The translations under genes were made by a program, and so were the position numbers. 64,000 nucleotides of DNA from Oikopleura dioica. Its lineage: Eukaryota; Animalia; Chordata. Of the stretch, positions 1 to 64,000 are shown piece by piece (within the stretch, counting starts at the first letter, position 1; the number at the start of each line of letters is the position of its first letter). Where the stretch lies: positions 868,001-932,000 of the forward strand of contig OU015566.1 in assembly GCA_907165135.1 (NCBI GenBank), given 5' to 3'. The notes beneath the pieces are model-generated. The model did not search any database and had not been told where the DNA came from. It saw only the letters and a list, made by a program, of their open reading frames with translations.

Positions 1-509
1 CCAATCCACAAAAGAAAATTATATTTATCTAGCTAGAGAGCAATTTATTAAGATATCTCTGCCGAAATCGTCATTTTGACCAATTTTTGAACACGCGTAG
101 AACCATCAAAATACAATCGCAAATTCGAGCCCTATTTATTTTTAGAAAGTTTATACGCTGGTCTAAAGTTGCCATATAATAAAATTAAGAAATTCAAAAA
201 AATTTTTATGTAATACGATCGATCAAACCATGAGTCTCGAAAACTTGAAAAAAATGAGTTTTTGAAAAAAGGTTTATCTTATATTACCTTCACACCAGAG
301 AGATTATTTATCATTTTCATACTCTTGAGAATTTCTCGTTTTTAAAATTTTTCATCAAAATCTCACTTTTCATTTGCGATTTTGGGGGCTTTTCTCTGAC
401 ATTTGAAAAAACTGACCAACACAAAAATTGTAACTTTTCTTACGAGCATTCAGAATCTGGAAAGAAAATTTGAAAATTCCGATTTTCTCAAAAGCGAGGA
501 CTACCCCCT
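1..509. mobile_element. Right-hand part of a probable TTAA-flanked non-autonomous DNA element
   Basis: Ends ...AAAAGCGAGGACTACCCC-TTAA. A similar end (GACCACCACCCCC-TTAA) occurs near 62643-62660. The left end is not visible in the window. Confidence 0.4.
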
Positions 510-1009
510 TAAAGGGTTAGGGTTAAAATTAGGTTATGAATCATAACTTATGATAAAGATTTCAGTGTTGGCAACTCCTCTTTAAAATTTCTCAGCAGCA
601 TCAGAAAATACTTGGACGAAAAATACGCCCCTGGAAGTTGACCGAAAAATGCATCACCTGTTTTCCTTCGCGCTTTTATCTGAGTAATAAATAACAAAGT
701 TGAGATTTATGCTCCCTAATGCGTGTCATCAGGCTCTGTAAATCCTGATTAACGCCAATAGCATCCGCGTTACAAAAAAGTTCCTTCTTCAAAAGAGAGG
801 ATGAATTCTACTGAAGCAAATGCGTTTTTTCACGGTTTCGAGAGGGATTTATGCTATTGTTCTGGAGACTCAAACATAGAAAATGATCAAGAATATTCAA
901 AATTGTCTTTTTTATGCTTTTATTTATCATTGAACAAGACATTCCCGCTGGATACAAAATTGTGCTCGTCGAAATTGGGCGCCAATTTCTATAGAATAAG
1001 AGTGTTTAA

Positions 1010-1345
1010 GGACCCCCCGTCAACAATTTTCGAAAAATCTATTTTCGGAATTTCAGAATTTTGACCCCGGAAATGGATTTTTCAGGTCAAAAAACGATTT
1101 TGAGGCTTCATTTTTTGGGGGTCTATCTTGACTCTAACACCTTCAAAATCGCGTTTGAAAATCGGACTTTTTGACGAAAAATGACGAAAAAGACCCAATT
1201 TTGCTATAATATGATATTTTTATTGGTTAAAAAAGTTCTCCGAACAAGTTTTTATGATAAATTGAACTTCCAGGAACACTAAGAAGCCAAAATATGGCTT
1301 TTTTGAAATTTTCGATTTTTGAGGAAAATTGTTGACGGGGGGTCC
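1010..1345. mobile_element. MITE family K (Kolobok-like), complete 336-bp copy
   Basis: 22-bp TIR GGACCCCCCGTCAACAATTTTC / GAAAATTGTTGACGGGGGGTCC, with TTAA on both sides (1006-1009, 1346-1349). GG..CC termini with a TTAA TSD fit Kolobok. Confidence 0.9.
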
Positions 1346-1811
1346 TTAAATTTGAAAAATCAGAAGCATCCGAAAATTTCTATCATTATTTTCTTCAAGC
1401 TTGTTGGTTTTCCTTGCCATCGCCGGAGTCTTTTACATGCTGCATCCTTATACAACTCCTGAAAACTGCAATGCCTGCAAGACGATGATGATTTACAGAA
1501 TGACCGGTAAACGACCTCAAGTGAAGCAAAATATTCTTCAACGAAGGAAATCAAATTTTGAAATTTAAAAAATTCATTCTGAACTTCTGAAATAAAACGA
1601 AATAGCAAAATTTGATCGTTTTTTCTATTGAAACTTCCCATATTATATGCCAAGGAGATAAATATAGATATTTCATCAGCATTTCAATCATCGATTTGTT
1701 TCGCCCTGGGCCAGGGAAATTGTGGGAGGAGACAGCCGGGTAAGCTCTGATCAAAAGTCCATTGCCAAAGTGTCAAAATTTTCTGCTCAGAAAAAAAAAA
1801 CAGAGAGAAAA

Positions 1812-2725
1812 ATGAAAAATTGAAGATGACGGAAAACATGGATTTCATGCTGCTTTCAATGTAAAAAATGAATCAATTCGTTGAATCCGCGAAACTTTTG
1901 TTTTCAGGCTTTTAAAATGCAAGAAAATTGGAAACAAGGAAGAATTAAAGAAAAAATTTAACGAAAGTAAAGCGAAAATTGAAATTGCGCAAACAAAGCG
2001 ACCGGAAAAACGAGATCGGAGAGAAATTCTTGAAAATGGTCACATGATCTCTTCTTCCAGGAATTTTCTTTCTTCCAAAAGAGCTTATGTTAATGGTATC
2101 AGCTCTTTTATTCAACATAATCTGTAACATCTTTAGATTATCTGCCGCGAATTTCCTCGACACCAAAACGCATCCGAACTTCACGAACAACTGACAGAAG
2201 CAACAGTTATTCGTTACCAGAGCCGATTCTTGAGATCAGCGAAATTCGTCCTCCGACTTTTGACTCCCGAATTTCTCCGGTTCAAGAAGCAAACAATGAT
2301 TTCAAGCCGCCCGTTTTTGAAGCTCCAAAAGGTAGGGGGCTAGTTCAGTCAAAGGGAGTTAGAAACAAGTCTCAAACGGGAGCCTGTGTTTTGTAACTGA
2401 GCATTTCTCTCTAGAAATCACCACAGAAGCAGCAGAAACTCAAACTTGTTCATCTCTTAATCATTCATCAACACAGACTGACGAGCTGAACGACATCGTA
2501 TTTGAACGAACAATTTCAGAAAACTCTACATCAGGTCATTTTTCTTTCTTATTTTTCCTTTCTCATCGTTGTTTTCTAGATGCTTCAACATCAACCTGGT
2601 TCCAAATGATCGAACTCACCCAACCAGTTCCGCCAGAAATGGAAGAAATAGAAGCAAGAGATGCGTCAACGCAAACTGAAATCAACGAAGAAAATACGAG
2701 AAAATCTTTTTTTGGACTCTTTTGA
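1812..2725 (+). CDS. Uncharacterised low-complexity protein with several TQT motifs (5' end uncertain)
   Basis: Spliced frame DYLPRISSTPKR...FEAPK|EITTEAAETQT...SSTQTD...|DASTST...DASTQTE...FFGLF* using GT-AG introns; stop at 2723-2725. Confidence 0.5.
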
Positions 2726-2762
2726 GATCGAAGTGAATACTTTATTAAAATAAAAAGGAGAA

Positions 2763-4506
2763 TTAGGAAGAGAAAACTTCCTTGCCTCGAACAAAGACAT
2801 TTTTGATTGATCTTGGATCAGCACAGTGGATGAATCTCTCCAACAGCTCATCTAGAAATAATGAAGTCAAAAGACACTAAACAAGACTTTTTACCTGGGC
2901 TGTCATTTTCCAAAAACGCAGTCTCCAAACTCGCCCCAACATCAGCAATAACAGCGTCAAATTCTTTTCCGACTTCGAGTGATCCAACTTGATCGTCGAT
3001 TTTGAGAGCTTTGGCGCCGTTTAGTGTTCCAAAGATAAAGGCTTTCTTGAAGTTCAGGTACGAAGTTGTTTGCTTGTTCTTGATCGTGTTGATTTTCGAG
3101 GAAAGCTCAGCATATCGCATCGCATCGACCATTGAAGCAGATGTTCCGCCGGAAACATCGGTGCCTAGAAAATGCTCAACCCATTCAGTGTGAGGTTTTT
3201 ACCCAAAGCAATATTGACATTTGCATCATCTGCGACCTTGTGGTCCAAGACACCACTCATCAAGGCAAAATTCGAATCTGGGCAATGAACGATCGAAGCT
3301 CCTTTTTCACTCATCTTCTTTCTCTCAGCATCTGTCAGGTAAATACTGTGGGCTACAGGGAGATAAGATGATAGTGTTAGAAAACTTTTCTTACCAAGAA
3401 GACATCGATCAGAAACAAGGCCGTACTTGTCGTAGACATCAAGGTATCCATCGTTCGGAAAAAGTTCCTAAAAATTTGAATACTGGAAAGCCGAAAAAAT
3501 CACCTTCATCAACTGAATTTCGCCTTCATTCTCCGAAATATGCGTTTGAATCGCCATATTTTCCTCCTTCGCCATCTTGCCCAAGCTTTCCATCAGAGAT
3601 GGCGAGCAAGAAACGGCAAATCTCGGCGTTATGATTGGCTCGACCAACGAATTTCCCAACCCACGTATTTCTCGAGCGGCCCAGGCGGTATCCACAACCG
3701 ACTCAGCTGTTTTCTCCAACTAAAGGAAAGGTTTTTTTTGAAAGACCAAAAGTTATTACGTAATAAGTCGCGAGGGGATTACTGTCGATATTGCATTTTC
3801 CGACGTATGCTCGCTGGCCTTGCTCGGAACATTGAATCGCCAGGGCTTTTGATTGGCCAAAAATGAAATTTCAACCATCCGGTAAACGGAAATTTCGCCC
3901 AATTCCTAAAGCATCATCCTTATAAATCGTCCCAAAATAGCAAGCCGTTGTCGTTCCGCGAGAAAGAGTCGATCGAACCACAGCAGCGTTCATCTTTTCC
4001 GAAAAATTCTTGTCCGCGAATTTCGACTCGAGAGGAAAAGTATATGTGGTCAACCAGTCGAGGAGGGGGAGATCTTGATGCGCGCCGATGTTGCCGAATT
4101 GCGGGGCGTGAAGATGGGCATCGATAAAACCCGGCATCAGAAGAGAATATGGACCGAGCTTTTTGACGGTTTTTTTTGGAGTTAGGGTTATGCTAAGGAT
4201 TTATGCAATTCGTGAGCGATAAAACTGATTCCTTGATGATTTCACCATCGTATCTCGCGACGATTTCATCCTTGTTTCCAGAGGCGTTTATGATTCCATG
4301 AGAGTCTTTTCAGAGGTTTTTCCTTAGATTCTTGAGTCTTTGAAGAACTTGATTTTTAGGAGGATTATCACCCGGAACTTTTTTTCTAATAATTATTGAA
4401 AACCTTTTCCTACAACAACAGCCCAATCATTTTTCGTCAATTCTCCTGCCGGATCGGTTCCAACCACAATTTTCCCGACAAAAATTTTGTCTCCTTCGCT
4501 CGCCAT
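2763..4506 (-). CDS. GDA: Guanine deaminase (amidohydrolase family), 9 exons, intact
   Basis: Motifs MPGFIDAHLHAPQ, RGTTTACYFGT, GQRAYVGK, IITPRFAVSCS, IQTHISEN, LAHSIYL, HCPDSN, LGTDVSGG, LEVGKEFDA. The frame is restored across GT-AG and GA-AG introns. Confidence 0.95.
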
Positions 4507-5103
4507 GATTTTCTCTTTTGCAAAGTTTTCTCTTCCTACCGCAGCTTGAAATTTGCCTGTTTCCCGTAAAAGAGGCTTTGAGAAATTTTTATTCTCTCGA
4601 AGAATACTTTTATTTTCTTCGTATTTGATCCGGTTCGAGAGGGAAAGTGGCTTTTAGATGGATTTGAATTTGGTTTTGTTTTTTTATGTAATTTGTCGAA
4701 TGGAGAATCGCTCATTTTATGGTACTCAAACATGTCAATAAAAATGTTTATTCAAGGCCAAATGTTCAAAAGTCGCCCCTTGCTGATCTTCCTCAAAACG
4801 AAAATTCTGACCCAGTTTCTTTGAAAAAACGCGCACATTTTCTCGAGTTTCCATTTCACGAAATTGAGGAAAAATCGATACGTTTTTTCGGGCGATGAAA
4901 ACATGATCGTATCGCAGTGATCTTTTTTTGCATCTTATTTTTGAACACAAAAATTTCTCAAGCCAACTTTCGTGAATGAATTTCCGCAAATTTATTTGAA
5001 GTAAACTATTTATAAGTCGCAATATTTTATTATTTATTGAAACAGTTTTCTAGAAAATAAACTGGGGAAAAAATCAATGAATATTTTGATATCTTGCTGT
5101 CTT

Positions 5104-6026
5104 TCATATGGTGCCTTCGTATGTGTCAATCATCATCGCAACCTCGCAGTCACCAAATGAATACTTCCATCCGAAGGCGCAGAGAATAGATGCATTTACC
5201 CCGATGAATATCTCAAAAACTGAAAAAATAAAAAATTTTAAACTCATAATAAAAAATGGGAATTAACCAATTTTTCGATTTGCATTTCTGGATAACCAAT
5301 AAGATTGCTGTATTTGGCCTACAGGCCAATAAAAACCATTTCCATAAAAATCAGATCCAAAAATTGGTTCTACCCAAAAAATGAGCATAATTCAAACAAG
5401 CTTACTGAAACCACATAGGAGGCCGGTTTCTCCAGTTAATATATTGCAGACCATAAGTAAAGTCTGAAATATGTCAGAAACAAAAATAATTAAGGCTGTT
5501 ATACCGTTAAAGCAAGAGTAGCACAAATGAAAATTGTGACTCCGACGGAGTAATTAAGCATAATCGGTCGCCAGCAATATGTGAGTGAGCTGTAGCATGT
5601 TTTCAGTTTGTTGTATTTCCCAAAGAACACAGATGGCGTCACCACATCGAAATGGACATATTGAACGATTGAAGCTTTCTGTATGAAAATTATAGCAAAT
5701 TACCACTTTAAGTGTTTTCTACCCGACTTGTGTCCAAGTCAGACTCGAACTCTCGGCCACAGGTATTTGGATGAGTATTCATTAATTTGATGAGGCGCTC
5801 AAGACCATTTTCTAGCGAAAATTTCAGATATTAAAGAATTCGCAACTGAGTCAGATTGAAACTAGATCTTGCCTTCAAATTATCGATTCGGATCTTCCGT
5901 CAAAGCAGTCTCATTTCCGAAAAGCGTCAAATTGCCTTAATAATTCATCCGTTTATTCGGAAAATTGAAAGGAAAACCTCTAAGCGGATCAGCAAAAGCT
6001 ATTGAAAAAAATAATAAAATTCGCAT
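5104..6026 (-). CDS. Uncharacterised membrane protein with signal peptide
   Basis: Signal-like start MRILLFFSIAFA; hydrophobic segments VGVTIFICATLALTTLLMVCNIL and IFEIFIGVNASILCAFG; spliced frame is continuous to a TGA stop. Confidence 0.55.
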
Positions 6027-6129
6027 TTTCGCGGGAGCGATTCCGTACCGACAGAATTAACCACTAGTATCAGAAAATATGATCTTATAAATTTGCGTTT
6101 TGTATTCAAAGTTATCTATTTAAATGTCA

Positions 6130-6782
6130 CGCTTTCCTCAGACAGGAATTTCCTGAGAGAAAGTTTTCCGTTCGATTCATGAACTCAAAATGCAGCACAA
6201 AGACATTAAATATTCGAAAAATTAACTTTTGTCACTCATTTTCAAAAAAAAGTATATTTCATTTTATTGTGAGTTATTTTTTCTTTCAGTCGCAAAATAT
6301 TCAATCTTCTTCGAGGAGGAGCAATCTGAGGAGAATGAGAATCTCCTTGGGTAATCAGGGATGAGCCAGTCATTTTCTGATCCAGTTTGCGTGTCTTTAA
6401 ATGATTTTGTTGTTTGATTTTTGGATTGAGTCGGTTTACTAAGGCTTTCGAACATTGCGACCTTTTCGCAGACTCTTAAAAAGATTGGAAAATGAGATTC
6501 AAGGGATATTCATACGTCCATGAAGTAGGAGAGCTGCATTGTGGCTTCTGATTCTTATCGTTTAGAATTTGCTGTTGGAAGTTTGAAAAAAGATATTATT
6601 CTTAAAGTGCTTCATTTTTTTCTTTTTTTTTTTAAAACACGACCTGAACTCTTTCAATCATCAAAAAATCGTCTGTCTGGCATGGTCGAGAATAGAACTC
6701 TTTTGTGAATGCTTCTTCTTTTGCTAAAGAATAATTTCTCGATTAAGAATTTTAAAGGAAAAGTACCGATATTCTCGCCCAT
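6130..6782 (-). CDS. Possible uncharacterised multi-exon gene
   Basis: Exon-like segments (MGENIAKEEAF..., QQILNDKNQKPQC|VCEKVAMFESL...) with GT-AG junctions; one junction could not be phased. Confidence 0.3.
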
Positions 6783-7007
6783 GAAAAAAAATGCTCTGTT
6801 TATTCAGCGACTCGCGGGAAAAATTGATAGAAACGTGGACAATAATCGCCGGGGATCGATTTTGCTGCACTGCGCGTAATAGCCACACTCTTTTCACTTG
6901 TTTTTCTTATTAGTCCTTATTTATAGCCAGCGATGAATATCGACGTTTCCATTTCAAAAAAATTATATAATATATCCATGCCATGTTTGCAAGATAAGTT
7001 TCTTTAA

Positions 7008-7178
7008 GGACCCCCCCGTCAACAATTTTCCCTAAAAAATCGAAAATTTCAAAAAAATCATATTTTGGTTTCTTAGTCCGCCTGGAAGTTTAATACATGA
7101 TGAAAACTTGTTCGGAGCCCTTTTGACCAATAATAATCTAAAATTTAAGCAAAATTAGGTCGTTTTCGTCATTTTTCG
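7008..7178. mobile_element. MITE family K, truncated copy
   Basis: TTAA-GGACCCCCCCGTCAACAATTTTC followed by sequence matching the reverse complement of the right end of 1010-1345. Confidence 0.8.
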
Positions 7179-7209
7179 GTTTTGTTATTATTTTCATAAA
7201 TTTATCGTC

Positions 7210-7400
7210 TCTAGAATGGTCACATGATTGTCACGTGTTGTTTTTAAGGATGGGGGTATATAAACAAATGTTGACGGAAATCTCTTCATTATGAGACTTT
7301 CTCTCCTGGCGGTAACCAGTTGGCAGTGAAGAATAGTTCTGACAATTGAGAAATTTAAAGCGATTGTCAGCTATCTCCACTGTTCCCTGGAAATCAGCCC
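7210..7400 (+). repeat. ~190-bp direct repeat, copy 1, containing a ~75-nt hairpin (7316-7390); candidate ncRNA
   Basis: Aligns with 10891-11085; stem CAGTG..CTGACAAT / ATTGTCAG..CACTG. Confidence 0.7.
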
Positions 7401-7625
7401 CACTCGACAGAGATTCGTGAAATTCTTCCTGTTCGTTATTATCTTGCTGTTATTGGGTGCAATAAAACTCATCTTCATCACATTTATAATAAAGAAAAGG
7501 TCAGTTTTACGACGGTTCTGCATTGAATCAAAAGCTAAATTAATCAATTGATTTCTTGTTTTGAAAGTATAAATTGGTAATTCGAAAATCTTATACTCAC
7601 AAATTAGAGAAAGAGAATTATTAAA

Positions 7626-10600
7626 ATGATTGGAGAGGATTATCAAATGGAACATTTCGACGAGAATTTTGAAGAAGAAGATTATTTGCTAGATGATGTT
7701 GACACAGATGTTGACACAATAGAAGATGACGAAGATAAGCAGAAGGATGAAAGACCAGTTTTAAAAGAAGACAAAGCAGAATGCAGGACTTTGGGGATGA
7801 AACATTTGACGCAAAATACTCGCAATCAAAAGTAGAGTGAACCCTAGTTGTTCCCCTTTTAAAATTGTTTTTAAGAATCTCTCAGCCACCTGAGCTGAGC
7901 AAAGATAAAATAGAAAAATGGCTGCCCGGTTTTATCTCGAAGTTAAAAAGGACAACTTCCAGGACGACGATTTGTCGATTGATTGAGTCGGTCATGAGGC
8001 AAGAACTCAAAGATGATTGGAATGCGTATTTGTGGGAAGTGTTCGGATTTAAGGGCAAAAAAGGCTACATTTTCCGTCCAGACAGAGAAGAAATTGAATC
8101 TTTCGAAATCACCGCTTACCAAAACCATCTTCTCTCGACAGAACCTCATCTCAGAAATATTTATATAAATAGATCTGATCTGAAAGAAGAGACTGGAGAA
8201 TGGAGTCTTCATCCTGATCATGTACCAACAAAAATTTCTGAAGGAGGTGAAGCGCTCATTCTAACACAGAAATTTGGGAAGAAAGAGTATGCAGTTCGGG
8301 TTCAGGTTTTTGACCCCTATCTTTTCAGTGATTATTACGATCACAAATATGTTCATCATAAAATTCATTTAGCTTCAGGTATCATGCTTTCTTATATAAA
8401 AAAAAACTAAGATTTAAGGTTATATAAGAGCTATAGACCGAACATCTTCTTTTCCAGAAAAATCCGAAAATGAAAAACAGATTCCAATTCACGAAAATGT
8501 CGTGAAAAACTTTGTCAATATTGAGCTTTTTCATGGCTGTGACAAGTTAATGACGGATTGTATTGGCTGGATAACAATTATGGAAAAATGTGATAAAACT
8601 ATTCGTCCTTTATTGAAAAAGAAAAACCGACTCGACTTGGAGCAAAGAAAAAAAATGGCTTTTGGTAGGCTTCGTGATTAAGGATCCCCCGTCAGCTCTT
8701 TCCTTCATAAAATGGAAATTTTAAAAAAAATACCATATTTTTCGTTCTTAATGCGTTCTCTGGTTAAATTTGCTTCAAAAACTTGCAAAGAGGAATTTTT
8801 GACCAAGAAAAAATCAATATTTTCGCCATAATTTGGGCAAATTCGTCAATTTTTGCGAAAAATCCAATTTTCAAACGCGATTTTGAGGTTGTTAGAGTCG
8901 AGATAGACTCCCAAAAAATTGTTTTTTGACCCGTAGAATCCATTTCCGGGGTCAAAACTTAAAAAATCCGAAATTTGATTTTTCGAAAAAAGCTGACGGG
9001 GGTCCTTAAGAACATTCTATAAAACATATTTTGTCATATAATAAGAATAGGGCTAGATTTTAAGCTGCATAAGTTCATTTAGAAATTTTAGAAATATGGA
9101 GTGGGCTTGATTATTTACGGTCGATTGGGATTGATCATTTTGATCGAAAATTGCAAAACTTCTTGCTTCTAAAAAAAGTGGTCAAAATATGTGACTTTGG
9201 ACTTGTAAATGAACGAAGTGGACGAATCGGCTACCGCGAAATGGGTTATTCTAGGAGAGGTTCCAAGTTTAGGAATACCTACGCACTTGGTGATGTTCAT
9301 TTGATGTATTTTATTTAATTTTGATTCTAGCCGCTGGATCACCAGCCTTTTCTTGTCAATGGCAGCTGACTCTTTCAGAAGGGAATGTTATCCAGCCATT
9401 TGCATATTTCCTGTTGGGCGAATGGAAAACCGCTTGGACTCTGCTATTTAAACCAATAGATCACAGCGAACGAAGAAAAATAGAAGAGAAGCTTAAGGTT
9501 AATTTAGATTTAAAAAAATTCATAAAAGAAAAGTTTTTTTTTTAGAAATTTGGATCGATGAATATAATTGATCTTGCAACAGATAAAAAACAGTGTAGGT
9601 GCCAATATTTTGTGAATTGTCAATTATACGAGAACTTCTATTCCGGGTTAAACGACATCATATGTCTTCAAGATTTAACATCTGATTATTGTTTGAATGA
9701 TCCGAACCTCACCAAATCCTGCCACATGGCCGCTCTTAAACGAAATATGGCAGAATATAAAAGCTTCAATTTGACGATGAAAAACCTGTCTCGAAATATC
9801 CTCAATCAGAACTTCAGTAACCTCTGTGTCCCAATTTCAGTCACGACTCTTATTCGTCATGCGATGAAAAATGATCTTGGTTTTGTTGAGAAAAAGATAA
9901 CTCATTCGTTCGAACAAATTCTAACTATAATCGTGATGCTTGTTTACCCAAGAAGCATGGCTGGTTTGAATCTTAACCCGAACAAGGAAGAAACTAAAAA
10001 TCAACTCACTGCGATTGATGATCTTTTAACACGGATTTGCCGAAGAACATATTTGATGGATTCAGGTTGGGAAATTATCAGAATGCTCGGACCAGATAAT
10101 CATCCAAGACCGGCGAAATCAAATTGCATATGCAAACGAGGTCGGTTTTACAGTCAAGCTTTATTTTCAATATCGTCTTTTAAGTTTATCTCAATGAGAA
10201 TTTTAACTTTACCCGACCGGTTACCGCTACTGGCGTGATTCTAACTATTGATGGCGAAATTTTCACCAAATGACAATCGACAGAATTGAGAAGAACGCAT
10301 ACGTTCTTCAAAACTCGGATTTTAATGAGGAAAATCCTTTGAAATCAGTCAAGGGTTAAAGACTTTTTGATTCTAAGAGTACCGATGAAAATTTAATAAC
10401 CTGATTCTCCGGAAATTTCGACAAGAAATGGCGGAACCAGTCAAAATTGAGAAAAGATAAACCCCTCAAAAGTTATCCGAATCAAAAAGACCAATCCTTA
10501 TTACGATAACTACGATTTCGTTCGACAATATTATGACGACCTAACAAGAATTGCTCTATACGAAAACGATAACTTGAGATTAAAACTCGTGAACGAGCAT

Positions 10601-10692
10601 TCATCTATCGGAAATATCATATTTCAAATATGGAAGTCAATACTTGGTATCTTATGCCGATGGCGTATACTCTTCATCTTGAGAAAGTTTAA
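7626..10692 (+). CDS. Protein kinase-like domain fused to a C-terminal papain-fold (clan CA) cysteine protease-like domain; two apparent 1-nt frameshifts in the 3' part
   Basis: Kinase: EGGEALI, YAVRVQ, WITIMEKCD, HFDRKLQNFLL, CDFGL, AGSP. Protease: LNQNFSNLCVPIS (Q-x5-C), FHQM, YVLQNS. Frame breaks near 10260 and 10613. Confidence 0.8.
8682..9005. mobile_element. MITE family K, complete copy in an intron of the kinase-protease gene
   Basis: TTAA-GGATCCCCCGTCAGCT ... AGCTGACGGGGGTCC-TTAA. Confidence 0.9.
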
Positions 10693-10890
10693 ATAAAAGA
10701 AAAATGTTTGTCTGTTTGTTTCTAATTGCAGTTGATTTATAAAAATTAGAAGGAACTTTTTAAAAGAAAAAATTATAACTTATAATTTATAAGAGAATGA
10801 CTTTAAAGTCAATTCTAACGACAGAAACTAATTTTGCTTGTAGCCAAAGGAGATTTAAAGAATTGAAATGGATGTTAGGATTTTTGCTTC

Positions 10891-11085
10891 TCTAGAATGG
10901 TCATTTGATGGTTACGTATCGTCATTAGGGATTGGAGTTTTGGAACAATTATTGACGAAATTTTCTGCATTGTTTTTTTTTTCCTTCCTGGCAGTAACCA
11001 GTTGACAGTGAAGAATAGTTCTGGCAATTGAGAAATTGAAACCGATTGTCAGCTTACTCCACTGTTCCCTGGAAACTGACCCTTC
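10891..11085 (+). repeat. ~190-bp direct repeat, copy 2, with hairpin 10998-11072
   Basis: Homologous to 7210-7400; the hairpin portion is the best-conserved part. Confidence 0.7.
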
Positions 11086-11175
11086 TCATCGAAAAAGAAG
11101 ATATTTTTGAGTTTGATTATCATTTTATTTTACAGAATAATACGGGTTCTAGAATCGATCGTTTTCTTTTCATCA

Positions 11176-13496
11176 TCAGGGTCGCTTCTTCATACAAGCA
11201 GTTTTGCACTCGTCTTGAAAAAAGCTATCATCGAGTTTTTTCTAGAGTTTCTACCTTTTGTCGCGAAGGAATTGCAATTTCCGAGCTTGCAAAACTGGCA
11301 CTCCGTCGAGAGGTAAATGTGGCACTTGCCGTCGCTTTTGTCAAAATAGAAGCGCGTCGCCACTAGAAATTATAAATGTTACTCGCTGCGGAGATAAGCT
11401 AAACTCAAACATTCCATTATCTTTTTCTAGCGCCAGAGCATGTCTATCTTTTCTTTTTGAACTTTAGGATTTCGAAATTAAACTCTTGCTAGCACAAAAA
11501 TCGACCGAGCTCTTTACTGTCTAGCAGACAAAATGTCTCCTAGACAATTTTTGTTCAGAACTTACTGTTGGCGAATCCACAAGAAGATTTCGGCGGACTC
11601 TGGTCGCAAATATCCATCATTTTCGGCGCCAAATTGAGTCTTCTAGCGCTGCTGGGGACAAGAGCATTATCCTCGTCGTCATTTTTCATGCAGACTTTTG
11701 CGCACATCTGATAAGTGACAAATCGGTTATTGTTGCCTCCCGCTCCTCTCCAAAGAAATGACTCGCAATCGCCCGATTTTGAGTTAAAATACCACATGGC
11801 TGTTTTTCTTCAACGAATTTCAAAGAGAGCGAGATCAATTAAAAGACCTAACAAAAAAAGCTTCCTTTTGAAATTTTCCTGAGAATTTGAGCATATCCTT
11901 TGTCCATCGGCAAGTGGCAGGGATTTTCTTGTTCCAAAGTTCCAACTGGAACGGCATCGAACTGCATCATTTCCATTTCATTTGAGCCCCCGAAAGACGG
12001 TCTTTCAGAGGATGCATATTCAGAGAAAAAGACATATTCTCATCAATAATCCTGGAAATACCGGAGGCGGGAAAGACGGTATACGGTATACGCCTGGATT
12101 AGTGTTAACACATGTTGGACACATATTGACAAGGAACAAGTTGCATTATTATTAGGGGCACCCTCTCCTGTCCCCGACGAAATACGGCTGCATAATCGAA
12201 TAGATACTGGCGAAGGGACTGAAGTGGTTATTTGGATTGATGCCTCCTGATGGACCCATTCTTTTTCCAGTTGAAAATTGAGATAGAAGAGACGATTAAG
12301 GGTTTTGACTTGTCTCTTTTCTCTATTTTAGCCGAAATGAAAAATTCAACTTGTCCTGTTTACTCCGCGCCATTCCAAAATCTCAAATCCACCGAAGCTG
12401 TTTTCGTTATTTGCTGCTTCCATGTCGTTTGTTGATTCTTCTGGCTCTAGAGCCTCATGGGACGCAGGAACATCAGTCGTTGAAATCAGCTCGGGTGTGC
12501 AGATGGAACGGCAATCGTCGCGGCGGGAGAACAGGTTCAGGTGGTCCTTGACAGCGAGGAGATCATCGAGTAAATCCGGGCACAGTCGGCGGAGAAAGAC
12601 TGGCTTGCAGGCGCCTCTGCTTTTGTCGTACGAGAAAAATCTTGAAAAACGTTAATTGAGAAATGTAAAATAGACTCACTTCTTCGGCGTCCCGCAATTA
12701 ACATGATCAAAATTGCAGCAGGTATGGAATCCATATGGATCCTTGAGCTTAATGCTTCCATCTGCCATGGTCACCGTTCTGATCTTCTCCTGCGCAATGA
12801 ACCTCGACGAGCATTTCTCATGGCTCAAGTCGTTTAAATATTCGAGTACTTGTTGCTCCGGCGTTTGAAATCGAGCCCCGAAACGGTCGCCAAAGCCTGT
12901 TTTTAAGGGATGAAATGGAAAATGGAACATTCAAGTGCTGAGATGTTCATTCAAAAGTGGCAATTAAATTTGAGACAACATGAGACGCGGCTGATTTAAA
13001 CTTATTTATTCATTCATTTTTCGGTACCTTGCGGTGGAAGGTAATTTCCTTTTTGAATTTTCTTTATCTTTTTTTCTTTAATCTTCTTTTTTTTATTTTA
13101 AAGTCATTTTCATCCATCTTTTTTTTGGAAAAAAAAAACAAAAATTAGGGTTAGGGTTTGGGCTAGAGTTAGGCCCAAAAGAGACGATTTTTTGGTTGGG
13201 GTAAGGGTTAGAGTTAGGCCCAAAAGAGACGTTTTTTGATTAGGGTTAGGGTTAGACGGCTTGACTTAGGGTTGGTTCGAAAAGAAACAGACTGTTTTCA
13301 TTTATAACATATGATATGTAGATAGATCGGTAAAGATGCTCAAGCAAATAAAGAAATCTCTCCTTATTGAATAGATGATGTAAAATTAAACCTGCGTTTC
13401 CCTCTCCTCCAATCTTATCTTATCCATCTCATCCCGCTTCCCGAAGCCTTGGACGGCGGCGATACATCCAATTCCAATTATTTTCTTATCAATCAT
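11176..13496 (-). CDS. Secreted multi-Kunitz/BPTI-domain protein (TFPI/papilin-like repeats)
   Basis: WYFNSKSGDCESFLWRGAGGNNNRFVTYQMCAKVC; RFYFDKSDGKCHIY...CNSFATKDECKTAC; FFSYDKSRGACKPVF; ENPCHLPMDKG. Signal-like start MIDKKIIGIGCIAAVQG. Confidence 0.8.
13145..13275 (+). repeat. Intronic TTAGGG-rich short tandem duplication
   Basis: TTAGGGTTAGGG blocks alternate with the unit AGAGTTAGGCCCAAAAGAGACG, which occurs twice. Confidence 0.75.
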
Positions 13497-14294
13497 CTTA
13501 TTCCTCTTTTCTCTCTTTTCTTCCTCGGTTGATCTCTTTTTTCTGCTTGTTTTCTGTTTCTTAGGCTTTAACAATTTTTTCTTCTTTTTTCAAAAATGAA
13601 TGTTTCTTTTCAGAAAGCCCGGTGGTGGTTAGTAGCGCTCCCCTAGCGCTAAAAAATATTATGCTGATAAAGCGCAGCGGGGCATCACGCGAACATCGCG
13701 AAGGCGCCACCATTCTTTCCATTTTTTACGAAAGTTTAGTTCTTGCTTCGAGTCTATGACTCATCTTGCCCAGATCTATTACCTCGCTTATTGCATACAG
13801 TGTTGTACAAGAAACAACAGTCAAGAAACTACGTGTAACTACAGACAACTCAGCAACTTGGTTTTTCAAGAAGCGCCCCTGATATCTTTAATTTCTAATA
13901 AGAGTGATTGCTTTACATGAGTCTTGTATTTTTAATATTTTACCTCTTCAAGTGAAGTATTGAAAGAAAAACTTAAAAGAGCTCCGTTGATGGGTTTAAT
14001 TTTAATTTCAACAAGACAAATTTAGAATAAAATTTAGAATAAAAATAGAAGAAATTTTTTTCGGGAGCGTGTATCAAATTTTTGGACATTTTTGAGAAAA
14101 TTGTGCGACAAAAAATGTCCAAAAATTCCATAATTAACTGTATCAATTTTTCGCTAAGAAATAAATATAAGAATTATCTTTGAACATCTTGGCATGAATA
14201 TTGAAAAATGCCGGTTACAATCATGGTCTTTGTTGACTAAAATTTAAACAAATCAAAGCCTTATTTTTAAAGCTTAGGGCAAGGATTATCTGAA

Positions 14295-14582
14295 CCTGTG
14301 TAAAAACCTGAGTCAGGGTCAGGCTCTCAGAGAGCATTTTTAAACCCTGACTCAGGGTACTACAAAGTGAGGGTTTGGATCTTGATAACCTGCGAAAAAC
14401 CCTGAGTCAGGGTCCAGAAAAAGCTTCTTTTGAAACTCTGACTCAGGTTTATTCGCAGGTTTTTGAAATTCAACCCTAACCCAAACTTTGTAGAAGCCTA
14501 AGTCAATGTTAAAATTATGCTCTTTGAAAGCCTGACCCTTATCAAAGCCCTGACTCAGGTTTCTACGCAGATGGACGAGCCA
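14295..14582. mobile_element. Compound family A MITE cluster (ACCTGAGTCAGG / CCTGACTCAGGT arms)
   Basis: Several inverted AAAACCTGAGTCAGG arms; right end GAGCCAAG matches the family A terminus. Confidence 0.7.
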
Positions 14583-15234
14583 AGGATGTGGTCTGCTCTT
14601 GAACTTGACCTCTTTCTTTTTTAAAGACCAATAATTTATTAACTCAATAGTGGTACTATCAAATCAGGATAGATATTCTTTTTTCTCTATTGAAAGATGC
14701 GGTAACCTAAGAGAGATAGTCGCATCAGATGATCTCATGAGCTTAGTCCGCGATTCATATTCTAACCAGAATCAGTAAGAACGCCTTAGAGACGTCTTAA
14801 GGTCGTGACTCTCTCAAAAGCATATTTCTTATTTCTAATTCAAACTTGCGTCAATTTTGGTTGTTTATATTTTTTTAATGCCAATATGTTTCGTTTTGTC
14901 TGAAGAAAATTATGTCACGTGTGAATGCAGTGCTAAGGGTAGGAACGTTAAACGGCGCCCGAAAATGCGCTGCTACAAGTGGGTCGCCTCGTTAGAGCCT
15001 CACGTGTATTTTCAAAGCTAGAAACAGCAGCACTAGAATTATGAAAACGATGACGTCAATTTAGAAAAAGCGCGACTTGGCAGCGCGCCAGTTTTTCAGA
15101 AGATTGACAAGGCTGACCCTTATCTACCGCAGAATAATAATCAGCTCGAAAAGAAACGGTCACGAAAGTTCTAGCAGCGTTTGAAAAAATGATGAATCAT
15201 CTTTTTAATAAGAATGAAGAGACACTTATAGAAC

Positions 15235-15470
15235 ATGCTGTAAAACCTGTGTTGAAAACCTGAGTCAGGCTCTTAAAATTTTATGCAAGCTAAAATACAC
15301 CCTGACTCAGGTTTTAAACGCAGGTTTTCTAGCCAAAATTACAGTTATGTCTTAACTGAAATCTCTGTTCGAAAACCTGTGTTGAAAACCTGAGTCAGGC
15401 TCTGAAAATTTAATTCAAGCTAAATCAGACCCTGCCTCAGGTTTTTAACTTCGGATTTTTTGAGCCAAGA
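15235..15470. mobile_element. Two tandem family A MITE copies
   Basis: AAACCTGTGTTGAAAACCTGAGTCAGGCTC ... CCCTG(A/C)CTCAGGTTTT ... (GA)GCCAA, present twice. Confidence 0.75.
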
Positions 15471-15662
15471 TAACAGTAAAGACATCACTGTATAATTTCC
15501 CAAATCAAACAAGCAAACTATCCATTCCAAAAAAGCGAAAAAGAATCCAAGCGCCAGCTGAGGGCGCCGCGCTCAGAAATTATAAAAAAGGAAAAGAACC
15601 GCTTTCAATACAAAATCCAAGTTCTCATTTCCTTTTTAGATATTGAAAGACTGTATTTGAGT

Positions 15663-16198
15663 ATGCTGAGATACCTCTTTGCGATCTTTGCTATTGCTTC
15701 AGCGATAAGTCCAAAATTTTTTGAGTAAGTAGATGTTTTTTAGTGACTTTTTATCGTAAGAGATACCCTTAAGATAACGGATTTTATGATATATAAGGAG
15801 ATTACCAATTTTTTTACCGTTTATTTTACGGAGTGAGACCCTTATTTTTGTTATTTTCTAGTCTTAAGGCTGTCGACATCGATTTGGTTAAGGTTTGACC
15901 CTAACCCGAAATCGATGTTGACAGAACTTGACACCCTTAACCGCTTTTTAATAGCAGCGAGCACCCTATTTTTTTTTCTTTCTTGTCATATATTTTCCCG
16001 ATAATCATAAAGGGAAAATATCAAAAAAGATACCCTTGAGAAAAAACGCTGTCGTGATTTTTATGAATTCTTGATTTCAGTTCGCTCCAGCTGCAGAATA
16101 TTGCGATCCCGAGCGACGTGGAATACAAAGCATTAGAATCAAAAATGCTCAACCAATTACTCAACTCAAATTTCAAAGGATTCGACAAACTCGGCTAA
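15663..16198 (+). CDS. Small secreted protein (about 62 aa, 2 exons) ending in Gly
   Basis: MLRYLFAIFAIASAISPKFF|DSLQLQNIAIPSDVEYKALESKMLNQLLNSNFKGFDKLG*; GTAAGT...TTTCAG intron in the correct phase. Confidence 0.55.
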
Positions 16199-17040
16199 AA
16201 GGCCCTATTTTTCGTTATAAAACTCAAAAATAAAAATCTTTCATGAAAAGTTTTTTTATTTATTTGTGTTTGATTTGCAGAGATAATTGGATGAAGGGAG
16301 AATTTTTTGACCGCAGATTTCGTTGACGATCATTTTGACGGTTTTCTGGACTTTGTTGTATTCCCTCCTAAAAAGTGTAGGTTATGCTTAGAGGCTCCAG
16401 TTAAGGGGAGTTGTCAGGACCCGACAAAAAATTTCGACAAATTTTCCGTGGAAATTTCAACCCATCAGAAGCCTGGATACGGCTAACCGGCCCATCAGAA
16501 GGCCACGCAAAATTTGTCGAAATTTTTTGTCGGTTCCTGAGTCAGGAATCCTGACAGCTCCTAGTGAAGGGCGAAAAGTGAGGGTGTGACAGTTTCCCCT
16601 GACTCTTCATGAATAATGAAGCTCACCTTCTTGGAGATCTGTCAATTCCAGGTTCGCCTTTGAACCCCCTCGGACCCGGCTCTCCCGGTTCGCCTCGCTT
16701 CCCATTTTCTCCATAGTCTCCCGGGTCGCCTTGTCGCCCAGGTGGCCCTTGTCGCCCCGGACGGCCTTTGGAACCCTTGTAGCCGATCATTCCCGTTTCA
16801 CCTGAACTCATCTCAATCATGAAAAATCTGCGGCTTTACCAGGATCTCCAACAGGACCTCGCAAGCCAGGATCACCCCTGGAACCCTTTTCGCCTTTGAA
16901 TAAAATCGCTGGCATTAAATTTCAAGCCGTTTTTTTTTCATTGAAATCAAGGAAGACTTTGACGCTCGAAATTCCATTCCTGGATCCTGAAAATCTGCTG
17001 ATACAAAGAAAATAAGAAGAAGAAAAATTGTTTTTATCAT
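16195..17040 (-). CDS. Short secreted collagen-like protein (3' end approximate)
   Basis: Signal peptide MIKTIFLLLIFFVSA followed by about 30 Gly-X-Y triplets (GEKGSRGDPG...GEPGPRGFKGEPG); one GA-AG intron at 16909-16979. Confidence 0.8.
16405..16562. mobile_element. MITE family B (CCAATCAG-containing palindrome) in the collagen intron
   Basis: GTCAGGACCCGACAAAAAATTTCGACAAATTTT ... AAAATTTGTCGAAATTTTTTGTCGG. Further copies at about 26157, 30270, 31010, 36520, 41421, 47505 and 51870. Confidence 0.8.
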
Positions 17041-17171
17041 AATTTGTCTCTTTTTTAATTTTGTCTCAGGTGAGAATTCTTGAGTGCAAAAGATCAAAGG
17101 TCATCATGTTCAGAAAGTTTTCTTGAATAGGATTATCTTTCATACCCGGCTCATACCCGACTGAATAGACT

Positions 17172-17530
17172 TATTAGTCGAAAAGTCGAAAACCTGGAAA
17201 ACTATATGAATTTAGTCGAAAAAGTCGAAAATAAGTCGAAAAGTCGAAAGAAAAGTCAAAAAGTCGAAAGCAAGATAGCGATTCTTTCGACTAGATTTTC
17301 GACTTTTTCGACTAAATTTTCGACTTTTTCGACTAGATTTTTCGACTTTCTCAGCAACATTGCTTTCGATTTTTTCGACTAGTCGGCAATGTCGCTGACT
17401 AATAGGGTCAAGTCGAGTCGAGTCGAGTCGACTTATTTCCACAAGCAATCAAGTCGAGTCGAGCTAGTCTTTTCGGCTAAGATTCGACTAGACTTCGACT
17501 TTAGTCGAAACTCGACTAGTCGATTTAGAA
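17172..17530. repeat. Foldback repeat built from AGTCG(AAA) units
   Basis: Forward AGTCGAAA array, then inverted TTTCGACT array, then a (AGTCG)n pentamer array. Confidence 0.8.
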
Positions 17531-17741
17531 CCCTGTACCCGGGGTCAGGTTTTCAACACAGGTTTCTTGATTCTGTACTCATTTCTTTTTGACTCGTGTT
17601 CAATTATTCAATATTCTCAAAGTCATTATTCATTTTCTTTTTGATTTTATTAAATGTCAATGCTGCATTTTGGAATTCATTGCCGGCATTGATCATGGTC
17701 AAGCATTCGAATTGAACTTCAAACCTTCCGGAACGAAAAAA

Positions 17742-20042
17742 ATGGAAATAAACCGTCACAGAGATATAACTTGCTTTTTCTTTCTTTTTTGTTGGCTTTT
17801 TCTTATTGTGTTGCATTTCGGGACTTCTGATGAAACTCAGGATTACTTCCAAAAAGCAGAATCCCAGTACAGTACAAATTCTTCAACAAGCGATGATGAT
17901 TATCAAGAGTCAAAAGCTGAAAAGGGCAATGAAAAAAGAAGAGTCGTTGTTGGAATTTTAGCGTAAGAATATTTTCTTAAGGGGGGGGGGTCGACGAGAA
18001 TCGGGATTTCCTTGACCAAAAATGCAGGAGAACGTGATTAGATAGGAAAAATCTGATTCAATTGGTGAATAGAAAAGGGTTGAAAAAATCTATCGGCGAG
18101 AAGTTGAAAAAAATTTTGCCAGATAAAGTCGGTCAAAAATATTGTCAAAGTAGGGCCATTTTCGCGAAAACCAAAAATGGTCAATTTTTTTACATTTTTG
18201 TTCATTTCATCCCCTAAATCTAATTTTTATCAAATGATTTTAGGCTCAATAGAGCCTCAAAAATGAGATTAAGGGGTGAAATTGAGAAAATTCTGAAAAA
18301 ATGACCATTTTTGGTGCATTTTCGCGAAAATGGCCCTGCTTTGACGGGATTTTTGACCAATTTTTTTCTGGCCAAAATTTTTTTTTAGTTTTCGCCGCCT
18401 GATTTTGACAACCCTTTTCTATCCACGAGTAAAATCAGATTTTGCCTATCTAATCAGGTTTTCCCGCATTTTTCGTCACGGAAATCCCGATTCTCGTCGA
18501 CCCCCCCCCCTACTTAATATAATTAAATTATATTTAAGAACATTCGAAAATTATGAAAGAAGAGAAGCTCAGCGAGAAACTTGGCTTTTATCATCAGAAA
18601 TCGAGCATAAATACATCATCGACAGCTGGACCCCTGAGTGGCGTGCCGAAAATGAAATCTTCGGAGACATCGTTTCTATCAATGCGAGCTTCAGCGGGTA
18701 TTCGAAGGGATTCGGAGAAAAAATGTACCACTGGTTTCAATATGTCGCTACTAATTATCCGGAAGGAACGATTGTGGGAAAAACAGACGATGATTTTTAT
18801 GGTTGTTCGAATCTCTATCAAACAGTAATGGGTAGAAATTAATCATTTCCGAAAATGATCCGATAATACGTAGAAGAAATTTCCATACCCAACTGAAGTC
18901 CTGGATAAATACAGCCCTCGAATGTATTTTGGCTGGTGGCATCCTGACTCCGACATCCAAAAACCAAGTTTGCAGAGTCGCCCTGATCTGGGCTCGGCAA
19001 CCTGTGCAGAGTTGCAAATTTTGGTTTATTTTTGCCGAGCTGAGCTGACCTGGTTGAAAAATTCTCGTAGCTGAGCTGAGCTGAGCTGGCCTATTTCGCA
19101 GCTAAATGAGCTGAGCTGATCTGAGCTGCCCTTTTTCAGAGGTCATTGAGCTGAGCTGAGCTGAGCAGAGCCTGATTAGAGCTGAGCTGAGCTTAGCTGA
19201 GCTGAGCAGAACTGATTATGTTCGAAAATTATTGAGCTGAGCTGAGCTGAGCTGAGTGATACTTGTCTAAGCTGAGCTGAGCTGAGCAGATCAGATCATT
19301 TTGGAAAATCACTGAGCTGAGCTGAACTCAGCCAGCTCAGCTCACTCAGCTCAACAAATTTGCAACTCTGAACCTGTGTACAAAACCTGAGTCAGGTTTT
19401 AAATTGCTTTTATGAAAACCAAAATAGCAGTTTTTTAAATAACGCAGTCGCCAAGTTCCATTAAAAAAAACCCCGTGCGGCTCTTTATCTTAGCGATTTG
19501 AAAACTGACTCAGCTTTACAAAACAGGTTTCCAAGCCCAGGCCCTGATGCCGAATTCGTCCTTATAAGTTGGGATCTCATGACGGAAATTCTTCAAAAGC
19601 CTCGGCTCGGCAACCTGAGTAGAAAAACTGAGTCAGGTTTTGATTTTTGCTCTTCAAAACCTGACTCAGGTTTTCTACTCAGGTTGCCGAGCCAAGTCAA
19701 AAGCCATATTGCCACCATGTTCGAGACGCATCTTTCTGCACAGAAAAAAATACGAATGTCCGATACGGATCAGACTTTGGAGGAACTTCACTTGGCCACT
19801 GGCTTGGCCAAATCGGGAATATAACGGGAATACGAATGAATGACAGAATGGTTCATACGATTAATTCGAAGAAATGGCGATCTCCCGTGATAAAACCTTA
19901 CTGTGGGCCGATGATTTCTTTTCACAAGGCGACTCCTGCTCTCCAACGGTATTTGGAGTGCTTCGATCAAGATATTCCTGCTTCAAAGAAATTTTGCGAG
20001 AAAGCTCAAATCTTGACGACATATTCAGTAAAGAAGCACTAA
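17742..20042 (+). CDS. GT31 beta-1,3-galactosyltransferase-like type II membrane glycosyltransferase
   Basis: N-terminal anchor CFFFLFCWLFLIVLHFG; RVVVGILARTFENYERREAQRETW; ENEIFGDIV; GKTDDDFY (DxD); YFGWW; RPDAEFVLISWDL; SLGHWL. The frame is continuous only if two MITEs are spliced out. Confidence 0.8.
17981..18513. mobile_element. ~530-bp near-perfect palindromic TTAA-flanked MITE in intron 1 of the GT31 gene
   Basis: TTAA-G10-TCGACGAGAATCGGGATTTCC ... GGAAATCCCGATTCTCGTCGA-C10-TAC-TTAA; the two arms pair over more than 200 bp. Confidence 0.9.
18988..19540. mobile_element. Family A hAT-like MITE inserted in coding sequence and forming an intron (carries a nested element)
   Basis: TIR CTGGGCTCGGCAACCTGT / ACAGGTTTCCAAGCCCAG; 8-bp TSD GCCCTGAT at 18980-18987 and 19541-19548. 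Confidence 0.9.
19007..19370. mobile_element. hAT-like MITE with internal (GAGCT)n array, nested in the family A element
   Basis: 15-bp TIR CAGAGTTGCAAATTT / AAATTTGCAACTCTG; 8-bp TSD AACCTGTG at 18999-19006 and 19371-19378. Confidence 0.92.
19601..19696. mobile_element. 96-bp family A hAT-like MITE inserted in coding sequence
   Basis: TIR CTCGGCTCGGCAACCTGAGTAGAAAA / TTTTCTACTCAGGTTGCCGAGCCAAG; 8-bp TSD TCAAAAGC at 19593-19600 and 19697-19704. Confidence 0.92.
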
Positions 20043-20134
20043 CCTGAAAAAAAAACTTAGTTCTTGAATAAAATACCTTTTTTTTTCATTAAGAAAAATG
20101 TCAAAAAGCCTTGTTCTTGCATATTTACTGTGAA

Positions 20135-20232
20135 CCTCGGCTGGAAACCTGTTAAAAAAACCTGAGTCAGGGTCTGAAAGAGGGTCTGACAGACCCTGAC
20201 ACAGGTTTTTTCAAAGGTTTCCGGGTCCAATT
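20135..20232. mobile_element. Family A MITE, diverged copy
   Basis: CTCGGCTGGAAACCTGT...ACCTGAGTCAGGG...CCCTGACACAGGTT...AGGTTTCC. Confidence 0.65.
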
Positions 20233-20851
20233 TTTACAATACAGCAATAATTAAAGACGATTCTTGATGGTGTTTCGACTTCAGATGTTATTTTGCGTCA
20301 ATATGTCAATAAAAAAATTCAAATAAAAAGCACGTGATGGCCATCAAGATTTCGCGTGAGCCAACTTCTAAATTTCGCGTGATCTAAGGCCACGTCCAAC
20401 TTGTGTGTGACGCATTTTCATGTTTTTTTGCTTTGTCCCAGAAGAGCATCACGAGTTGGTTCGATCCGGGCCCGAGCGCGAAGAGGATTGGTTAATTAAG
20501 GCTAGCCTACGCGCAGAATACTCAGCGCCGTGACGACTCGAAAAAAGGCTTTCATTCTCAAAAATACAAAAAAGACTCGACAAGAGACGAAATTCTTAAA
20601 AACGACCAAAATGTAAGCAAAACTCATTTTTTTTCAAAAAAAAATATTTTTTTTTTAAATAAATTTTAATAAAAATAAGGAATTTCATGATTTTCGATTT
20701 CAAAAAAAAAAATATTTCTGAGATTTTCTCATGATTTAAGAAAGCGACACCCTTATTTTATCATGCAAAAAAGTTAAACAAAATCTTTTTTCAAGGATAA
20801 AATAAGGGTGTCGCTTCGCTAAATTCATCTTTGCTTATTTGTTGTTTTTAG

Positions 20852-21894
20852 ATGTTCACTACGATTAAATCATTCTTCGGCTACTCCGTTGAGGAAGAAC
20901 GAGTCCCTGCGATGGAAAAGAGCGAGCTCGAGGGATGGGAAATTATTGATCACGTGAGTTTTAAATTCGATCAATTTTGATCGCCTTATTTGGTCTTTTC
21001 GGCTCTGGTCGTAAAATACAAACCTGGCTGGTTCATAAATATGCTAATTACAAAATTGCTTCAAATTGACAAACGATTCTTTAGGAGCAACAACAGAACG
21101 AATCGGAATCGGAAACTCCCTCGGTGCCAGTAAGGAGGCCGGAAAACAACAAAACCGCGGTTCGCAAATCGGCAAGGAGGATTCAAGGTATTGAGAAACG
21201 CGAATTTTCAATCTCATCAACACTATTTTTTCCCAAATTTTCAAACCGAGAGCCAAATCGATAAAAAATTTCCCGAAAAAAAAACATCAATTACACCGTG
21301 CCCCAGGGGTCCCGTGATGCTTCGCAGATGTTTTGATGTTGTCATCACTTTTTTTCAACTTTTCTGAGCGATTATTTTGAGGGAAAGGCGCTCTTGGACT
21401 TTGGCTCTTTTGATAAATTAAGACAGCGAATTGCTTGATAAGTGCTTTTTGTGATTTTCAAGACGAAGTGGGAAACATATTTTTCGACTGTCTATTTCTA
21501 GGGCAAATGTTTTGGGAGTTAATTTTGATAAATGAGAAATCACGTGATGGTTTGCTCAGCTTTTTCTTCCACAAGACTCAATTTAAAAACATAAAATTCT
21601 GAATAATTTTCTTTCAAAAGGATTCTGATCATTGGCACGTGACCATTTTCTATTCATACAAACTCTTCGTTTAAAAAATTGGCTCTTCGCCAGGAGATTC
21701 AGGCTCTCTTCGTTTTTGATAGATTTCCAAAATTAACCCACCCGAATTCAGATTTGATCCCAACGATGCCCAGCGACAAGTACCAAAAGCCCTCGAAGAA
21801 GACGAAAAAGGGTTCCAAAGTTGGCCGCACTATGATGACCCGCTCAATGAGGCAGCCAATTCAGCAGCCACGATCCAAGTCCTTCCGCGCCTAA
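20852..21894 (+). CDS. TP53INP/DOR-like small protein with a LIR-type motif
   Basis: MFTTIKSFFG...ELEGWEIIDH|EQQQNES...RIQ|DLIPT...MRQPIQQPRSKSFRA*. The MF..hxxFF start, acidic-G-W-x-I-I-D motif and terminal QPR recall TP53INP1/2. Confidence 0.55.
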
Positions 21895-21994
21895 ACCTTG
21901 CTTACCTCATCCAATTTCCTCTCATTGTATAATTTTCAAGTGAAATTCATTTTCACAGGTACGTTCAAAAATTAAGGGCGCCCCGCCTATTCTC

Positions 21995-23000
21995 CTTATA
22001 GAAGTCTTATTAATCCTCTTTTCTAGCCATCTATGACCTTGGGATCAAATGTCTCGTCCGCTCGCCGCTCGTATCAATCGTTTTAAAGAAAACCATTCTT
22101 CGTGGATCATATTTTCCGGCAAAGAAAAAACGAATATGCCTGGTGATTATCCTCGTTCACGCAACTTTTTTTTTACATTTTTTTATATTCAAAGTACCCT
22201 TTTTCAAGCCAGGTTTTCTGCTCGTTTTAACGATGAATTCCTAGCTCATTTTTTTCTTAAGGATGTCGACACGAAAGAAAACTACAGTTTTTATATCGTT
22301 GTTGCCATCCTTAAGGTTCAAATTAAGGATCTCAAGAGCGATAAATCTCAAGAATTTGGGTTTTCCCGGTCCTTGAAATTTATCGCTTGTGAGTCCCTTA
22401 ATCCTTCCCGAACCCCAATTATTTCATGTCTTGAAGTGGTAAATCCTCTTCGCATCTTTTTCTCCCATTTTTTCCTTCATGAACTTCTTGTTTCTCAACC
22501 TACATGTTTTCAACTTCGTTATCATTCAGAAATTGTTCTATGTTCAGTACGCGGTCGATTTCTTATCGTCGCAAAATTCAACCTTCCTTATTTCTTCTTT
22601 TCACTATTCGAAACCTGCTCTGAGAACTTTCAATTTTGACTGTTTTTCTTGAAGTAGGAATCAAGGGAATCAGTCAAGGAAGGTATTCTAGAGCTAGGTT
22701 TCATTCAAGTATTCTTTTTCATATGTAAAGTTATGCCTTGCCTTAGTTCATTCATATATTTCTAGTGATTATTCTGACTTGTTTTCTTTGTCATTTTTGG
22801 GTTCTTCTTTTAAAAACTGTATAATTATGGGAATGATTTTATGATTCGACAAAGAGCGCTCCAGAAAATGACAAAGAAAAGAGGTCAATTTGTTCACTAG
22901 AAAATCGAAGATCTGGTTTATTTTTAAAAACTTGCTATCCTGTGCCGTCGGACGCGGCATTTGCTCTTTGAGGTCGCATCATTCTCTGTCGATTCATTCG
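21995..23000 (-). CDS. Possible uncharacterised multi-exon gene (poorly resolved)
   Basis: Exon-like pieces such as EFIVKTSRKPGLKK|GIFVFSLPENMIHEEWFSLKRL joined by GT-AG; upstream exons could not be phased. Confidence 0.25.
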
Positions 23001-23351
23001 ACAAAACTTTGTTTCTAGAGCTACGTTATGATTCTCATTGTCCGATGCTGTATTATTCTCAATTACAGGGTCGTTCAATTGTGACTGAAAAAATCTAAAC
23101 CGAAAAATTCTAAATTCTTCGCTTAAATAATTTTTTTAAAAAGCTCAGAACTTTAATAAACTGTTTCAAAATTTTTTTTTTCAAATTCAAACCGTCAATT
23201 CTTGCGAATAAAAGAAATCAATTATTCTTTTTTCTGTTGATTTTTATTTTGATTAGAAAATAACTGGTTGAGATCATCATTGATTCTTGAAGGCAAAATT
23301 TTATATTTTGAAAGATCAGAGCAGTTTGAGTAAATTTCAAAAGCAAAAAGG

Positions 23352-26300
23352 TCAATTTTTCGTTGAGTTTTTGATAGTTGTGTCAAGAATGAGCTTCTTT
23401 TTAAGATTCACTTCGGTTTCGCACATCGGAGCAAAATTTTCACAAGGATATTTGACAGCTGGTTCTTCCGCCATTTTTCGGGCAATCACAAAAGAAAGCT
23501 TGAGTATGTCGAGTTTTTTATCTTTCGAAGCCAAAACGATAGATTCGTTTAGCGCTTGAAAACAGTCATGAATCATGAGATAGAAAATGGACGATCGAAA
23601 AAATATTGAAATTACCTTTGAGAAAAATTGATCCATCGTCTTGATGGGCAGAAGTCTGGAATGGCGACGCATGAATGATGATTGTATTTGGTGGAATTTC
23701 TGGCGAAGGCGAACATTCAGGTTCAACCGGTTTTTCTTCGTTGATTTCCTGATTTGGGATTTCTGTCATCTCTTTTCTGTCATTTTTATTTTGGTTTCTC
23801 TTCGGCAATGCACTTCCAGCACCTCCAGCGGCCGGTGAGCCTCCAATAACAGGAGGCTTGTCCGTCGGCGTAGCTGGATCTTTTGGCAAAGTTGGAGGAC
23901 TAGTCGTTGGTGCTTTGGGACTTTTTTCCCGATCTTCCGAATCTTGTTCCCGTTCGTCTTTTTTGCGTCGCCACGCATTTTCTGTATAATCACTGTTTTT
24001 GCCATAGCAGTTGTCGGCGAAAATAATTTTTGGAACGTCATCTATGTCAATTTTATATTTGCATTGAGGTTAATGCTTACCATGAAGGATGTTTATCAAT
24101 TTGTTGAGACTTATATCCCCATGTGAAAGGCATATTTTCTTCCCTTGTGCATCATAATAACCATGTGAACTTATGTAAAGAACTGAAAAACTATGAGATT
24201 CGAGTCATACGACATATGTACCGATTGGACATTCTTGCTCATTCTTGAAAGATTCTAGCAAATTCTTAGCTTCTCCCACTGTGACCTCGTTCAAAAGTAC
24301 ATTCCAAATTTCTGAATTTGTTTCCTTTCTTATCAATCTGTAGACATCGTCATTTTCTCTCATCTCTGGTGGATTTGTTTGATTTTTGATCAGGGCTCTC
24401 ATCAAATCCCTGCCGTCATTATTCTCGATAGGAACTGGGTTCTTTCTTGTACATGTATTGTTTTGATGGTCATCTATGATTTCCATTTGCCAATTAAATT
24501 TTCCAGCAATTTGAAAATGTTTGAAAGTTTCTCCAAAGTAACCATTGACAATTTTTATAAAATCTTGAAGAAAAAAAAAAGTTGATATTATCAATTACCG
24601 AATTAAAAATACCTCTCATGTCATTATTATCAAGACAGGCATCTCCGACCTCCTCGAAATTGTTGACAATAGCAAGAAAAATTGGAGCATAAGGAATATT
24701 GTACTCATAATCATCATCATCGGAGTATGAAGAATAAGCTTGTCCATCAGCGCGAAATTTCTCTATATTGACGAACCCATTGTCCCAAAGGAGAGAATGA
24801 GTGAAAATAAATGATTCTTTGGACGGCTACTGCAGAAAAAATATCTATGAAGACTTCGGTTTTTTAGAGAGAGATAAAAAATTTTGAGCCTGTCCTTGGT
24901 ATAAAATTTTATTAAAATTTCTTTCATACTTTGTTTTAGCGAACTCCAATATCAAATCCATACATAAATTGAGACCTTCATCCAGAGTTCGAAATCTGAA
25001 AGAAAATGGCGACTGCCACTTTACTATTACAGTGAAAACCCAAAAATTGCCCACCAAAATTTGGCCGCTTTTTGTCAAAATCCACCTTTTTTCGAACCTG
25101 AAATCAACCGAAAATTTGGCCGCTTTTTCAAAAATAAAAATTTTCCATCAGAATTGGGCCAAAATGATGCTATTTCTGATCATTTTTAGGTTTTTTCAAT
25201 CTTTTTTCAAGTGTTTATATCATTTAAAATCACTCAAATCAAATAGGAATGTCTTAAAACAAGCAAAAATTTGAATAAAATTTATCAAAAATGTAAAAAT
25301 CATGCCGATTTTCGAAAATTTCGAAGCTTAGGTTTTTGAAGGGGAAACTTGGCTACCCGGCAAAAAACCAAAAATTTGGCCGCTTTTTTCGGGAATTTGT
25401 ATCTAAAAACCGGCCAATTTTCGGGTTTTTACTGTATACCCATATTACTTATAGAATTTTTAGTCAAACAGAGTAAAAAACAGTTTTTTCGACAAGTTGA
25501 ACATATAAAAGAAACGTTTTTCGAAATATGAATGTCTCTTTTGATAGAAAAATGAAAGAAATAAGGTCTCGGGAGGAAAATTTGATCATTGACGTTATAT
25601 TTCTTTGTCATTCTAGAAGAAAAATAAATATCTTCCGAAATGGCAGTAAGTTGGCAGCTGCCAGTAACTGCCAGTATTCTTAAAACTGCCAAGTGACTGC
25701 AAAAATTGGCAGCTGCCAGTAGCAGTCGTGGCATTTTTGAAATTTCGAACTCTGCCTTCATCAGTGTCTTTTGCAAAAACTTTCATCGTATTTTGTCTTA
25801 CACTGTACGCATCGAATTTCTTCAATAACTTCTTGCTTGTGCTAAAGATATTGGTCCTCTTCTTTGCCATCCTCTTTTCATCTTCAATGGTTTTTGTCAA
25901 ACCTTCTCCAAAAGAAGTCGATTCATAAAAATTTCTTTAATTTTTCATTAAATTTGATCTACGAATCATCAAACCTCGGGTAAAAAGAAACAACCAATAG
26001 ATGATTGTCTATAAAAATATTTAAACCAATAAAAGAAACATTTTTATGTATCTTAAATTCGAAATATTATGTTAGCTTACATTTTGTGTCTTTGTTTTTC
26101 ATGATTTCCTTAAAGAAGTAATGCAGCTTTGTTTAAAATTTTTTTGTTGATGGGAAAGGGGGGGGGGGTCCATGAACCGACAAATTTTTGTTATCCCAAT
26201 TTTTCAACCAATCAAAAGCCTTGATTCGGCAAACTGGCTAATCAGCAGCCAAGAAGCCGACAAATCAAAATTTGTCGATTTTTTTTTTCGTGTCTGCAGC

Positions 26301-26726
26301 CAAAAAAGCTGCATAACAATTCCTTTAGAAAAAGACCTAAATGACATTCTTTGTTCTCGAAAAGAACAATTTCTCCTTCATCAGATGTTTTTCCATCAGT
26401 GAGGAGAATGACAATCAGGTTTTCAACGTCACAGAAATTTTTCGGACCATAGTACGAATCATTCAATTGCTTTTTCGCATGGGCGAAATTCGATGTGTGT
26501 ATAATTTTCGGAATAAGGCGATGCTTCTCCATCCGTTCAATGATATTTTTCTTTAAATAATCTCCAGTTAGAAATATTTTTAAGCAAATAAAACCTTTTT
26601 TATGTCGTAGTTTTCTTGAATTTCTCGATCTTTGACGGACATACCACAGTTTATTTTGTCTGGTGCAACAATTATAACACCACATTCATTTTTATATCTT
26701 TTGGTCTTTTCGACCTCTTTTTCCAT
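23352..26726 (-). CDS. Caspase-fold (clan CD) protein: N-terminal degenerate caspase-like domain plus a C-terminal domain with His/Cys dyad (may be two tandem genes)
   Basis: Second domain: YEYNIPYAPIFLAIVNNF, VLYISSHG, PKIIFADNCYG, long linker, then p10-like TIIIHASPFQTSAHQDDGSIFLKAL ... APMCETEVNLKKKLIL. First domain: CGVIIVA, ENLIVILLTDG, no catalytic Cys. Confidence 0.7.
25020..25430. repeat. Intronic repeat with AAAATTTGGCCGCTTTTT units
   Basis: Motif present three times, with partly inverted GAAAATGGCG / CGGCCAATTTTC arms. Confidence 0.55.
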
Positions 26727-26900
26727 GGTCAAAAAATAATTATGGTTCGTCAATAAACGCTCTTTCAAAAAAGCATTTTATGAAACTCAGCGAATTTAAG
26801 AGCATCGTAGATTCATTTCCGAGTCGACTAAGTTTCCGACTCAGTTTACGACTCAGTTTTGTTATTTTCAATCATAAATTTTTTTGTGATTAATGTTTAT

Positions 26901-27694
26901 TCAAATAGTAGGAAGAGCACTTCTGACCATCATTGATTTCCGAACAAAGGCAAATTCTTGTTCCGGATGGGCCATGACGTTGTGGATTTCTGATTTGTCG
27001 ATGAGGTCATTTTCACCCCAGAGTTTGTAGAGGATTTTCTTGTGGGCCTTTTTGCGCTCTGGGAGGCGGAGTTTCGATTGACTGAGGATGTACCTTAAAC
27101 ATAAAATTCGTTAAAAATTCCGAAAATTACCTGAGATCTTGGCATCTATCAATGGGATCCTGCAACTTCGAGAAATCAAACGGGCACTCGTGTTTCATCG
27201 GCATCTTCCGAATTTGATTGATCACAATAAAAATCTAATTCCGATTAGCTCTCATAAAATCCTTAATTACTTGGAGCTCACCCAAACTGTCCCGACAGCG
27301 ACGCAAACAGCTGCGATAAATTCAAGCCCTGTGAGAAAATCGGCAAAAGTCCCGTCATCACTGTTGAGGTTTAAGGAGATGTCTTCGCTTCCGGCGCCAC
27401 CAGTAGTTCCTATGTTTGATATTAATTGAAAAAGGATGATTTTTAGTGAAAAATTTATAAAAATTTCAATTTCAAATGGAATTATTTGAAATTAATTGAC
27501 TAACAAAGCAATAATCTATTAAATAAAATGGATTCTATTTGAAATGACTGTACCTGGATCCTGTATTCCTAGAAAAGGGAAATTCAAAACTCTTCCATGA
27601 TTTCAATTTTCAAAAAAAAAGTCAAACCTTTCGCTCCACTTTTTCGACCGAAAACTTCGTCTACAAAAAATATGAAAACCGCCAATTTCTCCAT
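26901..27694 (-). CDS. Uncharacterised single-pass membrane protein
   Basis: MEKLAVFIFFVDEVFG...|GTTGGAGSEDISLN...LEFIAAVCVAVGTVWV...|YILSQSKLRLPERKK...ALPTI*, joined by GT-AG introns. Confidence 0.5.
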
Positions 27695-28139
27695 CTCAAA
27701 TTTTTTCTCTCCCACTGAATCGCAAAATAGAAGCAAGAAAAAAGAGTGCAGCTAGCTGTTATGGTGCACCTGCGCGGTAAAAAGACAACTCTTCATTATC
27801 GATTGTAAAATGTTACTTCGGGGATTTATTATTTGCGACAAAATGGGCGGAAGCATAAATCATTTGTGAAACTCTTTAATCAAATTTTACAATTTCGACC
27901 AAGACAGACCCTGACTCAGGTTTTCTACACAGCTCGCTGAGACAGGACATCATCCTAGCATATTCGACCTGATGAAAAATAAGAGCGGATCCCTCCATTT
28001 CTATCAAAAGAACGTTGATTTTCGCCACTTGAAATCAATTTATCATTCATTTCTCGTCGGTTGGTAAAAGAAGCAAAAAGTTCACCGATCACTTCATTAG
28101 CTTAAAAGTAAGAAAATCGCAGCGCATTTGTGAGTTCAA

Positions 28140-28790
28140 GCTGAAGAGAAAATCATCATTTGGAGATGCGGAAAGATTCGCTTTTCCTGACGCCAAATGT
28201 TTCGAGAGCGTGCTCAAGAGCATCGAGTACCAGGTCAAATAAATCGACGGCTTCGAGTTTGGACGAGAGAGCGCATGAGTATTTGAGGCGAAAGTTCATG
28301 GTAGCATATTTTTCTACTCAAAAGAATTTCAAAAAAAGATGAGTTTTAAGGCTATTATAAGAAGGTTTTCTGGTCACAGCCAAAAATTCAAGTGATTTTT
28401 AAATAAGCAATAAGATTGCTATATTCGATCTACCGGCCAATCAAAACCCTGATCCATAACATCACTTCCATAAATTGATAAAACCCGGTCTTTTTGGCCC
28501 AAAATTCGGGCAGAACGAAAAATATGGAACTGATTTTATGAATAAAGATTTTGATTGGCCGGTAGGCATAATACAGCGATCTTATTGGCTATCGAAAAAT
28601 ACACTTCCATATTTGGTTTAGTCTTGGTTTTTGTTTTTTCTAGCTAGAATTATCAATTTTTAAATGACATGCAAATCACTGTCAGTAAAACGAATATATC
28701 AAGCTTCAAGTGAGCATCTATTTTTCAGAATCAAAAGTCAATTATTTAGCCGTCAAGGATCGGCGCAAGCTTTTTTCTTGCTGCGATGAA
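28140..28790 (-). CDS. Possible uncharacterised gene
   Basis: Segments MDEFFIAARKKLAPILD|DAHLKLDIFVLL and YATMNFRLKYSCALSSKLEAVDLFDLVL...; the junction between them is not fully phased. Confidence 0.25.
28358..28620. mobile_element. MITE family D (GAAGTGATTTT...AAAATCACTTC)
   Basis: Arms AATAAGATTGCT(A/G)TATT..CCTACCGGCCAATCAAAA in inverted orientation; related copies at about 5280-5390, 29560-29640 and 35733-35950. Confidence 0.75.
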
Positions 28791-30748
28791 GAATTCATCC
28801 ATTTCACAGCATTTAGTTGCAAGTTTTATATTCCTAATTTTCAATTTGCACTTTTTAATTCGAAAAAATGAGAGATTTTAACGGAGAAATGAACTTTGAA
28901 AAGAACTCGCGAAACCGGTTTTCTTTTTCTTCAGCTGCAAGCGACGATCCTTACCATCAGGGCCGGTTTGATTCGAAAAAATGAACGATTTTGATGGAGA
29001 ACAAATCTCGATTTGTATCCAACAATCCATTAAACCCATTTTTAATTTGAGTTTTTCCTCCGCCTTTGCCACAAATCGTCATAAATAACTGATTATTTCA
29101 CAATTTTACATGTTTCTTTTCTGAAAAATGCCATTTTCACGAGATTTATCGCCGAAAAACAACCTTTTTTCGATTTATTCACGAGTTCATGATGAATCGC
29201 TCTTTTCCTCGACAAAGTACACCTTCTTTTTTTCGTTCCTCAATTATCAATTTTTAAGCAAAATCGCTGCAAGAGAGAACAAGTAACCTGAAAGTCGAGA
29301 GACCAAGAATGGCGAGCCAAAAACTTGATTCTGAGTTGCGAAAAAGTGGGAATATCGATGATGGATTTTTGGAATTGGAGCGGATTGAGAACCAAAGTTC
29401 AAAATCATGAATTTGTAATTGGAAAGTTCAAGTTTAATGAAGAGGGCTTAGGGTACTAGACCGGGCAATTATCTTTGATGAGATCTGTTTTTTATCGAAC
29501 GATCTTTCTAACCTCCTTTTTTCTGCAAAAAAAGAGAAGAGGAAGCGATTTTTCGGGCTTAACCAATTTATAGAAGTGATTTTGTTGATCACGGGTTTGA
29601 TTGGCTGGTAGGCCAAATACAGCAATCTTACTGGTCATCCTAAAATGCACATTTATTTATTGTTTTAGCCCCCATTTTGAACCCAAATAGCTTCAATCTG
29701 AAGACAAATTGAAACTTTTCTTAACACTCGAGAATAGAAATAAAGCATTTATAATTGATCTCATTTGTTTTGGAAAAGCTTTAATGCAACCTGCTGGCGA
29801 CGGGGAAAGAATCTGTCATCAGCAGATTCAGGGTGCTCTTTTTCTTAACACTTGAGACTTTTTTTCGCCAAAGAAATAAATATTCAGAGTATTTTCAAAA
29901 GACTCCCTTCAAAAGGGCTTAGATAGGGAGATAGAAAAGGTAGAGAATACAAATCTTTGACGAAAAAAATACATATCAGTCGATAATTGGATTTATATGC
30001 AATAATCGTTGGTAGGGGCGTAATCTTAAACGAACGCATCGAATCAAACCGATTAAAAGGGATCAGGATTTATCAATGCATCGAGAAGATTGTCTTTCGC
30101 GCTAATGTCACGTCTCAGGATTTGGTTCAAGGATGAACTTACATGAAATCAGCCAAAAATAACACACATTTTTAAAATAAGGTTCTGAGATCTGACTGGC
30201 CTACCAAAGGAACGCAGACATCTGATTGACCCAAGTTTTGGTCGAAATTGTCGCATCTGTCATGAGCCAATAAAAAATTTCCGACAACCTTTGCGTTAAA
30301 ATTTTCAACCAATCAGAAGCCTTGATTCGGCTGACCGGCCAATCAATTGCCGAGTAGCCTCCCACGCAAAATTTGTCGAAATTTTTGTCGGTCCCTGACG
30401 CCATCCTGAATAAACGGCTTGGCATTTCATTTTGGGTAGAATAAGGGTGTCATTATGATATTTTTATAGTAAAAAAATCAATTTATGACTGTGATCTCTT
30501 CCTTTCTATTCAATCGCAAAGTCTGAACCAAAAAACAGCAGCCAAGAAAACACGCCTGATCCAGTAAAAATCAACAGCACCTCTATCTCGCCTAATCCAA
30601 GTATAAGACACGCGTTCGTTCAATATTATCTTCCTCCGCAATATCTTACATTTCCGCGCCGCTAGAAGGTGCTGCTAGCGGCTAAAAATTGGCACTGGTT
30701 CCTTTTTTTTCAATCAAATCAAAGCGCCTCCGAAAATACAATTTTAGC

Positions 30749-32743
30749 ATGAGTAATGATGAAGAAGAGGAATTCGTCTTCAGGTTTCAAAAATTGAAAA
30801 TTCGAGCTTGAATTTGATTTTTCTAGCGATAAATACAGCCCGGAATTTATCGCGAATTTGCGGGAAAAATTTAAGGAACGCTGTAACAGACAAAATACAG
30901 GAACAATCGGATCAACCGAAGATTCAGTTGGAATTCTTGGAAAAATAACGGCCGGACTCCAGTCTGTCTCAGAGACAATAAATGATATCGTAAGCAAGAA
31001 AACGAGGATGGTGTCTGAAATCGACAAAAAAATTCGACAAATTTTGCGTGGGCGGCTACTCGGCTGCTGATTCGCCGGTTTTCGGAATTCAGGCTTCTGA
31101 TTGGTTGAAAATTTCCACGTAAAATTTGTCGAAATCTTGTCGGACGAAACCGACGGTTCAAGACACCTCCCCAAAATAAGGTCTGACGAATGTTTTTAGA
31201 AAGATCAGCAGAAGACTTATGGTCTTGGAACACTCAAATTCAGCCTGGCTTATGATTTCGCTAGCTCGACGTTTATAGTGAAAATCATGAAAGCAGATAA
31301 ACTCCCCGCTATGGACATTTCCGGCACCTCCGATCCTTACGTCAAAGTATGTCTTTCTCCAACCCCTTTTTCTGTTCATTCTAGAGGTATGCCTGCTTCC
31401 CGACAAGAAAAACAAGCTGGAAACAAAAGTGAGGAGGAAAACTCTCAACCCTCAGTGGAACGAAACTTTGGTCTTTCAAAGTAACCGAGGGCTGGTTTTC
31501 TCCGATGATTAATTTTAAGATTACCCCTATGAAAAGATTTCCCAGCGAGTCTTGTACCTTCAGATGATGGACTGGGATCGGTTTTCAAGAAATGATCCTA
31601 TCGGCGAGGTAGGTCAAATGATTAATAATTTTCGGTTCATGTTTTTCATCTTAAATTAAGGTCTTCGTTCAACTGAATCGAATTCACCTATCATCAGACG
31701 CCCAAATCTTCACCGAGCCCCTCGCTCCCTGCACAGCTACAGTAATAGCCCCCCTTCTTCTCCATGATTTCTTTATATAAAATTCTCAGCAAAAACGCGG
31801 CCAGCTATTAATCTCGCTCATGTATGTCCCTCTTGAGGGCCGTCTCGTCCTGGGGATCATCAAAGGCTCAAACCTCCGCGCGATGGATCTCAACGGCTCA
31901 TCTGGTGAGGATCAAGTCCCTTTTTTCGAATCATAATCAATCGTTTAAGATCCTTATACGAAGATATGGCTTCATCATCGAGGGCAAAGGATGGAGAAAA
32001 AGAAAACTGCTGTCAAGAAGAACACGCTGAACCCGGAGTTCAATGAGCAATTCGAGTTTTATATCCCAATGGAGAAGTTGAAGGACTATACGCTGGAAGT
32101 TATTGTGATGGATAAGGATAGAATCGGAAGAAACGAGTGTATCGGAAAGGTAGGAATATGTGGAGGAGCAGAAGTGATGTAGCACTCTGACGAGTCTGCC
32201 AAGTTTGACGAATTAAGGTCCGACCGGGCTATCGGTCGGGCACCCAAAAATAAACTGATTGGTTGAACCCTTTTGTCAGTTAGGGGTTAGGGTTAGGGGA
32301 CAGTGACCACTAAATAGGGGTTCTGGCCCAGAACTTCTGGGGGTTGAACACACCTGAGTTAAGCCTAAGGAGGGGGGCGTTGGGGGGGGTAGCCCCCTGT
32401 GGCTAGGCCTTCGGGGGCAGCCCCCTAGATTAGCACTTATGGGGGAGGGAGTAGCCCCCTGGGTAAGGCTTAGAATAAGGGGCTGCCCGACCGATAACCC
32501 TACTATCTCGGAAGTGTTACCGTTATGTTGTTTCAGGTCATCCTCGGTCACAAGGGAAGCTCTTTGGAAAGACAACATTGGAGAGATATGATTTCAAGGT
32601 AAAGAAATAAATTTCTTCAATAAGCTGACGGGAGGGGTGTCCTTAAGCTAAGCCTCTCCTTAGGCCTTGCCAATCTCAGTTTTTTCAGTCCAAAGCTTCC
32701 GTCATCGCAATGGCACGTCCTCAAACTATCAAAATCAAACTGA
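30749..32743 (+). CDS. SYT7: Synaptotagmin-7-like tandem C2-domain protein
   Basis: [71 protein letters not shown]; C2[16 protein letters not shown]...[11 protein letters not shown]...[12 protein letters not shown]; HWRDM...QWHVL. Confidence 0.9.
32270..32515 (+). repeat. G-rich intronic block starting with TTAGGG units
   Basis: Many G4-G9 runs and GGGGCAGCCCC / GGGGCTGCCC palindromes inside a SYT7 intron. Confidence 0.6.
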
Positions 32744-32821
32744 CCACAACTTCATTTTATCATAATATTTGTCCAATCTGTATGCCAAATAAAATCTTCT
32801 TTTTAATAAACGAATCGATTT

Positions 32822-35800
32822 TCAAATAACAACATTTATTGAACAGTTAGTATCGTTGATGTTTCTTTGGCTCGTTGGGGAGCTGTCACATGAGTAATTG
32901 TGAATGTTCGCTGTCACGTTGACGTTTATTATTGGCTGAAAAGAAAATTGAGGTGGATTTTGAACGATGAAAAAGTTAACCTGTAAATTTATCTCCTGAT
33001 TTCCACTCGATCGACTCTGAATCGCCGGAATGAGCCCTTCGTCGGTAAGTACTTTGTCAAACGAAATTATTCGCGGTTTTTCGAAGCATTTGTTAAATTG
33101 ACTGTGCGAGGGTGTGGATGAATGGCGCTTTTGATAAAGCTGACGGGTTTGGTAAGCCTTTGAATTTTCGTAAGCCTCGAGTCGGTGAGCATCGGATTTG
33201 TTGCCCGAGAGGACTTTGTGGATTTTGAAGAAGCCGAAGTAGACCAATGGGGAGACGCAAAAGTAAGAAACGACCAGGATTCTGAGATTTATATAATATA
33301 TGTATTTTTCTTGAAAAGGCGCCTTTATGATTTCTGTATTCTGTTTCTAGAGTTCATAATAAGATAATTACTATTATATTTTTTATCCAAAAAATCTTTA
33401 CCTTGAAACATAGAGGCAAATGTGCAAAATATGCTCCACCACCCAAAACGGCACTAGCTCCTTAACCACATCGAGAAGATAAAACGGCAAAAAGCAGATT
33501 GAATAAATCGCCGAATCCATCTTGTTGTATTTATGAAGTTTATGCTGAAGACAAAAATCATGAAAAAATTGAAAATATTTTCTTACGAAAAATTGCGCAT
33601 CCTTTGCATTGACAGTTCGTCTCGGACCACTTTCTTGTCGAAGTCTTGCGTTTGTGATGACAGAGTTCAGGATCAAGCTAGGGTTAGCGTTAGTTTAGGG
33701 TTGGGTGGGGATAAGGGCTAAGGAAAAATACTATGGTGCAGAATATGTCGCGAATGTCACAAATGTCACGAATGTCACGAATTTCACGAAACTCACGAAT
33801 CTATGTCTCAGTTAACGTGACATATACAGTCAAATCGTGACATTCGTGACAGATTCAGTACCGACTAAAATACGTACCTGACGATGATAGGAAAAACGAA
33901 GAGAAAAGCGAAGATGACAAAAGCATAGACATTTCGGGCTAAAAATAAATTTTCAAAGAATTTTAGGGCGTAGAAATCCTAATCATTCAACAAATCATGA
34001 CTCTGATAGGCTGGGGGGACAAATAAATTCATTTAGTTGCAAAGTCCATGAGAGTGAAGTAGAGAAAGAAAAGAGAAGGGATTTTGAATTGCCGATTCAG
34101 AATTGGGCAGCTCTCCAGCGAGAGTCTTGCTCGCGAGCGCTACTCAGCGAGGGCCTGTATCACGGTGTGGTAGCTTGGCCAGGAGTTGGTGCTAGACTTT
34201 TGTCCCGATTCCCACTCTGATAGAAGACTAGAGAATCTGATTTACACTTGACGCATAACAGTACTTTGTCAATTTGCTGAAAAATGGTTCCGATCGTCGG
34301 ACTATTAGTACGCTGACAAAAGCAAATAAAGGGCTTTTCTTCCGGGATAATCATTCTTTCGCACACCTCCCAATCGATCAGCTGGTGCATTTAGTACTAG
34401 AGATGACGCCTAGGAAAAGACGTTTTTGCGAAAACAAATGGTTTATTTGGATCAAAAAGCCTCTTTGGATTCTTTTTGTTCTGGGCTTCTTTCCTCATGG
34501 CATTATCAGGTTAGATAAAAGCTGTTTGAAATTATTGTCAAAAAAGTAGTTTACCAGCGGAATTCATAACGACTTCATTATTGCTGGAAAAATTAATTGA
34601 CACCGAAGTGGGAGAAAACATATTTCTTGGCCCTGCTGATTATGGACACTTATTTTTGGCATTTTATGGGTTGATTATTTCAATATCCGCCTCCATTATT
34701 TTCGGCATTTATGATAATGAAACTGACAATGTAGGTCAGAGACAAAATCAACAAGGAGTCATTAATCAATTTTTCAGCTTTACGGAATTTTATGCAGATT
34801 GTATATTTTCTCATCTGCGGTATGCTTTGCTCTCCTTATCTACTATATTATCTACGTTTACGAGAGAAGTAAGTCACTTTAGAGAGTCATCCTAATTTTC
34901 CTCAAAAATAAAATTAAGCCAGAATGTACAAAGATCTGCGTGTAGCTTACGCTATTCTCTCGTCCCTCGAAAAAGAAATCGAAAAGCTTGGACCTCAAAA
35001 ACAAGGCGACTTTGTCTTTGTAGAAAAAGAAAAAGCTCATCCAGGAGTAAATATAAACGATGAACGTGTTCAGAAGAAACTTATTGGATTTACTATCTAT
35101 AAAAAATCCTTGGAGAAAGCATTATTTAAAGGTATGAAAATCGTATCATTAATTCATAAACCCTTTTAGCTCAATATTATTTCCTCGACGATCTGCGCAA
35201 GAAACTTATTGAATTGAGCGAAGATACAATTTGATCTCTGTAACAAAGAAACAAAAAAAATCTCATCAAAAAAACCTCAAAACCGGGCTTTTCGCAAATA
35301 CCTGCAGTTATTGATGGTGACAAAGCTGGCATACACAGTCCGCAAATTTGATCGTGAAAGAAGAACAGCGGCGTTGCTACTGCGCAAGGAAATCCGACGA
35401 TAAAGCATTTTACCAAAATTTTATTCGTGCTCGAGCTGAGAAATTTGCTTCTGTTTTTCTTGGTTCAGCAAGGTTTGGGTGAGAAGGAATTTAAAACTGG
35501 GTCAACCGAGTTCCTGAGAAAAGGCTTTTTGATTCCAAGGCATCTATCAGCCATCATTGCTACATTAGACATGATATTCACGCCAGAGCAGACGTAGACC
35601 TAAGGGATTTAAATCCACTGTGGTATAAGAAATCGGTCATTAGACCTACCCATAAATTTATAAATTTGCAACTGATGCGTGTTCCAAGATCAAATCCACC
35701 AAAAAAGAATAAAAAAAGCAAAAACCAAGAAAAAGAAGTCATTTTTTGAAGAGCCAATAAGATTGCTGTATTTGCCTACTGGCCAATCAAAACACTGATC

Positions 35801-36831
35801 CATAAAATCACTTCAATAAATTGGTTTAACCCTAAAAATGGCATAAACTAAGGATAGGAAGTGATTTTTTGAAGAGCCAATAAGATTGCTGCATTTGGCT
35901 TACCGGCTAATCAACACCCAGATCGATCAAATCACTTCCTTTTCTTGGTTCTGCCGATAAAAATGGAACACGGTCCTGAATCGTCCCCAAGTTGTTGTTT
36001 CCAACTGTGTTTCTCCGCTCAAAATCGTCAATATATCCCGCGATGTTTGAACGATCAAATAGCTGAGGGCGAAAATCGAATTGAGCTGCATCATACTTCT
36101 CGTCCAAGTTTTTCGGGAAGGGCGACAGTACATGATGAATAAAATCAGTCCGTGGCCGATGATTCCGCCGATTGAAATCAAACCGATAAGGATGGCGACG
36201 ACCAGGTCGATTGGTTGAACCCTTAATTTTAATGAAAAAACAAGGGGAGAGCAGGTAAAACTTGAAGTTTTTCTCCCAGTTCTCGGTATCTTCGTGATTG
36301 TAGTCGGCATAATCGGCATAGTTTTGATAGCTGTATTGGTAGTATTGAGAGAAATAGGAGGCATTGTAGTCACTTCCAAATTCGTTGCCAAATTCGCCTA
36401 ATGAAGGATAAGGGTTAGGGACCTTAACTTAGGGTTAAAGATTGAGTAAGACAAATTTTTGGGGTTAGGGTTACGGCTTGAGAACATGAGAAAAAATTTC
36501 AATAGATTTAACATTTTGAACCAATCAGAATCCTTGATGCAGCAAACCGGCCAATCAGGAGCCGAGTAGTCGCCCACGCAAAATTTGTCAAATTATTTTG
36601 TTGTTAGGGTTAGGGTTAGGGTTTTAGGACTCGAGAAAAAATTATTTAACCAATCAGAATCTACGATTAGGCTTACCGGCCAATCAGAAGCCGAGTAGCC
36701 GCCCACGCAAAATTTTTGTGGGTTTTTGACGCCACCCCAAATTTTTCAGGGTTTTTAAGGTGTCTTATTCCCAATCGCTTACCTGGATGATATAAAATAT
36801 TGCACTCAAGGTCTTCAGGAGAATCGCTCAT
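32822..36831 (-). CDS. Class A (rhodopsin-like) GPCR, probable peptide receptor
   Basis: TM1 IGGIIGHGLILFI; WGRFSCKF (Cys3.25); TM3 MMADRCLGIKKPF; TM5 FLFVFPIIV; TM6 YSICFLPFY; TM7 YFCVSPLVYF. Acidic Tyr-rich N-terminus. Confidence 0.85.
34274..35169 (+). CDS. Probable nested gene (membrane protein) antisense within a GPCR intron
   Basis: Three consecutive + strand ORFs with hydrophobic segments (KPLWILFVLGFFP; HLFLAFYGLIISISASIIFGIY) and splice-like junctions, inside the GPCR intron spanning about 33940-35300. Confidence 0.4.
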
Positions 36832-37616
36832 GATCTGATTTCTCTTCAGCTTTTTTACTTATGGCAAGTCAATAATTGACCTCTGGAGTGGACTTGGTAA
36901 TAATTTCAAAATAAAAATCAATCGATGCTTAAACTTCTTATCACTCATTTATTAATCTTATGATCGGAGAATAATCGATAGCGATTCCTTTTTTGTTTTT
37001 AAAATTTTTATAAAAGCGAAGTAAAAGTCTTTGAAATCGCATGTTTTGGGAGAAAAGAAAAAGTTCGAGTATTGGGTTTATCTTTGATTTGAAACTGATC
37101 CGACAGATGAACGAACTATTTTTCGCAAATTTAAATCCGTTTCCAATATTGTTGTCCGAATAATAAAATGACGGGGGTTTGGCGGCTCGAATTCGCGAAA
37201 AATCGAGGCAAAATTACGATTTTTGAAATTATTTTTTTTACTGAAATCTGATTGGTCAACCAAGATCTCGAAATTTTTGCGGAAAATCTGATTGGTCGAA
37301 ATTCGATCTTACTCCCCATATTTCATATAATAGCTATTTTTCAAAAAGTCCTTCCTTGATTTTCTAATTGTCACATGATTCGGATCTCTTCATTTTCGAC
37401 GAAAAAAATCTTGAGATTATGTTTCTTATATCGGTTTCAGGTGGAATGATGTGCTCATATTGGAAGAGTGCTATTGCCTTAATAATGTTGGACAGATGAC
37501 CACATATTTCGTATGAATTCGACCGCGGACTAATACTCTAACGCATTCACCTTAATATCACAGCACTCATCGTCCCGTCAAAAATAATCTAAAAAACTAG
37601 GCAAAAGTCAATTTCA

Positions 37617-37849
37617 GGAGTTAAGAAGACTTGGAGTAACAAAATCTGGAGCAACCGAAATTTTCAAACCGATTTTTAAGGTTGTTAAAGTCATAATTAA
37701 GGGTATCTGACTCGGTCAAAAGAAAGCCCGGGCCCAAAGCCGGGTTTTCGCCAGGGTTTGAGGGGGCCGGGAGGCCCTTAACATCCTTAAAAATCGGTTT
37801 GAAAATTTCGGTTGCTCCAGGTTTTGTTACTCCAAATCTTCTTAACTCC
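37617..37849. mobile_element. 233-bp palindromic MITE
   Basis: GGAGTTAAGAAGA(C/T)TTGGAGTAACAAAA..CTGGAGCAACCGAAATTTTCAAACCG arms are inverted almost perfectly. Confidence 0.85.
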
Positions 37850-38062
37850 AAAAATTGTGTCGAGCCAAAAAACTACTTCGTTATATTCGCGCAGGTTTAT
37901 GAGAAGTAGGATTGGAACGACAATTTTGAACTCTTGAAAAAACTTCTTGATAAGTCCAAGTTTCAAAAAAAAACTTGCATGAGAAAAAATCAGTCTGTCG
38001 ACTCAACACTGGAACAAATTTACCACTCTCTATCATTCTGAAAATTAAATTTCTCAGAGAAA

Positions 38063-39819
38063 ATGAAAATTTCGACTGTTCTCTTCGGAGTTACAGTAGG
38101 TGACTATTTTTGGACAGTTGAGGATCCAGCTGGAACCATCACATCAGTTGGCTATCCAGGGGGATATTCAAAGGTAAGAATTTATTGATCGATTCTGCAT
38201 CAGAAAATCTCAGAGCGAGCAATGGAAATTCCGCGCCCCAGGGGCGGCAAAATACACTTTCATCTTTGAAGACATCGATCTTCATCCCGATTGCAACAGC
38301 TACGTGAATGTCTATGACGGCGGCTACACTCCTCGTTGGACGCTTTGCGACTCTGACACTGGAAAAGTCATCACAGTCAATCACTATCGGCCGGAAATTT
38401 ATCTGCAGAAGGGATATGGATACATTCCGCCAGAGAAAAGAGGGCTCAAATTTAGCTTTTACATCAATGATGAGTACGTTTCGACGACAACGACGACTAC
38501 GGAAGGAACAACGATCACCTACACGACAGGTATGTTTATTGTTCAAATTCTTTCTCAATCGATAAGGCGACTCAACTACTATCGACTCAACCACAACTCC
38601 CATTTCACCATCCTCAACTGAATCCACAACAAGCACGACAACCGAGAGCACCACTTCCCCGCCTCCAACAGACACCACATCCACAGAATCATCCACAACC
38701 ACTATGACCACCGCTTCTGCCGTTCCAGATCATACCAATATCGCTGGATACCCAACACCTCCGCCTTACCCAGCTCCTGGATCAGGCAACTTTCCCCCCG
38801 GAGATTTGACCGCGGACGAAAGCTGCGGAAACTCAGTTTTTGAGCCGGTCATTCAAGGATTCGACTATGTTGCTCAAGGTAAAGCTGACCTTTTCCACCA
38901 GAAATCATTTTTAAGATCGTTATGTCCGAAACGGAGAAGAAGGAAGATCCTCATTTTTCTCAAACGACCGCGTCGTCAACGGAGAAGAAGCCGTCCCCCA
39001 CTCCTTCCCCTGGCAGGCTGGAATCGGAACGCAATACAATTTCTACTGTGGCGGCACTGTTGTTGCGCCAAATTGGGTGGCAACTGCTGCTCATTGCGGA
39101 GAACTGGTATTTATTGGCTCTTACTCGAGTGATATCGCTGTTGCTGGAGCACATGATTATCGAAACGATAAGACGAACCAGCAAAGTCAGGAGATCAAGG
39201 AAGTGTTCATGAATCCAAACTGGGAGAAGAGAGGCAAACAACAAGGAAGGATTTTTCAATGCATTTTTGAGCGCGATTTCTAGAGCTTTGATAAATCCGT
39301 TGAAAGATGTGTGCATGCTCAAATTGAAAGGCTCCTTCACATTCAACGACTACGTCCAGCCCGCTTGTCTTGCCCACAAGGACTGGTCTCTCCCAGATGG
39401 ATTCCTGTGCGTCGTTTCTGGCTGGGGCATGACCTCGGAATCATCCTCCGGCGCTGGCTCCCCGGTTCTTCGACAAGCAGCGTTGAACTACATGAACGAT
39501 GATGACTGCCACAAGCTGTACAAGGAAGGCAACGGACTTGAGACCTCTGGTGACATGCAATGCTTCGGAACACGGCCACGTAGGTTCTTTTCTTCAATCA
39601 AATTACAGTAAATTCTCAGTGAATCCACCAAAACAAGGCGCCTGCAATGGCGACTCCGGCGGGCCGCTTCACTGCTTCATCCACGGAAAATGGTACTACT
39701 CCGGCATCGTATCCTTCGGAGCTTCCAAGTGTGATACTAACATCGCTTCCGTCTACGGAAAAGTCTACAACTACAAGATTCATGACTACATTCTCGATAC
39801 AATGGCGCAAAATCCCTGA
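38063..39819 (+). CDS. Secreted CUB - Thr/Pro-rich linker - trypsin-like (S1) serine protease
   Basis: Signal [10 protein letters not shown]; [15 protein letters not shown]...[17 protein letters not shown]; protease TAAHC, DVCMLKL, VQPACL, VSGWG, GDSGGP (catalytic triad intact). Confidence 0.92.
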
Positions 39820-39874
39820 AAAGAAAAAAATAATTTGAAGAGGCAAAATGTTCTAAGATGATAAAATTTTTATT

Positions 39875-40370
39875 TTATACTAAGAAAGGCCGAGTCAAAG
39901 ATCAGAAGGTTTTCTGCTATAAACTCTTGTACAGCTTATATTTTTATCAAGCATCGTCGTCGTCAGGTGTAGTTTAGAATCTATCATTTGAATGTTTGTT
40001 TGCGTTGTCCCTTCATGACCTCCCTAAAAATGATCAAAAATCAGGATAAAATCGATGTCCTTACCTTTGTTTTAGCAATAATATCATTGAAGCCAGGCCT
40101 GAACTCGGCAACAGACACGACTTGATCGCCAGTCGGACTTTTGTGCTGATAAGGCTGGTCGAATCGAAGAGGAAATTTCATTGGCGGCCCGATGGTCAGA
40201 TAAAAGGTGGACTGGTAGACATTGGGCTCGATCTTGTTGTACTCAATGTCGCATTTCATCTTTTTCGCGAACATTTTGTAGAAGATGCTTCCTCCCTCGG
40301 CGTCAATGTATTCGGCAACACCAGTGGAGGATTCTTCTTGCCAGCGGCCGAGGAAATTGTTGAGCAGCTA
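39875..40370 (-). CDS. Fatty-acid-binding protein / calycin-like protein (possible extra 5' exon at 40608-40808)
   Basis: NNFLGRWQEESSTGVAEYIDAEG matches the FABP N-terminal GxW motif; C-terminal LHLTTTMLDKNISCTRVYSR. Confidence 0.6.
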
Positions 40371-41989
40371 GTAGAATAGACTGATAATTCAAAAAGAGAC
40401 ACAGAGATTAATTATATAACTTGTCAAAAGAGTCAATCCTTCGAGAAAAGACGGAGCAATAAATCACGATTCATGAGGTGCTCCTTAGATTAAGACTTGG
40501 TTCTTGGTTCCGGAAATAATAAATTTCTCCCTCACACCTCTTTAAAAAAAGCCTTTAACAAATATCAACCTTTGAACTCTCCTTCAGAAAAAAGTCTCTT
40601 TTGAAAGCTAGTTATATAACTTGTGACTTACGGTTTTTTCTTGGGGCATTTCCGTCGTTTCTTCTTTTCGATTCCTCTCTTCCAAAATGATGATTTCCTC
40701 GACTTCGACTTTTAAAACTGACTCGTCGATTTTTGGTCTGCTGCTTTTTCCGGGTTTTGTTTCAGTCGTCACTGCGCCGCCGATGAGCAAAAGTGCGAAA
40801 ATCGCCAAAAAGCCGAAAAGAAATTTTAAAAGAAGCGTTTTCGTGTCTCTTGATGCTCGATTCGAATTCGCGCGGCGGGATTTGTCGGTCAGCTGGCTTT
40901 CCTTTCATTTGGTTCCAAGCCAGAAAGTTTTGCTAAAGGGATTATCGAGGCACCGGTTAATTTCAAGCTTGATGATTATAGCGTCCTAACACTAGGTCAT
41001 GTGAAAAACCAGGTTAATATTGCTAAGACGAACTAAATTCAGGTGTTAAAAACGGATTTCAAGTTGAAGGCGACACCTTAGTTTTCAATTTATAATTTTT
41101 CTTTAAGAAAGGGGGCAATTTTCCAACGAGTAAATCCAAAAATTGGCCGATCTCTTTGACCAACCGAATTCCATTTTAACGCCGGAACGCATATACGACC
41201 CATTTTTGGGTAATACGATTTTGTTCATCAAAAAACCCATATTTTATTTGTTATACGTATATAATATGACCACGCTCAAGTTATATTTTTGTAGCTTAGA
41301 GTCCGTTTATCATATATAAACCCGGATTTTTATTCTCTTTATGCCCAAATCGCGACAATATTGGGTTAAAAAATGGTCAGAAATTGGCAAAAATGGCCAT
41401 GCGTTCCGGGGTTAAATAAAGGGGGTGGCGTCAGGAACCGACAAAAAAATTCGACAAATTTTGCGTGGGCGGCTAGTCGGCAGCTGAGCCGAATCCAGAG
41501 TTTTGATTGGCAGAAAATTTCCACGCAAAATTTGTGGAAATTTTTCAGTCGGTTCCTGACACCCCCGAAGAAAGAACCCCTTTTCTACTGAGAAGATTTG
41601 AAGTTTTTTTGATCGAAGAAAATAAGACAGTGACAACTGAAAAAATAAGTTTAATTTATTTCTTCTGGAACCTTTCCTGATCAAAAGTCTTCAGAAATTC
41701 CTCTCTTGAGTCTCTACTTCCTTCTATTGACATTTCTTTCTTCTTTTTTTTTTAGTTTGTTTATCAAAAAAGTTAAAGCGGAAACTGCCTTTTTCTCTGC
41801 GCTTGTGTATTTTTCAGTTCACAAGTGGGGTCAACTGAAACCGTATTTTTTCCTCAGCACGGTTGATAAAAATCGAGCTCAGCAAGGGAGCACTCGAGTT
41901 TATTATATCGAGGGCGCCAGAGATCGTAAACGCGCGGTTCAGCGTCGCGATATTGAACTAGAATAGCTTTGAAAACTTTCCCTATCTGG

Positions 41990-43830
41990 AATTCTTATGT
42001 TAGGATTGCATCTCAATGATTCTCCTGAAAAAAACTGGACCTTCGCAAACAAAAGCATTAAAATCTTTCGCAAACTATTTTCACACCTGCAACAGAAAAG
42101 TTTGTCCGCGAATAACAATTGTAAATAATTTCGTAAACACTCTCTTTGAAAATTTTCGGCGCGTTGAGATTTTGCTTGAGCTGTCGCTTTTCTTATTTCT
42201 CATGGAAGGATGCAATAAGCCAGGCTCCAAGATCTGAAAAACTTAATCAGAAGTGATGCCCGGGTCGAAAAATCAGTTTCATTATTAAGGTTCCCCCCCC
42301 GTCAGCTCTTTCCTTCAAAAATGGAAATATTCAAAAACACATTATTTTTGGTTCTTAACGCGTCCTCAGGTTAAACTTGCTTCAGAAACTTGTTAGGAGG
42401 AATATTTGACCAAGAAAGATCAATATTTTTGCCAAAATTAGGGCAAATTCGTCAATTTTCGGCGAAAAATCCAATTTTCAAATGCAATTTTGGTAAAGAA
42501 ATAGTCGAAATAGACCACAAAAAATGAAGCCTTAAAATCGTTTTTGACCCGTAGAATCCATTTCCGGGGTCAAAATTTTATAATCCCGAAACAAGATTAT
42601 TCGAAAAAAGCTGACGGGGGTCCTTAATAATTATTGATTATTATTTTTCTGCTCAAAATTTAATTCAAACGATTATTCCTTCGGGACCCCCGCCCCTTCA
42701 GCTTTTTTCGAAAAATCAAATTTCGGAATTTTAGAATTTTGACCCTGGGGTCTATCTCGCTTCTAACACCCCCAATATCGTATTCGAAAATTGGACTTTT
42801 CGCTAAAAATTGACGAATTTGCCCTTATTTTGGCATAAATATTGATTTTTCTTGATCAAAAATTCCTCTTATCAAGATTATGAGTTTTTAAACAATGGTC
42901 TAAATTTATTATTTTTATTTTGGTTCTTTGTTATCATTAAATCAAATCTGATTTCCTAACAGATAGTTATTTGGGATAATTTATTTCCTTTCATTTGAAC
43001 ATAACTTATGTTACATAAGGTATAAAATTCAAGTTCTGATTGGAAATGGACCACTTCAAATGGTAAAAGCGTTCAAAAAATTATTACGTAAGCGAGGAAA
43101 GGGTCAGACAGGTATAACTTGATCGATGGTGCCTTTAATGATACCGGTCTGAAACCCAAGAATTTATCAGACTCACGTGCGGTTTGGGGGCATTTGAATG
43201 CAATATCTACCTCAGTACTTCAGTAGGGAGTAAAAATGTGTTTGGAAGTAGAAAATCAATCTTGAGGGCGATAAGAAAAACTGATTATTCTCTTCTTTCG
43301 ACTCGGGGAGAGATTTCTTATCTTGATAAGATGTTGAATTTTTCCGTATTTTTTCAAGAGACTTAGTCATATCTTCAAGTTGAATCGTATTTTGTCGTCT
43401 AAAATGACGATAAATAGAATTATGCTTATCCATGTAACATGTTCTTGGCAAGCAGCCAGAATTCTGTAAAAAAGGTTGAAGTGTTTAAAGTCTACCAGGA
43501 AGCCCCAAACAGTTCTTATCTTACCACCAGACCACGTGGTTGGTCATTCCCGTTGCGCTGTTCTGACGTAACAACATCTGAAGCTCAATCATCTTGGATT
43601 TAAATCTTCATTTCATGCACCAGTGGCTTCGATAATGTTTTGACAGGTTTTGAGTTCATAGGCTGTTTTTTTCAAAGATCTGGTAATCGGATTAAATCGC
43701 ATTCGACACCTTCATTTTCGACAAGAAAGAAAAAAGGCAGAATGGAATATTCAAAAACTTACGTGATCGTTGATGAACCAAGAAAATAGTTTTCGACCCG
43801 ACGCGCACCTTTTTTCGTCAGTACCTGATT
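41990..43830 (-). CDS. Possible uncharacterised multi-exon gene
   Basis: Exon-like frames (VLTKKGARRVENYFLG; SLKKTAYELKTCQNIIEAT; GCLPRTCYMDKH...; ESDKFLGFRPVSLKAPSIKLY) with GT-AG edges; no family recognised. Confidence 0.3.
42289..42623. mobile_element. MITE family K, complete copy; a partial copy follows at about 42684-42870
   Basis: TTAA-GGTTCCCCCCCCGTCAGCT ... AGCTGACGGGGGTCC-TTAA. Confidence 0.88.
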
Positions 43831-44329
43831 TAAAATGCTTTAGCCAGAATGGCTTTACAATATGATTCTCCAATCCGCTCAAAAATTTATAATCACAGAG
43901 CTCACTCACTGTCAATTATCAATTCAAGAAGCTATATGTCTCGAATCAATTTGAGAAAAAGTCGTTTTTAGTGAAGAAAAAGGTAAAAAAGGGTAAAAAG
44001 GCGTTGTTCTTATTCGTAAAAAAACTCGTAAAGTATTATATAATTTTTTCATCAAAAAAAAAAAAAGTTCAAAAAAGAAATGTCTCTCCGCGGCAGATAT
44101 CGTTAATTTTTATCGTCAATCAAATCAAAGCGCACCTGAACATTGCTGATTTTATTGACCTTGAGTACCACGGCCCAGCTTTCGTCGTTGAGCCTAATTA
44201 ATAAAACTCATGACAATTATACGATAACACTCCTTTCCGGGTGAAATAAAAACATCCAAGGGTTTATGACGGTTCAATCTTACCTAACAACATCAACAGA
44301 AAAAATATTAAATTTTATAAATTTATTTA

Positions 44330-44662
44330 AAATGTCGCCAAATGTCGCTGAATGTCACGGAATGTCGTCGAGTTATATCAAAAAAAGAAAACAATAAAAT
44401 GTCTCAAGGCCAATAGTAATTTTCAGAAACCAATTTCAAGCCCGTATTCACAATATCCTGTTATGACAGAGAAGGGATGACACTTTTAATGTCGCCGAAT
44501 GTCATCGAATGTCGTCGAATGTCGTCGAATGTCGTCGAATGTCGCCATTTTTGCTTTTTATTTAACAAAATTAGGTGACATTCGATGACATTTGGGGATA
44601 TTCGACGACATTCAGCCACATTCGGCGACATTCAGCGACATTCGGCGACATTCGGCGACATT
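44330..44662. repeat. Degenerate foldback of AATGTCG(C/T)CG decamer arrays (family E)
   Basis: Forward AATGTCGTCG units, then inverted CGACATT units; related to 48365-48744 and 33745-33850. Confidence 0.7.
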
Positions 44663-44911
44663 CTTCGACATAATTAGTATTACCTCTTTTTTGCCATTGA
44701 AGGATATCATGAATACGGGCTAACGATTGGTTCCTGAAAGCTCTTATCGGCCTTGAGACAGCCGAGGGTTCAGCAAGAAATGTGCTTATCTAGTAGTTAA
44801 CTGTGAGGTTTTGTCTTGTACAAAAAAGACGGAGCGGGCAAAAAGCCGCAGAATATGCGCTCAGTGTTGAATATTAAAAGAATGATGGCATATTAATTGG
44901 CCCCTGTTTGT

Positions 44912-45186
44912 GGCGGGGCTTCGAAATAATTCTGTTTACAGAACCATTCTGTAGAAAACAGAACTATTCTGTTTTAGTAAAATCAAAGAATGGGTGTGCG
45001 CTTCGCGCCTGTTTTTCAGAAATCTCCAGAATGGAGAGTATCATGTTTTTTGACACTCTCTTTATATTTTTACCGCCGCAGTTACCCATTTCGGGCAACA
45101 ATCATGCCTTATTTAAGTTTTGTTAAAACAGAATAGTTCTGTCAAACAGAATGGTTCTGTCAACAGAATTATTTCGAAGGCCGGCC
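44912..45186. mobile_element. MULE-like MITE
   Basis: Long TIR GGC(T/C)TTCGAAATAATTCTGTT...; 9-bp direct repeat CCTGTTTGT at 44903-44911 and 45187-45195. Confidence 0.75.
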
Positions 45187-46064
45187 CCTGTTTGTTGTAT
45201 TTCGCTCAAAAACAACCTTGAAAAAGCCGTCAAAAGAATAATTTAGGGCGAAAAGGACGAAATTGGAATAAGAGAGGGAGAAGAGGAAAAATGGAAGGAT
45301 GCCTTATTACTATGAAGATCATATGGATCATCTGGCGATGTTGATGATTTTTCCCGTTGTTTTGATTGTTCTGCTTCTTACAGGAAAGAGACATGAGAAA
45401 ATGTTTAGGGGCTATGGTTAGGTTTAGGGTTGGGTAAGGATAAGGGTTAGGGTTAGCCATATCCGGTTAGGGTGGGCGGATTTTTCATTCTCAAAAAAGG
45501 TTGCTTCTTTGGTTCATCGAAAATTCTCCAACGAAAAAGCCCTCCTTTCGAAAAATTCGAGTCGAGTCACTGCTGAAGAATCAAAATCTTTCCCGATCAG
45601 AAGATTTTCTGGGAAGGAAAGTTGAGTTCGTTGATCCAACCTTATTCTCATCGCCAGACACCTTTCGTTGTTTGAAGTGTGAAAAAATTGACGATTCTTA
45701 TCGCTTTATTGCCTGTTATAAAACCGCAGCATCCGCGGCAGACTTGGAAATTCTCAGCAAGTCATCTAAGGTTGCTCTTACATAATACCTACCGATGGGG
45801 TGTTGGATAGCGGAAAAAATCTCATCGGAGCCTGGGTTGGGCTTGTAAGGCTAGTTACCAGACATCCCACTGACGGGCGCTCTGATTCGTCCGTTTAATT
45901 TTTCTCGAATTTTCCATAAGACTCACGTAACCCGTTTTTCCAACATCTGACGAATCAGAGCGCCGACCAAGAAAATGTGTGGTAACTGGCCTCACTAGCC
46001 TAACTCAGGCCCGCTTGAGATAGGCACTCTGATTCGCCACAGCGCTCTGATGGAAATGGGGTTC

Positions 46065-46902
46065 TCCGCTTTGTGTTGGTGCTAAAAACTCGCAGTGGCC
46101 AAGTACAGGCAGGTGTCAAGCTGTGCAAATAGGATGCAACGGGCACACCAACACGCGCAGCCTGCTGCGATGTCCTGCAGAGACTGGTCCTAGCACCAAT
46201 TTCGAGCAACGCTCGGTGTGAGATGGCTTCAAAATCAGCAAGCTTAGCCGAGGATAAGCTCAAAAGTGAATTTGTAAAATAATAAAAAATTGGAATTTCA
46301 TAAAACTTTGTAGAGTAATTTTTTGTAGATTTTAATTCTGAGACCGAAAATATATTTATCTGACCATAGGCTTTGGTCCATAGGCTATGGAACATAGCTC
46401 ACCTAGCCTGCCCTTGACAAGAAAGTTCGGGTACCAATTGGTATTGTCTGCTCAAAATATAGTCCAGAAATAGTCTCAAAATGTGCTAAGGCAAAAAGAG
46501 CAGATTATAGATAGCGATTCCGATTCTTATATTTTTCGATTCTCATAACTTTATTATGACCAAGGGAATCTAGATTTTTTTATGAAGATGATTTTGGGCT
46601 TGATAATCGAAATCTCCGTAATAGGGCGAGATTTCATAAAAATTCAATTTTTATTCTTCTATATCTTCATTTTTAACCGGCTGAGCTTGATCCGAGTTTG
46701 CAGATCAGTTCCCCTTGTTTGTGTTAACTTTTGCTCAATCCATCTCACACCGAGCCTTGCTCAGTGTTGGTGCTAGGAGCAGTCTCTGCGGGACTTCGCA
46801 GTGGGTGGCACATGTCGGTGAACTCCTTGCATCCTATTTGCACAGCTTGACACCTTGCCCGTACCTGGCCACTGTGAGTTTTTAGCACCAACACAAAGCG
46901 GA
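46065..46902. repeat. Pair of ~162-bp GC-rich inverted repeats (46065-46226 and 46740-46902)
   Basis: TCCGCTTTGTGTTGGTGCTAAAAACTC...CGGTGTGAGATGG, and its reverse complement with scattered substitutions. Confidence 0.8.
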
Positions 46903-47785
46903 GTGAGCCATGGAAATTCCGCTATCAAACACCCCATCAGTAGTAGCTAAAAGAGACGAAATTCATCCTCTCTTTTTTTCTAAAAAACGGTCTCTTTCGA
47001 ATAATAGAGCCTTAATTTTAGCAATTTTATGAAACAATCTTGACCAAAAGAATTTTCTTGAGAATCTTTGAAGATTCAAATCGGAATCAGCTGTATACTG
47101 AATAGTTCGAATAAAAAGGCGCTGCATTGTGATTATTTTGTCGTTTTGATTGTGTCTTCAGCACTTTGCATTGTCTCCGGCTGGCGTCGTTATAGAAACT
47201 TCCTAAGGGCGACACCTCAATTCAGAGTGCTCCTCCCGAAGCCACGTTCCACGGTCATTAGAAGATACGAAAATACACACAACTTCGACTCAGACTGTAA
47301 TCATCCACCTGAGAGATCCTGCGCGAAAAAAACGAAGAGGTTCAATTCCAGGTTTGCCAAAAAGTCATATTTCATATTCATGAGCTAATAGCTATCCATT
47401 TGTTAACTTATTCGAATAAACTGTCAAACAGACTGTTTTTGATCAACTTGACTGAACCATTTTCTAAAAGTTGAATTAGAACCATTATCTTGGGGAAAAT
47501 AAGGGGGAGGGGTCATGAACCGACAAAAGTTTCGACAAATTTTGTGTGGAAATTTCAACCAATAAGAAGCCTTAATTTGACCATTCGGCCAATCAGCAGC
47601 CGAGTAGCCGCCCACGCAATATTTGTCGAATTTTTTTTGTTGGTTTCCGACGCTACCCCGAAATAAGGAGGTGTCGATAAATTTCAAATTCGATAAGGGT
47701 ATCATCATTTTTTGGATATTTCCATCACAATTTTAGGAATAAAGCATGGCAGTGGCACAGCGACATAAATCATTTCCACTCATCA

Positions 47786-49300
47786 CTCCGACAAACAACC
47801 GTTATTTGGCTTTCAAGTGGGACAGGAAAGAGTTCATTCTAAATGTCTGGAGTCGAGACTTTCACAACCTTGTTTCTCAAGTTTATTTTAGTTGATCAAG
47901 GTTCAAATTCAATTTTTGACATGTTATTTTTGGCGCTGACGGCTGCCGCATAATCTCGTTTTCGACCAAGTTTTCAAACAAAATGATAATTTGATGTAGT
48001 AGACCCTTCTAGAAGCCATTCATTTTAACGCAAAAATCTGAGGGAAAAATGCATTATGGAAAAATCCTTATCGCTCCCATTTTCTATCACTCGGCAAATA
48101 AGATTGATTGACAAACTTTGACGCTCCGTATCAAAAGTACATAAAGAAATGCTTAGAAAAGAACAGGAAATATTTGATATTGACTCTGTTGAAAGCCACA
48201 AATACGATGTCCACAGGAATAGAATCGCCAATATTCGATCGACTGTCGATACCAGACCGCCAGTAACTGCAAGGAAATGCTTGAAATTAATTCATTTATG
48301 AGTTTAATCGGGTTCACGTAACAGTAAGGGTATCACCGATTAAGAGGGCAACCTCCCTTATTTTGGGGACACTGACTATGTCGCCAAATGTCGCCGAATA
48401 TTGCTGAATGTCGCCAAATGTCGCTAAATGTGGCCGAATGTCGCCGTATATAGCCGAAGATCCCTGAATGTCGCTCAATGTATCCAAATACCGCCGAATG
48501 TCGCTGATTAACGCCAAATATCGCCGAATATCGCCGAATATCGCCGAATGTCGCTGAATGTTTCCGAATGTCGCTGATTTTCGCCGGATGTCGCCTAATG
48601 TCGCTAAATAATGCCGAATGTCGCTGAATACCGCCGAATGTCGCCGGATGTTGCTGAATGTCCCTGAATACCGCCGAATGTCGCCGGATGTTGCTGAATG
48701 TCCCTGAATGTCGCGGAATGTCGCAGTACACAGTCAGTGTCCCCCTTTTTTTATCTTTTTGAGCATCTTAAAGAACTATTCCTCCAACAGCTCCTTCTCG
48801 AAAAAGTCGAATTTCTCGGTGAGATTTTTTTCTTCTAAGTTGCAATAACAAACTTGGATTTTAGCGAGCGAAATTCTCAGATCGAGAACGAAAACGTCAA
48901 ACTTCTGAAGAAAATGGTGCGCATCAACGAGACAGGAGGACGCGTGGACAATCGCAATCAGAATCAGTTCTCACGGAGCTTGAACTCGTGGAAACGCAAA
49001 CAGGAACTTGATAGAATCGAAAGAGAAAATATCTCTATTCTCAAAAGAATCGGTACTTTTCTCTTCCAACCGCTTATCTTCATTTTTTTTAGCCTTACGG
49101 GAGCCAGAATACGATCAACGATTGTTCGAAGAAGATTGGCTTGTTCATGACCAACTTTCTGCAGCTGTAGCGAGGTAAGCAGTGAGATACCCTTATTTCG
49201 CTTAAAATCGTTCAGGTACCCGAGAAGATGGTGGGAGTTCCCGAAAAAATCTGCACCTGATCTTGATCGTCCAAACACAGGTGCAAAACTGCTTATTTAA
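47786..49300 (+). CDS. CFAP97D-like (KIAA1430/hemingway-domain) ciliary/sperm protein; 5' exons uncertain
   Basis: NNRYLAFKWD; KYDVHRNRIANIRSTVDTRPP; IENENVKLLKKMVRINETGGRVDNRN...SLNSWKRKQELDRIERENISILKRI; EPEY..LFEEDW...ARYP. Confidence 0.7.
48365..48744. mobile_element. MITE with internal 10-bp minisatellite (family E), intronic
   Basis: TIR GGGGACACTGACT / AGTCAGTGTCCCC enclosing about 33 degenerate AATGTCGCCG units. Confidence 0.85.
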
Positions 49301-49332
49301 CAAATCAACGTAGAAATTCCAAAATAAGGAAG

Positions 49333-49972
49333 TCACTTCCTTATTATTATTTTTAGAAAGAAAATTAAAAAAGCTTCCACAAATAGTAAGAGGTTTCGTT
49401 TTTGGGTGAACGGTGATGGGATCAGAAAAATAATCATCAAGTAGGAATCCTTGACTGCATTTGTTTTTACAGTAGCTTGGGAGAGTAGACAGGCCATGAC
49501 GTAATCAAAAAATATAACGTCGAGGAAAACGATATTTCGGCGACTGTATGATTGATACTTTGAAAACCTGACATATTGGAAACAATCAGCAAAGTTCAAA
49601 TTTTTGTATCTCCTAACTTTCGAGTCGAAAGTATTGCGCAAGAGGCTCAACTCATGACGGACTTTTATGACCTCCGGAAGCTTATGTATGTAAGTCAAGA
49701 TGCGGGCACTTGACCACATCAAGTTTTAAGAAGATAAGGATGTTTTTCTTTTTGCTCGTGAAAGCTCATTTCTGCTCGCCAACGCCCCCTCCTTTCGTTG
49801 CGCAAGGTTTTGCAACCGTTTTTCTCCATTCTAGAGAGTTCTTCTGTAGAAGCACGGTAAAGCTGACAGAATTTCTTTCAGGAAGCCATACATACATGCG
49901 TCGACGAAGAAGCCAGTCAACTTCCAGCTCCCGTCCGAACACATCCGCCAAATCCCGTTGAGCAAACTCCAC
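49333..49972 (-). CDS. Possible uncharacterised gene
   Basis: Two adjacent minus-strand ORFs with coding-like composition; no motif recognised. Confidence 0.25.
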
Positions 49973-50099
49973 AGTTCGTCACCAGTCAACTTTTCAATCG
50001 CACTCCTTATATACTGTACATTTAGTCATCTCCGAAACCATAGCTTCAAATACAAGTATATCGTTTTCAAATCAAAAACTGCCTCATCAAATTTATTTA

Positions 50100-50961
50100 T
50101 TAAACTTTGATAGAAATAGAACTTCCATAGCGATCAGAGAAAATTGATGATTTGGGTCGCTGGGCTGTGGGCATATATTTTTTCATTCGATTTTGTCGCT
50201 CAAGCTGGTCTTTTTTCAAACGAGCGGTTCTTTCCAATTCGACTCGGCGGATTCGATCTGAAATTTTAATGAATAAGGGAGTCATCCTCTTAAATGAAAA
50301 ACCTTTTTCGTATTCGGTGATAGGAATCGCGCTCTTGGAACTTTTTCTTCCGACGACATTATTGACCGCATTGTAGTTTTCGTACTGTTTCAGGATCAGC
50401 GGCTTTTCCGGCATTCGTTCGCAATTGAAAGCGCTTTTGGTTCGCCAACGAACAGATGTCGTTTTTGGTCGCTTGACCATTGGTGGTCGCCGACTGGAGA
50501 GACTCGACGATGTTCTGTAGGACGTCTGGGTCGTATGGCATCTAAGATCTTGGTTGTTTTTTTCAGAGAGCTGTTAAACTAACCTGATGATAGGATCGAC
50601 TGCTGTTTTGTCAGAAATCGTCGATCGAGTAGATTTCGCCGACGTTTTTCTGCTGATTGCCAATTCTGATGCTTGCGATTCCGTCAAAGAAACTACAGAA
50701 GAAACGGCGGACTGAACAAAAGTCTAGAAAACGACCCACTTTCCCGCCAAAAACCTGAACTCTGGACGCGACAGGAGTTGGTTCATTTTTGTCTTCTTCC
50801 TTGATTTCAATTTTGGGCGGCTGCTCAGAAATGGCGGTATCGGTAGCATCGGAATGGCCCTCATTATCATGATCTTCTACGTCAAATATATCGACTTCTA
50901 CGTCATCATCGTTGTTGACAGTGACTTTGTCGACGTCGAAGATTGCTTTTGACAGCTTCAT
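50100..50961 (-). CDS. Uncharacterised acidic/Ser-Thr-rich protein
   Basis: MKLSKAIFDVD...EEDKNEP...GGK|KTSAKSTRS...|CHTTQTS...MVKRPK...SISIKV*, phased with GT-AG introns. Confidence 0.45.
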
Positions 50962-51299
50962 AGTTTCTTCATGCAGCCTCTAGAATTGTGTCTTGAATAT
51001 CAATTTTTTTGTCAAATTATCAATTACACGATGTACGCGATATTCTTCGTTCTATGGTTTGATTTTCTGTTATCAAATGAAAGTACTCAAAAAAAAGATT
51101 AATTTTGAAAAAAAAATCTTTTTCTTATTGCTAGGCATTTTTAGAGCTCTTTTTGACTTGTTAAATATTGATCTAGAAAAAACAGGCGCCGAATGAAAAG
51201 AAACCCGCGCTTCCTCCATGGAGACAGAAGTACGTCACTATTGACAATTGGACTTCCGTATCGTTGATAAGAATATTAAGCGATGTACTTTACGGGTCA

Positions 51300-52800
51300 A
51301 TCAAATCCATCAAGAGTCCAATTTTTAAAAAGCCCTTGTCCTTCTCTGCCCTCATTTTTTTTTACCTGGTAGGAGAGCTCTGGGTAACTAGCAGTCGCCA
51401 AAAGGGTTGAAACTGGCGGTCGATTTTCGTTGCCAAAATAACTCGATTCTCTGAAATCCAAGGTCGAAAATGAACAATCGATTCGATAATGACGTATCCA
51501 AATGGACATTAAACAAATGTCAAGGAAATTTGGCGACCTTCACCTTTGAGAAAGATTTTGATAGAAGTCCATGGGAGGATTGTTGTTTCGCCAGCCGCCG
51601 GAAAGTTGACGAGTTGCTTTCTTGAAATCGGTGACCATTTCTTTTGTGATTTGTCGGGTATCAATGTGGATCAGTTTCGGCTTAAAAATATTTTTAGTTG
51701 GGGGATTCAAGTATTGGGAAAATTTTTAAGGGCCTCACCTCCGGTTTCACGAATTTTTCTCAATCGGAGGTCAAATAACGAAAAAAAAATCGACTTTTTA
51801 TGATTAAAAAAATTAGTCAGGGTTAGGGTTAAGGTAAAGAAAAGGAAATTATTTTATATGGTAGGAACCGACCGAATTTCGACAAATTTTGCGTGGAAAA
51901 ATTTTCAACCAATCAGAAACCTCGATTCGGCCAATCGCCCTTACCAGCCAATCAGCAGCCTAGAAGCTGCCTACGCGAAATTTGTCGAAATTTTTTGACG
52001 GTCCCTGAAGTCTCACTAATTTTTTTGGATAATCCTTGATTCTAGAGCCTAGAACTAAGGATTAGGGTTTAGGTTGGATTTTGATAAATTGACCCAAACT
52101 GGTTCAAGTTTTGCTGCGACGGACTGGCGCCTGTGCTCAGAAATGGGTTAAATTTCCACCGAAAATCCTTTTCTCAAGAATATTTTACAATTTTAACCCT
52201 AGAAACTAATCTCGCTCCAGTTCTTTTCGGGGCATCTTGGATCATTCCCTGCTGGAAACTTTTAACACCCCGGGCTCGCAAAACCATATCTCGGAAAACA
52301 TTTGATTTGGCATTTTTCTCTTTCAAATTTTTAAAAGACATTTTTTTTTCTCGATGCGGGAAATTCAAGAGGGGGCGTCGACGTGAAGAAAAAAGAACTA
52401 ACCTCGTTACTTTGTCCATTCTTTTGTTGCTCCTTCCATCGCTTATACCTCGCACTTTCTCTTCTATATCTCACCTGGCCCACTGGCCTGAGCCGATCTT
52501 TGTCCAAAGTTTCATTGTAGATTTTTATCTGATCGTCGAAATTTTTCTTTAGGTCCAGGACGAATTCTTGCTTTCGCTGGGCAATTTCGCGCTCTTTTTC
52601 CCGCTTCTCGTAATCTAATTTTTTGATGAGTTTTTTCGTCCTTTCGCGCGAGAACATTTTTTGATAATTTATAGATTTGGATGAATGACAGGCCTAGAGC
52701 GATTTCGGAAGCAAGAGCATAAGTAAATAACCAGCTCAATTTGCGGCGGCAAGAATAATCAGAAAATGTCACGATTCCTAGATAGCCCTCTGTTTACTTC
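51300..52800 (-). CDS. Uncharacterised charged/coiled-coil protein (partial model)
   Basis: FSRERTKKLIKKLDYEKREKERE...; SFKNLKEKNAKSNVFRDMV...; KPKLIHIDTRQITKEMV... with splice-like edges. Confidence 0.35.
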
Positions 52801-52839
52801 TCAATTCTATTTCAACAAACGTTTTGTGGTGATTTTTAA

Positions 52840-53175
52840 GGACCCCCCGTCAGCTTTTTGTTTCGAAAGACGGAAATTTTTAAAAATACCATATTTTTGG
52901 TTCTTAATGGGTCCTCAGGTTAAACTTGCTTCAAATTCTTGTTAAGAGGACTTTTTGACCAAGAAAAATCAATATTTTTGCCAAAATTAGGGCAGATTCG
53001 TCAATTTTCGGCGAAAAGTCCAATTTTCAATTGAGATTTTGGGGTTGAAGGAGTCGAGATAGACCCCTAAAAAATAAAGCCTCAAAATCGTTTTTTGACC
53101 CGTTGAATCCATTTGCGGGGTCAGAATTTTAAAATTCCGAAATTTGATTTTCGAAAAAAGCTGACGGGGAGGTCC
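52840..53175. mobile_element. MITE family K, complete copy
   Basis: TTAA-GGACCCCCCGTCAGCT ... AGCTGACGGGGAGGTCC-TTTAA. Confidence 0.88.
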
Positions 53176-54089
53176 TTTAACCATATGAAAACCATAAAAA
53201 TCATTTAAATCGAATGAGACTGCAATTTATAAAAATAAGCAATTTGAGAAATTTTATCAATTTAAACAATTTGTTTCGGACTTTGAACTTCTTTCGTCAA
53301 TATTGCTGCCTTTAGATTTGAAATCCGCCCCCTCGATAAACCCCGGGTAGAGCTCATGGCAGCTCAGGATATGATCGAGGTACCCCTAATTAGATCTTAT
53401 GATCATATTTTTTCTTAGTTACCTAATCGAAGATTCGTCTTCTCAATTGTCAATTTGTCCTCTTCCTTGATTCTTGCCTCCCTCTTTGTCGCATAAATTT
53501 CTCGCTCAATTATGTTGTTTCGCTTTTGAAAAATCTTCTTTTCCGAATCAACCGCCGAAGCTCCTAATTTTGGTGAGTAAAATTCGATCATTTAGCGAAG
53601 AAGAGAAAACTGAAAACAGTTACAGTCAGATTTTGCGGGCGGAAATACTTAAGTCCGGAGTTATCGCTTTATGGAGAAGGTGAGTCAATATGAAGATGGA
53701 AATGAAGACATCTTACTGACGCCAAGCTACTGTAAGAAGCAAAAAAGCCGTTCGAAATCATGAAAAATTACCAATATCATCTGCAAACCCCATTTTCTCT
53801 CTTCAAAAATCGAGTGAAAAAGTTAGTTTCTCAATACAAAATTTACTCTGGCTCAAGAATCAAGAATGGCCAGCTGAAATCTCAAGGAGCGGCTTTTCTT
53901 TGTCCCGGGGAAGGTGCGTATTCACCCAGCTCATCCAGACCGGATTATTCCACGACAGAAGGATTTCCGCTAGAATTAAAGAACGCTTTTCAGATTTGAC
54001 TCAAAAGAGTCATGAATCTGCCGCAAAAATAGATTCTTTTCTCTTTCCTCCTATGGCCTTACCTTAGTCAGATTCTAAAGAGCCTAAAT

Positions 54090-54292
54090 CAAAAGCCGCG
54101 TAGCGGCTTTTTCAATATTTTAGCCGCGGAGCAGCTTCGTAAAATAACCCTTTCAATCTGTTTACAAATTTTTGCAAAGCGATTTTTTTGCGGCTTTTTT
54201 TAAAGCCGACTTTACCGCCTTCGCGGCTTCCAAATCAGGCTCATCAGAGCCTGACTCAGGTTTTTTACACAGATTGCGGAGCCGGGACCCTT
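54090..54292. mobile_element. AAAGCCGCG..CGCGGCTT element nested in a family A fragment
   Basis: Inverted AAAGCCGCG ends with AAATCA repeated on both sides, followed by GCCTGACTCAGGTTTTTACACAG. Confidence 0.55.
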
Positions 54293-55359
54293 TTGAAAGA
54301 GCTTTCGGACCCCTTTATCGTCTTAATTTCTTACTGATTTGAGTCGTCGTCTGAGCCTTCAACTTCATCTTCGAGGGGTTGAAAATCTCTTTGGCCGTTT
54401 GTTGCAGCATTCTCAAATACTTTCGTCTTCTTGCTCTGTACTCGTTGGATTTTTGGTAAGCTGGAATAATTTTATTAACTGATGATGGCATTTTCTTTGC
54501 GGAACGGTCTGTTTGACTAGGAACCACAAATTTCACACTGATAGTCATTCTTTTTTTGCTTCTGAAAAAATCAAATTTATTTTCTCTTCAAAAATATTAA
54601 AAAAAAATCAGCAAAAATTTTCTTTGATAAGCGAAAATCTTGCAAGTTTTTGATTTTTCATGCTTTGAAAAACAAAAAGAACTAAAAACTAATTGGCGAT
54701 AAGGAGACAGAAGTCAAGGTGCGGACACTTCAACTTGTCCATATTTTCAAATAGCGTATTCAAACAACTAAGCTCAGTTTATTCTGCAAAAAGCTTCCTT
54801 TTCACCAACAGCGTTTTTTCTCAGGCCCATTCTGACAAGTTATAAAAACATATTCTTTGCGAATTTCTAGTTATTATAATAACAATTCAAGTTTTCTAGA
54901 TGCAAAGACCATATGATACAATTCATCCCTCTATTTATATATTTTCTTTTACTTTTAACGTCATCCGCAAGCACTGAGCCAGTCCGGTGCCCTCTTCTTT
55001 ATCGAGTAAGAACCATGAAAGAATGACAATTTCTTCTTGTGGGGCTTTTTGATTGACTCTTCATTATCATAGGATTGCTCTCTGCTGCTGGGAAGACGAA
55101 GTTGAATTCAACTTTTTTTAGTGCTCGGAGTGTGTTGATGTTGCCAAAGACAGTCCTACAATCATCATCTTTTGTTAATCACATCTAAAAGATCAGGGGA
55201 AGATACACTAGCTGTGGCTGAAAAATGGCGAAATCGATGTTGACACCCTTAATCAAGCCATTAAAAAAAAGATAGTTGCCATTTGCCAAATTTTTGAAAA
55301 ACACAGTCATTTATTGCTTCAGAATATAGTCAAGTAAAAAAAACATCCATCGAAATTGA

Positions 55360-57053
55360 TTAACAGGAGCCGATAGCATTGACAGAACCATCAGAGCAGC
55401 ACTCTTTAATGCTCGAGTCGTAGATTTTCGACCCCGCGCAGCATTGGTTTCCAGAACCGTCGTTTGCAAACCGCATTGGGAATCTAGAAATGACAAATAA
55501 TACATGGCCTCTTCGACCCTCTCACCTGTTGGGAAACTCTCCGCAGCACTGTTTGAAATGATTTGGCGATCCGTGATTCGTGTTCATTCTTCCAAGGCAC
55601 TTGGTTCGGCTATCGAATCCTCCGTAGAACGCATGGTGGGCGGAATTCCATCCATCATCACTGGATGAAGCGGGGTCGAGTCCCATGGCAAGTGCTTTAT
55701 CGCATTCACAAGTGTTTCGTCGGCAGGAACCTGGTCTGTTTTCTGAAAGTTTAATTTGAAATGATACCCTTATTTTAGCAAGAAAAACTTACGGCATTCA
55801 ATTTCGGGCTTGCCAGTTACGGAGTCGTAGAATGCTCTGAACTTGTATCCGGTTTCTTCGGGCACACAAGAAGACGACTCTTGGAAAAATGAATCATTGA
55901 AAAAATGTGGGTTTTACCTCCTGCATCAGCTTTGACACAGGCGTAACAATCTTTGTGGTGCTTGCAAGTTTTATCGACGTTATCTTCGAGAAGATTGAAA
56001 ATTTAAAAAACCATAAAAAGATTTAATTTTTTGCTCTTTTGTATTTTCAGGAATATAAAACGCTGATTTTCTAAAGATAACAAAAGATTCCGCAGCGACC
56101 GCACTATAGGCTATAGCCTATAGGAATTTGTGAACTACTAAATTTGATATCAAAATATATTCAATCTGTCCTTGAGGCTTTCCACTTCCCTGTCTAAGCG
56201 GGTAGTCACCCATCTGAAAGCACCAGCAGCCATAAGTCCAGTATCTCGTGATATTGCTCTATAAACACCTCTCATTTACTCGCAAAAGAAACCTTCTACC
56301 TGGGAGTCGATAAAGTTGATCATACTCTCCATGTGAGAATATCTTCTGAGCAAATTTGGCGAGAGAACAGATCGCAATTCTGGCTCGTCAAAGATGGAAA
56401 TTTTCGGGGTTCCTCGGCCGGTTGGACCGCCGGAGACGGGAAATTCGCCCTGGAATCGGGGTACTTTTTCTTCCGCATATCGCGCTCCTATGGAAATTTA
56501 TCAGTTTTAAGGGGGTCCGGATTGGTTTCGGAGAATATAATATAATATAATATAGAAAACCAATGGGGACACCCTTAAGGAGCCCCCCGTCAGCTGTTTC
56601 CTTCGAAAAATTGAAATTTTTAAAAACACCAATTTTTGATTCTTAATGCGTCCCCAAGTTAAACTTGCTTCAAAAACTTGATAAGACGAAGATTCTAACA
56701 AGAAAAATCGATATTTTTGCCAATAGTAGGGCAAATTCGTCAATTTTCGGCGAAAAGCCCAATTTTCAATTGCGATTTTGAGGGTCTTAGAGTCGAGATA
56801 GACCCAAAATAAGCAGGGTCAAAATCGTTTTTTGACCCGTAGAATCCATTTCCGGGGTCAAAATTCAAAATTCCGAAATTTTATTTTTCAAAAAAAGCTG
56901 ACGGGGGGTGGTCCTTAAGGGGGTCCCCATTGGTATCGAAATATAATATGATATAATATAAACGGATTGGGACACCCTTAATGATATCTCTTTTTCTTTA
57001 CCTCGTCCAGCAGCGACGACACCCAGAAGAAGGGTTTTAGTGGTCAAAATCAT
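55360..57053 (-). CDS. Secreted phospholipase A2-like protein with D49K substitution and Cys-rich C-terminal extension
   Basis: Signal MILTTKTLLLGVVAA; YWTYGCWCFQMG; GKPQDNVDKTCKHHKDCY; CRRNTCECDKALA; tail KQCCGEFPNRFP...CCAGSKIYD..KECCSDG. Confidence 0.85.
56509..56985. mobile_element. Three abutting TTAA-flanked elements: ~65-bp mini element, family K MITE (56579-56914), ~65-bp mini element
   Basis: TTAA-GGGGGTCC..ATATAATATAAT..GGACACCC-TTAA-[K]-TTAA-GGGGGTCCCC..ATATAAT..GGACACCC-TTAA. Confidence 0.8.
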
Positions 57054-57670
57054 TCAGTGATTTCTATTTTAAAAAAAGGGGGAAGAAGAAAAAGTGAAAG
57101 CTTCTGAAAAGTGTTTCCTTGTTTTTAAATGGCTGTTACTTTAGCCGTGCGCTAATCTGGCTGGATTGAAGCAAAAACCGGTCCTTCTGAAAATGGGTTA
57201 CGATTTCAAAGGAGCTTTTGTGAGAAGTAAAAGAGGAACGGACCGACTACAAGTGATATTCTTTTAAAAAAGGGTTTAGATTTTATGGGACGAGATTTTG
57301 AAAGAAGCTTCTGAAGTTATTTCTTCTCTGTTACCTTCGTAAATAAAAATGAACGATAAAACAGCTCTATTTTCCTACAATTTCCTACAGACTTGCCATA
57401 TAAATTGCTTCGGTTAGCTTATAAGCTTAGTTAAGTTTATAACAAAACTCATTTTCTTGCTTTTTTTCTCAAAAAATCAGGATGACAGAGGAAGTGAGAG
57501 AAGAAGAGAACGTTTCAAAAGGGGTATTTTTGATAAAATCGGTACAATTAGCAAAATAATTAAGATTTTGGCGAAGTTTCGGACGATCATCATCTCTCAA
57601 TGGGTTCTACTAACAGGTTATTATTTATTTTGAAGATTATTATAAAATATAAATTATTATTGAAGAGAGG

Positions 57671-57827
57671 TTCGATTTTCCGTAAATTCGATTTTCCGTA
57701 AATTCGATTTTCCGTAAATTCGATTTTCCGTAAATTCGATTTTCCGTAAATTCGATTTTCCGTAAATTCGATTTTCCGTAAATTCGATTTTCCGTAAATT
57801 CGATTTTCCGTATATTCGATTTTCCGT
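57671..57827 (+). repeat. Minisatellite, 16-bp unit TTCGATTTTCCGTAAA x about 10
   Basis: Nearly perfect head-to-tail units with no spacers. Confidence 0.95.
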
Positions 57828-58105
57828 GAGTTACGGAAATTATTGAAAAGCATATTTTAAGCTTCCATTCCTTTGACGATAACCAGCGTCTGCATCACAA
57901 GTGAAAGCAAATAATCTGTTGAAAGGAGAGATATTGAAATATTTTCTTATCCCTATAAGAATAAAATTCATTTTTTATCTTTTACAGAACGACTCGGTGG
58001 CCATCCTATTATTCTTAGATGCATTATGCATCTCGTGAGCTTTGGTTTTATAAATAGCAAAAATTAAATCTCTTTTTGTTCCTTTCAAAACCAAAAAGAA
58101 GTAAT

Positions 58106-58499
58106 ATGGACTCTTACTCTTTCCGCCGCTATCTTACGAAAAATACCTGCTCATCACGAACAGAACTTGATGATCTTCGTTTACCGGATGATCTCCCTGC
58201 AGAACATGATTTTAGACAAGAAAACGAATCAGAAAGAAGGCGAAAAGAGAAAAAATGTCCAGCGATGTCGGTCAAGGATCGGATTATTTTTTAAAGAGTT
58301 ATTTATCAAAGACGTTTTTAACCCCGATTTTATCCGTAACGAGTTACACACGGCTCTTATGATTCTTGCGGGTGGTCGTGTAACGCAACGTGCAAGTCGA
58401 AACGACATCAGAAAGGAAGCAGAGGCCATCTTGATCAGAGATTTCCGAGTCAGTAGAAAATTTTTCTCCACTGATATCGGATCAAGGGTGGTTGCTTAA
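58106..58499 (+). CDS. Uncharacterised small ORF interrupted by a +1 homopolymer frameshift
   Basis: MDSYSFRRYL...KDRIIF* continues as KELFIKDVFNPDF...VVA* if one T is removed from the T6 run near 58287-58292. Confidence 0.4.
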
Positions 58500-58640
58500 T
58501 AAGCTTTATTCCTTTCAATTTTTCTTTGAGTTCTGCGCGTATTATTTATTATAAAAAGCCAAATATGCGATCTCGATGAGAGATGCAACCAATTCAAAGA
58601 TTTGCAGTCCGTGCTAAAAATTATCGAAAAATTACTTGAC

Positions 58641-59123
58641 ATGGCTTACCTTCAGATGTTATTGAATCTAATCTCCATTCTAATTGGAATGATCTCTTCG
58701 GGTTTCGGAACATGTATTTTCATGGCTAAACCTGAAGTCCCGCTGGCAAAGAAAAAACTTCTCTTCAACATTCATGTAATAATCAAAATTGAATTTCTGT
58801 TGGCTGAATTTTTTATTTAGACAACTATTTTCATCGTCGTGAGTGTTGGAAGCCTTTTATTCGACGTTGTTACTTTTGGTCGGAAAATGGCAATTTATAT
58901 TCCATTTGGAGGTGAAGCCGATCTTTTATCAAAGATTCAGCCCGAGAGATATTTTGCAATTCGAAGTCTCCTGCTTTCTTTAAACTTAGCTTCTATCATT
59001 CTTGCTGCTTGGGCCCTTTCAATACAGGTTTGATAGGCGCTCTTATTTGTTGATCGCTAAAGTAATTTACAGTATGGTTGCAAGAAGAAGACCTCAGTCA
59101 ACAGCTCAGAAGAAAATCCATAA
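58641..59123 (+). CDS. Small multi-pass membrane protein
   Basis: Hydrophobic segments LLNLISILIGMISSGFGTCIFM, TTIFIVVSVGSLLFDVVTF and LLLSLNLASIILAAWALSI; two GT-AG introns in phase. Confidence 0.55.
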
Positions 59124-59242
59124 TTATTTTCTATAAATAAATGAGTTTATTAATTCGATAACCAGTAAAAACAGTATCAAATCTCGTACGATGGACAGAT
59201 ATATTTTCGAGCTCATTCTCGAATATCGCTTCTTCATTTGCT

Positions 59243-60474
59243 CTAGATGGCGCGAACAAGTTTTCCTTTTCGGACCTTAAATTTTGTCGTCTCGACGAAA
59301 GAAGACTTGTTGGATTTTTTGAGAATTCGTTCAGCTTCGATGGATCGGAGAGGGTTGGAGTTGATGCAGGTTGCGTGGAAGTGGTCGAGTTCTTCGTCCC
59401 AGAAATAGGCATGGACTGAGATAAAGGGGTAAGGGTGAGGGTTGCTTAAGATTGCTTACCTTGAGGATGAATGGACATCTGATCGCAGTAAAAGAAGAAA
59501 TCCCCATTCTCCAACATGGCACTTCCTCTGAGCGTATTTGGCGTGCCGATTTCGTCGCTTCTGATCAAGTAAATCATCTCCCCGGATGGTCGTGATCCGA
59601 CTTGGAAGGTGCTTGGTCCCCAAAATTGGCAAGTTCCGTGGGTGATGCTCATCTGAAGGCCGACAGTCCAGGAGTTTGTGCTTGTCAACGATTCTGGAAC
59701 GCGGACTTGGTAGAGGAAACCAACTTGGCCGTTTTTGTTCCAGAGGTCGAGGCGCGCTAGAAAAGGGGTGAATTAGGGGGAGAAGGGTTGAAATACCGAG
59801 AGTGTTGGAATAGCAAGTGGGGCTTGGGCATCGTTTTTCAGATCCGTCGTACCAGAACTTTGGGATCGTGCCGCTGTAGAAGTCTTTTGAGCAAGTCGAG
59901 ACATCAGGGTCTTTTTCGGATTGAAAAATTTCATGAAAAATTGTGATTTAGGATTTTTTCTCTTATTAGTAAAAATATAAATCCGTTCCTGGAGTGCTGT
60001 TAGGAGTAGTCGAAGAAGTTGTCGAGATGGTTTCATCGCAGTGGCATTTGAAGGAAGAGATCTTGTCGAGAACGAGTTTGCCGAGGGTGATGTCGAGACG
60101 GTTATGATCGTAGCTGGTGAAGTTGGCGAGATGTTGTTCGAATCGGTTGCGGTTGAAAGTCTCGAGCTGGCAGGTCTGGTAGACTTCCAAGTGCTTGATG
60201 TTGTTGTTGTATTGCTAGAAAAAAGGATAGGAGGAGGATAAATTGCAGTTAACATTGGTTTACCATGGTTAACCGCCGTTTGAAACCAAGAAACCCTTAC
60301 CTTGTATTTATCTGATCGTCTCATATTGTCAACCTCTTCGCCGCTATAAATGACAATTGCAGATCCATCGACATCATCACCACTGTTCGAAACAGTCGCA
60401 CAAGGAGGACCGAGCTCTACGTCCGCTCGAACTCCACTCGAAGCAAGAAGCGTCAAAAAATTTGCAAATTTCAT
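59243..60474 (-). CDS. Secreted protein: beta/gamma-crystallin-like N-terminal domain, Thr/Ser linker, Trp/Cys-containing C-terminal domain
   Basis: Signal MKFANFLTLLASSGVRA; IVIYSGEEV..DKYKQYNNNIKHLEVYQTCQLETFNRNRF; CPSPTCY..LDLWNKNGQVGFLYQV..WTVGL..CQFWG. Four introns phased, one of them GA-AG. Confidence 0.7.
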
Positions 60475-60851
60475 TTTTTTTTGTTTTTTTTCTGGTATTC
60501 AGAAAAAAATGGAGAAAGAAAAAGTTCTTGTTTGAAAAATCTTGAGTGCGACCTGGTTTTATACTTTGATAATCGAAGACAGCTGGGGTCATCAAAAAGC
60601 TGTACGACCTCGGACTCTCGTGGCGACCGTAATTATGAAAGAGAACTTTACGCAGAATACGTAAGCCAGGCGATAATGGAAATTCCTTACGTGTGAGTCA
60701 AAAATTTCTGAAGTGGACTTCGAACTTTGAAAAATATATTTCAAGGAATTTTTCAGAACTAAATTGAGTAAAGATTTTTTCCATTAAGGAGGTCGAATAA
60801 TTTTTTTTTATTAAAAAGTAAACTGCTTAAAAGTATTGTCGGATTTTATTT

Positions 60852-63800
60852 TTACATCAAATCACATGAACTTTCAATTTTATCATCTGAATCAGATTTT
60901 GATGGATTTATAAGGGTGATGGAGTAAGCTTGCGGAAGAAGGTACCAAGTTTCTGTTTTCATGTGTTGATAGTGTTCATTGACGAGAGCATTGAACATGT
61001 TATCTTCGTTGTAGACATAATCGTTAAATTTTTTTAAACAGGCAATCATCATTTCTTCTGATACGTAATAGGGATTCGTCAACGGAATTTTAAGTTGAGC
61101 CGAAGGAATGTTAATCAAACTGTTTGAGATGATGAAGTTTCTGTTTTCGACTCGATCGAGAACCATTTGGTGAAAATCGACCTCGCCCGTAGGATGTAGA
61201 AAAGCGCCTGTTACTGTGAGAGGTCGTTCGAATACAAAATTGGTGTGGAGATGAACTTAAAAATATTTAGATCATAGTAAAATAAAGTTAAGAATTATAC
61301 TTTGTTTGTAGGAGAAAACTGGTTTCGAGTATTCATAAAAATAATTTTTGTTTGAAGTGTTTATGATGTCCCATCCACTTTTCATAAGATACGTCTCGAA
61401 TTTAAGTCTTTTAAGAAGTGTCTCAATATCGTTGCATTGGAAGTCTTGTTCACGTTTATTGGGATTAAGATTAAATCCAGCCATGCTTCGAGGATAAATT
61501 ATCATTGTCAAAATAGCCAAAAGCTTCTCCAGAGAAAAACAATCATCCAATTTATCAGCTGGAATGTTTAGATCATTCTTTATTGCCCATCTTAAGATCA
61601 CACTGACGGATATCGGAACGCAAAGATCGGTTTCCTTCTGATTCAAAACTCTTCTGGTGACATTTTTGAAATCGAAATTAAGATGTCTCGACAACTGCTG
61701 TTCTTCTCGACAACGATTGTTCTTTCAAAGAAATGATCTTCGGTATGTGACATAACATGGCAACTATGTTCTTTTTTGTAGAATATTATTGTCTAACTTC
61801 ATAAGCTTTTCCAAACAATTTGAGTCTTTTAAGGACCCCCGTCAACTTTTTCGAAAATCAAATTTTAATATTTAAAAATTTTGACCCCGGAAATGGATTT
61901 AACGGGTCAAAAAATAATTCTGTCGAAAAATTTGATTTTTCTTGGTCCGAAATTCCTCTTATCGAGTTTGTGAAGCAATTCTAGCTTGAGGACGCTTTGA
62001 GAACAAAAAATTTGGTGTTCTTAAAAATTTCCATTTTTCAAACGAAGAAGGTGGGAAGTCGATGAAATTACTCAGATAAATCTCGAATGAATCACAAATT
62101 GTTTATCCTTATCATACAGCCGTATTTGTCATTTAACCAATCAGGCCTTCGGCACTCTGGCGAATAATTTCGGGTTACCTTAACATTTTAAAAAGTATTT
62201 GAATGAAATATGTAATAAGTACAATTATTTTCCTCTTTGACATTTTAGGTCCCAAATTTTCATGAAAATGGCCACAAAAATGGGCAAGAGTCTTCAAAAA
62301 AATATTCCGCCGTAAAGGCTTAAATTTTTTTCTTCGATAAATGTCTCTTTTGAAAATGGCAAATTTAATCATCGGGCTGTTAATGTGTGGGCTGCTAGGT
62401 TTTAGAAAAAAATTGTAGGGACAAATGACGAGATCGAGCGTCAAAGTCGACCTGACTAAGTGTTTTTAGCTATTTTAAGTCGACATTTTCCGATTTTTGG
62501 TCATTTTTGGCATTTTTTTGAAGATGATTTGATTCCAATGTGATTTTTACGCTAGAAATAGATTGTTCGAGAAAAATATTATTTTATTTCATAGACTAAC
62601 TGTAAGTTAACGCCGAAAATTAATAATCATTACTTAATTCTTGACCACCACCCCCTTAAGATGAAGAAAATGTCCACAAAATTTAGGTCCACAAAAGAGG
62701 AAAAACAATATCTAGTATATTATTTGTGTCAGTTACTTTTATAATCTCCGAATGTATTTTTCGTTTATCGGATTTAGTAATAGGTTTGTAAAGAAGGCTC
62801 CATGCTGTTTTCCAATCGCAAAATAGGAAAACATATATGCTGCTTATATGACCGTTTGGATCAGTTTCACTTCCCAAAAGTTTCTCTGACGATCGAGAAA
62901 TAATTTGAGGACTATTACAAAATCCAGGGGTTCCCGCGACTAAAAAATAATCTTGACAAATAAACGGGAAATCAAAGACCTTACATAAGTACTCCTCTGA
63001 TCTATATTTGCTTCCTCTTCTTGCGTATCCCATCTCAAAATAACTTTCCCTTATAGTTCTGATTTCAACAAGTCCGAAGTCAATCCATTTTGGTTCATTT
63101 TTGAAAAGAAGTATATTTTCTAGTTTTTCGTCATAATGAAGCAATCCAGTCCGATAAAGATAAATATGTCCATTTGCAACGCCGTTTGCAATTTCGATCC
63201 TCTCCATTATTGATAAATCTTCATTTTTTAGCCTGGACCTTAGATCAGAATCGCATTTTTCCATGATTGTTATCCATCCAACACAATCATCATTTGAGTA
63301 AATTTCGACGTTAGAAAAATTTTTTATGACATTTTTATGATAAGGAATAACTTTTTCTTTATCCTTTTTCTTAGGAATATAAAGATCAGGCAAATCGTCT
63401 TTAAAGGATTGATCATCGTAAGCGTTATTTTATACTTATAAATTCTCTAAACAATATAAGTACGTTAATAAAACTTGACTCGTTTGAGAAACATCAGGTG
63501 CTGCTTATCGATTCAATAGATAAGCTCGCGAGGTAGAAAGATTATTCCGAGTTGAAAAGCAAAGTCGCAGCATTAGAAGAAGAGAGAATGAAATAATTAT
63601 TGCAAATGATTATTCTGATAATTTTTCTAGTTTACAAGAAAGTATTTCCGATAAGATATCAAACCCACTCAAAACTTGTTGATTCAAAAGGACCATCTTT
63701 AAAAGGATAAGGCTTCTCTGCCTCTTTCGCAATTTTGTAATCTATGTAAATTTGAAGACTAAATCGCATGAATTATTTACCTTTTGATAGATATGTGCGA

Positions 63801-63900
63801 AAAGAAAGCGTCTTATCTTTCTTTGAGAAGAGAGTTGTATCAAAAGTTTGAATTCGAATCGCAACCTCAAAGCGGGAGTTACTGAATAGCGCCGCCTTTT
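60852..63900 (-). CDS. Second kinase-like + papain-fold protease-like gene (paralog of 7626-10692); frame disruptions, 5' end unresolved
   Basis: VAIRIQTFD, WITIMEKCD, HYDEKLENILL, WIDFGL, AGTPG; LNQKETDLCVPISV, IIYPRSMAG.NLNPNK, DFHQMVLD, FIISNS, TWYLLPQAYS. Confidence 0.8.
61833..62045. mobile_element. MITE family K, partial copy in an intron of the second kinase-protease gene
   Basis: TTAA-GGACCCCCGTCAAC...TTTTGACCCCGGAAATGGATT. Confidence 0.75.
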
Positions 63901-64000
63901 CAGCAGTTATGAAAGATTTTCGGCGTTACAATGAAGATTTTCTGTTTTTTATCAAAACTCATATTTAAGTTTATACATATACAGTAGAGAGTAGTTAATT

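What the first reader, a model, noticed from the sequence alone, without database searches (positions are those of the whole stretch)
7626..10692. Protein kinase fused to a papain-fold cysteine protease domain
Seen: after a kinase-like domain comes LNQNFSNLCVPIS (Gln six residues before Cys, the papain Q19/C25 spacing), then FHQMTID and YVLQNS, matching papain H159 and the N175-S motif. No signal peptide or propeptide is visible, so the protein is probably cytosolic. The paralog at 60852-63900 conserves Q, C, H and N while surrounding residues diverge, which suggests selection on a catalytic triad. I do not recognise kinase + clan CA protease as a standard animal architecture. Inference: a lineage-specific signalling or defence protease family in which the kinase-like domain may regulate the protease.
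Basis: partly seen in the sequence, partly recalled or inferred. Interest (0 to 1): 0.8.

Follow-up and report, generated by a model that had tools for sequence, protein, structure and literature searches.

The report
Broken kinase–papain-fold protease gene copy
This gene belongs to a real, undescribed Oikopleura-only family that joins an odd protein kinase to a papain-type cysteine protease domain, but this copy has two frame breaks, one just before the catalytic histidine, so it is probably a dead or truncated copy.

Summary
The Cys box sits in the exon 9546-10140 and the His/Asn box at 10261-10326. A second copy lies at 63925-60855, on the minus strand.

A relative that is 51% identical folds as a papain-like (clan CA) domain. 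All 50 best matches in an exhaustive structure search are clan CA enzymes (Z 9.1-5.5). No single family stands out, and Pfam has no match. Gln, Cys, His and Asn are kept in 91-98% of family members. The kinase part passes Pfam's threshold and folds as a kinase, but it has Arg in place of the VAIK lysine in the members aligned and a shortened C-lobe.

Two bases (10259-10260) stand where whole codons should be, so the reading frame stops at 10271-10273, before the His. A 14-base insertion at 10616-10629 shifts the frame again. Short-read contigs from two samples carry the same sequence, and two RNA runs gave no reads from this copy.

Relatives come only from Oikopleura dioica and marine metagenomes. 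I found no paper on the family. This scan has already reported the family on other DNA of the same genome. Function is untested.

The parts
7626..7831 (+). Proposed exon 1: ATG plus an acidic N-terminal stretch. Hypothetical; it has no counterpart in O. dioica relatives.
   Evidence: ORF. A 44-nt GT-AG intron to 7876 keeps the frame. Homology to relatives begins only at 7856. The position of the relatives' start codon has TGA 7838-7840 and no in-frame ATG.
7876..8378 (+). Exon 2: N-terminal domain and kinase N-lobe, with the glycine loop SEGGEA and Arg at the VAIK position (AVRV).
   Evidence: Aligns with P0003, P0091, P0096 and P0109.
8458..8664 (+). Exon 3: middle of the kinase (GWITIMEKCD segment).
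8700..9060 (.). Dispersed repeat of about 320 nt inside intron 3 (intron 8665-9091).
   Evidence: Read depth about 200 times the flanks in two DNA runs. Seven copies in the window, one of them in the paralog's long intron.
9092..9289 (+). Exon 4: kinase catalytic loop (HFDRKLQN) and DFG.
   Evidence: Pfam Pkinase E 2.3e-8, 34.2 bits, cut-off 31.7.
9331..9497 (+). Exon 5: end of the kinase-like domain (GEWKTAW segment).
9546..10140 (+). Exon 6: linker with the conserved CLNDPNLTKS segment, the Cys box (Gln, then Cys six residues on) and the YPRSMAGLNLNP and SGW motifs. This is the helical half of the papain-like domain.
   Evidence: 63 relatives among 1.84 billion representative proteins, best E 5e-46. 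Alignment.
10185..10258 (+). Exon 7, first part (strands before the His), in frame with exon 6 through a 44-nt GT-AG intron.
10259..10273 (+). Frame break 1. Two bases (10259-10260) stand where relatives have two codons, and the in-frame reading ends at TGA 10271-10273.
   Evidence: No indel in the contigs of runs X1 and X2.
10261..10354 (+). Exon 7, second part, in a shifted frame: His box and the Gln-Asn-Ser motif.
10473..10689 (+). Exon 8: C-terminal strands of the domain. The acceptor choice is uncertain. The 14-nt insertion at 10616-10629 (frame break 2) lies inside it.
60855..63925 (-). Paralog. Kinase part 63925-63776 and 63429-62686; Cys-box exon 61724-61301; His-box exon 61255-60855. 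Its N-terminus is cut by the window end. The conserved linker segment is missing and a remnant of it lies in another frame.
7201..7393 (.). Left copy of a direct repeat of about 190 nt that brackets the gene (right copy 10882-11075).
   Evidence: 91% and 73% identity in two blocks. Only these two copies occur in the window.

Best explanation
The locus 7626-10692 is a disabled copy of an Oikopleura-restricted multi-copy gene family. It is either a pseudogene or makes at most a truncated product.

Intact family members encode one chain of about 640-800 residues with four parts:
- an N-terminal domain of about 125 residues;
- a very divergent protein-kinase-like domain, with Arg in place of the VAIK Lys and a short C-lobe, but with the catalytic-loop Asp, Lys and Asn and the DFG motif kept;
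- a conserved linker;
- a C-terminal papain-fold (clan CA) domain with Gln, Cys, His and Asn in papain order and spacing.

Shown here: the fold, the fusion, the conservation and the two frame breaks.

Inferred: intact members are cytosolic cysteine peptidases or isopeptidases, and the fused kinase-like domain controls their activity or targeting in cis. The many diverged and often broken copies suggest birth-and-death evolution of the kind seen in defence or conflict genes.
For: Gene model. Eight exons with GT-AG introns of 44, 79, 427, 41, 48, 44 and 118 nt read through without a break from 7626 to 10258. They align with O. dioica protein P0109 from residue 7 to 692.

Kinase.
- Pfam Pkinase scores above threshold.
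- The AlphaFold model of P0109:1-400 has pLDDT 78.9. Foldseek gives at least 500 PDB matches at E <= 0.001; all 50 listed are protein kinases, best 6.5e-8.

Protease domain.
- The model of P0005 has pLDDT 75.8, with Cys81 at the N-terminal end of helix 81-96 and His246 in strand 243-254.
- All 50 listed matches of the exhaustive VIA search are clan CA enzymes, for example Der f 1 Z 9.1, xylellain 9.0, PCAT1 C39 domain 8.8, ATG4A 7.9 and UfSP 7.3.
- The atlas search returns C39 clusters.

Conservation: Gln 94/97, Cys 95/97, His 45/47, Asn 42/46.

Fusion in one chain: P0109, P0122, P0124 and P0114 carry every motif. P0048 carries the kinase catalytic loop and the Cys box in one 410-residue product called on a metagenome contig.

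Distribution: only O. dioica and marine metagenome fragments.

Breaks. Both are present in contigs of two DNA runs.

Expression: no reads of this copy in two oligo-dT RNA runs. The only reads laid were partial, 90-99% alike, and ran on into unlike sequence, so they look like paralog transcripts.
Against: - The fold was predicted for a relative (51% identical over the Cys-box exon), not for this copy, because a spliced model has no reference to hand to the fold tool.
- Foldseek alone gave only weak matches (best E 0.05), and Z of 8-9 is in the range the tool calls middling.
- I could not measure the Cys-His distance because coordinates are not returned.
- The two DNA runs come from one study and may be one culture, and one may be the source of the assembly. 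The breaks are therefore shown not to be assembly errors, but not to be fixed in the species.
- Only about 57% of two RNA runs was read, so low or stage-limited expression is not excluded.
- No enzymatic activity of either domain is known.
Confidence: 0.8

Rival explanations
1. The gene is intact and makes the full kinase-protease chain. The two frame changes would then be sequencing errors, or be bypassed by programmed frameshifting or unusual splicing.
For: All conserved motifs downstream of the breaks are still recognisable in the shifted frames, so any inactivation is recent. Break 1 lies in an A3T4 run, a kind of place where long-read assemblies err.
Against: Short-read contigs of two samples match the window with no indel at either place. 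No intron of workable size can restore the frame without removing the His or the conserved strand before it. No RNA reads of this copy were found.
Confidence: 0.07
2. The family's C-terminal domain is a papain-fold enzyme but not a general protease. It could be a deubiquitinase or ubiquitin-like-protein protease, or a transglutaminase, deamidase or acyltransferase of the same clan.
For: ATG4A (Z 7.9), UfSP (7.3, 7.0), ZUFSP and Mug105 (6.7, 6.4) are among the matches, within 1-2 Z units of the C1 and C39 peptidases. The protein is cytosolic by architecture.
Against: The best Z values go to C1 and C39 peptidases. From memory, a Gln six residues before the Cys and an Asn 16 after the His is the arrangement of papain and of C39 peptidases. 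The fold search cannot separate these chemistries.
Confidence: 0.25
3. The kinase-like domain is a catalytically dead pseudokinase that serves only as a scaffold, sensor or decoy for the protease domain.
For: The VAIK position is Arg in 18 of the 24 long relatives scanned by pattern, Lys in one and unmatched in five; it is Arg in all sequences with an N-lobe in the alignment, including both window copies. The model shows that Arg in strand beta-3 and no long alpha-C helix. Only about 70 residues follow the DFG motif. Pfam covers only profile positions 76-160 of 263.
Against: The catalytic-loop Asp, Lys and Asn and the DFG Asp are nearly invariant, which points to retained nucleotide or metal binding or catalysis.
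Confidence: 0.4

Closest known systems
Papain-like cysteine peptidases, clan CA: family C1 (papain, cathepsin B, Der f 1, xylellain)
   Same: Predicted fold (Z 9.1-8.3, 147-163 residues aligned). Cys at the start of the central helix, His on a strand, Gln six residues before the Cys, and Asn 16 after the His followed by Ser/Thr.
   Different: No Pfam PF00112 match and 6-12% identity in the structural alignments. The domain follows a kinase, so it has no signal peptide or I29-type propeptide. The helical insert between Cys and His is longer. The YPRS and GW motifs are invariant and family-specific.
Peptidase C39 domains of bacteriocin ABC exporters (PCAT1, ComA)
   Same: Compact papain-like core with comparable scores (Z 8.8-7.9; atlas TM up to 0.68 by the matched cluster). 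These were also the best Foldseek rows.
   Different: C39 domains are bacterial, fused to ABC transporters and cleave double-glycine leaders. There is no sequence match. The Oikopleura domain is about twice as long.
EDR1-type proteins of plants (EDR1 domain PF14381 fused to a PK_Tyr_Ser-Thr kinase)
   Same: One chain holds a papain-like domain and a protein kinase domain, and EDR1 is a regulator of disease resistance (PMC10318531).
   Different: PF14381 did not match any exon or relative scanned here. Here the papain-like domain follows the kinase; from memory, the EDR1 domain precedes it in EDR1 and CTR1. PMC10318531 groups EDR1 with the C71 and C93 peptidases. From memory, the EDR1 kinase is Raf-like.
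Eukaryotic protein kinases (Pfam PF00069)
   Same: HMM match above threshold and the kinase fold. The catalytic-loop Asp, Lys and Asn and the DFG motif are present.
   Different: Arg at the VAIK position, no predicted alpha-C helix, a short C-lobe, only 13-19% identity to any solved kinase, and no specific kinase group stands out.

Membership tests
Clan CA (papain-like fold) cysteine peptidases | Two-lobed fold with the nucleophile Cys at the N-terminus of a helix and His on a beta-strand of the other lobe | tested here: met
   Tested on relative P0005, not on this copy. AlphaFold pLDDT 75.8, Cys81 at the start of helix 81-96, His246 in strand 243-254. All 50 listed VIA matches are clan CA enzymes, Z 9.1-5.5.
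Clan CA (papain-like fold) cysteine peptidases | Catalytic residues in the order Gln, Cys, His, Asn/Asp, and conserved | tested here: met
   Gln 94/97, Cys 95/97, His 45/47, Asn 42/46 in the family. All four are present in both window copies.
Clan CA (papain-like fold) cysteine peptidases | Cys and His side chains adjacent in space | not testable with these tools
   Model coordinates are not returned. Only secondary structure and alignment ranges are available.
Clan CA (papain-like fold) cysteine peptidases | One uninterrupted reading frame covering both Cys and His in this copy | tested here: not met
   Frameshift at 10259-10260 with a stop at 10271-10273. The same sequence is in the contigs of two DNA runs.
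Clan CA (papain-like fold) cysteine peptidases | Peptidase activity | not testable with these tools
   Needs expression of an intact member and an assay.
MEROPS C1 / Pfam Peptidase_C1 (PF00112) | Match to the family profile | tested here: not met
   No Pfam family at E <= 1 for the exons, or at E <= 0.01 for P0005 and P0059. No PDB sequence match for the profile.
Peptidase C39 (PF03412) | Match to the family profile, and fusion to an ABC exporter | tested here: not met
   No Pfam match. The domain follows a kinase. The similarity is structural only.
Eukaryotic protein kinase (PF00069) | Profile match above the gathering score, and the kinase fold | tested here: met
   34.2 bits against 31.7 for exon 4 alone, and 36.9-43.2 bits in relatives. 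Foldseek gives at least 500 PDB matches at E <= 0.001; all 50 listed are kinases.
Eukaryotic protein kinase (PF00069) | Beta-3 (VAIK) lysine | tested here: not met
   Arg in both window copies and in all aligned relatives with an N-lobe. In the pattern scan it is Arg in 18 of 24 long relatives, Lys in one (P0126, at residue 30, perhaps a chance match) and unmatched in five.
Eukaryotic protein kinase (PF00069) | Catalytic-loop Asp and Asn, and the DFG Asp | tested here: met
   HFDRKLQN and DFG in exon 4. H271, D273, K275 and N278 are at least 90% conserved in alignment A2.
EDR1-type papain-like domain plus kinase (PF14381) | Match to PF14381 | tested here: not met
   No PF14381 hit in any exon or relative scanned. 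Here the papain-like domain is C-terminal to the kinase; EDR1's own domain order is from memory, not from the passage read.

The most novel reading that the evidence does not exclude
Intact members of this family are cytosolic, single-chain surveillance or executioner proteins special to appendicularians. A catalytically odd kinase-like domain would act as sensor or decoy and release a papain-fold protease, perhaps by cleavage at the conserved linker. That would be an animal counterpart to kinase-guard or pseudokinase-executioner logic, evolving by rapid gene birth and death.
Probability: 0.12. Interest if true: 0.8.

Novelty: new variant of a known kind. Interest (0 to 1): 0.45.

Why it matters
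The family joins two very common enzyme folds in an arrangement not in Pfam and not found in the papers searched. It is confined to one animal lineage with a fast-evolving, compact genome. If intact members are active, they would be a new family of clan CA enzymes with a built-in kinase-like regulator, and a candidate lineage-specific defence or signalling system in an abundant marine chordate. This locus adds little to that: it is a decayed copy. Its value is to show that the family turns over, with two lesions here and a doubtful paralog 50 kb away. It also warns that motif reading across frames can hide frameshifts.

Tried and rejected
- Sequence searches of the Cys-box exon and of the family profile against PDB chains gave nothing meaningful.
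- Pfam gave nothing for the C-terminal domain.
- The language-model atlas search was below its recognition threshold. It only hinted at Peptidase_C1 (score 0.88).
- Foldseek against the PDB gave only weak rows, so I relied on the exhaustive aligner.
- My first idea, that the N..N.C....S pattern meant a USP- or UCH-type deubiquitinase, got no support. No USP or UCH chain appears among the 50 listed matches.
- I looked for introns that could bypass either frame break and found none of workable size.
- A first paralog splice model was out of frame by one base and was corrected.
- dN/dS between the two copies was not attempted. At about 50% protein identity the synonymous sites are saturated.
- The joined (spliced) protein of this copy was not sent to any search or fold tool, because it has no reference. 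Exons were searched one by one by reference. The joined reading was built only in local scripts for alignment, with X at the two breaks.
Full report
**What is at the coordinates.** The window is AT-rich eukaryotic DNA. The stretch 7626-10692 holds a multi-exon gene on the + strand. Using frame-preserving GT-AG junctions and the alignment with relatives, I built a model of eight exons:
- 7626-7831
- 7876-8378
- 8458-8664
- 9092-9289
- 9331-9497
- 9546-10140
- 10185-10354
- 10473-10689

The introns are 44, 79, 427, 41, 48, 44 and 118 nt. From 7626 to 10258 this reads through without a stop.

The O. dioica protein P0109 (692 residues) aligns to the locus from its residue 7 to its last residue. 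Homology starts at 7856, upstream of my exon-2 acceptor. The position of the relatives' start codon has TGA (7838-7840) and no in-frame ATG follows until about 7991. The acidic exon 1 is therefore a guess, and the original start may also be lost.

All of them are present. The Cys box, with Gln six residues before the Cys, lies in exon 6. The His box and the Gln-Asn-Ser motif lie at 10261-10326, with His and Asn 16 residues apart. Exon 4 alone matches Pfam Pkinase above the gathering score (34.2 against 31.7 bits).

The paralog is real, but it lies on the minus strand, from 63925 down to 60855. It is 46-50% identical over the blocks that match.

- Break 1. Within exon 7 the strand before the His is in one frame and the His box in another. 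Relatives have two codons between Gly-Glu and Phe-His-Gln-Met. This copy has only the two bases 10259-10260. The frame that carries the kinase and the Cys box therefore ends at TGA 10271-10273, four codons later and before the His.
- Break 2. Near the C-terminus, 14 bases (10616-10629, flanked by the direct repeat AAATAT) split a segment that is otherwise nearly identical to relative P0005. This shifts the frame again.
- No intron of workable size can bypass either break without deleting conserved residues.
- Logan contigs of two DNA runs from different samples of one study cover 8998-10700. One has no difference and no gap. The other has no indel reported at either place. The breaks are therefore in the DNA and are not assembly errors.
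- In two oligo-dT RNA runs (about 57% of each was read), the only reads laid were partial matches, 90-99% alike, on the most conserved segments, and they ran on into unlike sequence. They look like transcripts of other family members, not of this copy.

As it stands, the locus could at most make a product with the kinase-like domain and the helical half of the protease domain.

**The family.** A full HMMER scan of 1.84 billion representative proteins with the Cys-box exon found only 63 relatives. A word search with relative P0005 found 40, and one with the N-terminal 400 residues of P0003 found 26. Every named source is Oikopleura dioica, annotated as 'unnamed protein product', 'Protein kinase domain-containing protein' or 'Uncharacterized protein'. 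The rest are short marine metagenome contigs.

None is closer than about 63% to this copy, and the best-scoring relatives are about 50-59% identical. The family is therefore old and diverged within the lineage.

Several annotated O. dioica proteins carry every motif in one chain: P0109, P0122, P0124 and P0114. P0048 carries the kinase catalytic loop and the Cys box in one 410-residue product called on a metagenome contig, which I take to be an uninterrupted ORF. The fusion is therefore real for the family.

**The protease domain.** I could not hand in the spliced protein of this copy because it has no reference. I folded P0005 instead, which is 51% identical over the Cys-box exon, with a 39-row family alignment.
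- The model has mean pLDDT 75.8. The core is above 85, and the linker and one insert are disordered.
- Cys81 sits at the N-terminal end of helix 81-96. His246 sits in strand 243-254. The Asn position is on the next strand.
- Foldseek against the PDB gave only weak rows, led by C39 and C70 peptidases.
- The exhaustive VIA-align search of 48,161 chains gave 56 chains with Z of 5 or more. All 50 listed are clan CA enzymes: Der f 1 9.1, xylellain 9.0, PCAT1 C39 domain 8.8, cathepsin B 8.5 and 8.3, staphopain 8.0, ATG4A 7.9, IdeS 7.5, UfSP 7.3, ZUFSP family 6.7, streptopain 6.2 and coronavirus PLpro 5.7.
- The atlas search returned C39 clusters.

No single family stands out, and Z of 8-9 is middling by the tool's own note. 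The unanimity of the list and the placement of the residues make the papain-like fold a sound reading.

Across the family, Gln is kept in 94/97, Cys in 95/97, His in 45/47 and Asn in 42/46 sequences that cover the column. The family-specific PRS and GW motifs are as conserved or more. There is no Pfam family for the domain and no PDB sequence match even for the profile.

**The kinase domain.** A model of P0109:1-400 (pLDDT 78.9) gives at least 500 Foldseek matches at E <= 0.001; all 50 listed are protein kinases (Myt1 6.5e-8, DAPK1, NIK, PKR, RIPK3). No group stands out, and identity is 13-19%.

The domain is unusual in four ways:
- The VAIK position is Arg in both window copies and in the relatives aligned. 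By pattern it is Arg in 18 of 24 long relatives, Lys in one and unmatched in five.
- The model shows no long alpha-C helix.
- Only about 70 residues follow the DFG motif.
- Pfam aligns only profile positions 76-160 of 263.

On the other hand, the catalytic-loop His, Asp, Lys and Asn are at least 90% conserved, and DFG or DYG is present in most members scanned. Whether it phosphorylates anything is open.

**The paralog.** Its C-terminal domain reads through with one 45-nt GT-AG intron, and all four residues are present. Between the kinase part and the Cys box lies an intron of about 1 kb that contains the same dispersed repeat as intron 3 of the main copy.

The conserved linker segment is missing. 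A remnant of it lies in another frame just upstream of the Cys-box exon. The paralog is therefore readable only through an alternative acceptor and may be damaged too. Its N-terminus runs off the window.

**How it most likely works.**
- Shown: a lineage-restricted family of single-chain proteins with a kinase-like domain and a papain-fold domain that keeps a complete catalytic set.
- Inferred: intact members are cytosolic cysteine peptidases or isopeptidases under cis control of the kinase-like domain. The conserved linker is a candidate self-cleavage or docking site.
- Suggestive only: many diverged copies with frequent lesions point to birth-and-death evolution, as in defence or conflict genes.

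None of the functional statements has been tested.

**Comparison with what is known.** A survey of papain-like proteins states that plant EDR1 (PF14381) domains are papain-like and often fused to a kinase domain (PMC10318531). 'Kinase plus papain-like domain' therefore has a precedent. PF14381 does not match here, however, and the organisms differ; from memory the domain order is also reversed.

Four full-text searches found no paper on this family in Oikopleura or other appendicularians.

**Earlier notes of this scan.** The scan has reported the same family at several other places of this genome, including other broken copies, and the Arg at the VAIK position for the paralog. I used these as leads and re-derived the points cited here with my own searches.

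**Verdict.**
- The family-level interpretation is supported as to fold and fusion, and untested as to function.
- This copy is probably a pseudogene.

Noticed in passing
window 8700-9060 (intron 3); also 987-1319, 42310-42630, 42693-42883, 52872-53177, 56598-56919 and 61829-62037: A dispersed repeat of about 320 nt, probably a MITE. It has seven copies in the window at 73-85% identity and a read depth about 200 times the flanks. It sits in different introns of the two kinase-protease copies.
   Followed up: partly
window 7201-7393 and 10882-11075: A direct repeat of about 190 nt brackets the gene, 3.68 kb apart, in two blocks of 91% and 73% identity. These are the only two copies in the window. 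It may be the trace of a tandem duplication unit or a conserved flanking element.
   Followed up: partly
window 10607-10635: The 14-nt frame-breaking insertion is flanked by the 6-nt direct repeat AAATAT. That fits replication slippage or a transposon footprint.
   Followed up: no
window 8685: One contig of DNA run X1 carries ten extra C after 8685, inside intron 3. It may be a homopolymer length variant or an assembly artefact.
   Followed up: no
window 61715-61770 (minus strand): A remnant of the conserved linker exon of the paralog (resembling the family's ..KIISLP.. segment) lies in a frame that runs into a stop. This suggests a deletion with frameshift in the paralog as well.
   Followed up: partly
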